Assembly (NCBI RefSeq): GCF_963921235.1
Contig: NC_086108.1
Location: forward strand, 33,978,001-34,042,000
DNA length: 64,000 nucleotides
Direction of reading: 5' to 3'
Source: Mobula hypostoma
Lineage: Eukaryota
Shown: piece after piece, positions 1 through 64,000 of the stretch
Numbering within the stretch: the stretch's first letter is position 1
How the letters are laid out: each line of letters starts with the position of its first letter
Notes under the pieces: generated by a model
The model's database searches: none
What the model saw: only the letters and a program-made list of their open reading frames with translations
What the model was told of the DNA's origin: nothing
Program-made: the position numbers and the translations under genes

Positions 1-2295
1 CCCTGCTGTGTGTCGAGGCGAAGATCTTCCTCAGCGCAGTTTCTAACCGGCTGTGCACCTACCTAGCAAAGAACACTTATATTGATACATCAGTCCAGAA
101 GGGTGGCATTTCAGGGATGCCAGGCTGTCTGGAGCACATCGGTGTGGTGACACAGCTCATCAGGGAGGCCAGAGAGAACAAAGGCAACCTGTCATTGCTG
201 TGGCTCGACCTGGCAAATGCATATGGCTCCATTCCGCACAAGCTGGTGCAGCTCACACTGACCAAATATCACGTCCCCAGCAGAATCAGAGACCTTATTG
301 CTGATTATTACAGCAACTTCAGGATGAGGGTCTCTTCAGGAGCAATTACATCAACCTGGCACAAGGTGGAGATTGGCATCATCACAGGGTGCACTATCTC
401 AGTGACACTGTTCTCCCTAGCCATGAACATGCTCACTAAGTCTGCTGAACCAGAGTGCAGAGGGCCCAGAATGAATTCCGCTCAACGGCAACCACCTACC
501 AGGGCATTCATGGATGACCTCACAGTCACCAAAGAATCAGTCCCAGGCTGCCGGAGGATTCTGCAGGGGCTCAAAAAGCTGGTGGAGTGGACCTGGATGC
601 GTTTCAAACCTGCCAAATCAAGATCGATGGTGCTGAGGAAAGGGAAGGTGAAGAATAAGTTCCAGTTCAGCATCGCAGGCACAGCCATCCCAACCATCAC
701 AGAAAAGCCAGTCAAGAGCTTACGTAAAGTTTTTGACAGCTCTTTAAGGGACACAACATCCACTCAGGCAACCTGCACCAAGTTGGATGGCTGGCTGAAA
801 TCTGTGGACAAGTCTGGCCTACCTGGGAAGTTTAAAGCCTGGGTGTATCAGCATGGCATTCTTCCCAGAATCCTGTGGCCCCTCCTCGTCTATGCAGTTC
901 CGATCTTGACAGTTGAAACCTTAGAGTGGAGGGTTAGCAACCACCTCAGGAGATGGCTGGGGCTGCCAAAGAGCCTGAGCAGCATCGCACTCTATGGACA
1001 CCACAACAAACTGCAACTGCCCTTCAAATCCTTGGAGGAAGAATTCAAGGTAACAAGAGCCAGAGAAGTGCTACAGTTTAGGGACTCAAGTGATCCGAAG
1101 GTGGCTAGAGCAGGGATCCAAGTAAGTACTGGCAGGAAGTGGAGGGCAGAGGAAGCTGTTCAGGAGGCAGAGGCGAGGCTGCGTCACAGGAGGCTGGTGG
1201 GAGTGGTCACACGAGGCCGAGCTGGGCTAGGATCCTTTCCAACTCCCCAAATGGACACCAGAGGGAGGGAAAGGCGTTGTCTAGTTCAGGAGGAGGTGAG
1301 AGCAGTAGTGGAGGAGATGAGAGCCTGCAAGGTGGTGGGAATGAAGCAACAGGGAGCTTGGACAAGATGGGAGAATGCGGTTGAGAGGAAATTGACCAGG
1401 GATGATCTTTGGAAAGTTGAACCACACCGCATCCAATTTCTCATCCAGGCAGTGTACGATGTGCTTCCAAGCCCATCAAACCTGCACACATGGCGCAAGG
1501 CAGAGTCATCTGCGTGCCCACTGTGCTCCAAGCGAGGAACCCTGGAGCACATCCTCAGTGGCTGTGCAAGGGCGCTTGGTGAGGGACGGTACAGGTGGAG
1601 GCATGATCAGGTCCTGAAGACCATCGCTGAAGCCGTCAGCGCAGGAGTTGAGTGGGCGAAGCAGTCCCGACCCTCCAAGCAGACCATTGCCTTTGTCAGA
1701 GCTGGGGAGCAGCCAATACCTGCCAAAAGAACATCTGCAGGCATTCTGACCTCTGCAAGGGACTGGCAGCTGTTGGTGGACCTCGAAGGGCAGCTGAAGT
1801 TCCCCAACCATATCGCAGCCATCACCCTGTGACCAGACATTGTCCTAGTGTCTGAGTCTACTAAGCAAGTGGTGCTGCTGGAGCTGACAGTCCCATGGGA
1901 AGATAGCTTGGAAGAGGCCTTTGAAAAGTAGCTCTCCAAGTACACAGGACTGGTCAGCAACTGTCAGCAGGCTGGATGGAGAGCGAGGTGTCTCACAGTG
2001 GAGGGTGGTTGTGGGGGATTCATAGCCCGTTCTTTAGTTAGAGCCTTCAGCATTTTGGGCATCGAGGGAGAGAGGAAGAGGAGAGCCATCCGCAGTACCA
2101 CCGATGCGGCAGAGAGGGCCTCAAGATGGCTGTGGCTCAAAAGAGTCACAAGTAGCTAGCCATCTGGACATAAGCTGGGGTCTGATCAGCCCCGGCTGGG
2201 TCACCTGGAGGAGGTTGTATGTTGTTGAAAGACCCGAAACACCCGATGATTCCAGGAACATCACTGAAGATGTGTCCAGAAGCATCAATAAATGT
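1..2295 (+). mobile_element. HERO-like (R2/NeSL group) non-LTR retrotransposon, 3' part; runs off the window start
   Basis: RT motifs WLDLANAYGSIPH, GIITGCTIS and FMDDL; CCHC finger CPLC..LEHILSGC; RWRHD; RLE endonuclease PDIVL..LLELTVPWE; 3' UTR ending in AATAAA at ~2287. Confidence 0.88.
117..2150 (+). pseudogene. RT-zinc knuckle-RLE ORF with premature stops
   Basis: ORF 117..1832 stops at TGA 1830 (L*PD where LRPD is expected). The frame continues into the RLE motif, with a second stop at ~1929. Confidence 0.85.
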
Positions 2296-2427
2296 ATGTA
2301 CACAGTAAATGCCAATTTATATTTTTCTTATGTACTTTATGCAGCCCTATTACTTTCTATTGGAGTTGCTGTTGAGCTATTTCATGTTTTTTTCTGTATG
2401 GTAACACATTTGGCATTTTCACTATGG

Positions 2428-2558
2428 AGACACAGGTGTGACTGCAGATGCTGGAAATCTGGGTCAACACACACAGAGAACTGGAGGAACTCAACTGGTC
2501 AGTCAGCATCTATGGAGGAAAATGAACAGTTAACATTTTAGGTCAAGACCCTTCATCA
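2428..2558 (-). repeat. Penelope pLTR-derived short repeat with degenerate hammerhead core
   Basis: ctgcagatgctggaaatc...ggaggaactc...gacccttcatca; the same unit recurs at ~37510, 39590, 44930, 57030, 57380 and 57885. Confidence 0.7.
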
Positions 2559-2671
2559 ATGTGTTGGTATTGTCATCGCACTGATCATCAAAGAGAGCAA
2601 CAAAATGTTCACAACTGATCATGACCCATAATGGTTACTAGATTATAATATCTACTAATCATATTCTGAAT

Positions 2672-3357
2672 GATGGAGAAGATGGCGGCGCGACGGCAGC
2701 GTGTGCGGCCTCTCCGCTGATGAATATCTGTTATCTGTCAAGTAGGGGACCGTGCACAATTCTGACTTGATGGAGACAGACACGGGTGCATAGTGGAACA
2801 TCTGGAAAACTTCTGAAATGACTGCTTCGCTGTTGCTGCTACTGTGTGGTAACCGGAATCGCTGGAGCTGAAGGCCTCGAAATCCTTGGGTTTGTGTGTG
2901 TCAGCGGCCGGGGAGAAGTCGAAGGCGCTCGGTGGAGGATGGGGCTCGGGAGGCTGTATCGGAGAGGCTGCTCAGAAGCTCGGAGTTTTCGGACGGATGG
3001 ACTCAGGGTCGGCTGGGGTTGGCTGCTTCCAAGGCATCGGCAAGTTGACGGTGCCTGGAGGTTTATGGCAGGGAGTTTCTCCCTTTTGCCACCACTATCA
3101 GGAACTCGGGAGTCGTTGACTCGGGGACTTTGAGACTTTTTTTTACTGTGCCTATGGACTGTTCTTCATCAAATTATGGTATTGCTTTGCACTGCTGTAA
3201 CTGTATGTTATAATTATGTGGTTCTGTCAGTGTTAGTCTTTGGTCTGTCTTGTTTTCTGTGATATCACTCCGGAGAAACATTGCATCATTTCTTAATGCA
3301 TATATGCACTTCTAAATGACAATACTAGAGGACTGAGTGTTCTCATAATCATAATCT
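2672..3357 (+). mobile_element. Non-autonomous LINE-derived retroposon (GC-rich AAGATGGCG head, Rex/L2-like 3' tail)
   Basis: Starts gagaagatggcggcg, has a CpG-rich body and no RT homology; its AT-rich tail ends in short (ataatc) repeats. Confidence 0.55.
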
Positions 3358-4462
3358 ACTACAATACCTTATCACATCGGTCACTAATCAAAGTAAGGCT
3401 TAAACCTTTCCAACATTGTTCTCCTGACATAAAATCTAAGATCATTAAAAATAAAGTTGTTACAAGTAAATAGTAGGTGATCAGTACATGGCATTCAGAA
3501 TATGGTTAGAATCTATTTTATCGCAAAGGTATCTCAGTTTTTGCTTGTTTAGTCTTCTGTGGGTTCCTTGATCATTAAATAAATATTTCTTCCATGCTTT
3601 TTATTTGGTATGATGCAATTCTGCATTCAGTATGGTTAGAAATCAAGTACAGCTTCCTCCTGGTACTTATATGTCTTAAGTTAATTTGAGAAGAGAAAAT
3701 CCTACATCACTTGTGGAATATTCCATACTTTTTTCTAGTCTTGCTGGAAGTTGGTGTGCAATTAATATTAATATACTCAAAAGCAAAAAAAGTATTCTAT
3801 GATCAGTCTAATTACTGTAAGCAAGATGATTACCCTTGGTGCCCAAGCAGCTAATAAATATTAATATTTTTATTCCATATAAATCTAGATTCCAGCTATA
3901 AAACATGAATTTTATGATCTTTTGCACACCTATTTTCAACAGTATGTCATCTACAATATTATTCAAAACTATGTCAGGGTCTGAATTAAAGTAGCATTAT
4001 TTTTCAAAATGAGTATTGTGCATTTTAAAACATAATCTGATTCTGTTATTAAAATATAAAACAGTAAGTTCTGACAGTAATCTAGTATAATATGTGACTG
4101 CACCTTGAGGCTTTTACAGAAATGCACAAAGGCATAATTTGCACCAGATTGATGCATAATTCCTCATCAGTTTGAACGTAAATATATCTTATGGTGTGAT
4201 GACAGAATCAATAAGAGAATGCAGTAATTGTAGTTTAACACTAGACAACGCGGTGACCCGTTGGGGCATCCTTTGAGAGAAGGGTAGTGCAGTCTGATGT
4301 GACCAGAATGAAGACTAAATTTTCCTGAATGCTATTGGTATCACTTTGCTTTGGAAACTGAAGTAGAAAACCTCAGTCTATTAAAGAAGAACGACGCATA
4401 GCAAAGCAAATATAGATCCTCCTCGTTTAATGAAGGACACTTTTGATGACATCATTTCTGGT

Positions 4463-4849
4463 TTATCTGCCACTCTTGTGCCTCTCGTTGTCATTCTGGA
4501 GACGTGCAGTCCTTTCATCCCCCGTCTCTTCATCTCTTCTGCTGTATGTTCTTTGTCTCTGATCCTGTAGACGTGCATTTCTCAGCTCTTTTGTCTCTTC
4601 CTCTCTCCTCCTTCTGTGCCTGTTTTTGTCATTCTGGGGACGTGTAGTCTTTTCATCCCCTGTCTCTTCATCTCTTCTGCTGTTTGTTGTTTGTCTCTGA
4701 TCCTGGAGACGTGCATGCCTCTCCTCCTCTGTCTCTTCATCTCTCATCTGTTTTTGTCCTGACTCTTTTATCCTGGAGTTGTGCGGCCCTGGCCTCATCC
4801 AATTCTTGTTCTCTCCCTCTGCTTGTCGCTTCCTGACAATGTTTGGCAT
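4463..4849 (-). pseudogene. Helitron N-terminal fragment with four 23-aa STPR-type repeats
   Basis: RDEETEEERHARLQDQRQTTNSR / RDEETGDEKTTRPQNDKNRHRRR / REEETKELRNARLQDQRQRTYSR / RDEETGDERTARLQNDNERHKSG; no Rep or helicase domain follows. Confidence 0.7.
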
Positions 4850-5472
4850 TCATCTCTTGACCATAATGTCCCCCTTCCCTTTCCACGCGGCATAATTAGG
4901 CAGACCTTTTTTTTTTACCCTAATGCTGGATAGAAGATACGAAGCAGTAACACCAAAGGATGCTGATTATTCTTGATGATGTGGTTGGTGCTCTCCTAAA
5001 TGGACGTGATATAGTCACCGCTGTCCTTTGACTGCAGCAAAGGGTTTTATGGGTGTCTTGAAGTACGTCATTACAATAAGATTTAACTATCTCTTATTGA
5101 TGGGTGGCCATTAGATCTGTCCCAATCTTGCACATGCTGATGGTGATTAGCAGAATGTGACCCCTCAAAATAGAACTGCCCTGCCTTTTTGCTGCGGTAC
5201 GTGTCGTTGATGAGGCTGGCTGTGTGCATGTGTTGGGCTGTGGCGTCCCAATTTCCATGATAGCAGATCATCTCTTGGGTGAAAGTGAGCCCGTTGATTT
5301 TGGCAAATGAGCAATTTTATATGAATACGTAACCCTGAACTTGGCCTGCATTCTGTAAGTTAGCGCATTTTAATTCGATTTAGCCAAAAAAAGTGCCACT
5401 GTAATGCACTGTTTGCACAAATTGGAGGTCAGAAACAGACAGACAGAGCATGAGAGTTTTAGTAGTATATAG

Positions 5473-6330
5473 TGTTACGTACCCCGTAACTGGGTTGCCA
5501 AACCAGCAGAAATGGATCACTCAGTTGGAGTCTGGAGTACTAGAACTAAGAAAGTTTTATTAAAGAAACAAGCAACACAGTAATCGAAAGGATAATAAAT
5601 GCAACAATTCAACAATGATAACCACACATGTGCACAGAATTAAGATAACAGCATCAATCAAGCTCTATCGTTGTCTAGGGGTAAATGACCAATTTCAAAA
5701 TGACTCAAAGTTCAGTCCAGTTTGTAGTTCAGTTCGCAGTAATCGTTGTCATGGCGATGGACAAGGTGGGGAAGAGAGACATAGAATAGGAACAACTCAT
5801 CATTCAGCACAGCTTCACTCACAGACCAGCGAGATGGCTCACAAACAGCATTTGGGCGGGTCCTTGGTGATGTCACCTGAGGTCACCGACTGTGACCCCT
5901 CCTCCAGATGCGGTCGATCCTCTGCAGTGAACCCGGCACCCAGGCAAGGGCGGACACACACCGGGTTCCCGCTGATCGTACCTTTCCACCCTGGTCGTTG
6001 TCTGGCACTTCTCACCCACTCGTGAGAAGCGTACCGCTTCCAGGGTCTCGTTACCTCGGGTGGCGTGTGTGTCTGTCTTAGCGAACCTGTCCCTTTTTAT
6101 CCCCCTGCTGGGGTATCGCCTGTCCATCACTTCAAACAGTTCAGGGTTCAAAGGGGGGAGCCGCTCCAGACAGCTTTCTCTCCCACATCCCTTCATTACA
6201 CATCTCCAGACGCTGCTCCATTGTTCCTTATCTCTCCTTCCCCTGAGGGCAGGTGGCAGACCAACTGCTGATGCCACTGATGCTAGCCCAGGCCAGCAAA
6301 CATCTTAATTTTATGTGTATTCTCGTAACA
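5473..6330 (-). repeat. 3' LTR (858 bp)
   Basis: tgttacg...cgtaaca termini; AATAAA on the minus strand at ~5556-5561. Confidence 0.95.
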
Positions 6331-6342
6331 CTTCCCCCCTTT
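6331..6342 (-). other. Polypurine tract
   Basis: AAAGGGGGGAAG on the minus strand, abutting the 3' LTR. Confidence 0.9.
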
Positions 6343-6585
6343 AAGGATTTTTACCGGGAGGTAAAAATTACAAACATGACTACATTATCTGATACATACA
6401 CAATATACATCTTTAACAGTTATTTAGCTAATACAGAGAATTTGAAGCTGTCAACACCTTGACAGACAGTCATCACATTTTCTGTTCCTTTTACACGTGT
6501 TATTAATAATCCCTTAGACCAGGCTCCAACTCAGCAAACTTCATAGTGGCCAAAAACACTGATGAATTGCGACCAATGTAACCTC

Positions 6586-9465
6586 TCATTTGGTTTTTTG
6601 TCCCGGACCACAACAACAAGGGTCGTCCCATTCCGACTCAGTTTTCTCTCGCAGGGGCTTAGTAGGAGGGGGACGGGTATTGACCGCAGAGTTATTGCAA
6701 AACTTCCTGCAGTACCCCACCATCTCCAAAAGCCTTCTGAGGGCCCTCTTGTCTGTCGGGGTTGGGAGGTCAGCGATAGCCTGCACTGTAGCTTGCATCA
6801 CTGCCAGCTGCCCCTGTGTCACCACAATTCCCAGGTAAGTGACATTCGTGTGGCCGAATTCATTTTTTCCAAGGCTCACTATCACGCTGGCTTCAGACAG
6901 CCGTATTAAATTGCCAATACACACCTCTGTGTTCATCAGCCCTTTAGTCACTGAATTACTCGAAAAATATGGGTGTTGTTTGCTTGGCTGCCCTATTGTA
7001 ACCACAATCACCCAACGTCCCAGTTCTTTGCATTTCCTCGGGGCAATCAAACACATGGGTGCGAGTCGTTTAATTACTCCTTCGGGGATTAAGGGAGAGA
7101 CCTTATCAGTAGACCTGGCCAAAAGAATAGCCTTCTCCCATCTGACCGATCCCATCCTAATCTTTTCAAAATGGTTTTTTCCTCTTAGCAGGGGGCCCCT
7201 AGCTTCATTGATTTCCACGCTAACACCGACTAGGTTTGTTAGCATATCAAAAGCCGGTGACCGTCTCAGTTCGCGTCGGTCATGATCAATAACATTCTTC
7301 CCCCTGGGCAGCCGGTAAATCTCTTTCATGATTCCACCAACTGTTTCCCCCAGCACCGCAAAATGTCCACCGGGGGGTACCTCGTGGGCCATGTTAAAAA
7401 CCTCATCCCCATAACTCTCTTGCACCACCCCCCACTCCTCATCTGCGGATACTGTCCTTGATTTCCCTTTCTTCCTTAGCACTTCCTCATCCGCACAATA
7501 GCTTGTCAAGGCTGTGTCAGAGAGAGCGGTCTCGGCAAAAACCATCAGCCCCTCGTCTCGCTCTTGCGTCTGCACAAATTCTTTCCTGGCTACTGCTACG
7601 TCCGTCCCAGCTCCCTCACTACCTCTTATCTCACTACACCCTGTCTCATACAAGGTTGGCAGAAATGTTTCAGCCAAATTCACCATCGCGGGCGGGGCCT
7701 CCATGCTGGCAGGCTGACCCGTCAATCTCACGACTGGGAACACGATTCCTCCGGCGATGTCATTACCGAGCAAGACTTCCACGTCTTTCATCGGTAATTC
7801 GGACCTCACCCCGATCGTGACTAGTCCAGAGACCAGGTTGCTCTGTAAATGTATCTGGTGCAAAGGGACTGACTCTGTCCCTTCCCCAACACCTTTGACC
7901 TCTACCTCCCCAGTCTGGGTCTCTGAGCTAAACTCTAATACACTCTTCAGTATTAGTGACTGACACGCTCCCGTGTCTCTCCAGATCCGCACTGGAACTG
8001 GTTTTAACCTCTTTTTCACTGACACCAGTCCGGCCGAGATAAACCTCTCGCGCCCTTCCTGGACTTTTTCAGACCTGTCCTTCCCTAGCGGTTCACTTAA
8101 CAGCTCGATACAGCCATTCAAAATTTCCGCTTTTCCTTTCCCCGTCTCCTTCCTTGGGGCAAAGCACCTGGACGCAAAGTGTCCGACTTTCCCACAATTA
8201 TAACAGACGACCCCAGGAGACTTCCTACCAGACTGCTCCCGGTCTACCTTATCCTTTTCACTAGTCCCCGGCTTACTTTCTGACTTTTCCGGCGGACTCT
8301 CCCCGCCGTCCTGACTACCCTTCTGGTAGCCTTTACTCGGGGCAACCTTCATTTTATGCGTCAACGCATACTCATCCGCTAACTTAGCAGTTGCGGCTAA
8401 CGTGGCTGCCTCTTTCTCATCGAGGTAGGGTCTCATACCCTCAGGGACACAACCTTTAAACTGCTCAATCAGAATCAGCTGCAGCAGTCTGTCATAATCC
8501 CCCTCTACCCGCTTCGAGGCGCACCAACGCTCACAATATGTTTGCATCTCGCGAGCAAACTCCAAATACGTGCGGTCCCACCGCTTCCTCGCATTCCGGA
8601 ACCTCTGCCGGTATGCCTCCGGGACCAACTCATAAATCCTGAGGATGGCCTCCTTCACCACCTCATACTTCTGGGCATCTTCCGCGGATAAAGCGGAGTA
8701 AGCTTGTTGGGCCTTCCCTTTCAGTACACTCTGAAGTAAGACAACCCACTTATCCCTCGGCCATTCCTGACTTATGGCCACTTTTTCGAAATGGAGAAAG
8801 TACCGATCCACATCGGTATCGTCAAATGGGGGAACCAGCCTAACCTCCTGGGTCGCCCGGAACCCTCCACCTTGGTTCGGCACGAGCCCCTGCTCGGCCC
8901 TTATCTTTAACTTCTCCAGCTCAAATTCCCTTTCCCTCTGTTTCTCCTCTCTCTCCAACTGTCTGTCCCTCTCTCTCTCTTCTCTCTCCAACTGTCTGTC
9001 CCTCTCTCTCTCTTCTCTCTCCAACTGTCTTTCTCTCTCTTGCCTTTCTACCTCTTTCTCTCTCTCCCGCCTTTCTAACTCTCTCTCTTTCTCCTGCCTT
9101 TCTAACTCTCTCTCTTTCTCCTGCCTTTCTAACTCTCTCTCTTTCTCCTGCCTTTCTAACTCTCTCTCTTTCTCCTGCCTTTCTAACTGCCGTACCCGGA
9201 ACTCGTGCTCGAGTCTCAGTTTTTCAAGCTGTACCTGTACCGCGTCTCCAGCAGGTTTTTCAATAGACACCTCCCCCAGCTCACCTTGGGGAAACACACC
9301 TTTAGATACATAGTGCTCTACAATAGCTCTGTGTATCTCCTCTCTCCTCATTGTCGACTTCACCTTAGCAAGATTCACCCGTTTTGCCACAGCTATCAAT
9401 TCCGATTTCCTGGCATCCTCTAATGCCTCCAAGGTCGGCGCCTTTATAAATTCCTCAACCTCCAT
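6586..9465 (-). CDS. 959-aa SCAN-Gag-CCHC-aspartic protease fused to integrase and RT relics
   Basis: SCAN-like segment (YELVPEAYRQRFR...LILIEQFKGCVP), CYNCGKVGHFASRC knuckle, RDTGA and LLGND protease motifs, AHEVPPGGHF integrase zinc-finger half, KQHPY, TYLG and GYCRKF RT remnants. Confidence 0.9.
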   Translation of the reverse strand: MEVEEFIKAPTLEALEDARKSELIAVAKRVNLAKVKSTMRREEIHRAIVEHYVSKGVFPQGELGEVSIEKPAGDAVQVQLEKLRLEHEFRVRQLERQEKERELERQEKERELERQEKERELERQEKERELERREREKEVERQERERQLEREERERDRQLEREERERDRQLEREEKQREREFELEKLKIRAEQGLVPNQGGGFRATQEVRLVPPFDDTDVDRYFLHFEKVAISQEWPRDKWVVLLQSVLKGKAQQAYSALSAEDAQKYEVVKEAILRIYELVPEAYRQRFRNARKRWDRTYLEFAREMQTYCERWCASKRVEGDYDRLLQLILIEQFKGCVPEGMRPYLDEKEAATLAATAKLADEYALTHKMKVAPSKGYQKGSQDGGESPPEKSESKPGTSEKDKVDREQSGRKSPGVVCYNCGKVGHFASRCFAPRKETGKGKAEILNGCIELLSEPLGKDRSEKVQEGRERFISAGLVSVKKRLKPVPVRIWRDTGACQSLILKSVLEFSSETQTGEVEVKGVGEGTESVPLHQIHLQSNLVSGLVTIGVRSELPMKDVEVLLGNDIAGGIVFPVVRLTGQPASMEAPPAMVNLAETFLPTLYETGCSEIRGSEGAGTDVAVARKEFVQTQERDEGLMVFAETALSDTALTSYCADEEVLRKKGKSRTVSADEEWGVVQESYGDEVFNMAHEVPPGGHFAVLGETVGGIMKEIYRLPRGKNVIDHDRRELRRSPAFDMLTNLVGVSVEINEARGPLLRGKNHFEKIRMGSVRWEKAILLARSTDKVSPLIPEGVIKRLAPMCLIAPRKCKELGRWVIVVTIGQPSKQHPYFSSNSVTKGLMNTEVCIGNLIRLSEASVIVSLGKNEFGHTNVTYLGIVVTQGQLAVMQATVQAIADLPTPTDKRALRRLLEMVGYCRKFCNNSAVNTRPPPTKPLREKTESEWDDPCCCGPGQKTK

Positions 9466-9541
9466 TTCCGCTGTTTGTCTTTTCTTTCTTTTGGGAATTT
9501 TAACCCAATCAATTTACTCCGTCCCAAATTTAGCGTTCAAA

Positions 9542-9559
9542 ATCCCGGACGAGCCCCCA
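9542..9559 (-). other. Primer binding site, tRNA-Pro
   Basis: TGGGGGCTCGTCCGGGAT, 4 nt from the 5' LTR. Confidence 0.95.
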
Positions 9560-9563
9560 CTTA

Positions 9564-10303
9564 TGTTACGTACCCCGTAACTGGGTTGCCAAACCAGCAG
9601 AAATGGATCACTCAGTTGGAGTCTGGAGTACTAGAACTAAGAAAGTTTTATTAAAGAAACAAGCAACACAGTAATCGAAAGGATAATAAATGCAACAATT
9701 CAACAATGATAACCACACATGTGCACAGAATTAAGATAACAGCATCAATCAAGCTCTATCGTTGTCTAGGGGTAAATGACCAATTTCAAAATGACTCAAA
9801 GTTCAGTCCAGTTTGTAGTTCAGTTCGCAGTAATCCTTGGTGATGTCACCTGAGGTCACCGACTGTGACCCCTCCTCCAGATGCGGTCGATCCTCTGCAG
9901 TGAACCCGGCACCCAGGCAAGGGCGGACACACACCGGGTTCCCGCTGATCGTACCTTTCCACCCTGGTCGTTGTCTGGCACTTCTCACCCACTCGTGAGA
10001 AGCGTACCGCTTCCAGGGTCTCGTTACCTCGGGTGGCGTGTGTGTCTGTCTTAGCGAACCTGTCCCTTTTTATCCCCCTGCTGGGGTATCGCCTGTCCAT
10101 CACTTCAAACAGTTCAGGGTTCAAAGGGGGGAGCCGCTCCAGACAGCTTTCTCTCCCACATCCCTTCATTACACATCTCCAGACGCTGCTCCATTGTTCC
10201 TTATCTCTCCTTCCCCTGAGGGCAGGTGGCAGACCAACTGCTGATGCCACTGATGCTAGCCCAGGCCAGCAAACATCTTAATTTTATGTGTATTCTCGTA
10301 ACA
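9564..10303 (-). repeat. 5' LTR (740 bp, 118-bp deletion relative to the 3' LTR)
   Basis: Matches 5473-6330 by eye except for loss of 5745-5862; the ORF track gives identical translations in both copies. Confidence 0.95.
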
Positions 10304-10602
10304 ATAGGTAGATGAAGATATTCTCACTTTAAAACTCTAAAAATATCTTAAAATAAGTTTCAAGATCATCCTTGATGCCATAATAGCACTTCAAATATAA
10401 TTTTGATTAACTTTTAGTTTTTTTTCTTATTTCAGTACCACTTGGCCATTGATCACTATTTCATACTACTATGAGTCGTTGAAGGCTTCCATTGAGTTGG
10501 GAAGCCTTTGTTACTTTCATTATTGTAGAGATATGGGAAAGTACATACTTAAATGCAGATATGCAATGCAGAAGAAAAAAAACCTAGCTAATACAAGACA
10601 AT

Positions 10603-11092
10603 GTTTGGAGTGTTGTGTGTAGTTCTGGTCATCTACCTACAGAAAGGTACGAATAATATTGGAAGAGTACAGAAAAAAATTACATGACCTATAATATTGA
10701 AAGTGTACAGAGAAAATTTACAAGGCTGTTGCTGGGACTTGAGGACCGGAGTTATATGGGAAGGCTGAATAGGTTAGGAATTTATTCCCAGAACACAGAG
10801 GAATGAGAGGTATGGTTTATTCCCCTCAGCTTGGATGAGACTAGAACAAAAGGTCATAGATTTATGGTGAAAGGTGAGATATTAAATGGAAATCTGAGGG
10901 AAAACTTCTTCAGACAGGGTTGTGCAAGTGGAATGAGCTACCAGAGTAAGTGGTATAATACAGGTTCAGTTGTGAAAGTTTAGATAGGTAGTGTATATGG
11001 ATGGAAGGGGTTTGGAGGTCTGGGTGGAGGTAAATGGCATTAGACAGAAGATCAGGTCAGCATGGACTAGATGGGCTGAAGTACTCTATGAC
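10603..11092 (+). mobile_element. Old CR1 3' fragment
   Basis: ttggagtgttgtgtgtagttctggtc (LEYCVQFWSP-like) through to a CR1-type 3' UTR. Confidence 0.75.
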
Positions 11093-11550
11093 TAGTAACC
11101 TACTTTGGCACCAAGTGGCACCTTTTAATTTTTTCTTGTCAAGAGGAAACAGTCGATGATAAACAAATAAACTATTGAAAAGGGATTTTTGAATACTTTA
11201 GCTCCATGGTCTAATGAGCAAGTTATAAACGTTATAAAACCATTCGCTGCATGTGCCAAACATTGTTGCACATGTAGCAGGAAATAACAGACTTTAAAAC
11301 AATCATGAAAACAGATCTTGATTATGTGAACAAAATTTAAGTTTTAGTCAATCATTACAAGCTGTGTATATTTTTAAAGTTTAAAGATAATGTACAAGAT
11401 TTGGCATGTGGTGTGCTGTATGATTTGTCATATCTGCTTACACAGGACCAACATAGTGCTTCTTACAGAAAGGTTCATGCAAGAGAAGCTTTCAAGCAAA
11501 AAGATGGGCATGGAACAGGAAAGGAGGAGTATCAAAAACTCTAATGAAAA

Positions 11551-11700
11551 GTTATGTTTTGTAACTTCAAAACATTGAACTAATTCAAGGAAGACATGGG
11601 AGTCCAAAAAGTGAGTCTAATTTCAAGTTTCACTTTAAGAAAGACACGCACCTATCTCTTGGTAGCGTGATGATATATGCCATTCACGTATCTATACATA
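11551..11700. repeat. Partial LTR of the family at 20415/22505
   Basis: gttatgttttgtaact...gtgatgatatatgccattca resembles 22505-22640. Confidence 0.55.
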
Positions 11701-12035
11701 GTCAAAGAACATTTAAGGATGTTAAGGATGTTAACATTTAAGGAGGCTAAGGATTTCCAGCGAGAAGACATTTTATTTCTCGGAGTAGGAGAGAAGCCAG
11801 ACTGCGCAGGCGCGTGACGTCAGCCAGTTGAGCGCGAACAGTTTAAAAAGAAAACCGTCATAATCCAGCGGGCAGCGTCGGAGCGGGCTGCGAGTGAGAA
11901 GATGCAGAGTGAAAGGGCTTTGTCTCAACAGGCTTCAGCGGAGATGGGAAGAGGCTTTCTGCGAGCGTTGAATCTCATAGTAACGGAGTGAGTTACAGTT
12001 TTTTGGTATTTAGTGCAAACAGTAGCATTAGAGGT

Positions 12036-12893
12036 ATGCAACTAGGATTAGTGTTGTGCTTGGAGTGCCAGATGTGGGGACCCTGGGAGACTCCCAGCCT
12101 CCCCAAGGATTACATCTGCACCAGGTGCACTGAGATGAGGCTCCCGAAGGACCTTGTTAAGGAGCTGGAGATGGAAATTGATGACCTTCGGCTAATTAGG
12201 GAAAGTGAGGAGGTGATAGATACTACCTATAGAGAGGTAGTGGATAGCACCCCTGTGACAGTCCCCCTTAGAAATCGATATATCGTTTTGGATACTGTTG
12301 AAGAGGCAGACCTGACAAAGGAGGACCACAGTGAACGAGACTCTGGCATTCTGCCCAGTGTCGAAATCAAGAGAGCAAGAAGAAATGCGGTAGTTATAGG
12401 GGATTCCATCGTAAGGGGGACGGACAAGAGATTCTGCGAGCCGGACAAGGATACCCGGATGGTGTGTTGCCTCCCTGGTGTCCAGGTACGGGATGTCTCA
12501 GATCGAGTCCAGAGTATTCTGAGGAGAGAGGGCGAGCAGCCGGAAGTCTTGGTACATGTTGGTACCAATGACATAGACAGAAAAAGAGAGGAGGTCCTGA
12601 AGAAAGATTACTGGGAGCTAGGAAGAAAACCGAAAAGCCGGACCTCCAGAGTAATAATATCAGGATTGCTGCTTGAGCTGCGCGCTAATGATGGTAAGAA
12701 TAGCAGAATCAAGCAGATGAATGTGTGGCTAAGTAACTGGTGCAGGGGGCAGGGCTTCAAATTCTTGAATCATTGGGATCTATTTTGGGGAAGGTATGAC
12801 TTATACAAAAAAGATGGATTACACCTGAACTCAAAAGGTACTAATATCCTGGCGGGATTGTTTAATATATCTGTTAGGGAGGGTTTAAACTAA
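12036..12893 (+). CDS. CR1 ORF1: zinc finger/leucine zipper plus SGNH/GDSL esterase domain
   Basis: CLECQMW..CTRC, coiled coil, GDSIVRG, VHVGTND and DGLHL motifs; first ATG at 12036. Confidence 0.88.
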   Translation: MQLGLVLCLECQMWGPWETPSLPKDYICTRCTEMRLPKDLVKELEMEIDDLRLIRESEEVIDTTYREVVDSTPVTVPLRNRYIVLDTVEEADLTKEDHSERDSGILPSVEIKRARRNAVVIGDSIVRGTDKRFCEPDKDTRMVCCLPGVQVRDVSDRVQSILRREGEQPEVLVHVGTNDIDRKREEVLKKDYWELGRKPKSRTSRVIISGLLLELRANDGKNSRIKQMNVWLSNWCRGQGFKFLNHWDLFWGRYDLYKKDGLHLNSKGTNILAGLFNISVREGLN

Positions 12894-12994
12894 GTTGGCA
12901 AGGGGAAGGAAACCAAGGTGTTAGGGTCGAGGAAGAGGAAAATAGAAGTAAGTCAAAAATACCGTGCAGCAAAGATGGCAAGAAGGACAGGCTG

Positions 12995-15798
12995 GTGAAT
13001 ATACAGGATAATTTGCTGCAAAATAGAAATATAGCAAAATCGGCAACAGATACTGATCTAACTGTACTGTACTTAAATGCATGCAGCATTAGAAATAAAG
13101 TGGATGACCTTGCTGCACAGCTGCAGGTTAAAAGGTATGACATTGTGGCCATCACCGAGTCATGGCTAAATGATGGATGTGATTGGGAGCTGAATATCCA
13201 AGGATACACAGTGTATAGGAAGGATAAGAAGGTAGGTAAAGCGGGTGGCGTGGCCCTGATGGTAAGTAACGATATCAAATCAATAGAAAGAAGGGACATA
13301 GGATCAGAAGAGGTAGAATCCTTATGGGTAGAATTAAGAAATGGCAAGGGTAAAAAGACACTAATAGCAGTTATATACAGGCCTCCAAACAGCAGCTGGG
13401 ATGTGGACTACAAGTTGCAGCTGGAAATAGAAAAAGTGTGTCAGAAGGAAAATGTCAAGATAATTATGGGGGATTTTAATATGAAAGTGGATTGGGAAAG
13501 TCAGGAGGGTAATGGATCTCAGGAGAGAGAGTTTGTAGAATGCCTACAGGATGGCTTTTTGGAGCAGCTTGTCCAGAAGCCCACCAGGGGACCGGCTGTT
13601 TTGGATTGGGTGCTGTGTAGCGAACCTGAGGCGATTAGGGAGCCGGAGGTAAAGGAACCCCTTGGAAGTAGCGATCATAATATGATTGAGTTCAGTTTCA
13701 AATTTGAAAAGGAGAAGCTGGTATCAGGTGTATCGATATTTCAGTGGAACAGGGGAAATTACAGTGGTATGAGAGAGGAACTGGCCCAAGTCGATTGGAA
13801 AAGTAAGCTAAATGGAGGGATGCCAGAGCAGAATTGGATGAAATTCCTACAAGAAATAAGGAAAATGCAGGAAAAATATATTCCAAGAAAAAAGAAAATC
13901 ATGAATGGAAAAATGGCACAAATATGGCTAACGAGAGAGGTTAAGGCAAAAATAAAAGCAAAAGAAATGGCGTACAAGGAAGCAAAAATTAGTGGGAAAA
14001 ATGAGGACTGGAAGACTTTTAAAAACTTACAGAAGGAAACTAAGGAAGTCGTTAGGAAAGAAAAGATGAATTATGAAAGGAAGTTGGCGATTAACATAAA
14101 AAAGGATACTAAGAGTTTTTTTAAATATATGAAGAGTAAAAGAGTGACAAGGGTAGATATTGGACCGATTGAAAATGATGCTGGAGAAATTATAATGGAT
14201 AACAAAGAGATGGCGGAGGAACTGAATGAGTATTTTGCATCAGTCTTCACAGTGGAAGACATGAGCAATATACCTGATAGCCAGAGGTATCAGGGAATAG
14301 AAGTAGGTACAGTCAAGATAACCAGAGAGAAAGTGCTTGGGAAGCTAAGTGGACTAAGAATAGATAAGTCTCCTGGTTCGGATGTGGTGCACCCAAGGGT
14401 TCTGAAGGAGGTGGCTTTGGAGATTGTGGAAGCATTGGAAATGATCTTCCAGGAATCAATAGACTCTGGCATGGTTCCGGAGGACTGGAAGGTCGCAAAT
14501 GTAGTTCCGCTATTTAAGAAAGGAAGGAGGCAGCAAAAAGAAAATTACAGACCTATTAATACCTCGAGGTGCATGACAAGATAGGCCAAAGCCAGCATGG
14601 TTTCATGAAGGGAAGATCCTGCCTCACCAATCTATTGGAATTTTTTGAGGTAATCTCGAATAAGATTGACAAGAGAGAGGCTGTGGATGTTGTGTATTTG
14701 GATTTTCAAAAGGCCTTCGATAAGGTGCCGCATAAGAGGCTACTTAATAAGATGAGAGCCCATGGAATTATAGGAAAGATATTGGAATGGGTGGAGCATT
14801 GATTGATAGGCAGAAAGCAAAGGGTGGGAATAAAGGGATCTTATTCTGATTGGTTGCCGGTTACTAGTAGTGTTCCGCAGGGGTCGGTGTTGGGGCCGCT
14901 TCTTTTTACGATGTATATCGATGATTTGGATTATGGATTAAATGGTTTTGTGGCTAAGTTTGCGGATGACACCAAGATAGGTGGAGGAGCAGGAAGTGTT
15001 GAAGAAACGGAAAGGTTGCAGAGAGACTTGGTCGGTTTAGGAGAGTGGGCAAAGAAATGGCAGATGAGATACAACGTTGACAAATGTACGGTTGTGCATT
15101 TTGGAAGAAGAAATAATTGGGCAGATTATTATTTAGATGGGGAGAAAATTCAAAAATCGGAAGTGCAATGGGACTTGGGAGTCCTCGTGCAGGATACCCT
15201 AAAGGTTAACCACCAAGTTGGATCGGCGGTAAGGAAAGCGAATGCTATGTTGACATTCATTTCAAGAGGAATAGTGTATAAGAGTAAGGAGGTGTTGATG
15301 AGGCTCTATGGCGCATTAATGAGATCTCATTTGGAATACGGTGTGCAGTTTTGGGCCCCCTATCTTAGAAAGGATATACTGATGTTGGAGAGAGTTCAGA
15401 GAAGATTTACGAGGATGATTCCTGGAATGCAGGGGCTAACATATGAGGAGCGTTTGTCGGCTCTTGGACTGTATTCATTAGAGTATAGAAGAATGAGAGG
15501 GGATCTCATAGAAACATTTCGAATGTAGAAAGGGTTGGACAGAGTAGATGTAGAAAGGCTGTTTCCCTTGGTGGGAGAGTCCAGGACAAGAGGCTACAGT
15601 CTTAGAATTAGAGGGTACCCAGTTAAAACAGAGATGAGGAGAAATTTTTTTAGCCAGAGAGTCGTGGATTTGTGGAATTCGTTGCCACATACAGCTGTGG
15701 AGGCCCGATCATTGACAGTGTTTAAGGAGGAGATTGACAGGTATCTAATTAGTCAGGGTATCAAGGGATATAGGGAAAAAGCCGGAAGTTGGAACTAA
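12995..15798 (+). pseudogene. CR1 ORF2 (APE endonuclease + RT), disrupted
   Basis: YLNA, ITESW, MGDFN, SDH, YLDFQKAFDKV, PQGSVLGP and FADD motifs; deletion/frameshift at ~14560; stops at 14800 and 15526. Confidence 0.92.
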
Positions 15799-15890
15799 AT
15801 GGGTGAATAGTTTAGCTCATGGAGGAGTGACGGAGCAGACTCAATGGCCCGAATGGCCTACTTCTGCTCCTTTGTTTTGTGAACTTGTGA

Positions 15891-18460
15891 TTTATTATCA
15901 AAGTAAGGATGCTGAATACAACCCTGAGATTTGTCTTTCCCACGGTCAGCCAAGAAACACAGAAAACCATGAACCATGAAATAAAAATAAATACTGCAGT
16001 GCTAAATAACGAGAACATGAGATAATAAGATAAAGAGTCCTTAAGATGAGATAATTGGTTGTGGGAACATCTCAATGAATGGACAAGTTATCCCCTTTGT
16101 TCAAGAGTCTGATTATTGAGGGGTAGTAATTATTCTTGAAACTGAGATTCCTGTGCCTTCTACCTGATGGCAGCAGCGAGAAAAGAGCCTGGTCTGGGTG
16201 GTGGGGATCTCTGATGATGAATTCTGCTTTCCTATGATAACCTTTCATTCAGACATGCTCATTGGTTGGAAGGGCTTTATCCATTTTGTACTGGAGCGAG
16301 TCCATTAACTTTTGTAAGATTGTCCGTTCAAAGGGATTGGTGTTTCCACACTAGGCTATGATGCAGCCAGAAAATACACTCTCCACCACACATCTATAGA
16401 GGTTTGCCAAAGTTTTAGTTCTCATGCGGAACCTCTGCAGAATCCTGAGGAAGCAGCAGTGCGGCCACGCTTTCTTCACAATTGCACTTGCATGCTGGGT
16501 CCTCTGAAATAGTAGCATAGAAAATTTAAAGTTGCTAGTAGCATAGAGAAATTTAAACCTATGGTTCTCCAATGGAGACTGTCTGATGGGCCTTTGGTTT
16601 CCCTCTCATGAAATCTACAATTAGTTGCTTGGTCTTGCTGACATTGTATGAGAGGTGGTTGTTATGACACCACTCAGCCAAATTTTCAGTCTCCCTCCTG
16701 CATTCTGATTCATCACCACCTTTGATTCGGCCCACAACAGTGGTGTCATCAGCAAAATTGAACATGGTATTAGAGCAGTGCTTAGCCACATAATCATAGG
16801 TGCCAATTGAGTAGAGCAGGGGGCTAAGCACACAATCCTGTGGTGCACCTGTGCTGATGGAGATCGTGGAGGAGACGTTGTTGCTATCTGAACCATTCTG
16901 ATTCAATTCGCTCAGATTGAGGTTCCTGTTTGGTTGAACCCCAAATCATACAGACCCTAGACGTATATTATTTATGAAAGGTGGCCTTCTCATGTGGCTG
17001 TTAGCAGAAGTAGTAAACGAGCCAAGTTCGTATGCAGTCTCAGTGAGAAGGTTACAAGGGGATGATGATATTAAATGCTGAGCTGTAATTGATGTTTGCA
17101 TCTTTGCTGTCCAGATGTTCCAGGATTTAGTGAAGAGCTAAGGAGATGGCATCTGCTGTGGACTTGTTGCCCTAGTAGTCAAACTGGAATGGATTCAAGT
17201 TGCCCCACATGGCTGGGCTGATATGTTTTAACACCAGCTTCTTAAAACACTTCATTACTGTGGATGTAACTGCAACTGGGCGCTAGTCATTGAGACAGGT
17301 TACCGTGCTCTTCTTGGGCATCAGCATGATTGAAGCCTGCTTGAAACGGGTGAGTACTGCCACAGTGAGAGATTAAAGATCTCAGTGAACACATGGCACT
17401 GTTGGTCAGCACAGGTCTTTAGTACATGGCCCGGTACCCTATCCAGTCTGGATGCTCTCCTTGGATTTACTCTCTTGAAGGAAGCCTGCACATCAGCTTC
17501 AGATACGGAGATCCAAGGATTATTGGGAGGTGTGGGGGTTCGCGATGGTTCCTCCATGTTCTGATGGTCGAAGTGAGCATAGAAGGCATTGAGCTTATCT
17601 GGAAGTGAAGCCCTGTTGTCTCTCATGATGCTTGATTTAACTTTGTAGGAGGTGATAACATTCAAGCCCTGCCACAGCTGCCAAGCATCCCTTGTTGACT
17701 CGAGTTTGGTCCAGAATCTCCATTCTACCCATTAGATAGGTTTCTGGAGATCATACCTGCACCACTTGTAGTTTTCTTTGTCTCTAGACTTGAATGCCTT
17801 TAATCTGTCCCTCAGCAGATTTCAGACCCCATCGTTCATCTAAGGCTTCTGATGGGAGAAGATTCTGAATGATTTGGAGGGGGTAAACTCATCTACAGTT
17901 ATTTTAATAAAATCCATGGTGTATTCATTCATATCTCTGGGTGAGTGCTTGTACACGGCCCAGTGCACTGACTCAAAGCAATCCTGCAATCATTCCTCTA
18001 CCTCCTGTGACCACCACTTAGTTATCCTGATCTCTGGAGCCTTACTTTTATGGCTCTGCTTGTATGCATGCAGGAGGAGGACAACCAAATGATCCAATTT
18101 ACCAAAATGCGATCTGGGAAAGGAATGGCAGGCAGTCCTTATCTGAGTGCAGCAGTAGTCTAGAGTGTTGGGCCTTCTGATGCTACAGGTCTACAGGTTA
18201 TATTCTGGTGATAATTAAGTAGGTTTTCTTCAAACAGGCCTGGTTGAAGTCTCCAAACATAATTTGAAATGCATTAGGATGGGCTTTTCCTTGTTTGGTG
18301 ATAGCATCACGCAGCATTGTGAGTGCTTGCTTATAGACAACTGCTGGTTGTATATAAGCTTCCACTAGGATCATGGGTGCAGACTTCTGAGGTGAAAGAA
18401 TAGTCTGTATTTGACCGTTACGCATTCCATGTTCAACAGGACCGCCATGTTGGAGCACCA
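15891..18460 (-). mobile_element. Degenerate Rex1/Babar-like LINE
   Basis: ISTGAPQDCVLSPLLYS, FADDTTVVG, LNAFYAHFD and GDFNQA fragments in shifting frames. Confidence 0.85.
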
Positions 18461-19229
18461 GTGGGAGTTCACATTGAAACACACACCTCCTCCCTTTGCC
18501 TTACCTGTGTCCGCAGCTTGGTCCATTCTGTAAATCATAAATCCTTCTGGTCTGTCTGCTACATCTGCTACAGACTACCAAGATCATGTGTATGCATGAT
18601 GGTAACAATGCTCCTAAGTTCTCGGAGTGGGAGAACAAATATCCAGCAGGTTCTTAAGAAAGTAAAGGAATTATGAGTTGGCTGTGAGTCTTGCTAATGG
18701 TCTGGATCTTCCTCTAGGTCCCCAATACCTCAAGTTTCCTTGTGTTGTCTGCCACCCACTTACCCAGACCCATTTGGGCAAAATGTAGTGGACCAATAAT
18801 CATTCAAGCATTTAACTGAAAATAAAATACATTAACACAATTTAAAATGGCAGTAGAGTAAAATAATTTTTAAAGTTTCTTATTGCTTCCCCATGAGTCA
18901 ACTGAAAATCATATTTGGTTTCTGTTCATGAGCCAAGTTCAAGCCCACTGTAGGATCACAGAAGCCATTCATTTGCAGTAATGTTGGAGCATCCTAACAA
19001 GACTGGACCCAAGCCAATTACTAGCATGGAGCAAAGTGATTGATGCATTGCCACGTTAAAGTAATGAAGACAATAAATGACTCTTGATAATATGGGTACA
19101 GGACACAACACTTTTTCACCTTGAATTAAGACATAAGATATAGAGGGCATCATTGAGCAGTATATTTTAAAAATGCTTGCTAACATGGTTAACTTGACTT
19201 CATTTTCTATGCAGGATTTACAAATCATA

Positions 19230-19795
19230 AACAGATACAGATAGGCCTTTTGACATACTGAGTCTGTGTCAACTATCAACCATTAGCATGTTGCAATATA
19301 AATTATTCTGCCTGGTCTTACTGACCTGCACCTGGACTGTAGCCCTCCATATCCCATCCCCCTACCACCCCATGTACCTATCCAAATTTTTCTTAAAAAT
19401 TCAAATCAAATCAGCTTTCACCAATTCTGCTGCGGCTTGTTCTACACTCTCAACACCCTTTGAGTGAGGAAGTTCCCCATCATGCTTCCCTTGAATATTT
19501 CATGTTTTACTCAATCTACGAACTCTAGTTCTAATCTCACCCAACCTCAATGGAAAAAAAGCCTGCTTGTATTTAGCCTATCTATACCCCTCATAATTTT
19601 GTATACCTCTATCTATCAAATTCCTCATTCCCCTGCACTCTAGGGATTTAAGTTCTAACCTATTTAATCTTTCCCTGTTACTCATGTCCTCAACTCCTGG
19701 CAAAGTCCTTGTAAATTTTCTGTCTACTCTTTCAATCTTATGGATATTTTTCCTGTAGGTTGGTGACCAGAACTGCACACAATACTCCAAATCAG
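19230..19795 (-). mobile_element. CR1 3' fragment
   Basis: EYCVQFWSPTYRK translation at 19578..19790. Confidence 0.8.
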
Positions 19796-20064
19796 AGATA
19801 TGTATGTGATATGTGATATAAAATTTAAAAATCCAATTAGTGCTGATATTAGAAATAATCTTGTTACTCTATAATTAATTATTGTTCATTATATCCTATC
19901 AAGCAGATCACTAAGCAATAGGAGTAGTTATTAACACTTGGTTCCTTGAAGGGAAGATTTATATTTGCAGAGAAATGAAATTTGATTCACCTATTGCTTT
20001 ATCCTTTACATTGTGTAAGTTCTGATACATATTCCTCTTTTTGCTGTATCAAATTTTATTTAAT

Positions 20065-20330
20065 TCATTGGGATACAATGTGGAATAAGCTCTTCTGGCC
20101 CTTTGAGTCACATTGCCCTGTCACACCTGATTTAACCCTAGCCTAATCACAGGACAATTTACAATGACCAGATAACCTACCAACTGGTATGTCTTTGGAC
20201 TGTGGGAGGAAACTGGAGCATGTGGTCACGGGGAGAACATACAAGCTCTTTACAGGCAGCGGTGGGAATTGAACCCTGGTCACTGGTACTGTAAAGCGTT
20301 GTGCTAACCACTACCCTACTGTGCTGCCTG
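20065..20330 (-). mobile_element. tRNA-derived SINE (HE1/V-SINE-like)
   Basis: Head ggcagcacagtagggtagtggttagcac...gggttcaattccc with A/B boxes; body contains tttcctcccacagtccaaagac. Confidence 0.8.
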
Positions 20331-20414
20331 TCTAAGCCTCTCCGATTAATCTCCTCTGCACTCTTTCCAGTGCAATCAGACCATTCCTGTCATGCGGCAA
20401 TCAGAAATGCATGC

Positions 20415-22746
20415 TGTTTTGCTTTGTAGCTCAAGAAATTAATGAAAAGTAAAACACAGGAAACCTATATCCTTAGTTTTTCCTTTCAGTGAGGCACTCA
20501 AATATGGTGTGGTGGCATAACAAAATATTGCCATTCACTAACTTCTTACATATAACCTACAATGAATTATGTAAACAGAATGCTTACTCAACCAATATAT
20601 TTACAATATTACTCAAATATTACCGAAATATTAAAAACACTACACTCCTCTCTGTTTAACTATAAACTCCAACTCAATATAGAATATATATCAACTCAAA
20701 TATGTAACATATTGTTCTCTAGTTTTATATATATCCATTTTAATTTTAATATAATCCATTTTAAATTGTCCCATTCAGGCCTAAAGTTTTAATTGCTGTG
20801 GAGAATTTCTTCCTTATGTGGGATAATGTCTTTCCTGACAAGGGGAGTCACTCTACTTAGCAGGTGAGACTTTTAGTTCTGAAACAATCTCAGCTTCTGG
20901 GGTCTCCTCTGTGCTGGTTGTATGAATTGACTCTGTAACTACAGGAAGTGGTTTTGATAGGCCTGGGCACCTTTCTTCTCTTACAGTTGATGCTCTCCTC
21001 AACTGCTCAATGTGTCATCTCCAGATGACATCAGATACAACCTTCACTGTGTCAAAGAGTAGTCCAGTTCTGTCCTTAATCTTTCTAAGTACTCACTTTT
21101 GATTATCTCTGCAGTCCCTTGTCCAGGAGTGAAACAACAAACCTTCGTGCCTGAGGAGCTCTCAATTTGTCTCAGCTGCTCAACTGTTTGTCCTGCATAC
21201 TCCTTCTGAGATCGGGTTTGAGAAGACCCAAGCTTGAGCGCAAGGGACAATCCAAGAACAGCTTAGTTGGCGAGTTGTTGGTTGTGGAGTGTGTATGTAA
21301 GGAGGACATTGATGAGCTTTTAATTCAGTGTTAGTGTCATGTGTTCCGCTGACATTGCTTGCAGTGCATTCTTTAGACCCTGGTCAAACCTTTATGCCAA
21401 GACATTCGTAGCTGGGTGGTACGGTGCAGATGTAATATGTCTTATTCCACTCATTTTCAGCAATGACTGAAACTGTTCCACCACATACTGTAGTCCATTG
21501 TCACTGATTAAGTGTTCTGGAACACCAGTCCTGTTTCATTCCCATCATTATCAGATTTTTCATTAACAGCACGCAAATTAGTGCTCTCTTTGAATATGCA
21601 ACTTGACTTTATCTTTTTCTCTTCCATGTGCAGTCCATTTATTTTTGTCTGCCTGAAATGCTCTCTGCTTTGTTGAATTTTCTGCAAGTTTCACCTTTAA
21701 ACCTGCATTGATCTCGTGTATGTAAGCATCTGCCACAAGGATAACAGAATTTTTTTGGCTAGGCAGGTTTCTGTTCAGACATTGCAATTTTGTTCACTCT
21801 CACTTTCATTCCTCACTGCAACTTATTTGCATCTCTGCCTGCTGTTTCTATTGATACAGCAATTTCCACTGCTCTTTTAAATGTGAGTTGTGCTTCAGTT
21901 AGGAGCCAATTTTGAATGTTTTCTTGTAAGATTCCACAAAATAAACAATCCCTCAGTGCATCATTATGTCCATCAATGAACTGACAATGCTCAGACAATT
22001 TCCTCAATTCAGCCGCATAACGGACTCTTCCTTTTCATTCCTCTTACAAAACCTAAAGCGTTCTACAATCAACAATGGTTTTGGTTCTAAAGTTCCTACA
22101 TTATGTTCTTGATATCAGCAAAGCTCATTTTGGCTGGTTTGGTTGGAACACTTAAACTTTGAAGTGAACTGTATTCTTTTCCACCTATTGCACCCAGCAG
22201 CACTGGTACTCACTTTTTCTTGGCTATTTCATTTGTTTCAAAATACAGCTCAATTCCTTCAACGTACATCATCCAGTTATCTGTTGTGGAATTGAATGCA
22301 TCTATCTTTCCAATGCAGACAGCCAATTCTGCTTTATTTATTATTATTATCATCGGCTACATGCTGTTTATGAACCCATGGATTTTGTGCACTTTCTGTC
22401 TTTTTTTACTCAACCACCTCTCTCCCCTTCTGAAGAAAAAACATGCTGTGCTCTAAAAGGTAGTTAGTTATCTCGGGTTCATTTTAAATCTACCTTGTTT
22501 CCACTGTTATGTTTTGTAACTCCAGGAATTAATCCAAAAAAATTCACAGGAACCCAGGATAACTTGTGTACTTACTTTTTCTTTTAGTGAGGTGCTCAGG
22601 TATGAGGTGTTGGTGTAATGATGTATGCCATTCATGTCCTGTACTTCGTACTTATAACCCATAATGAAATATGTAAACAAAGAACGCTTAATCAACCAAT
22701 ATATTTACAAAATTATTCATGTTACTGAAATATTAAATACACTACA
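20415..22746 (-). mobile_element. Decayed Gypsy LTR element with diverged LTRs (20415-20644, 22505-22746)
   Basis: TG...CA direct repeats, a PPT-like tract at 20645, gag remnant LRDCLFCG..LLTEAQLTFKRAVEIA, and an integrase remnant at ~21300-21540. Confidence 0.8.
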
Positions 22747-23081
22747 CACATAATACAAGGGCAGCCTATCCAGTGTTTAGTAATGTAACATCTAACCTCT
22801 GTGTTTTATGCCCTGACCTCTGAATTGCCTTCATGTCATATGCATTTTACCCCCTCTTTGCCAACACCCTCGTAAAACACCTTCATAATTGCCAACACCC
22901 CCCTAAAGCACCTTCGTACTTGCTGACGCCCCTCTCAGGCACAATATATTTGCCCGTGCCCCCATAGTGGAAAAACATGCCTACCATATGCTAATATGAG
23001 AAAAATTATTCTGTTTTAAATTTTTATTTGTCTTTAAGCCTAACTTATACAGTACCTGTTCGCTGCACAGCAGCTTTGATA

Positions 23082-25494
23082 TCAATGTGATCCTTGAGCT
23101 TGATGGCTTTTAGCAAGAGTTGAAGATCTGGGTCAAGTTATGACAGCAAAAGTATGACGTCCCCAGGCGTAACAATGTCCAAATGGTTTCTGTTTTTTGT
23201 GAGTATGCGGTTCACTGCACTGAAGCCTCTTTCAACAAGGTAGCAGGATGGAAATGCAATGAAAAGCAGTTTGGCTCTTCTCCAAAGACCAGGATTCTTC
23301 GTTTGACAGTTTAGCCACATACCATAAAAGCCAACATTTTTGAGAAGCATTTTTGCTTCTTCATCATTCTGAATTTCGATCATTTCTTATGGCAAGCTCT
23401 CTTCCTGTTCTTCCACCCTTCGAAGAAATGGGTTAATTACCCGGTCTGGAATTTCCAGTTTGTTCAAATTCTTGAATCATTTCTGAAAATCCTTCTTCAG
23501 TGACTGAAGGTGTAAGCTGTACTCTTGCAAATCACTATCTGTGAAAGGGAGTGCCATATTTTCCATGCAGGGAAACTGTGAGAACATTCTTCTCCCAATG
23601 CTTTGCTTATATATTTCCAATTTTCTGATAAAAGTGGACACTGCACTTATTGCATGAATTAAATTGAAATTCTCTCCCTGCAGTTTCATATTTAGGATGT
23701 TTATTTTGTCATACATTTGGTTAGGTATGCCACATCTCCACATAGAAGTTCAATCTTGTTTCACAAGCTCTTGTTGACAGTGTCAAAAGATCAAAGAAAC
23801 ATTTTAAGCAGTAGCCTTTTGGCATTCCCAGTCAACACTGCCTTTTGACAGTGTGTTTTTCAGTGTGAAGAAGCAAGCGTTCAAAATCTTCATTGTTATC
23901 TTGGCATAAATGGCGAAATAGGCTGTAATTTAATGGATGAGCTTTAATTTTGTTGATAGCAGATATTACAAGAGTCATGCTTCAAAAGAGTTGCTGGGTG
24001 AGGTTATTGACTGCGAGATGTTGATGATGAATTACACAATGGATTGCAAACAGACTTGGAATTTCTTTATTCATAAATGCCACTAAACCAGTATGGTGAC
24101 CTGTCATACAGTATATGGTGCTCCTTCTGTTGCACAAGAAATCATGTTCCTAACCAAAATACTTTTATCCTCAATATACGTTTGAGCTTGTCATAGATTG
24201 ATTTTCTGTTGGTATTTGTTTTAACTTTCTACAAAAAAGAACCTCTTCATAAACTTGTCCATTTTTGATAAACAGTACATATGCCCTCAACAATGCGTTG
24301 TTGTCTCACACTGTTGACTCATTCAATTGTACTCCAAATTCTGTCTTTTGTAGCTTTGTGTGTAGTTGATACTCAATGTCTTCATTCATTTCGTCAATAT
24401 GATGAGCTGCAGAGTTACGAGTCAGAGGAATTGATCTTAAAATACAGTACTGGTATCCGTTTTGACAACAGCAGTGAGCACTTTTGATAAGGCAGGCATT
24501 ATTAATCTTTCACCAATTGTATGAAATTTTCCACACTTTGCTTTTGTAACTCTCACTTCGGCTAGCGGCTTAATATAGGGGATGATAGCTCCTGGCTCGG
24601 CCGAACTTAAGAAATCTCGTTTAGGTGGATGCTGAGTGATGTGTCCCCTGGTACAAATCAGTACCCCAAAATAACATACAGTACACAATATGCAATTAAA
24701 CAATTGAGCTTTATAATTCTTACTTTGACTACAGTATATGGTTAGTAAAGAAAACAAAAAAACAGAAAAAGGGCCCATTCTCATGAAACAGTCTAATGTG
24801 CAATGTTGGAGCTCACTGATAAGCCGATGGTCCACCATCGACCTCCTCCGATCATCACTGACCTTCGGACCCTCGCTCCAAGTCCACTCCGTCCAGCGGT
24901 CTACCAACTCTGTCCATTTGCAATTTCTCTCCTCATCTCTCCCCAGCAAAAAACCGCAAAAATCTCTCTTCCAGACTCACGAGAAAGAACATTTCTCCCC
25001 TTGGATAGCCCCAGCATTCCAAACCCCGTTATCTCTAGTCATAACCTAAAAATTACTGCTACAGAGAAACCATTACATTAGCAGTGAAACCTTACAGCAT
25101 GTTACACTATCATTTTGGAAATGTTATAAGAAGACATGAGATCACTAACAAGATCATTTTTAGCTTTCTTGGCAAATTACTGGAGTGTGCAATGCTTTTC
25201 AAATGCTTCTTTCATCTTCTGGAACTGAGTAATACAATAAGTAACCTTTTCAAGAGGTCTTTTACCAAAGTGTTCCTGCAGTATTGATGGGTTCATGGCT
25301 TCATTAGACAGTAAAGTATTACAAACAAGACACATGGGGCATCGCTGATCTGACAGGAGCTGGGATAAAACCATACACAGGTATGGAATACTGTATTGAC
25401 ACACTTTCTGTGGTTTCTGTTTCTTAGCAGGATTAGAATTCAGGGCTTCACTGCCTTCAGACTCTTAGAGGTTGCACTGTACATATCTATCCAT
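23082..25494 (-). pseudogene. hAT transposase, Buster/Charlie type, decayed
   Basis: Starts MDRY; BED finger CLVC..LSNEAMNPS..EH; dimerisation motif FPSCYLVERGFS; ends QAQGSH*. A possible terminal CAGTG lies at 26299. Confidence 0.88.
24545..25106. mobile_element. Solo LTR inserted into the hAT transposase
   Basis: tgtaac...gttaca termini; flanks cttt/ctat (3 of 4 match); removing it rejoins SKMIAKCGK. Confidence 0.8.
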
Positions 25495-25649
25495 CATTAA
25501 TGGGGCTAAATTAAAACAAATTTAACTCAGACTGGGAATGCCAATTGGATGTTGATGATGGAGTGAGTTGACACAGTCTCATGCCTCCAGTTGGTGTGCC
25601 ACTTACTGTACCCCACCCCCCAGAATCTTGAATGCCCCCCCCGCAAATG

Positions 25650-26260
25650 ACTTTTATTTCCCCAACTTTATATTTTATACTTTATTGTTGCCAAACAATT
25701 GGTACTAGAACGTACTATCATCACAGCAATATTTGATTCTGCGCTTCACACTCCCAGGATTACAAATATTAAATATTAAAAATATTAAAAATAGTTAAAA
25801 ATTAGTAAATATTAAAAATTAAATTATAAATCATAAATAGAAAATAGAAAAATGGGAAGTAAGGTAGTGCAAAAAATCTGAGAGGTAGGTCCAGATATTT
25901 GGAGGATACGGCCCAGATCTGGGTCAGGACCCATTCAGCAGTCTTATCACAGTTGGAAAGAAGCTGTTCCCAAATCTGGCCATACGAACCTTCAAGCTCC
26001 TGAACCTTCTCCAGGAGGGAAGAGGGACAAAAAGTGTGTTGGCTGGGTGGGTCGTGTCCTTGATTATCCTGGCAGCACTGCTCCAACAGCGTGCGGTGTA
26101 AAGTGAGTCCACGGACGGAAGATTGGTTTGTGTGATGTCCTGCGCCGTGTTCACGATCTTCTGCAGCTTCTTTCGGTCTTGGACAGGACAACTTCCATAC
26201 CAGGTTGTGATGCACCCTAGAAGAATTCTTTCTATGGTGCATCTATAAAAATTAGTGAGG
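25650..26260 (-). mobile_element. Rex1-like LINE 3' fragment
   Basis: IIKDTTHPANTLF..RFGNSFFPTVIRLLN plus an AT-rich tail. Confidence 0.8.
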
Positions 26261-26769
26261 TTCCCTTAGGACACATAACCGCCCAACTAGGAATCACTGC
26301 CTTAACCCAATATGACCTCCCGAGATATATCACCTCACACTTATGAAGAATAAATTCCATCTGTCAATCCTCCATCTAATTTGGTTGAATCATTCCTGCT
26401 CCTGTTTCTCCTGATCTGCTGTAGCCTTAGACAACTTTTCTTGCTCTCCACAGCACCACCAATTTGTGTGTCACCCACAAATTTATCACTCTTCTTCCGT
26501 TCACATCTAGGTCATTGACATAGTTCAAGAAGGTAAGGGTCACAACACCAATCCCTGTTGTACACCATTAGTTACAGACTTCCAACTAGATGAACATCCT
26601 TCTACTGTTACCCCCCCCCCCGCCCCCAGGACAACACTTCAACTGATGCAAGGTTTTGTCTTTCAGCTCATTTAATATTTTTAAAATCTGAATCTATACT
26701 GAACATGCAGGTTAACACAGCATAGTTTCACAGTTTTGTCAAAAATTTGGCATTACTAGAGTGAAAATG

Positions 26770-27660
26770 TAGTTTTTCTGCTCTGTTTGTGCTTTGGAGT
26801 CATGGCTGAGTTGGCCCTGCTTCTGTTCTGCTGAATCTGAGGTGAGGTCAATATGGGATCTGCAATCTCTGCTGAAAGTGGGGCTGAAGATGCTTGAGCA
26901 GGTAGTTTGTAAGGCTGTTTATACTGGACTTCTATTCTGACAAGAGTCTCTGCATTCTTGCTGTTGTCCCAAAAGCTGCTTCTCTGCTTTGAGTGGCTCT
27001 GGGTCAATGATTCCTGTAAGTCCACAGGTATGTCACACTTTCTCTAGGAGGTCTTGAGTGCTTCCTTGAATCTTTTCCTCTATCCACTGGTAACCTGTCC
27101 CAGTGACAAAGGTTGGATTAGTGTAACTGTTTTGGGAGCCTGGTGTTGGGCATATCAATAAGGTGGTCTGCCTGTCAGAAAAACCTAATATAGTTAGAGC
27201 TTTCATGTTGATAGTGAGAGGACACTAATGATGATTCCACCTTCCTGCAAATTGACTTGGAGCATTTTGTGCAGATTGCTAAGTATTTGCTGTAGGATGT
27301 CCGTGTCTTACAGGTGCATGAGAGGGCATGAGATTTGTGCAGGGTTTGAGGTCTTGATCTTCAAATACTTTTCTCAGATAAACCAAGAAGTATGTTGGTA
27401 GAATTGAGGTGATAATATATTTCATCATTTTTGTATTCCTTCATTAAGAGGTGGTGCCTGTAGGAAGCAGTCCACATTTCCAGTGTCCCAGCATCATGTC
27501 AAGAATCATAATAGTTAGTCAGGGGCTACTGATGTGCAGCAGTGGCAGGGTAGTGAAGAACCTTTGCTTAAGAATGTTGAGTGTAAGACCTGTGCTCCCC
27601 ATGCCTTAGTGGATGAATTGACAATGATGTGGAACTCACCCTCTTAATGTGAGCATGCTG
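26770..27660 (-). mobile_element. Highly decayed LINE fragment, possibly RTE
   Basis: Weak resemblance to an RTE-type ORF2 C-terminus; no intact motif. Confidence 0.4.
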
Positions 27661-28789
27661 TAGTTCAGTAGCACATGTAAAAATTACCTTGATTTTTGAA
27701 TGGAGGCAAAATATACAGAACAGTTTTATGCTTGTTCTGTAGACTAGCTCTACTCCAGCAGGAAGATGTTTGGAAATAAGATCTAGCACTATGGCAAGAA
27801 AGACTGAGAGAAGTATTGGCTCAACAATTCAACTTCAGAATGCATGGGGACTGAGTCTGTTGTGGAATTGATGGTCAAGATCATGGCTTGATCAATCCAT
27901 GGACCCTCACAACTGGCAGAGTCAAATTTATGGTCTTTATTTGAAATAATGAATTACTGAAGCAATTTATAACTGTATTTTGATAACTATACAACTATAC
28001 TTTTGCCTTTAATACTAACAGCAGAAGTGGTTAGTGATTGTTCCCTCCTTAAGTATAAATAAGGCACATTGTAAAAACTCCACATTCCAGCCTTGATAGG
28101 TAATTATAGACCCACAGCTTATTTCAACCAAACACAAATTTTGTAAAATAAAAATTATTATGGTAAAGACAATATAGAATAAATCTAAATCTAACTTATC
28201 AGTATATTTGCAGTTTGTTGATTTATCGATTGAAATTTTAGATTGAAATAACTATTAAATCAGATTGCAACATCAATATTAAGAGCTTCAAAAACAAATC
28301 TAATTAAAAATCAGTTCTTGTACTCCTATTAGCTAACAACATAGTTGTCCCATTAAAATTGAATTGAATCTGCCATAATGATTATTTGTTTAATTTGTCT
28401 ACCTTTGACAAACACTTGGTAAAGCATTCAAGCCAATTTTTAAATTATAGTGATTCTACATCACGTCTTACGGGATCATTATGCAAATATGGCAGAAGAG
28501 TGTACTATTAGTCCCCAAGGCTAGATTAATATAGGGTTTAATTCACGGCAAGGAAGTTTGTGAATTTTAATTTAACTAATGAAATAGATATTGAATAAAG
28601 TTCAGTAAATATAGCCTTAAAGATGTTGAATTACCATAAATTATAATTATCTAAAATTTCCATAAAATCACAATGTTTATATAAACTATGTGATACAGAT
28701 TCAATTAAAAATATTCTTAATGGAACTAGGTGTCCACGAATTCTACTTATCCTCCCCCTTTGTATTCTCCATTAACTTAAAATATTAAC

Positions 28790-29850
28790 AGCAGTATCCA
28801 ACAGAATGCTATGCTGACTTGGACATCATTTCTGCAAGCTCTTTGAGGACTGGTTGAAAGGGTCATACCTGAGTAGACTGAGAAACTTCTTCAGATCTGA
28901 CTTCAGGTTGAAGTGATTGTTCTTTATAGACATGACTATTTCCCCTTGTGCTGGGTGTGATTCCAATAAATAGAGGATTGTCTCTGATTCCCATTGAATT
29001 AGGTTTTATCTATTGCCATAGGTGGACAACTGGTGCCTTTACATAAGGGGCAATTACTCTCATCTCACCTCTGAAATTCATCTCCTTTGATCAGTACTGG
29101 ACCAAAACTATAACGAGTCTATATTATGTGGTCAAACCCAGTTGAATATCATTTATTAGTAAGGAGCTATTGTTTATTGATGATGACTGAGAGTAGATCA
29201 ATGTGGCACTAATTGACTGCATTGAAAGAGGATATATCGGCCAGTTTTGGCTTTGGTGTGTAGATAGTTTGTAGTATTGTATCTGAAATGGAATAACTTT
29301 GCTAGAAGCACAATGAAAATAATCAACCAGAAACACAACTTGTTCAATCATGACTACCTATAGCCTCTTACACCACATAAAAGGCATTCCAGAGTGGAGA
29401 GAGTACTCTTCATGGTTAGATGGTCCAACATCAACAACACTCAAGAGGGTCATTTGTAATCAGACCAAAAGAACTGCATGATTATCACCCTAGCCTTCAT
29501 TCTAAACATTCACTTCTTCCAGCTCAGATGTATTGTACCATCTACAGAATGGACTGTGTTAAGACACCGAGGCTTCTTTAAAAGCAGCTCTGAAGCATGT
29601 GACCTCTATCTCTTGGGAGGACAAGAGAAACATATACATGGGGAAACAACCATTTTCATGTGTTTTTCTTGTGACAGATTACCCTAACCCGGAAATATAT
29701 CACTGCTTCTCCATTGTAACTGGGTGACCTTAAGCACCATAGACGTACATTCCATTTACAAACAATGGGTTTTCTGGAAAGTTGCGCCTTTTTATTCTCT
29801 CTAGCACAGTTACACATGGACAATAAATACTGGCCTTGATGATGATGAGA
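28790..29850. mobile_element. Old CR1/L2-group LINE fragments (28790-29100 minus; 29375-29850 plus)
   Basis: Decayed RT-region and 3'-end sequence of a common LINE type. Confidence 0.5.
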
Positions 29851-30289
29851 AGGTCTTTTATTAAACACAAAAAATGTAATTTCAGTAATAAAGTGAATAA
29901 ACAGAAATATTCACCTTCAAATTCTGTTAAATTTGTGTTTTTAACATTCCCACATAATAAACTACTTATAGAAACACCCAGTTTGACAATAGATTATGAC
30001 ATTTACATGACATAGACACCTGGCATTCACTTTACTTTCATTTATATTAATGTACATACCTTCTTAGGCATCCACGACATAAAAATGACTTGCTTACATT
30101 GAGGTTTTGTGCATCTGAAGATGCTGATAAGGCCAGATGGAGTAGAAGGTAGATGACAGGACAGTCAGGATGATAGTTTTGAGAGATTGTGTGCTCTGTC
30201 CATAACTTACTCAGGGCTTTTGTGAATTGAGATTTTCAATATCCCTGTCTTCTTGTTGAATATCAACATTGCCAAGGTTGTTTTATTAC

Positions 30290-31115
30290 TTTTGACTCGC
30301 ACCAGTTTTTATCGCTGGACCATAGGAAGCATCCTATTTGAATGCACCACAGCTTGGTATGGCAACTGCAATGCCCGAGATTGCAAGAAGCTGTTGTGGG
30401 TTGTGCACTCACACCCAATCCGTGGATTCTGTCTACACATCTTGCTGCCTTGTTCAAGTAGCCAACGTAATTAAAGATGTACTCACTCTGGACATTCACC
30501 CTTCTCTCCGTGCCCCCTCCCACCACTTCCATTGGCCGAAGTTAAAAAAAACCTTAAAACATATACCACTAAACTCAAGGACAGCTTCTATCCCATTGTT
30601 ATAAGACTATTGAACGGTGTGATAAGGTGGACTCTTAACCTCACAATCTACCCCCGTATGACCTTAGACCCTACTACTCACTTGCTGTCATGGTCCCGAC
30701 TGAACAGCGGCAGGCATCCAAATTTCAGCACTCAAATTCCCTAGCGTATGGCTAGCTACCACTGTCCCTTTAAATTTCAGACTGCCATTTATTGCCTGTA
30801 ACATTCCTTCATGGTAATTCTGTATATGAAGGCCTTGTGTTGAGTACTCAGTGCTCAGTCATAGGAATTCCATTTTTAGTGTCACGTGTTGAGTCCAAGC
30901 TTGAGCCCAAACTCTGTGTTTGGGTTCACTACCATCCAAACTTCCCTTGTTACACCTGCATTGCACATTCTCTATATCTGTAACTCTTTATACTCTCTGT
31001 TGTTGCTTTTCCCTTTTACTACCTCAATGCACTGATGCGATGAAATGATCTGTATAGACAGCAAGCAAAACAGATTTTTGATTGTACATCAATAATAAAC
31101 TAGTTTACCAATTTA
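30290..31115 (+). mobile_element. Rex1-like 3' fragment interrupted by a solo LTR
   Basis: TAWYGNCNARDCKKL and LKDSFYPIVIRLLNG translations; the tail resumes after 30954. Confidence 0.75.
30686..30954 (+). mobile_element. Short solo LTR (269 bp)
   Basis: tgtcatgg...tgttaca termini; TSD cttgc/cctgc. Confidence 0.7.
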
Positions 31116-31289
31116 CACATTGAACAATTGATAAATAATTAAACCACAAGTAAACAAGCTGAAGGCACATTTTTAATTAAGTTTCATAACCCCATTCAGA
31201 TGAATGGAGCTATGTTAGATGTGTCAGGTTTGGCCAGAATATTTTACACTTAGTTTCCTCATGCAAATGATCATGAACAACCAGGACAT

Positions 31290-31745
31290 AAAACACCAGC
31301 ACCAAACCCTGTGGTATTTTCCTAGTCTTGGCCTCCCAACTTGAAAGTAGTTTGATTATTCCTATTTTTTTTCTGTCTATTTAGCTATCCTCAATCCATG
31401 CAAGTAATGAACCCTCAAGCACTGTACATCAGAGATACTCCTGTTCAATATTTTCTTGTGTGGTACGTATTAAAGCCTTTCAGGAAGTCTAAATATATCA
31501 CATGCACTTAAACTGATCTCTTGTAATCTCAGAATAAAAAGATTCATAAAGCATTGTTTTCCTTTCATAAATCCATGTTGACTCTACCTAATCCTATTAC
31601 TTCTTTCAAAGACCCCTGCTATCAAGTCTTTATAAATGATTTTATCTCATTTCCTATTTCTAATACCAGACTAACTAATTACCCAGTTTCTATGTCCTCT
31701 CTTAAAAAGTGGAGTTATATTTGCTGTCATCCAGTCTGTGGGAAC
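31290..31745 (-). mobile_element. Old CR1 RT fragment
   Basis: Decayed DIFRLPEGF / gatttatgaaagg (FMKG-like) region. Confidence 0.55.
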
Positions 31746-32540
31746 TGATATAATATCTGCAGAAAGGACAGCAGATTGCTTCCCTAAAGAGCAGTAGTGA
31801 ATCAGATGGGTTTTCATGACAATTCAGTGGTTTCATGGTTTTGGTTACTGTACTATTTTAATTCCAAATTTATTTAATTGTTCAAAGTTAAAATCCCTAG
31901 CTACCTCTGTGGGATTCAATTTCATGTCTCTGTTTCAATGGTCCAGAACGTTGGCAGCTAGTCCAGTAAATTAACCTATGCTTTAGCATAGCAACTTCAG
32001 GGAAGACACGAAAGCTGCAAAAGACATTTAATATTATACTGCAGGAACAGACATCTATAGTGCTGTGACTCACATACTCATTGTCACCGTTTCCTTCCAT
32101 CCCTCTTGCACAGGTTACGTTTTCTCTCATTTTATTAATTAGTGTCTACTCCAGCAACCACTTCTTTTATCAAAAAGATTGTTTCTCCTTTCTTTAAGAT
32201 ATTGTCCACTTAGTTATTTCCACCAGCCCTTCAAAGCTTACTAAAATTTTTAGCAGATCTTCTTTCAAAAACTTTGGGAGCTATTGGTTTTTATGAATAT
32301 TTGCACTCAATCTATTAATTTGATGGAGTAAGGTGGGAGGAACTGAGGTAGATTGTTTAGGATAGTTTCTAGAGCATTGATACATATTTTATCTGGTGGG
32401 CTTGATCGAAAATCCTGATAAAATCAAGATTAGTACAACATGGAAATACGCCCTTCAGCTCAACTCACCCATGATATAGTGATATGAAGCTAGTCCCATT
32501 TGTCTGTGTTTGGCCCATATCCTTCCAAACCAGAGGTTCC

Positions 32541-34532
32541 TGTTCGAGAGTATTCTGGAGTTAGGGTATATAGCAAATAGTAATTTCACCAGCAACCAAT
32601 CTTCAGACCTGTCATGGTCCGGATCGGGGTCCCTTTAAATTTAGCTTGTTTATATTACGATCCGGACCATTGATTCCCTGTTTTCCCATTTCCCTCGACT
32701 TTGGTGATTAGAGGCAATTAACACTCAGCTGAACCAGTAGTTTATAGTCTCCGGCTTTCAGCCGTTCGGTGCGGGAGCATCTGCAAAGTCACGGCGTGCC
32801 AATGTCATCTGGCCGGAGCAAGCCTTGTCTCCGCCCGAAGCAAGCACCGGTAATTCGCCTTTCCTCACCGGAGCAACCCTGTCCAGTTGCCTCGCTGAAG
32901 CGAGCCTGCAAAGTTTCCTCACTGAGGTGGGTCCGTCAGTTAACCCGCCGGAGAGAATCAAGAGCCGCTGTCTACTGTTCCCAGGCCGAGTCGAGAGCTC
33001 GGCACTACCCGGAGGCTCCAAGCACCATGTCCTGGCTCCAGCAGCATCCAAATACCACGTCCACGTCCTGGCTCCGGCGGCATCCAAGTACCACGTCCAA
33101 GTCCTGGCTCCGGCAGCATCCAAGTACCATGTCAAGTTCTGGCCCTGGCGGCATTCAAGTACCACGTCCAAGTCCTGGCTCCAGCGGCGTTCAAGTACCA
33201 TGTCAAGTCCTGGCCCTGGCGGCTTCCCAGTTCTGAGTCAAATCCTGGCCCTGGCGGTCTGTGATTCCTGTCCTACCCCCTTGTCTGAATCCCTTCTCTG
33301 CCCCTCTCGCCTCTAGCCCTCCTCTGCAGCCCCCACCTGCACTTCGGTCTAGTTCCATCTCCGGAGCTAGATAGGTACTGTCTGGTGTTCATTTGTGTTG
33401 GTCTAGTCTTGTCTTGTCCTCGCCTCCATGGGGTAAGTCTGGTCGTCTTGCCGTTGCCCCGTGAGGAGTCATGTCTTGTCCTGTCCTCTCCTCCGTGGGG
33501 TAAGTCAGGCCGTCTTGCCGTTGCCCCGCAGAGGGTCATGAGTCCCGGCCCTATGTCCTGTACCCAAGGAGGGATCCCGGCTCTCTGTTCTGTGTGCGAG
33601 TCCCGGCCCTATGTCCTGTACCCAAGGAGGGGTCTCGGCTCTCTGTTCTGTGTGCGAGTCCCGGCCCTATGTCCTGTACCCAAGGAGGGGTCCCGGCTCG
33701 CTGTTCTGTGTGTGAGTCCCGGCCCTATGTCCTGTACCCAAGGAGGGGTCCCCGCTCTCTGTTCTGTGTATGTGTCCATGGTTCCATGTACCTGCTCTCC
33801 CGAGACCAAGGCTCTGTTTTCCATGTTCCTCCTCTCCCTAGCCCATGTCATGTCCATGCCTGGTTCTGGGGTCCAAGCCTGAGGCAAGACCCAGGTACTG
33901 GGTCCTTGCCCAGTCTCGGGCTCGAAGTCCATATCCTAGCCTCTTCATGTCTCCTATAGTTCTGGGAGCCGATTCCGAGTCCTAGCCCAGATCCTTGGTC
34001 CTAGCCTAGTTGTAGTCCTCAGTCCTTGTCCAGTTCGCTACCCCTGCTCCTGCCTAGCTCTCCTGATATTGAACAATAAACTAAATTTAATTTACCTCAC
34101 AAGATGCGTCTTGCATTTGGGTCCACCCTTGCTCCCAATGCCCCGCCATTGTGACAGGACCTGAACGTGGATTGTAGATTGAATTTAAAATGCAGTCCTG
34201 AACAATGTTTTTCCTGGAGCTGCAGACTGGAGTTGATTGCAAACCAGACAATGCTGATTAACATTCATTTTGGGTTCTGGCATGTTGGTGTGAAGATGAA
34301 GATGTTTGAAAACTATATGTAATTTGAAGGAGACATTGTAGATACATTGTAACTATAGAATTGTCCTGCTGTTACCTTTGATCCTTAGCATATAAAATGT
34401 CATGTAATATTGGGTCGAGCAGGCCTCTGTTTCCAAGAGTATCTCCGTATGATGCCTGTTGCTCGTTTTTGTTGAATAAAACACTTCTCTGTCCACTGGC
34501 TTCAGTGTCTCTCTGGTGACTTGTTCATGTCA
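32541..34532 (+). mobile_element. Solo LTR (outer), interrupted
   Basis: Starts TGTT; TATAAAA at 34391; AATAAA at ~34475; ends CA. Confidence 0.6.
32610..34156 (+). mobile_element. Long solo LTR-like element with internal minisatellites
   Basis: tgtca...tgaca termini, TSD agacc/ggacc, AATAAA at 34075; 35-36-bp repeats at 33020-33255 and four 58-bp repeats at 33540-33771. Confidence 0.8.
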
Positions 34533-35860
34533 TGGACCCATACAATCAACTGCGGAGTCCGTGGGCCACATGTTGGGAACCCCTGATAAGCCCTCCCTAT
34601 CTATGCACTTATTCAAATGTCGTTTGAATTAGTTACTGTACTTGCCACAACCTTTCCTCTGGAAGCTCATTCTTTAAACATACCTTATTGTGCATGAAAT
34701 AGTTTCCCCTCAGGTCCTTTTGAAATCTTTCACCTCTCACCTTAAACCCATGCCCTCTAGCTTTTAGTTCCCCTTCCTGGGAAAAAGACTATGTGCGGTT
34801 GTCCTAGCTATACCCCTCGTGATATTAGACACAAGGCCTACTGCAGTGGGATAAGGCTAAATTTAGCCAGTTCTGGAAAGAAAAATCAATTAACTGTAAG
34901 GAAAGGATGAAATTCATTTCAAATCCATTTCCTAAGCAGTCCTAAACCTATGGTCCCTACAATAATCAAGTCAAGGGTGCCAGTGCATGGGAACACCACC
35001 ATAGGCAGATCGTCGACCAAATTGTCCACCTTCCTACCTAGAAACATATCACCAGTTCTTCATGAAGTTGGTTTTAAATACTGGAACTCATTGTCCAGCA
35101 GCTATGTGGGCATACCTTCATCTGAAGGATCACAGTAGTTCAAGAAAGCAGTTAATTCCCATTTTCTTGGGGGCAGTTAGGGGTGAGCAATACGTGCTGA
35201 CCTCACCAACAATATGCAGAACCCATGCAATGAGAAGAAGTAGTCCCTGAGCAGACCGCTGACCAGGTGGGTGCTGGGGGCTGGTCAGCATTGTCTGGCC
35301 AGTGAACCCTTACAGTCCAGGATTATAAGCCACATCTTGAGCAAGATGTAGCAGCTATAAGAAATATAATTTAATGGCTGCTATAGTATAATGACCTGCA
35401 GTAGAGGAAGTAGATACAACCTGGCATAAGAGCATGACAAATTCTAGCAGCTTTCTCCATGAGGGTGGCTATGGTGACCAAGATGCAGATAACGATGCAC
35501 TGATACAAGAGCAAATGGAGTTTGACAGCACTCTGTACAACTGGGAATTGGAAGCCTGGGCTGAAGAGTAAGCCAAGATAATCAAGTAATAAATAAATCT
35601 GCAATTAAAGCATGTATCAGCAACAAAGATCATGTTGCAAAATCCCATCTACTTCACGAAATCTGGTACCTGCAAATGTTTCATGGTCCGGCCTAAATGT
35701 GACTCTAGACTCACTCACTAACATGATTGACTCTAGCCTTTCTTCTCAGCTTGAGGGCAGTCAGGAATGGACAACAAATCTCTGCATCCTATGAGCATGT
35801 AAATAAGAAATAAAGGAAGGTAGGAAAATAGCCATGAACGTGAGTTTAATATCTCTAGAA

Positions 35861-35935
35861 CAAGGGTTTTCAACCTGGGGTCCATGAAACCCTTGGTTAA
35901 TGGTAGGGATCCATAAAATAAGGTTGGAAACTCCT
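35861..35935. mobile_element. Short hAT-type MITE
   Basis: gggttttcaacct...aggttggaaactc inverted termini; tagaa in both flanks. Confidence 0.6.
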
Positions 35936-36349
35936 ATTTTAGAATATGTAAATAGAAGGAACATAAAGAGCATGCTAAGGGCATGCTGTGGGAATCCTGG
36001 ATTTACAGTGAAGTCTGTTTGACCAGGAAAACTGGAAATATGTTCATTTCACTGAAGGTCATCAAGTGAAGCCAGAGCTGACATTATAAATAAAAAAAAA
36101 TCCCCGGATAGAAGGTTTCGCTTTCAGATGTGGCTACAGAGGACCTATGAGATTGAGAAACAGATCTGCAAAGCAAAGTAACAAGTTGGTCAGAGAATCC
36201 AACCAAGGTAACATATCCAGAGAAAAAGGCTTCTGATTATGGGACCAGTAGAAGATAATCCATTATGAGTAGCCAAAGCCAATGCAAAGCAGACTTTTCT
36301 GAGTTTGAAAGCAGGAGAAGAAAGATATTCCATTATGTCATATTTCTCC

Positions 36350-36690
36350 CAACATAGAAGAGGGCCATTTTGATCATCTAGCTTATGTTAATTATCAGAA
36401 CTATCCCAGTAGTCACATTCCCTCACTTGTTTCCCCGCATCCTGTTTTTCTCACATGCCTATCGATTCCATCTGTATTTTCCTATTGCCCATCTATACCA
36501 TGTGCAATTTACAAATGCCAATTAACCTGAAACAATAGACATACCTTAAGAACATGGGAAGACTCTAGAGCACCAGAGAAAACCTACACAGCCATGGGAA
36601 GAGCATACAAACTATATGCAGAGAGCTCCTGAGCTTGGAATCAAGAATAACACAGAAGAGCTACCTGTTGTACCACCATCCAGTATTGAC
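36350..36690 (-). mobile_element. Decayed V-SINE/HE1-like SINE
   Basis: Similar to 20065-20330. Confidence 0.55.
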
Positions 36691-37979
36691 AGTTTGACTT
36701 ATTATAAGGTATGATTTCTCTATCCATTATTTCTTCTATGTTACAATGATTTGTAAATATTAATTGTGAGATTATTGTACCTCCTGACAGAAATTCTGCT
36801 GGGAAACAGTAAGGAACAAAAATTCTTTGCTGCGGTTTCCTTGTTGATTTCAAAAGGTCTCAGAATTTTAGTGCTCTCAGGACAGGTTACTGTTTTATGT
36901 GCGTCATTTATTTCCAGTAATCCTGTTGCAATATTCAAATATTAACGATATCACTTCATTCTCTGCAGTTTATTTCCTTTATAAACTCCTTTAAAATGAC
37001 AGGAAGTCAAGTTAACAATTAATCCTTCAACGCAAAGGAAAATATACTAAACAAATAAACAGAGTTAATTGAATCTAATATTATGTCAATAACTTATTAC
37101 TAATTTAAAACTCATAGGTGATTGGCATTGTACATCTAGTATGAATATTTCATGAAAAGCAGTTACATTGCTTTTACCGCTGCAGTTTGATGGTTTAATA
37201 TTCTTCTAACTGCTGTTTATGTAAACAATGAAATAATTGGATGGAATTATATAAATAATGTATTTTGAAGCCTTGGGAAGGCAGGAATGTCCTCTGAGCA
37301 TTTTCTAATCACACGCCATCTGCTTATATAAATAACAAAATTCTTGTGTATCAAAGTGCTTCCACTGCTAATGCCAACACAACACGGCATTACCACATTC
37401 CACTGAGACACTTGAGGCCAATCTTAACCACACAGAACAGGGATACTATGTATCACAGGCAATATTTCAGTAGCATACTTTTGCTATCTTGTAGTCCTGT
37501 TAACTAATGGAAATCGAAATCCTACAGATGTTGAAGAAGCAAATAAAGCTGGAATCTCTTAGCAGGTTAAGCAGCATCTATAGGAGTTGAAATACAGTTA
37601 ATGTTTTAGTTCAAAGACCCCTTGTTAGAACTGGCCCTGTTAACCGGTCCAGATAAGGTGATAAGACCATAAAACACAGGAGCAAAATGATGCCATTCAG
37701 CCCATTGGCTCTGCTTTGCCATTCATATCATGGCTGATTTGTTTTCCCTCTCATCCGCATTTGCCTGCCTTTTCCCCATAACCTTTGATGATGTTACTAA
37801 TCAAGAACCTATCAATATCCACTTTAAATCTACCCAATGACTTGGCCTCCACAGCCATTCAGGGGCCATAACCCAAAATTTCAAATGTCCGTTCTCTAAT
37901 TTGATTCTGCCTGAATTGTTGATTCCTCCAGTGTTTGTGTGTTGTTATTAACCAATTTGGTTTGACCGTACTGGAGAAG

Positions 37980-39508
37980 AAATAGGCTGGAGAAGAATGA
38001 GTCTGATAGGAGAGAAGATTGGACCACAGGAGAAAAGGAAGGAGGAGGGGCACCAAGGGGAGGTGACAAGAAGAGAAGAGGTAAGAAGGAGGCCAGAGTG
38101 AGGAATTGAAGAAGAGGGAAGGAGGAGGGGGAAAATTAACAGAAGTTGCAGAAATTGATGTCCATGCCATCAGGTTGGAGGCTACCCAGATGGAATTTGA
38201 GGCGTTGCTCCTCCAGCCTGTGAGTGACCTCATTATGGCAGAACAGGAGGCCATGGACCAACATGTCGGAATGGGATTGGGGATCGGAATTTAAATAGTT
38301 GGGCACCTGAAAATCCTGCTTATTGTGGATGGAACAAAAATGCTTGACAAGCCGGTTTCCCAATCTATGTTGGATCTCATTGAGAGCACCAGGTACAGTA
38401 GATGGCCCCAACAGATTCACTGGTGAAGTGTTACCTCACCTGAAAGAACTGTTTGGGACCCTGAATAAGAGGTGAGGTAGGAGGTGTAGCACTTCTTCCA
38501 CTTACTGTACAATGATGAGTGCCAGAAGGGAGATTAATAGGGAGGGATGAATGGACAAGGGAATCATAGGTGGAGTGATCCCTGCAGAAAGCAGAGAGTG
38601 GTGGGGGGGGGGGAGGTAAAGATGTATTTGGTGGTATGGGCCTGTTGAAGATGGTGGAAGTTGCGGAGAACGATATGCTGGATACATAGGCTCATGAGGT
38701 GGTAGGTAAAGATGAGAGGAATTCTATCTTTATAAAGGCGATGGTAAGATGGGGTGAGGCCAGATGTTCGGGAAATGGAAGAGGTGCAGGTGAGAGTTGT
38801 TTCAATAGTGGAGAATGGGAAACCTCATTCTTTGAAGAAGGAGGACTTCTCTAATGTCCTGGAAAGGAAAGCCACAACCTGGGAACAGATGCAGTGGAGA
38901 TGAAGGAACTGAGACATTTTTACAGGAGACGGGGGGAGTATAGTCAAGGTAGCCATGGGAGACGAAAGGTTTATTAAAAGATATCGGTAGACATTTGTCT
39001 CCAGAGATGGAGACAGAGAGATTGAGAAAGCGGACAGAGGTTTCAGAAATGGACCAAGTGAATTTAAGAACAGGGTGAAAGTTAGAGGCAAAGTTGATGA
39101 AATTGACGAGCTCAGCGTGGGTGCATGAAGCAGCACCAATGCAGTTGTCAACGTAGCGCAGGAAGTTGGGGAGCATTACCAGGAAGGCTTGGAACATGGA
39201 CTGTGCCATGTAGCCAATGAAACACAGGCATTGCTGGGGCCAATGGCTACATCTTGAGTTTGGAGAAAGTGGGAGGAGCCAAAAGAGAAATTGTTTAGTG
39301 TGAGTACCAGTTCCGCCAGATGGAGGAGGGTGGTCTTGGTGGGGAATTGGTTGGGTCTATTGTCGAGAAAGAAGTGGGAAGCTTTAAGGTTTTGATAGGG
39401 GATAGAAGTGTATAGGGACTGGACATCCATGGTGAAAATGAGGTGATCAGGGCCATTTAATTGAAAGTTGTTGAGGAGATTGAGAACATGTGAAATGTCA
39501 GGGATGTA
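37980..39508 (-). mobile_element. Penelope-like element, 3' half (RT + GIY-YIG relic)
   Basis: MDVQSLYTSIP, VLTLNNFSF, FLRYVDNCIG and HRLGNRLVKHFCSI translations. Confidence 0.85.
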
Positions 39509-39574
39509 TAGTACAGTGCAAAAGTCTTAAGCACATACATATAGCTAGGTGCCTAAGACCCTCGCACAATACTG
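39509..39574. mobile_element. Tiny palindromic Tc1/mariner-type MITE
   Basis: tagtacagtgcaaaagtcttaagcac...gtgcctaagaccctcgcacaatactg, flanked by TA on both sides. Confidence 0.75.
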
Positions 39575-39589
39575 TACATGTGACTTAAA

Positions 39590-40350
39590 ACACAAGTGAT
39601 TCTGGAGACACTGGAAATCCAGAGCAAAACACACAATGCTGAAGGAACTCAGCAGGTTAGGCAGCATCTATGCAAATGAATAAATAGTTGACATTTTGGG
39701 CCTAGACCCTTTATCAGGACTGGAAAGGATGGGTGAAAAAGTGACAATAAGGCAGCTGGGGAAGGAGTAGGAGTACAAGCTGGTAGGTGATAGGTGAAGC
39801 CAAGTGGGTGAGGGAGGGAGTTGAAGCAAGAAGCTGGGAGGTGATAGGTGAAGCCAGGTGGGTGAGGGAGGGAGTTGAAGCAAGAAGCTGGGAGGTGATA
39901 AGTGAAGCCAGGTGGGTGAGGGAGGGAGCTGAAGCAAGAAGCTGGGAGGTGATAGGTGAAGCCAGGTGGGTGAGGGAGGGAGCTGAAGCAAGAAGCTGGG
40001 AAGTGATAGGTGGAAAAGGAAAAGGGCTGGAGAAGAAGGAATCTGATAGGAGAGGAGAGTGGACCATGAGAGGAGGGGAAGGTGGATAAGCACTAGGGGA
40101 GGTGATAAGCAGCTGAGGAGAATGGAAGAAATAAGGGGGGGGCAGAATGGAAAATTGAAGATAAGAGCATGGGGAAAAATTACAGGATGTTGCAGAAATT
40201 GATGTTCATGCTATTAGGTTGGAGGCTAATCAGATGGATATGAAATGTTGCTCTTCCAACCTGACAGTGACCTCATTGTGGTGGTAGAGGAGACCATGAC
40301 CAACATACTACAATGCAAATGGGGACTGGAATTAAAAAGTTTGGCCACTG
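39590..40350 (-). mobile_element. Penelope pLTR/3' fragment with a 54-bp tandem array (39780-40010)
   Basis: About four copies of ggtgataggtgaagccaggtgggtgagggagggag(t/c)tgaagcaagaagctggga; hammerhead-like core at 39685-39722. Confidence 0.8.
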
Positions 40351-40379
40351 GGAAATCCATCTCTCTGATGAGAGATCAG

Positions 40380-41831
40380 TGACAGCCTCCTTCACTGTTC
40401 CCCTTCTGTGATTTCTGCTGTTTTACGACTCTTCGATCATGTGCTTGCCCAGACATGTTACCACAGCCATGTATCTTTCCTGGGAATTTAGGCCTCCCAG
40501 TTTGAACCCACTGATGATCCCAGGAACCTATGTTCAATTAACTGCTTCTTCTGCCACTTCTCCCATTGAATTCTATGCGCCACCCTCTTGGCCATGTAGA
40601 GATACCTGCAGGACCTGTCCCTGACTCAGTCTCTCACACAGCTCTGGCTGCACTCTCCACTGTCTGCCATGAACCTCTCTGACATTTCATCTCGCACTGG
40701 ATCCTGCAGATCTTCATCCGCAGGCTCTTTTCCTTCCTCATGTTTAGAAAGGATCAGAAGATTGTCCATCTCCTGACCATGGCCTCTGCTGCCTCCTGCT
40801 TGGACTTTGACTTGACCATATGACTCTAAACTGCAGATCCCGCCATTTTGAACTCTGGTTCCAATGACCCCCAATGCCTCAGTCTGCGAAAAGACCTTTC
40901 ACATTGCTGCTGGTCCCCGGACTCTCCTTCCCCCACCACTGCTCCCCAACCCCGGAGTTTCCTGTCACCTCTTGTGTGCTCAGAGCCTCCATCTTCCTTC
41001 CACCTTACCTTCTGTGGTCTGCAACCCTACCCTCTCTTCAGAAGATACCAACTCTCTTCTTTCCCCCCACTTCCACTCTGATCCCAGCTCTATTCCCTGC
41101 CGTGACTTCACCATTACCTCCCGCTCTCTGAGGCAAAACCTTCTTATTTTTCCTCTCTGAGTCAAAAAAGTTCTTACCCGAAGGACCGTATCTTTGTCTC
41201 CCTTTGCCTACACCTCAGTGAGTTCCACACCCACCACGATGTCGAGCTTTTCATCAGTCACCTCCATCTCTGAGCCCATTTCTTGGGCAGAGATGATCAT
41301 TTCTCCCATCTCCAACCCTCCTCCTCTTCTTGGACACCTTGCTCTGGTTTTCTGCCTGCTCTGGATCTCTTCATCTCTAACTGCCAATGAGACATCAACC
41401 ATCTCATCTTCAGCACTCCTCTCTCCCCTTCAAAACTTAACCCTTCTGAATGCACTCCCTTCCACTCTCTCCACACCAATCCCAATCTCACCATCAACGC
41501 ATAGACCAAGGGTGAGAGTTGTAGTTTGGTGGAATGGCCTCTACCTTGCTGAGGCCAGGCAACAACTCTCAGACAGCTCCTCTTCACTCAGAACCATTAG
41601 GACATAGTCTCAGACACTATTAAGATCTTCATCAACTCTAGAAATCTCCCATCCACTTCCATCAACCTCATAGTCACCTTACTCCCATTGCTCATTTCTA
41701 CCTCCTACCAAAGATCCACAAACCTGACTGTCCAGGTATGGCCATTGTTTCTGCCTGCTCCTGCCCACTGAACTTGTATCTGTATACCTCATTTCCATTT
41801 TATCCTCCTTGTTTCAGTCCCTTCCCACCTA
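40380..41831 (+). mobile_element. Penelope-like element, 5' half
   Basis: C/T-rich strand; FYLLPKIHKPDCPG and IVSACSCPTEL-like motifs; ends SLPT at a TA followed by a MITE. Confidence 0.8.
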
Positions 41832-42975
41832 CAGTACTGAGCAAAAGTCTTAGGCACATATATATAAAACAGGAGCAAAGAGTAGGGATTAATGGGTCCT
41901 TTTCAGAATGGCAGGCAGTGACTAGTTGGGTACCACAAGGCTTGGTGCTGGGACCGCAGATATTTACAATATACATTAATGATTTAGATGAAGGGATTAA
42001 AAGTAACATTAGCAAATTTGCAGATGACACAAAGCTGGGTGGCAGTGTGAAATGTGAGGAGGATGTTATGAGAATGTAGGGTGACTTGGACAGGTTGGGT
42101 GAGTGGGCAGATGCATGGCAGATGCAGTTTAATGTGGATAAATGTGAGGTTATCCACTTTGGTGGCAAGAGCAGGAAGGCAGATTACTATCTGAATGGTG
42201 GTAAGTTAGGAAAAGGGGAAGTGCAACGAGATCTAGGTGTCCTTGTTCATCAGTCACTGAAAGTAAGCATGCAGGTACAGCAGGCAGTGAAGAAAGCTAA
42301 TGGCATATTGGTCTTCATAACAACGGGAGTTGAGTATAGGAGCAAAGAGGTCCTTCTGCAGTTGTACAGGGCCCTGGTGAGACCACACCTGGAGTATTGT
42401 GTACAGTTTTGGTCTCCAAATTTGAGGAAGGACATTCTAGCTGTTGAGGGAGTGCAGCGTAGGTTCATGAGGTTAATTCCCGGGATGGCGGGACTGTCAT
42501 ATGTTGAATGATTGGAGCAACTGGGGTTGTATACACTGGAATTTCGAAGTATGAGAGGGGATCTAATTGAAACATATAAGATTATTAAGGGATTGGACAA
42601 GCTAGAGGCAGGAAAAAGGTTCCCGATGTTGGGGGAGTCCAGAACTAGAGGCCACAGTTTAAGAATAAGGGGTAGACAATTTAGAACAGAGTTGAGGAAA
42701 AACTTTTTCACACAGAGGGTTGTGGTTCTGTGGAATGCTCTGCCTCAGAAGGCAGTGGAGGCCAATTCTCTGGATTCTTTCAAGAAAGAGTTAGATAGAG
42801 CTCTTAAAGATAGCAGAGTGAAGGGATATGGGGAGAAGGCAGGAAAAGGGTACTGATTGTGGATGATCAGCCATGATCACAGTGAGTGGTGGTGCTGGCT
42901 TGAAGGGCTGAATGGCCTACTCCTGCACCTATTGTCTATTGTCTATATAGCTCGGGAATCTAAGACTTTGTGCCT
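41832..42975. mobile_element. Second copy of the tiny Tc1-type MITE, split by a CR1
   Basis: Left half cagtactgagcaaaagtcttaggcacatatatata; degenerate right half tatatagctcgggaatctaagacttt at 42944. Confidence 0.7.
41867..42945 (+). mobile_element. 5'-truncated CR1
   Basis: QRVGING, FADD and EYCVQFWSP motifs; (CTATTGT)n tail. Confidence 0.92.
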
Positions 42976-44968
42976 CGGTTTAACCACTACTGTCTGTCCT
43001 GTCTGCCTTGCCCTCTGCATGACGCAATTCACATGCCCTTAAACTATATGGTCAATTCAGAAGTGCTAAGGACTGGTGTCATTTTGACTGGGACATTCCA
43101 GCTTTTTTTACTATAGTATTTTGGATGAGTCATAATGACAGGAACATAGAAAATAGTGAGCATGGAAGGAATCCATCTGACTCATCACATTCATCCTGAC
43201 CGTTCAGTTAGTTCCACTTCTCTACCTTTTTATCCAAAGTCCTGCTATTTGTTTCCTTAAAACCCTCAACAAGTTCCCTTTCAAATAGCTCAACTGAATC
43301 TGCCTGCATTACACCCCTTGACACAGCATCACTATAATGAGTTTTATGCCCAAGATTGAGAAGGCAAGGATGCATTGGAAGATAAAGAAGCTTTAAAGTC
43401 TCAAATCTGCCTTTGTCCTTCTTTTCAATTGTGCACTCCAAGTACCTAAGAAAACAATTAAGCAAATTAATACCTATTAATCTAGGTATTTCTGAAAATG
43501 TAATCTAGGGGCCTAATGAAGGTAATAATGGAAAATGGGTGTTGAGCTGGGAATTGGTAATTAACCCTTGGACCTGTGATCTCATGGAGGAAGCAGAGAA
43601 AATTTGTGTGGTGACCTTATCAACGTGATTTCAGCAGTGGAAGCCATAATAGTGCAACCACAGGGCCCAATTTTGCCATACCTATTGCCAAGAGCTGCAG
43701 CCAGCTGGTGAACCAAACAGCCACTGTGGCTCTGGATTCTAGCCCTCAGTGCCTCTGAAAGATGTGAGAAAACTCCAAAGATCTGTCTTTCATCCTGACA
43801 ACTATGGAGGTGCTTTTTGGATTGCCAGTGCCTCTGTCAGCATAAATCCATTGTCCCGTCGTAAGCTGATAATAATCATGCTTCCAGTTGGCAGGCTGCT
43901 TAGTGACCTAACCTTGTTGGAAGGCAGAATGCTGTCCATTGCTGCAGTCGCCAGTACAAAATCTGTCTTCCACTCATGTCTAATCTCTCTCAGATTTCAT
44001 TTCCTTCTAATGCAAGTTTAGATTGCTGTCATGCAATCTCCAGCTGCTGTAGCTCTACATACTGGTCCTCAAAGAGATTTAGTGAGTTTCAGAAAACTCC
44101 TCATCTGCTACAATTGCAGGATCAGGCTAAAATCTGCAGCATATAGATACAACTGCAACTCTCCTTCAAGAATTCCCAGGCACTACAGTTAGACAAACAT
44201 CATACTCCACCAACTTTCTCACCCAATAAATTACCACTGTCCATGAGTCTAAATAGCAGTAATTGGTGACTACACCAAGGATACGTAACAAGATACGTCT
44301 TCTTTGCATGCAGCTAGACTCACTTTTTCTTTTCTTTCTTTAACAGATGACTCCAGACGCAGTACAAATATACATGTGCACATTGCACACAAAGTTCCAT
44401 CTGAGCTGGCAACCACATAAAGAAATAACTGGTATTAACGTGATCAATCTCAATGCCTCAGTGCCTTAATATTAGGCAATTATTTCCCATCACATGGAAA
44501 GAACCATCAACTCAGCAATTGTCACAGATGAGTTAAACTATCCACTTGCTTTCTAATCCCTGCAATAAATGGTTCTCTCTTATTGTGTGGAACAGAGGTC
44601 ACAAAATATGATTATGAATTCAATAGCCTATCCTGGAAGAGAAAAAATAATGACAGGTAGCAACACTTTATCTTATTTAGTGCACAGCTAAACAGTACAA
44701 AAAAACAAAAGGCTTGCAGGGCTTAATTCAATAGTCCCTGAAAATGGATTGTAACGGCCAAATAACACACAGACGAGGCTGGAAATAAAGAAACCATGTG
44801 CTGCAAGCACATAATGTACCTACATGCAGCAAACACTAACCTGGATGTTTGCTTCATGTGGTCCACAAAGTGAGTTCTCCACTTCTTGATGCTATCCTTT
44901 ATCTCTTAAAGGGGATGTCCAAACAATGACAAACAAGAGAAAATCTGCAGATGCTGGAAATCCAAGCA

Positions 44969-45102
44969 ACACACACAAAGTGCTGGAGGAACTCAGCAGG
45001 CCAGGCAGCATCAATGGAAAAAAGTACAGTCGAAGGGTCTTGGCCCGAAACGTCGACAGTTGCTGCCTGGCCTGCTGAGTTCCTCCAGCACTTTGTGTGT
45101 GT
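44969..45102. repeat. Perfect 42-bp inverted repeat formed by two Penelope pLTR ends
   Basis: 44969-45010 is the exact reverse complement of 45061-45102. Confidence 0.92.
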
Positions 45103-46740
45103 CCAAACATTCAGCTGAGCTGCTGTTACCAGTTTTTTTTTAATCTATCGTTATCTGCCAGAGTGCCAGGTGAACTTGCTGACTTTGGGAAGTGCCTTCA
45201 GATTTGTCAAAGGTTGCATCTCATTACCAACATCTGGAACTAGCTATGTTTTGACACTTTGCTTTAAGATGCACATGGACTAGCGAGTTGGAACAAAGAA
45301 AAAGTGATTGGGTTAGAGACAATTCTCACCATTAACTGGGTAATGCAAGAGAAATGTAACCAGTGCTCCTCAGAGTCACGGTTAATTTGATTTCTTTTGA
45401 GTGGATCTTTCAAACTGTTTTATGACTTTCACTGCAGCTACAATTTCTCTGCTCGAAACAGATGTTGTAATTGAGGTGAAAATCATGAAACATTTTGTAA
45501 TAGAATATTTATTCTGCATTCTCTTCAAGTTTTCCTGGGTGCTGTCTTTTTTAAATAAAAAGAGCAGCAGAAAACAAATTTAGATATTATCTGAAAATAT
45601 AACCTCGTGCACTGTGGTTTTCCAGTGCCTGCACAATCTGAAAAGGATTGTTTTCCTTTCCCTTTTCATTCAAACTAAAAAAAAAAATCTCCATCTGGGT
45701 GGGGAAATTAATGGATGCCTGGAAAGGTTTAACTTTACATGTGAAAAAAACAACTGGGTCAATTGAAGCAAGAAATAATTGATCTGAAAACTGCAAGCAC
45801 TGAGAAATGGATCAAAGGTTATATATATTCCAGAGACTGGACTCACTTTCTAATGGCCTCTGCTTGATCACAATCATCAAAGCCATATTTGCAAAGACAC
45901 TATGTCATGCTGCATTATTTTGACAATGTCAATTCCCAGCAGTGATTGTGCAGATAATGATACATTACCTTAACACCAACAAATTGACAACCTTATGTTC
46001 TGACTTCAGTAGAGATATTACAAATCAAGCCCATAATTTCCTATTAAGTGAACTTTGATATCCTACCAGATGGCCATTGAAAATGTCCCTAATAGAACAA
46101 TAAATGAAATTTATCAAGTAAGACGTGCAATCCAAATCTGAGCTCAAATGTGGTTTATTTCTCTGCTCTTTTTAAAAAGTAAATTAAAGTAATGTCCTAT
46201 CTACCTCAAAACCCTACAGGGAAAAGAGGACTGATCTGGCACCCAGTCTACCATCCTGAATGTTCACTTCCTCTATGATTAGTCCTATATGGCTAAAAGC
46301 CAAGACCACTCCCAAGCCCATGACTACTACTGTCTCAAAGGACAAGGACAGTAGGAAAACAGAAGCACCTTCAGGTGCAGGTTCCCTTGTAAGTCACATA
46401 TTCTTGAGATGGAAACACTTCACCTTTCCACCATACTTGCAAGCTCTAATTCCTGGAATTCCCAATCTACCTACAGTTTGGGTAAAGCTTCACCCAAAGG
46501 AATGCAATGGTTCAAGATGACTTACCACACTTTCTCAAGAGCGATTAGAAATGGACAATGAATGCTCTCATTCAATTACTGAAACAAAATCTTTCTAGTG
46601 GTACTTTTAGTCTATAATCCTAACCTACCTGAAACCCAATGTGTTACTTACATGCCCATTGTATTATAGGTGAATTTCCTGCAGTAGTCAAACCTTATCC
46701 CAATTTACATAATTCAATTCTTATTAATCTTATTAATTAA

Positions 46741-47420
46741 AAAGAGTGGTGAATCAGTGGAATTCATTGCTGCAGATTGCTGTGGAGCCCAAGTTATTGG
46801 GTATATTTAAGGCAGAGGTTTAAAAGTTCTTGATTAGTCAGAACATTAAGAGATCCAGGGAGAAATCAGGATCTTGGGGCTGAGAAGAAAAGCGGATCAG
46901 CTATGATGAAATGGCGGAGCAGACTAGATGGGTCAAATGGCCTAATTCTGCTCCTATATCTTAAGGTCTTAATCAAAGATTTCAAGTCAGTAGTCCTGTT
47001 AATGAAACAAGTCATTAAAATGATGCAGGAGCTAAGCTTACATCCAAAGGAGCCAGCATTTAGAGTCTATCAAATATTGAAAGGCCTGGATAGAGAGGAC
47101 ATGGAGAGGATATTTCCAATAATGGATGAGTCTAGGACAAGAAGGCACAGCCTCAGAATGCAAGGACATCCGTTTAGAACAGCGAGGAGGAGGAATTCAT
47201 TTAGCTCGAGGGTGGACAATTTTGTAGAATTCAGTGCACATGGCTATAGAGGTCAAGTCATTGGGTATATTTAAAGTGGAGGTTGATAGGTTCTTGATTA
47301 GTAAGGCCATTAAAGGTTATGGGGAGAAAGCAGCAGAATGGAGTTGAGAGGGATAATAAATCAGTCATGATCCAATGGTGGACCAGACTCAATGTGACAA
47401 ATGGCTCAACTCCAGTTCCT
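46741..47420 (+). mobile_element. Two CR1 3' fragments (46741-46970, 47060-47420)
   Basis: ILKGLDR..ESRTRRHSL translation and CR1 3' UTRs. Confidence 0.8.
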
Positions 47421-47699
47421 ACAGTATGTCTTATGGTCTTTAAATTCTGCCCTTATCTCCACTACTGAGATGTCTTTGGGGGATCTGAATCATCATGAGT
47501 TCAGAGCTCATTAGTATTGAGCACCTTTCAATACACTTCAATAGATGTAGGAAAAGCCAAAAAAACAACTGTGTCAGAAGACTCTGAATTATCCATCAGG
47601 ATGGAGAATAAGTGTAAGTGAATAAGAGGTTGGCAATTTTTACTTACCTGATATGCTCCTGTCTGATTTTCAATTTCTGACACTAAAAATTTACTCAAA

Positions 47700-48815
47700 A
47701 TTTGAAGTTCAAAGTTCATGAAAGACAGCACTCAACAGAATGAGCAAACAACCAATGCACAAAAGACAACATACTGTGCAAACACAAAACAAACAAACAA
47801 AATTATCATAAATAAATAAGCAATAAATAGTGAAAACATGAGGAAGAGTCCTTGGAAGTGAGACCGTAGGTTGTGGGAACTGTTCAGTTAAGGGGTGAGT
47901 GAGGTTGAGTGAAATCATCCCCTCTGGTTCAGGAGCTGATGGTTGAGGGGTGATCATTGTTTCTGAACGTGCTGGTATGGGATCTGAGACTCCTGTGCCT
48001 TTTTCCTGATGGAAGCAGTCAGAAGAGAGTGGCCTGAATGGTGGGAGAGCCTTGATGATGGATGCCGATTTCTTGTGACTACACTCCATGTAGATATACT
48101 CAATGTAGGGAAGACTTTACCCAAGATGGGCTGAGCTGTATCCATTACTTTTTGTGGGATTTTCCATTCAAGAGCATTGGTGTTTCCGTACGAGGACATA
48201 ATGCAACCAGTCAATATACTCTCCATCACACAACTATAGAAGTTTGTCAAAGTTTTAGAAGTCATGCCAAATGCCAAGGCATTGCTAAGGTTTCTTCATG
48301 ATGGCACTTACGTGCTGGATCCAGGACAGATCCTCTGAAATGATAACATCGAAGAATTTAAAATTGCTGACCTCGTCCACCTCTGATCCACTGATGAGGA
48401 CTGGCTCATGGACCTCCTCCTGAAGTCTATAATCCTCCTTGGACTTGTTGAATTTGAGTAAGAGGTTGTTGTTGTGGTGCCACTCATCCAGATTCTCAAT
48501 CTCCCTCCCAGACTGAATGCTGATGTGTCAACACCTCTGATCTGGTCAACGACAGCGGTGTCACCAGAAAACTTAAATATGGCATTGAAGCTGTGCTAAG
48601 CATCATAGTCATAAGTATGAAGAGAATAGAGCAGGGGGCTAGGCACACAGCCTTTTGGTGCACCTGTGCTGGTGGAGATTGAGGAGATGTTGATGCCAAT
48701 CTGAACAGACTGGGGTCTGCAAATAAGGAAATTAAGGATCCAATTGCTCAAGGAGGTATTGAGGCCAATGTCCTGAAGCAGATTGATTAGTTTTGAGGGG
48801 GTGACAGTATTGAAT
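47700..48815 (-). mobile_element. Rex1-like LINE fragment
   Basis: LTNFYSCVMESILTGCI translation; same 3' tail as the 15891 copy. Confidence 0.82.
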
Positions 48816-48919
48816 TATTCACAAAGTATTGAATTGATAGAAACCTTTATGAAATAGCTTTCCAATAGCCAAGTGACCTGAAAAATCGAGATTTAGAAAA
48901 TTGTGTCCAATGTAATTGA

Positions 48920-49825
48920 CCATAAGACAATAAGACCATAATACATAAGAGCAGAATTAAACCATTCGGCCCATTAAGCCTGCTCTGTAATATCATCAAC
49001 ACCACTCTCCTGCCTTCTCTGTGTATACATTAATGCCCTTACTCATCAAGAACCTATCAACCTCTCCTTCAAATATACTTAATGACTTGTTCTCCACAGC
49101 AGTTTGTGGTAATAAATTCCACAGATTCACCACCATCAGGCTAAAGAAATTTCTCCTCATCTCTGTTCTAAAAGGATGTTCATGTATTCTAAGACTAGCC
49201 TTCTGGTCCTGGACACCCCTATTACAGGAAACATCAGCTCCATGTCCACTCTATCTAGGCCAGGGGTGGCCAACCTTTTACATTCCATGCATCAATTTTT
49301 TCATGCATGAGTTCTGATGCGATTTTTTCACGCACGAGTTCTATATTAACATATTTTTACAAGAATTGAATGGGAGTACAAGAGTTGTATGGTGCATATA
49401 ACTCGTGAGTGAAAAAATTGATGCATGGAATGTAAAAGGTTGGCCATCCCTGATCTAGGCTGTTCAATATCAGTAGGTTTTAATGAGATCCCCCCCCCTC
49501 CCACCATTACTCATTCTTCTAAACTCCAGCGAGTACAGGTCCAGATCCATCAAATGCTTCTCATACATGAATCCTTTCAGCCCTGGGATCGTTCTCATGA
49601 ACTCCTCCGGGTACTCTAAAGGCTAGCACATCCTGTCTTAGATAAAGGGCCCAAAACCACTCATAATATACCGTGCAGTCTGACCCATGGCTTACAAAGT
49701 CTCAGCATTACATTCTTGTTTTTATATTCTAGTCCTCTCGAAATGAATGCAGACATTGCACCTGCCTTCATCGCCAACTCAAAATGCAAGTTAAGCTTTA
49801 GAGAATCCTGCACAAGGACTCTGAA
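48920..49825 (-). mobile_element. CR1 3' fragment
   Basis: (tcttatgg)-type tail and the end of ORF2. Confidence 0.8.
49261..49452. mobile_element. hAT MITE (192 bp)
   Basis: ~50-bp TIRs caggggtggccaacc / ggttggccatccctg; perfect 8-bp TSD ATCTAGGC. Confidence 0.93.
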
Positions 49826-49839
49826 CTTCTTTTAGTTCA

Positions 49840-50590
49840 ATATTCAAAGTAAATGTATTATTAAAGTACATGCAGTATATGTCACCATATACAACCCTGA
49901 GATTCCTTATCTTGCAGGCATGCATAGTAAAACCAGAAACACAATAGAATCAATGAAAGACTGCACCCAGCAGGATGGACAAGCAAACTCTGCAAAGGTA
50001 AAAGCGGGGAAAAAAAGCAATAAATATTGAGAACGTGAGATGAAGAGCCCTTGAAAATGAGTCCATAGGTTGTGGGAACAGTTCAGTGAAGGGGCAAATG
50101 TATTGAGGGAAGTTATTCCACTGGTTCAAAAGTGTGATGGTTGAGGGGTAATAATTGTCCTGGAACTTGGTGGTGTGTGTCCTGAAGCTTCTGTACGTTC
50201 TTCCTGATGGCAGCAGTAAGATGGTCTGTGTGGTACGGGTCCTTGATGATGGATGCCACTTTCCTGCGACAGCACTCCATCTAGATGTGCTCAATGGTGG
50301 GGAGGGCTTTATCTGTGATGGACAAGGCCATATCCACTACCTTCTGTAGGATTTTCCATTCAAGGGCATTGGGTTTTCCATACTAGGCCATTATGCAACC
50401 AGTCAGTATACTCTCCATCACAAATCTATGGAAGTTTTAGATGTTGTGCCGAATATTCACAAACTTCTAAGGAAGTAGAGGATTTATCATTCTTTCTTCA
50501 TAATTGCAGTTACCTGCTGGGTGCAGGACAGGTCCTCTGGAATGATAACACCGAGGAATTTAAAGTTACAGATCTTCTCCACCTCTGATC
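49840..50590 (-). mobile_element. Rex1-like LINE 3' fragment
   Basis: LLPSGRTYRS..YYPSTITLLN translation. Confidence 0.8.
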
Positions 50591-52349
50591 CCCTGGAAGG
50601 AAACCATGCGGTCCTTTGAGTTCAGATATCTCCGTGTATGAGCAGGCCAGCAGGTCACACAATGTGCAATCTACACCCCTGACAATTCCTTGCATTCCGA
50701 TATTTATTAGCTCTCTTTGGGGTGCTACAATTGAATCAGCTGTCTGGCAGTACATTCCTTGCTTTGAAAAACAAAATGTTTTCTCAAGTTACTTGAAAAT
50801 CTCTTTCAATCTATATCCCTTAGTTCCTGACCCCTCCATAATGACGACTACTTCTGTTTGTTGGCCTATACTCCAATAATTTTAATACCTCGGCCAATTT
50901 TTCTCACAGTCTCCTTTGTTCCATGGAGTACAACCTCATCTTCTCCACTCTATCAAAACTAATTGAAGTTCTTCATCCCTGGAATCATTTTCATTTGTTC
51001 TGCATCACCTACTGTACAAAGCGCTCACAGTTTTTCCTGAAATGTGACATCCAGCATTTCAGTTGTGTCCAAACCACAATTTAATAAACATTCATTATTA
51101 CTTAATTGCTTGTATATGTTATGCCTTTGTTTATGAAACCTATGATCCCATATGTTTCATGAATTGCTTTTTCAAGCTGCCCTGGCTCTGTCAATAAACA
51201 AGTGCATTTACTCCCAGTCTCATACCATTTATATAATTGTGAACTCCACTGCAGGAGAGTATGAATGAAACCAGTTAAGTCTAGGGATGTGCTTGTGCGA
51301 GGGAAGAAATGGTCCGAATCTAAAGTGCGTCATGGGTTGGAAGGTGAACCAGACTGAGAGGCTGGCTGTTATTGGCTGGTGGTGGAATCAGGGGTTTGGG
51401 TCAGCAAGCTCCAATCATCACTGAGACATGGGGAAGGTAAGGTGGGGGGGGGAGTGCGGGACAGTGAGTGTCAGTTTCCAGGTGATCAGCAGATCAAGTC
51501 AGGTTTGCTAGAGCGGGCGAGTAAGGCCTGAAGGAGAGGCAGGAAGTTTAACCTAAGTGAATCTTCTTGAACGGGGAGCTCAGTCCCAAGAGGCTGAAAG
51601 GCCTGTCTCTGTGCTGTATGTGGGTATGTGACTGTATGATTCTATATCATACGGAACTGAGACAAAATATCGGAGGATGGAAAGTATAAAGATTTAAAAT
51701 AAAGTCAGGTAAAAGTCACTAAACTTGGGAGGGTTTGGTTTGTGGAACAACTTATCAGTCTTTTCTCCACATACTGAACTGGTTGAAATGCAAGGAAAGG
51801 AAAACAGATCCACTTTGTACAGTATTCTGAACAGAAAAGTTATTTCTCTAAGATCAGATCAGCTTCTAAAATGGGGCCTATATGGTCCGACACACTGGGT
51901 GGCTGATTGGAGATTCTTTGCTATCACCAAAATCAAATCACAACGCACTGAAACATATTTTAATAGATTCGTTTAAATGTTTAGAAATAAAGCCTGCACA
52001 TCTGCACGTATTTATCTATGCTCCGTTTAGTCCTAAATCTAAGAAAATTACTTTCATGACCATATTTGGCAATTAAAGTTCTTGACAACTAAGTGAAATC
52101 CTTTCAGTTAAATCCTTTGAGATTTAAAATTAAATTTTGAATCCAAACCAATGTATTCAAGCATGGATTTATCTCTGTGAGAAAAACACAGGACTTATCT
52201 CCTGTTATCTGAGCAAATGTCTAAGGAAATTCACAGAACAGTGATTAGGGTACCTAATGTTGTTTACAGTGCGATGAAATGAAAATAAACACTTACAAAC
52301 AAATATTTAGCATCAATGTTTTATCCACCCATTACTAAAGAAAGACCTG

Positions 52350-52745
52350 ATTTTCTTTAATAGTCCTGTCATTGCCCCAGGATGTCTTAAAAATAAAGAA
52401 GTCCTTCTTTACAATATCTAGTCACTGTTCTAAACAAGAAGGGAAGCAATCAATTTGTATGCAGCAAGCTCCCAAATACACTAATGAAATAGTAACCATA
52501 TAAATTGTTTCAGTGATCTACAGTAGGCTGAGAGGTACTGAGACAGAGAATCTTCAGCTTTGCTCAAGCACACTGTTACGGGATCTTCTTATCTAGGCAG
52601 GAGGAAACTCAGGTCAATAGTTAATCAATACATTTGAACATCATCACCTCTGACAGTAAAGTGCTGGAGTGGAGGCTTAGACTTTGTCATGGAAGTTGAA
52701 TTTACGAACTTTTGAGCTAGAAGCAAGAACTCTACCGCAAGCCAT
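52350..52745 (-). mobile_element. Old Deu-SINE-like element
   Basis: tagtcactgtt...aatttgtatgcagcaagctcccaaa...gggatctt body and a decayed tRNA-like head. Confidence 0.55.
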
Positions 52746-52909
52746 GACACGGAAGGTCTGATTAATTTTCATTACTGAGTCTTCCACTTACAAAGATCAG
52801 TTGCAAGGATGTAGAAAAATAAGAGAGGTGTGGTGAGGGGTTGGGGGATGGAATCAAGAAATTGCATGGACCTTTTGGGCCAAATAGCCTTCTTCTGCAT
52901 TATTAATAA

Positions 52910-53215
52910 ATAAAGGCATCCGTTAATCTTGCCAGACCATGGATCTGCGCCTGGAAAGTCTTCACTCTCCAGGGCGCAGGCCTGGGCAAGGTTGTATGGA
53001 AGACTGGCAGTTGCCCATGCTGCAAGTCTCCCTTCTCCACGACACCGATGTTGTCCAAGGGAAGGGCAAGGGCCGATACAGCTTGGCACCAGTGTCATCG
53101 CAGAGCACTGTGTGGTTAAGTGCCTTGCTCAAGGACACAACACGCCGCCTCGGCTGGAGCTCGACTCATGACCTTCAGATCACTAGTTGAATGCCTTAAC
53201 CACTTGGCCACGTGC
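52910..53215 (-). mobile_element. tRNA-derived CORE-type SINE
   Basis: Head gcacgtggccaagtggttaagg; CORE-like tgtgtccttgagcaaggcacttaacc; (ttta) tail. Confidence 0.75.
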
Positions 53216-54213
53216 ATGATTTGAAGGAGACAATAAGGATAATTTAAACACAACTGATTTTATAAGATGTGGCTACCCTCTAGGTTCAGGTAACCCCTGA
53301 CAGTTGCACAATAGATTCTTAATAACTTGACAGTTACAGCAAAATAAAGCAATTATCAAGGCTGTAGATTCTCCTTTGAACTAAGAAAAAAAATCATACT
53401 GCCCTTCCCCAACTGGCCTGAGCAACAAACTTCAGCTCTTCTCTCTTCTCCTGTCCTGTCTCGTATCTGTGTCAGCAGTTAGACTCAAGATTTAAGGTTA
53501 TGAATTCATTACTGAATTACATTCCAGTTGCTCAAAAGGAACATTCATTTATTACAATGAGTTACACCTCATTTCTATAAGATTTCAGCTGAAAAGAGCA
53601 AACACTTTAAAAATCTCCTAGTATCATTCCTGTTCAAATTATTGGCATATGTATACGGAGAATTCATTTAATCATCTAAGTGTTTCTAATAGATTCTGAA
53701 ATTTTAGTTTATTTGTATTTGTGCAGAACTCAAAGGGTCCTGAATATTATAGCTCAATAGAGTGTCAAAACTCATCAAGCGACAGAAAAGAAGAGGTTAA
53801 GCTAGCCAGTTATATGCCCATCTCCCACTATCTTTTACTCTTTCTCTTTCTCTTCAGCATCCTAATTACTTATAGAAAATTATTTCAATATCCGAGTTTA
53901 AGTTACTTACTGATAACCACTTCAGCAGGAGGGGCCTAAATTCTTAAGTTTACCTGCTTCCTAAAGCCAGCCTGCTGCTGGAAATACATCGTGATTCTAG
54001 TTGGAACTCCTTCTAGCTTGGAGGACTATAAAAGTGACAGAGCCTAGAGGAGGCTTAGATGCCTGGTTGACTGACACTAAACTGGAGCTTTGGCTACAGG
54101 TGGGAAGTAAGATACCATCCCCAATACTCATTAGTGGAGATGGACTAGGAATTCCCAAAAGCCTGGTGGTGTGTGCATTTCTTCAAGGAGGGTTGGAGTG
54201 TTTTTGTGAACCT

Positions 54214-56677
54214 TACCAAATTGGTAAAGGTGCTGAGGAAGAGGATTTCTTGGAATGTATGCGGGATGGTTTTTTGAACCAACATGTCGAGGAACCAACT
54301 AGAGAGCAGGCTATTCTGGACTGGGTTTTGAGCAATGAGGAAGGGTTAATTAGCGATCTTGTCGTGAGAGGCCCCTTGGGTAAGAGTGACCATAATATGG
54401 TGGAATTCTTCATTAATATGGAGAGTGACATAGTTAATTCAGAAACAAAGGTTCTGAACTTAAAGAGGGGTAACTTTGAAGGTATGAGACGTGAATTAGC
54501 TAAGATAGACTGGCAAATGACACTTAAAGGATTGACGGTGGATATGCAATGGCAAGCATTTAAAGGTTGCATGGATGAACTACAACAATTGTTCATCCCA
54601 GTTTGGCAAAAGAATAAATCAAGGAAGGTAGTGCACCCGTGGCTGACAAGAGAAATTAGGGATAGTATCAATTCCAAAGAAGTAGCATACAAATTAGCCA
54701 GAGAAAGTGGCTCACCTGAGGACTGGGAGAAATTCAGAGTTCAGCAGAGGAGGGCAAAGGGCTTAATTAGGAAGGGGAAAAAAGATTATGAGAGAAAACT
54801 GGCGGGGAACATAAAAACGGACTGTAAAAGCTTTTATAGATATGTAAAAAGGAAAAGACTGGTAAAGACAGATGTAGGTCCCCTGCAGACAGAAACAGGT
54901 GAATTGATTATGGGGAGCAAGGACATGGCAGACCAATTGAATAATTACTTTGGTTCTGTCTTCACTAAGGAGGACATAAATAAACTTCCAGAAATAGTAA
55001 GGGACAGAGGGTCCAGTGAGATGGAGGAACTGAGTGAAATACATGTTAGTAGGGAAGTGGTGTTAGGTAAATTGAAGGGATTGAAGGCAGATAAATCCCC
55101 AGGGCCAGATGGTCTGCATCCTAGAGTGCTTAAGGAAGTAGCCCAAGAAATTGTGGATGCATTAGTGATAATTTTTCAAAACTCGTTAGATTCTGGACTG
55201 GTTCCTGAGGATTGGAGGGTGGCTAATGTAACCCCACTTTTTAAAAAAGGAGGGAGAGAGAAACCGGCGAATTATAGACCGGTTAGCCTAACGTCGGTGG
55301 TGGGGAAACTGCTGGAGTCAGTTATCAAGGATGTGATAACAGCACATTTGGAAAGCGGTGAAATGATCGGACAAAGTCAGCAAGGATTTGTGAAAGGAAA
55401 ATCATGTCTGACGAATCTCATAGAATTTTTTGAGGATGTAACTAGTAGAGTGGATAGGGGAGAACCAGTGGATGTGGTATATTTGGATTTTCAAAAGGTT
55501 TTTGACAAGGTCCCACACAGGAGATTAGTGTGCAAACTTAAAGCACACGGTATTGGGGGTAAGGTATTGGTGTGGGTGGAGAATTGGTTAGCAGACAGGA
55601 AGCAAAGAGTGGGAATAAACGGGACCTTTTCAGAATGGCAGGCGGTGACTAGTGGGGTACCGCAAGGCTCAGTGCTGGGACCCCAGTTGTTTACAATATA
55701 TATTAATGACTTGGATGAGGGAATTAAATGCAGCATCTCCAAGTTTGCGGATGACACGAAGCTGGGTGGCAGTGTTAGCAGTGAGGAGGATGCTAAGAGG
55801 ATGCAGGGTGACTTGGATAGGTTGGGTGAGTGGGCAAACTCATGGCAGATGCAATTTAATGTGGATAAATGTGAAGTTATCCACTTTGGTGGCAAAAATA
55901 GGAAAACAGATTATTATCTGAATGGTGGCCGATTAGGAAAAGGGGAGGTGCAACGAGACCTGGGTGTCATTATATACCAGTCATCGAAAGTGGGCATGCA
56001 GGTACAGCAGGCGGTGAAAAAGGCGAATGGTATGCTGGCATTTATAGCGAGAGACTTCGAGTACAGGAGCAGGGAGGTACTACTGCAGTTGTACAAGGCC
56101 TTGGTGAGACCACACCTGGAGTATTGTGTGCAGTTTTGGTCCCCTAATCTGAGGAAAGACATCTTTGCCATAGAGGGAGTACAAAGAAGGTTCACCAGAT
56201 TGATTCCTGGGATGGCAGGACTTTCATATGAAGAAAGACTGGATGAACTGGGCTTGTACTCGTTGGAATTTAGAAGATTGAGGGGGGATCTGATTGAAAC
56301 GTATAAGATCCTAAAGGGATTGGACAGGCTAGATGCAGGATGATTGTTCCCGATGTTGGGGAAGTCCAGAACGAGGGGTCACAGTTTGAGGATAGAGGAG
56401 AAGCCTTTTAGGACCGAGATTAGGAAAAATTTCTTCACACAGAGAGTGGTGAATCCGTGGAATTCTCTGCCACGGCAAACTGTTGAGGCCAGTTCATTGG
56501 CTATGTTTAAGAGGGAGTTAGATATGGCCCTTGTGGCTACGGGGGTCAGGGGGTATGGAGGGAAGGCCGGGGCGGGGTTCTGAGTTGGATGATCAGCCAT
56601 GATCATAATAAATGGCGGTGCAGGCTCGAAGGGCCGAATGGCCTACTCCTGCACCTATTTTCTATGTTTCTATGTTT
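54214..56677 (+). mobile_element. Young 5'-truncated CR1 (end of APE + RT)
   Basis: Continuous ORF2 with a single stop at 56341; (CTATGTTT)n tail. Confidence 0.95.
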
Positions 56678-57029
56678 CCTTTTCCTGCATGGTAACTTCT
56701 TCCACCACAAATAATGGAATAGTTTTGGTAGTCTGGTGTTGAGGAAGCTAGCAACAAGGCCATCTGAGTGTAATTAGTTTTCACTACTGGGAGTATTGAC
56801 CTGGGAGAGGTCACTGACTTAGTTTGCTTATCCTTCAAGTAAAATTGGAAGGCTTTGCAGAAGCCACATTGATTATATGCTCACAGTGTCTTGAGGTGCC
56901 TTCAACAAATATTACAGGTGAAGAAGTATATAAGAAGATAGTATATGCGAGGTGGAGTGACCATGGTTCTGGAAAATAGTCACCATAGAAACATTGTGGT
57001 GAGAGAAATTGAGATAACTATTGGGGCAA

Positions 57030-57615
57030 TGATCGATACATACGAAATGCTGGAGGAACTCAGCAAACCAGGCAGCATCTGTAGAGGGAATAGACAGTTG
57101 ACATTTTGGGCTGAAACCCTTCATCAAGCAGCCTTGTTTGACAATGGTCTTCACCAGTTTGACAATCTGATGACGGATTATGAATTTTGGTACACATTAA
57201 TAACTTAAAAGATACATCAAACTCTGAGCCAGGAACATTAATCTGAAAACAATGGATAGTTATGGTTTGACTAAATCCAGTGATCAGATATAAAGAACAG
57301 CCATCTAGAGAAATTAAACAGGTGTGGACGGATCAAGTTTGGATGACGATTAAGTCATCTATAATGCTGATTTCCATATTGTCCACTCCTATCAGATTTC
57401 TTCTTCTCCAGCCCTTTACCTTCTCACCCACCTGGCTTCACCTATCTCCTTCACCATTCCCCACCTTTTTGTTCTGGTATCTTCCCTCTACCTTCTCAGT
57501 CCTGAAGAAGGGTCTCGGCCCAAAACGCCTATTCATTTCCATAAATGCTACCTAACCTGCTGAGTTCCCCTAGAATTTTGCGTGTGTTGCTCTGGATTTC
57601 CAGCATCAGCAAACT
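57030..57615. repeat. Oppositely oriented Penelope pLTR fragments (57030-57130 minus; 57380-57615 plus)
   Basis: atgctggaggaactcagc versus gctgagttccc; hammerhead-like core at 57497-57530. Confidence 0.7.
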
Positions 57616-58479
57616 TTGTTGCGTTTATGTATTCTACAGATTCACCACCCTCTGGCTAAAGAAATTCCTCTTCATTTCAAAAATATATTACTAGAGATTC
57701 TTCGTCTCAAAGATATATTTACCCAGCCTCACCTAAGTGGTATTGGTGTCAGTAAATGGACTATCAATCAGCAGTCAACCATTTCTGTTGTACTAAATCT
57801 GTATAAAGTACCCTATATTTTGATTGGCTGTGTGATTCTTGTCTGTATTCTCTTGCAAATTTATACAGGTACTGAATAAAAGCGTGAAGACACGAGACTG
57901 CAGACACTGGAATCTGGAGCCAAAGAGCAAACTGCTGGAGGAACTCAATGGGTTGAGCATTATCTGTGGAGGCAAAGGAATAGTCAATGTTTCAGGCAAG
58001 AATCTACCTCAGGATTGGACCAAATAAAGTCATGTTACATCTGTGACTTTCATTTACAGGGTCAAAAGAGCTGGTTGTGAATAAGAGCTGGTCACAGTTA
58101 GGTTACATGCAGGAAATACATAAATATGCATTTTCCAAGCTGAATTTACACCACAGTATAAGCTCAGCTGATAAACCTATTTTAGAGAATTGCCCAGAAT
58201 GAAGGTCAAAGTAACAGGCATTGCTGGCAGGGCTAAGTTACCTAAAGCTGGTCCCATCACTAAACAGCCCACAAAGGCTGGAGAGAGGAGTTACACTTGA
58301 GCAGAATTTGTCTAAAGTAGACCGTTTGAAGCCGATGGCCATTTTGCAGCATTGCTGGATGATGTCAGCTTTCAGAGGTTCACACAGATCCACAGCCTGC
58401 CGACTGAGCAGTTAATAATGGTCAGAGCTTCCTGGGGTGGGGGGGGGGCGGTGGGGGGGGGAAGTAATCTATGTGCTTT

Positions 58480-58680
58480 TCTGCAGGAGTGTTGTGTGAG
58501 AGTAGATGAACCACAATTGAACAGCTCACCTGAGAGGCAGCGCCTTCACAGTACAGCACCCCTCAATGAGACAGAACTGCACTCACCGATGTGACGCTCT
58601 CATGTAGAAGCTGGAGTCTGGAGCTGCAACCTTCAGATTCAGAATGCCACACTAACGATGAGGTTGGTACTACCAACCCT
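58480..58680 (-). mobile_element. Deu-SINE-like 5' fragment
   Basis: tRNA-like head followed by tgaggggtgctgtactgtgaaggcgctg. Confidence 0.5.
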
Positions 58681-58929
58681 TTGCCAAGAAGTCAGATGGT
58701 AAAAGACAGGAGAGCTTGTGTAATACCTTGGTCGCAAAAAATAGCTGATCAAGAAGCCGGCTAATTGGTTTTCTCTCACTGATATCCATGACTCGGATAG
58801 AAGAAAGTCTCCCATGAATGTGGTTTGGTAGCTCACTTCCAGCACTCTGTGCAATAAATTCTAATTGCATTAAATATATTTAGAGTAATTACCAAACTAC
58901 TTCTACCTGAGGGTCCAGAGTACAATTAT

Positions 58930-59415
58930 GAGAATGATCCCAGGAATGAAAGAGTTAATGAATGAATGAGGAGCATTTGATGGCTCTTTGCCTGTACTTG
59001 CTGGAGTTTAGAAGAATAAAGGTGTATCTCATTGAAATCTACTGAAGATTGAAATGCATAGATGGAGTGGATGTGGAGAGGATGTTCCCAATAATGGGAG
59101 AGCCTAGGACAAGAGTGCCCAGCCTCAGAATATAAGTGTGTCCCTTTAAAATAGAGATGAGGAGGAATTTCTTTAGCCTGAGAGTGGTGAATCTGTGGAA
59201 TTAATTGCCACAAATGGCTGAGGAGGCCAAGTCAATGAGTATATTTAAAACAGAGGTTGATAGGTTCTTGATTAGTAAGGGCCTCAATCTATATGGGGAG
59301 AAGGCAAGAGAATGGGTTTGATAGCGATGATAAATCAGCCACGATCAAATAGTGGAGCAGATTTGATGGGCTGAGTAGCCTAATTCTGCTCCTATGTCTT
59401 ATTGTCTTATGGTTT
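58930..59415 (+). mobile_element. CR1 3' fragment
   Basis: End of ORF2 and a (tcttat(t/g)g) tail. Confidence 0.82.
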
Positions 59416-60899
59416 TATAGACCATTCTGAAGATCCATTGGGTTAGAAGTCTTCAAGGACCTCACAGTTGTGATCTTCTTGAATGAAGTCCCAAGTTCGG
59501 ATATAATTTCCAACGATAAGTGCTCTCGTCGGGGCATCAATGTGTGAGAGTCTGCCTAGATCTGAGGTTTGCAATCCTTTTTATAGCACGCACCCCTACC
59601 ATTAACCGAGAGGTCCTTGGACTCCAGGATGGGAACTCCTGGTCTAGATTCATTGTGTCTGAGAATAGTGTGCAGGGAGCAAAGCATCAGTTTTCAATAA
59701 GCTAATTGCTGCTAGCTGTGCCTCATGATCGTCATAGATTCATCGCTTACTTTACAGTTTCCCATTTCCTGGAAAAGATTAACAAATCAAGGCATGTGTT
59801 AAACAAGAACTATATGTGCTTCAGAATGATGAGAACATTTAATCTATGGTTGTTAACCTTGAGCAAAAGCTGCAATTAATGATGACCAAAAGTTATTGTC
59901 AAGTTGTTTAAGTTGCTGAACTTGAAGTTGTTTAAGTTGTTGAGTATACAACTTCAGTCACAAAAAAATAACTGATCCAGAAACCAGATAATTGGTTCTT
60001 TCTCTCTTGAGACCCACGGTTCAGATAGAATAAAGCCTGAAGTTGTTAATTTGGTCATCAGGAAAGAACTTCCCATAGTTTTCCTTAAACTAGCCTCAGG
60101 TTTACTCCCTGTTCCACCACAGAAAACTGGTAAAAGCTGGTTTCTCAGAATGAAACTGGTTTTCAAGATTCAAGATTGTATAATGTTATCTTTAGTACAC
60201 AAATATTAAGAAGTCAAAATAATTGTTACTCCAGATCTGATGCAGAGCAAAAAAAAAACACAAGGTAAAGAACAAAATAATAATACATACTGTACAAATA
60301 CATAAAACAGCTTATATACATAGATTGATTGTATGTCCATAAAGTGATCCTAGGTACAAGAGTGTCTGTATGTAAAGTGACTGACAGGAAATGATAAATA
60401 ATTCAGTGATGTTAGAAATTCAGAGCGAAAGCAAGTCAAAGAGACCTTGAGACAAAACTGTGTGACTACACTTGCAAATTATCAATAAAAGAAAATGCCA
60501 CTATTTTGATAAAACTTGCAGAAAATAACCATCCAATTTGCAAAACAATTCAGAATTTCTATGGAATTGACAAGTCAAGACAAAAATTTCTGGTATGTTT
60601 ACTTAAGAGCATATCTAGTAGCACTGTAATGCATCAATTCTAATCTAGCAGTAATTCTCAGTTTCTAATCAAGCAAGATAAAGTAGTCCAATTTCATGTT
60701 TGAAATTGGAAATAATTTTTGGAAAAGAAGTATTTTTGGAATTTTTCCAACAAAATTTGAAAAACAGAATGTAGAGATCTGGGTCTTGGGATGATATCAG
60801 CTTTGAATGCTCAACTTGACCATGATTAGATGTCATTCTTCAATTGGAGAAGACCTTCAACTGTAACACCTGTATATTTGTAACTAAAACATAACCTGT

Positions 60900-61240
60900 A
60901 TTTGCTGATTACAACTCAGAATGAGGCCACTCAGCAAATTGAGTCAATGTCAACTCCCAACAGGTCAATGCCATTAGTCCAGTTCTATTTTCCTTGATCC
61001 ATGTAGCTCTGCAGCCTATTCTATTTCTTTCAACCTATCTCCACCAAGAGACAGTTTGCAGTGGTCAATTAATCTTGCTGCACTTCCTTGCAATGTGGGA
61101 AGAAAGCTGATGATCTCAAGCAAACCTACACAGTCACAGGCAAATGTGAAAACTCCACATAGACAGCACCAGAGATCAGAATTGTACCTGGAAGGTTGGA
61201 GCTATGAAGCAGCAGTGCTAACTGGTCTGCCATTCTGAGA
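60900..61240 (-). mobile_element. Decayed V-SINE/HE1-like SINE
   Basis: Similar to 20065-20330. Confidence 0.55.
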
Positions 61241-61544
61241 CCTTCCTTGCAAAAATAACTATTCTTGGAAATCATGAATCACAGGCAAGCCAGGCGGGTG
61301 AGTTCCATTTTCCTGGCAAAGCCGGATATTCCAAGAAATCACTTCCCAGTAGGATTCAGTCAGTCCCAACCTGTAAGCTGGGCTAACACTTTGATGACTG
61401 ACTGAATGCCCCAAGTGGAGCCACTAAAGTACTATGTAATACAATCACTGTTAGAAGATACTGCGCGCATCAAAACCCCTCAAAACAGCAATACGAAATT
61501 AACCAGATAATCTGTTTTTGAATTATTCATTGAAGACCAGGATG

Positions 61545-61795
61545 CCACCGTAGCAGAGTGGTTAGCACAATGCTATTACATCTTGAGGTGTCCTGGAGCC
61601 CAGAGCTCAATTCCGGCGCTGTCGCTAAGGAGTTTGTTCATTCTCCCCGAACCACGTGGATCCAAAGACATAGTTAATAGGTTAATTGGTCATTGTAAAT
61701 TGTTCTGTGATTAGGTTATTGTTAAATAGGTGGGTTGCTGGGTGATGCAGCCCGTTGGAGTGGAAGGGATTATTCCAAGCTGTATCTCTAAATAA
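61545..61795 (+). mobile_element. tRNA-derived V-SINE/HE1-like SINE
   Basis: gtagcagagtggttagcac...tcaattccgg...tccaaagac...ctgtatctctaaata. Confidence 0.7.
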
Positions 61796-61839
61796 TATAC
61801 CAGCTGGGGTATTAATGGCATCTCAGATTCAGATTCATT

Positions 61840-62305
61840 TAACTTTTGTACATCAAGACATTAAACCGATTGCAAGAAAAAGACAGGAGCCCAAGAGGAT
61901 GGGACTTATTTTCGTTTTTACTTTAAGCGAGGTACATGTGGTGGCATGATGTATGTCAGTGGTCCCCAACCAGCGGGCCGCGGACCGGTACTGGGCCACA
62001 AAGCATGTGCTACCGGGCCGTGAGGAAACAATATGATTTGGCAATATGAAACGATATGAGTCAGCTGCACCTTTCTTCATTCCCTGTCACACACTGTTGA
62101 ACTTGAACACCACCCCACCCCAGTCGGCCAGTCCGCAAGAATATTGTCAATATTAAACAGGTCCACGGTGCAAAAAAGATTAGGGACCCCTGATGTATGC
62201 CATTTACATACATTTACATATAACCCACAATATATCAAGTAAATAACAAAGAATGCTTAATCAAAAAATATATTTACAATATCACTCAAATGTTATACTG
62301 AAATG
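61840..62305. repeat. Solo LTR of the 20415/22505 family, interrupted by a MITE
   Basis: gtggtggcatgatgtatg|ccatt...ataaccca...gaatgcttaatcaa..tatatttacaa matches 22610-22710. Confidence 0.65.
61957..62192. mobile_element. hAT MITE (236 bp)
   Basis: TIRs cagtggtccc / gggacccctg; TSD ATGTATGT/ATGTATGC. Confidence 0.88.
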
Positions 62306-62624
62306 ATAAGGACGTGTTTGGGCAGCCTGCAAATTTCGGCACACTTTCCAACACCAACACAGCGTGCCCACAATGCTTGTCGGAATAGCACAGACCACAG
62401 CAAAACACAACATACCAAGCAACCAAAGCAAAAACTGATGGAATATACCCCAGATTATTGAAAGGGGTAAGAGGAGATTGCTGGCAACTTGACCAATATC
62501 TTTGTGTTCTCCCTAGCCACGGACAAGTTCCTAGAGGACTACTGAGTAGCTAATGCTGTTCCACTATTCAGGATGGAAACAAGGGATAATCCTGGAAACT
62601 ATAGACTAGTAAGTCTCACGTCAA

Positions 62625-63695
62625 TAGTATATTCTTGCAGACATACTCAATAAATCGAATAACCATAATAGAATCAATGAAAGACCGCACCATCAGGGTG
62701 GAAAAGCAGTGTGCAAAAGACAAAAAAAATGTGCTAATACAAAGGTTAAAACAAAATGCAACAAATGTTGAGAACATGAGATGAAGAGTCCTTGAAAGTG
62801 AGTCCATACATTACAGGGACAGTTTAATGATGGGGCAAGTGAAGTTGAGTAAAGTTATCCCCTTTGTTTTAAGACTGATGATGAAGAGGTAAGAACTGTT
62901 TCTGAACCTGGTGGTGTGAGTCCTGAGACTCCCATACCTTCTTCTTGATGGCAGCAGCAAGAAAGTGTCATGACATGGTTGGTGAGGGTCCTCGATGACA
63001 GATGCAGCTTTAAGAGGCTGGTCTGACATAACGATGTATTTACATAAAAGGTTTTTAGTACACTTTGAGTTCAGTGTTTATGGTGTTCAATTAATGAGTT
63101 ACTACGGTTTTTCTGAAACATAAAACACCTCCGCTATTTTATTTGTAAAAAACTACAGAGGCACTGCCGTGCTTTCTTTGCAATTGCCCTTCCCTGCTGG
63201 CCCCAGGATAGTTCGACTGAAATGATAACACAGAGGAATTTAAAGTTGCTGACCCTCTCCGTCTCTGAACCCTGATGAGGACTGGCACATGAGCCTCTAG
63301 TTTTCTTCTCCTGAAGTCAATAATCAGCTCCTTGGTCTTGCTGACATTGAGTAAGCAGTTGTTGTGGCACCAGTTTGCCAGATTTTAAATCTCCCTCCTA
63401 TATGCTGATACATCACCACCTTTGATTCGGCCTGTGTCAGCAAACTTAAATATGGCATTGGCGCTATGTTTAGCCACACAGTCATGAGAGTAAAGTGAGT
63501 AGAACAGGGGCTAAGCACGCAGCCTTGTGGTGCACCTGTGCTGATGGAGATCATGGAGGAGATGTTGTCGCCATTCTGAACTGACTGGGGTTTGCAAGTG
63601 AGGAAATGAAGAATCCAATTGCACAAGAAGATTTTGAGGCCAAGGTCTTGAAGCTTACTAATTATTTTTGAGGGTATGATAGTATTGAATGCCAA
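62625..63695 (-). mobile_element. Rex1-like LINE fragment
   Basis: [22 protein letters not shown] translation. Confidence 0.85.
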
Positions 63696-63699
63696 TAAT

Positions 63700-63950
63700 T
63701 GGAAACTTTTCTGGGGCACAGGTGACCTGTACCAGAGGGACAGGTTACACCTAAGAAGGAGGGAAACGAATATCCCAGCCAGGTGGTTCAGTAGTGGGAG
63801 AGTTTAAACTTGTTTGGCAGGAGGATGGGAGCCAAAGCACCAGGTCAGAAAGTGAAGTGATGGAGAGGAAGGGAGATGTCAGAGCCAGTGAAGACAGGCA
63901 GGAGCAAAGTAATAGATACGATGAGATGGATAGTTTGGTGTGTGTAACTT
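63700..63950 (+). mobile_element. CR1 ORF1/ORF2 junction fragment
   Basis: [18 protein letters not shown] parallels WDLFWGRYDLYKKDGLHL in the 12036 ORF1. Confidence 0.65.
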
Positions 63951-63952
63951 AA

Positions 63953-64000
63953 TTTGGGCATCGAGGAAGAGAGGAAGGGGAGAGCCATCTGCAGTACCAC
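63953..64000 (+). mobile_element. Second, heavily 5'-truncated HERO-like copy (runs off the window end)
   Basis: tttgggcatcgagg...gagagccatctgcagtaccac matches ~2055-2101. Confidence 0.85.

Follow-up and report, generated by a model that had tools for sequence, protein, structure and literature searches.

Organization of the element

The element under study occupies positions 5473-10303 on the minus strand of the window (the whole stretch of 64,000 nucleotides of Mobula hypostoma DNA that was analysed), is 4,831 nt long and has the termini TG...CA. Its features are given below, in which satellite denotes the family of deleted elements to which this copy belongs and partner, or helper, the intact autonomous element.

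5469..5472, no strand: left target-site duplication, 4 bp, perfect match to 10304-10307
5473..6330, minus strand: 3' LTR, 858 nt, the family LTR, common to the satellite and the autonomous partner
6331..6342, minus strand: polypurine tract, equal to that of the partner except in run length
6451..6502, minus strand: terminal RNase H remnant (KGTENV/DCLSR), out of frame and untranslated family-wide
6503..6615, minus strand: RNase H relic, shortened in frame by 258 nt; most young copies read it in frame
6586..9465, minus strand: 959-aa ATG ORF of the window copy, Gag-SCAN-CCHC-protease fused to pol relics
6616..6960, minus strand: RT relic, codons 836-950, with 384-nt and 54-nt in-frame deletions; the C-terminal part is left
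6961..7245, minus strand: relic of the linker between IN and RT, codons 741-835; the core and the C-terminal domain of integrase are gone
7229..7254, minus strand: junction left by the large integrase deletion; specific to the family, it served as copy-number probe
7246..7677, minus strand: relic of the PR-IN linker and of the N-terminal part of integrase, codons 597-740; HH present, CxxC gone, several small in-frame deletions
7696..8034, minus strand: aspartic protease, codons 478-590, with the catalytic Asp at 7975-7977; a lineage specific to the satellite, under purifying selection
8164..8208, minus strand: CCHC zinc knuckle, residues 420-434, PF00098 (E 4.7e-6)
8341..8883, minus strand: capsid region including SCAN (8353-8622, residues 282-371, PF02023, E 1.1e-12); pool common with the partner
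8933..9188, minus strand: E/R/K-rich tandem repeat of 27/33 nt inside gag; unit number varies, length variants mostly in frame
9542..9559, minus strand: primer-binding site (PBS), 18 nt, 4 nt off the LTR
9564..10303, minus strand: 5' LTR, 740 nt, 118 nt having been deleted in this copy only
10304..10307, no strand: right target-site duplication, same 4 bp as 5469-5472

The PBS, the polypurine tract and the target-site duplication reported in the initial annotation were all located. The near identity of the LTRs also stood, with 0 mismatches over 740 columns in the pair of the window copy, but the 118 nt missing from the 5' LTR, which correspond to about 5743-5860 of the 3' LTR, had been overlooked. 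The PBS presumably belongs to tRNA-Pro, and ARAGORN found no tRNA in the 64-kb window. In copy L002, an AATAAA motif lies at about position 772 of the LTR.

Gag, SCAN, the CCHC knuckle and the protease were intact, as had been proposed. Of 80 copies, 78 retained each Cys of the knuckle and 79 its His. The DTG motif of the protease was present and a fold check predicted a retropepsin-like fold (best E 8e-4); Pfam left the protease unmatched in the satellite and in the helper alike. When compared with the intact partner, the relic state of pol was seen as described: the IN zinc finger is reduced to two His, CxxC and the DDE core are lost, and RT skips from KQHPY to NSVTKGL, with CIGN in place of YIDD. 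Residues 853-936 of the RT relic gave a weak match to solved RTs.

The uninterrupted 959-aa ORF described initially is present, but its early stop is due to a private frameshift near 6590-6597, found in the window copy only, and in most young copies the ORF reaches about 986 aa through the RNase H remnant, with the stop at 6503-6505. Likewise, of the RNase H tail placed out of frame after the stop, only the last KGTENV/DCLSR remnant is so in the family, the rest being in frame in most young copies. In the DNA alignment of satellite and partner, indels of 14, 1, 1, 6 and 4 nt were observed from codon 974 onward. The distance from stop to LTR was 172 nt in the satellite and 120 nt in the helper.

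Copy number, age and autonomous partner

The suggestion that the deleted form has itself replicated was borne out by the 26-letter junction word (7229..7254), which had 1,887 exact matches in the genome (reversed control, 0); the junction of the integrase deletion was absent in 30 of 30 partner loci. In the same genome, a partner integrase word gave 164 exact matches and an LTR word 12,762. All 30 nearest copies were full length with two LTRs each, the other 29 measuring 4,902-4,992 nt, and in 27 of the 30 the frame was open over 975 codons or more. Sixty copies were also picked by position, from which the 10 incomplete ones were left out; among the 50 complete copies the frame was open in 16 of the 25 with LTR divergence below 1%, versus 3 of the 25 older ones, and six of the 50 had identical LTRs. 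It must be noted that these samples are biased toward young copies, being nearest matches or exact word matches on one contig. LTR-pair divergence ranged from 0 to 8.7% in the satellite (mostly 0-3.9%) and from 0 to 3.8% in the partner, and the relic differed by 14-26% from every partner copy, so the family, contrary to the initial description, is not young. According to our best explanation, which taken as a whole we consider probable, the satellite family arose long ago by deletion from a Gmr1-like LTR retrotransposon and is still spreading. A protein search with the relic only returned the fused form in just 5 of 13 matches, all labelled Mobula hypostoma. Several NCBI gene models correspond to the ORF of the satellite, some with host gene names, one being named MACC1 isoform X1.

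As anticipated, this genome also contains an autonomous partner whose LTR and PBS are the same as those of the satellite. The partner has complete IN, RT and RNase H motifs (in partner L061, Pfam placed Integrase_H2C2 at 702-758, rve at 779-874, RVT_1 at 1191-1348 and RNase H at 1437-1543), and the satellite relics are colinear with its domains. Identity between satellite and partner fell from 96-100% in gag to 87-95% around the protease and 73-83% in the relic, and rose again to 87-100% at the 3' end. Two PBS alleles exist, each found in both groups, and LTR diversity was 0.021 within the satellite, 0.025 within the helper and 0.024 between them. In trees from which rows with more than 10-20% gaps in the region had been dropped, satellite and helper were intermingled for the capsid (17 label changes vs 17.6 when shuffled) and for the LTR (15 vs 14.5). 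The tree of the RT relic required one label change (support 100/100; 24 when shuffled), as did those of the IN relic and of the C-terminal half of the protease, the latter with a support of 95. No gag difference was fixed between satellite and helper, the 23 gag substitutions that distinguish young from old satellite copies all agree with the young helper, and the nearest partner capsid was mostly of similar age to the satellite copy. Satellite and partner form a single LTR/PBS/gag pool, the protease and the pol relic constitute a separate satellite clade, and the relic has one origin. As the gag pool is common with the helper, the conservation of gag is not attributable to the satellite by itself. 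The features by which autonomous/non-autonomous pairs are recognized in PMC11302176, namely the same PBS, identical LTR termini together with a conserved LTR, and the same time of activity, were all found here.

Selection on the reading frame and on the proteins

For pN/pS, variants were considered shared when present in at least 5 of 80 copies, and private variants were taken as the neutral baseline. When gag plus protease and the relic were analysed separately, as initially recommended, shared variants gave a pN/pS of 0.20 and 0.69, respectively, and private ones 0.58 and 0.70 (between regions, p 4e-5; relic shared vs private, p 1.0). Each of the 13 net indels upstream of codon 974 preserves the frame (P 6e-7 at one in three); this count comes from a single pairwise alignment, where large gaps are broken up and a few of the indels may be compensating pairs. 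The nine shared indel sites of the relic comprised six in frame and three single-base homopolymer insertions, each in two copies; at sites of at least 3 nt, 6 of 6 shared indels were in frame, versus 6 of 20 private ones. The ratio of stops to synonymous variants was 3:87 among shared and 13:86 among private variants (p 0.018), and no stop was fixed among lineage replacements, where about 6.5-8 were expected (P 3e-4 to 1.5e-3). The frame is thus under selection, as had been supposed from the window copy: the amino acids of the relic evolve neutrally, and frameshifts and stops are purged. This constraint is not absolute, because a few shared stops exist, one at codon 826 in four older copies and two others in two copies each.

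It could be argued that no selection acts on the frame, deletions during reverse transcription preferring multiples of three and a few master copies having avoided stops by chance. In favor of this, shared (replication-born) and private (host-born) indels differ in origin, which makes the latter an imperfect control, and a few shared stops occur. However, shared indels are mostly out of frame in the UTRs (8 of 10 entries were not multiples of three) and past codon 974, the missing fixed stops are left unaccounted for, and the same pattern appears in a second family; this explanation is largely refuted and retains very little credit. A slightly better case, still a poor one, can be made for the tail having gained a protein function, as a spacer or a localisation or degradation signal, so that the product and not its translation would be selected. 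The frame was kept across 14-26% divergence and the C-terminal piece of RT shows a pairwise dN/dS of 0.43-0.48 to the helper, a value which takes in the constrained helper branch. Against such a function, the relic pN/pS of shared variants equals the neutral baseline, the old-to-young changes confined to the satellite were 12 synonymous and 38 replacement, and deletions went on accumulating stepwise.

The second family (family B; 30 loci sampled, 8 partial ones left out) is older and maintains an open frame of 1,000-1,110 codons with capsid, knuckle and protease destroyed. Since its frame persists without them, translation itself seems to be selected. The need for Gag and protease, initially invoked to explain the open frame of the satellite, does not do so, as a stop after the protease would serve equally.

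The satellite protease is constrained. Its fixed differences from the helper, although few, were 8 synonymous and 3 replacement, versus 38 and 88 in the relic (p 0.007); its C-terminal half, a satellite clade, lies at a dS of 0.49 and a dN of 0.05 from the helper; pN/pS was 0.22-0.36 for shared and 0.58-0.64 for private variants; and the catalytic Asp was present in 78 of 78 copies covering the site. These data speak against the reading that the satellite is only a passenger, for which the act of translation alone matters, its proteins being unneeded and its gag and protease looking intact through re-import from the helper. That reading agrees with the lack of fixed gag differences and the 23 helper-like gag changes, and with the replication of family B despite its wrecked capsid, knuckle and protease site. 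It also agrees with one test in which satellite-confined variants looked neutral (synonymous to replacement, 4:9 in the capsid and 3:10 in the protease), a test biased against synonymous variants (the relic value moves from 0.42 to 0.77 in it) and replaced by group-wise column counts. Old-to-young protease changes confined to the satellite were 3 synonymous and 4 replacement. We consider the passenger reading rather unlikely, although conservation of the satellite gag may be wholly imported from the helper. Of the selection for its own capsid and protease initially proposed, the protease part is upheld by purifying selection, whereas gag is pooled with the helper.

Relationship with the helper and with known systems

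In our preferred reading, which the sequence comparisons make likely, the satellite shares LTR and gag with an intact partner about ten times rarer, would borrow its RT and integrase and would make its own Gag and protease. Its dead pol has stayed in frame, and the probable reason is that the RNA of the satellite needs translation to near the normal stop for survival and packaging. Satellite and helper RNAs would be co-packaged, template switching during reverse transcription would homogenise the stretch from the LTR through the 5' UTR into gag, as far as about codon 410-440, and the protease would cut Gag away from the junk tail. The open frame would answer to a translation-coupled need, either to evade nonsense-mediated decay or to be packaged in cis; the purged stops and frameshifts point to such a requirement for translation in cis. 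More tentatively, and with doubt prevailing, this could be a two-part vertebrate retrotransposon in which the roughly tenfold commoner satellite gives most of the capsid and protease, one capsid gene is shared, selection on translation keeps about 390 neutral codons open, and the same frame-only selection arose independently in family B. Because the helper has gag and pol in a single frame, it has no obvious route to excess Gag. If the two-part reading is true, "translate to the end or die" would be a general rule for such elements.

The initial annotation also saw a possible intermediate toward host domestication of SCAN/Gag, which we regard as extremely improbable. Several copies are indeed carried as NCBI gene models, some under host gene names; however, about 2,000 dispersed copies have LTRs and target-site duplications, identical LTRs in 6 of 50 indicate recent insertion, selection acts on replicating lineages with private post-insertion changes being neutral, and the window copy bears its own frameshift and LTR deletion. 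In addition, the SCAN of host genes has a single origin, within the amniote lineage, according to bioRxiv 10.1101/2025.03.03.638093. A domesticated gag/SCAN gene was rejected on the 1,887 matches, the LTRs, the target-site duplications and the neutral private changes. Long open ORFs in such genomes do not constitute evidence for protein function or domestication.

Elements of this kind are already precedented. Mouse IAP 1Δ1 is non-autonomous and has an in-frame gag-pol fusion ORF produced by internal deletion; it requires proteins in trans and out-transposes its helper, and the fusion is reported to be cis-acting (PMC6466679, PMC7411935). The satellite has the same type of fusion. IAP 1Δ1, however, belongs to the Class II ERVs and has a single 1.9-kb deletion taking parts of gag and pol, whereas the satellite is Gmr1-like, with whole gag and protease, about 13 stepwise in-frame indels and a neutral relic. 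A domain order of Gmr1 type and the presence of SCAN exclude the satellite from the Class II endogenous retroviruses. The need for translation in cis, known from one mouse element, thus becomes open to study by population data, and hundreds of neutral codons purged of stops and frameshifts in two independent families provide a natural experiment that parts frame selection from protein selection.

In wheat, RLG_Sabrina_SA, RLG_WHAM (with RLG_Wilma) and RLG_Quinta (with RLG_Cereba) encode Gag-protease, or Gag plus an unknown domain, without RT/integrase; these semi-autonomous elements are moved by an autonomous partner with common PBS and LTR ends and were proposed as a source of extra Gag (PMC9744471, PMC11302176). 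Like the Sabrina_SA/WHAM type, the satellite has an intact Gag-protease ORF and apparently no working RT or integrase; unlike those plant lineages, it keeps both as in-frame relics. The gag of Quinta has barely any DNA homology to that of Cereba, while that of the satellite is one recombining pool with its helper. The internal region of non-autonomous wheat RLC_Angela is monophyletic and its LTRs group with the contemporary autonomous partner (PMC9744471). The satellite likewise combines a monophyletic internal relic with mixed LTRs, but Angela derivatives are full of frameshifts and stops, whereas its own frame is open and the swapped block takes in gag. LTR swapping was reportedly described in soybean by Du et al. 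in 2010. The sharp recombination boundary seen here, with LTR and capsid common to satellite and helper and protease and pol not, extends such swapping to a structural gene.

TR-GAG elements are non-autonomous LTR elements of less than 4 kb with a single ORF including gag, and nothing in them resembles protease, integrase, RT or RNase H (PMC4350172). The satellite resembles them in its gag-containing single ORF; membership was rejected on its length of about 4.9-5.0 kb (window copy, 4,831 nt) and its protease and pol relics. Among the papers listed by our literature searches, no account of such a family in cartilaginous fishes was found. Gmr1-like elements carry SCAN followed by PR, IN and RT-RNase H (bioRxiv 10.1101/2025.03.03.638093). 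The satellite has this order and SCAN in the capsid region; unlike full Gmr1-like elements, it has lost the core of integrase and the greater part of both RT and RNase H. The nearest full polyproteins to it carry SCAN, IN and RT domains.

The window copy and its family

The non-autonomous Gmr1-like satellite is represented in the window by the following copy.

5473-10303, minus strand: LTR element with TG...CA ends, a 4-bp TSD, PBS and PPT

The two LTRs, described as nearly identical in the initial annotation, showed no mismatch over 740 columns; 118 nt, however, are missing from the 5' LTR. The uninterrupted ORF of 959 aa, containing SCAN and the CCHC knuckle, was present as annotated; its endpoint, however, is private to this copy, in which a frameshift near 6590-6597 causes an early stop, the family ORF being usually of about 986 aa. 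The closest annotated proteins to this ORF were from Mobula hypostoma (identity of at most 97%), which identifies the host as a ray, and the predicted fold of the satellite protease (mean pLDDT of 79) matched retroviral and related aspartic proteases. The NCBI gene models MACC1, PISD and UBE2G2 isoform X1 (P0001, P0008 and P0134) also match the satellite ORF and are probably mis-annotations or chimeric transcripts.

The best 40 genome matches to the element were all full length (97-100%). Among the nearest copies fetched, 30/30 had two LTRs, 29/30 a perfect TSD and 27/30 a frame open for at least 975 codons. A 26-nt word over the integrase deletion had 1,887 exact matches genome-wide (control, 0), a lower bound, as are all word counts reported here, since copies were counted by exact match. 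The number of junction-word matches bears out the proposal that the deleted form has itself been replicated. In a second, less query-dependent sample (the first 60 among 100 junction-word matches listed, on a single contig), 50 copies were complete, 44 of these with TSD. The median LTR divergence of the 50 was 1.1%, with none in 6 and at least 2.5% in 14. The frame was open in 16 of 25 young but only 3 of 25 older copies, a pattern that would follow from copies being open at birth and decaying later.

The helper and the mosaic ancestry of the satellite

A search with an integrase core revealed elements that carry this LTR and a complete set of motifs, the autonomous partner anticipated in the initial annotation; both PBS alleles were common to satellite and helper. 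Of 30 partner loci fetched, 17 had two resolved LTRs, and in 4 of these 17 the frame was unbroken over 1,551-1,580 codons. A conserved helper integrase word had 164 exact matches, about one-tenth of the satellite junction-word count, and an LTR word had 12,762, which we infer to be mostly solo LTRs. Two partner elements, L065 and L066 (G000:C80, about 24.469-24.482 Mb), lie in tandem with the middle LTR in common, forming a three-LTR array. With respect to the PBS (9542-9563), the commoner allele (31/50 copies) differs from that of the window, and the older deletion family B carries a further variant. The coexisting alleles possibly reflect repeated correction by the tRNA primer.

Along young copies only (24 satellite and 8 helper), the between-group distance equalled within-group diversity across the LTR, the 5' UTR and the part of gag up to codon 408 or so, reached 0.06-0.33 over the protease and relic, and was lower once more at the 3' end. 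With 49 satellite and 20 helper rows, the capsid tree was an age-ordered ladder with 17 label changes, compared with 17.6 for shuffled labels, while the RT-relic tree (51 and 30 rows, respectively) required a single change with support of 100/100. The LTR behaved like the capsid, and the C-half of the protease and the integrase relic like the RT relic. All 23 old-to-young gag substitutions of the satellite (23/23) corresponded to the letter of the young helper, and there were no fixed gag differences between both groups. The satellite-helper synonymous distance was of the order of 0.3-0.8 (longer segments), similar to that separating the most distant helper subfamilies. Given that gag and LTR intermingle, that the relic is monophyletic and that the synonymous distance is of this order, the deletion form has one origin, long ago, and exchange of LTR and gag with the helper has continued since. 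Template switching between co-packaged RNAs is described as a known route of such exchange (PMC6894440), and it would also operate here. The spacer between knuckle and protease (codons about 437-465), sharply different between the helper loci L061-L066 and the satellite locus L002, delimits gag exchange on the 3' side and may hold a protease cleavage site. Because contigs of two runs (one study) under a second organism label cross the junctions in RT and RNase H and one of those in the integrase, the deletion form appears to be older than a species split.

Selection on the protease and on the reading frame

Private variants, taken as the neutral baseline, gave a pN/pS of 0.58 in gag plus protease and 0.70 in the relic, while variants present in at least 5 of 80 copies gave 0.20 and 0.69, respectively. 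The shared value of the relic is thus close to its baseline, which indicates that its amino acids drift freely. Fixed differences from the helper were 8 synonymous and 3 replacement in the protease, compared with 38 and 88 in the relic (p 0.007). The catalytic Asp was kept in 78/78 copies, and the satellite protease was not simply imported from the helper. One (biased) test of protease variants looked neutral, and the protease counts are small. The separate selection analysis suggested in the initial annotation supports constraint on the protease, but gag conservation cannot be credited to the satellite. Domestication was rejected for the satellite, and the suggested intermediate toward SCAN/Gag domestication was not sustained.

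From the protease to codon 974, all 13 net indels relative to the helper were in frame by our own count (losses of 63, 21, 12, 15, 51, about 940, 18, 384, 54 and 258 nt, and three 3-nt gains), and from there onward they were mostly frame-shifting. Outgroup proteins placed the deletions on the satellite side, and some of the deleted pieces are still present in older satellite copies. Relic indel sites of at least 3 nt were in frame in 6/6 shared versus 6/20 private cases. Stops relative to synonymous variants were 3 to 87 among shared and 13 to 86 among private variants (p 0.018), and no fixed stop was found (6.5-8 expected). A counterexample is the stop at codon 826, common to four older copies.

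In the first search, stingray proteins (P0018, P0020, P0037, P0064, P0072 and P0012; source names Hemitrygon and Hypanus) consisted of Gag-protease whose frame continues into a second, degenerate gag/protease piece resembling family B. This arrangement, seen at the protein level only, may represent a third semi-autonomous design. Starting from the degenerate piece, we identified another, older family in the same genome, which has a separate LTR and a PBS of the same type.

G000 L217-L220 and L229-L252 (e.g., L220:4160-7432): family B, Gmr1-derived deletion family

A related protein piece had at least 150 matches. Three copies, chosen for long frames, were open over 995-1,110 codons, although little of the capsid remains and the knuckle, protease site, integrase core and N-terminal part of RT have been lost. 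In a set of 22 copies, in-frame and frame-shifting indels numbered 43 and 86, respectively, in the private class and 11 and 3 in the shared class, where two of the three frame-shifting ones compensate each other. Stops numbered 45 per 366 synonymous singletons versus 4 per 125 for variants in at least 3 copies. The RT and RNase H parts showed some constraint (0.33-0.36), which makes family B an imperfect null, and several stops were each found in 3-4 copies. Since the frame of family B is kept without Gag or protease function, these patterns suggest that selection acts on translation as such.

Proposed mechanism, known systems and other repeats

Most likely, satellite RNA would be translated into a Gag-protease-junk polyprotein, from which the protease would free capsid and nucleocapsid, and the particles would also incorporate helper polyprotein supplying RT and integrase. 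A stop right after the protease would yield the same proteins; the tail must therefore be kept open for some other reason. Measured relative to the LTR, the family stop lies within about 50 nt of the helper stop. A long untranslated tail would be expected to trigger nonsense-mediated decay. In mouse IAP 1Δ1, an in-frame fusion like the satellite, the fusion ORF is described as acting in cis (PMC6466679, PMC7411935). Either escape from decay or cis action could account for the open tail.

Gag-protease semi-autonomous elements are described in wheat, as is the sharing of LTRs with a helper (PMC9744471, PMC11302176). Identity with TR-GAG was rejected by comparison with the description in PMC4350172. 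Our literature search found neither a vertebrate Gmr1 satellite nor a common gag pool, nor any long relic that, in two families, combines neutral amino acids with a purged frame.

Regarding other repeats in the window, broken LINE copies with endonuclease/RT frames, presumably of CR1/L2 type and ordinary for this genome, were located at 11913-15528 (with an esterase-like ORF1) and 54001-56343. A repeat at 2704-3430, very abundant in four runs, adjoins a 167-aa frame at 2038-2541.
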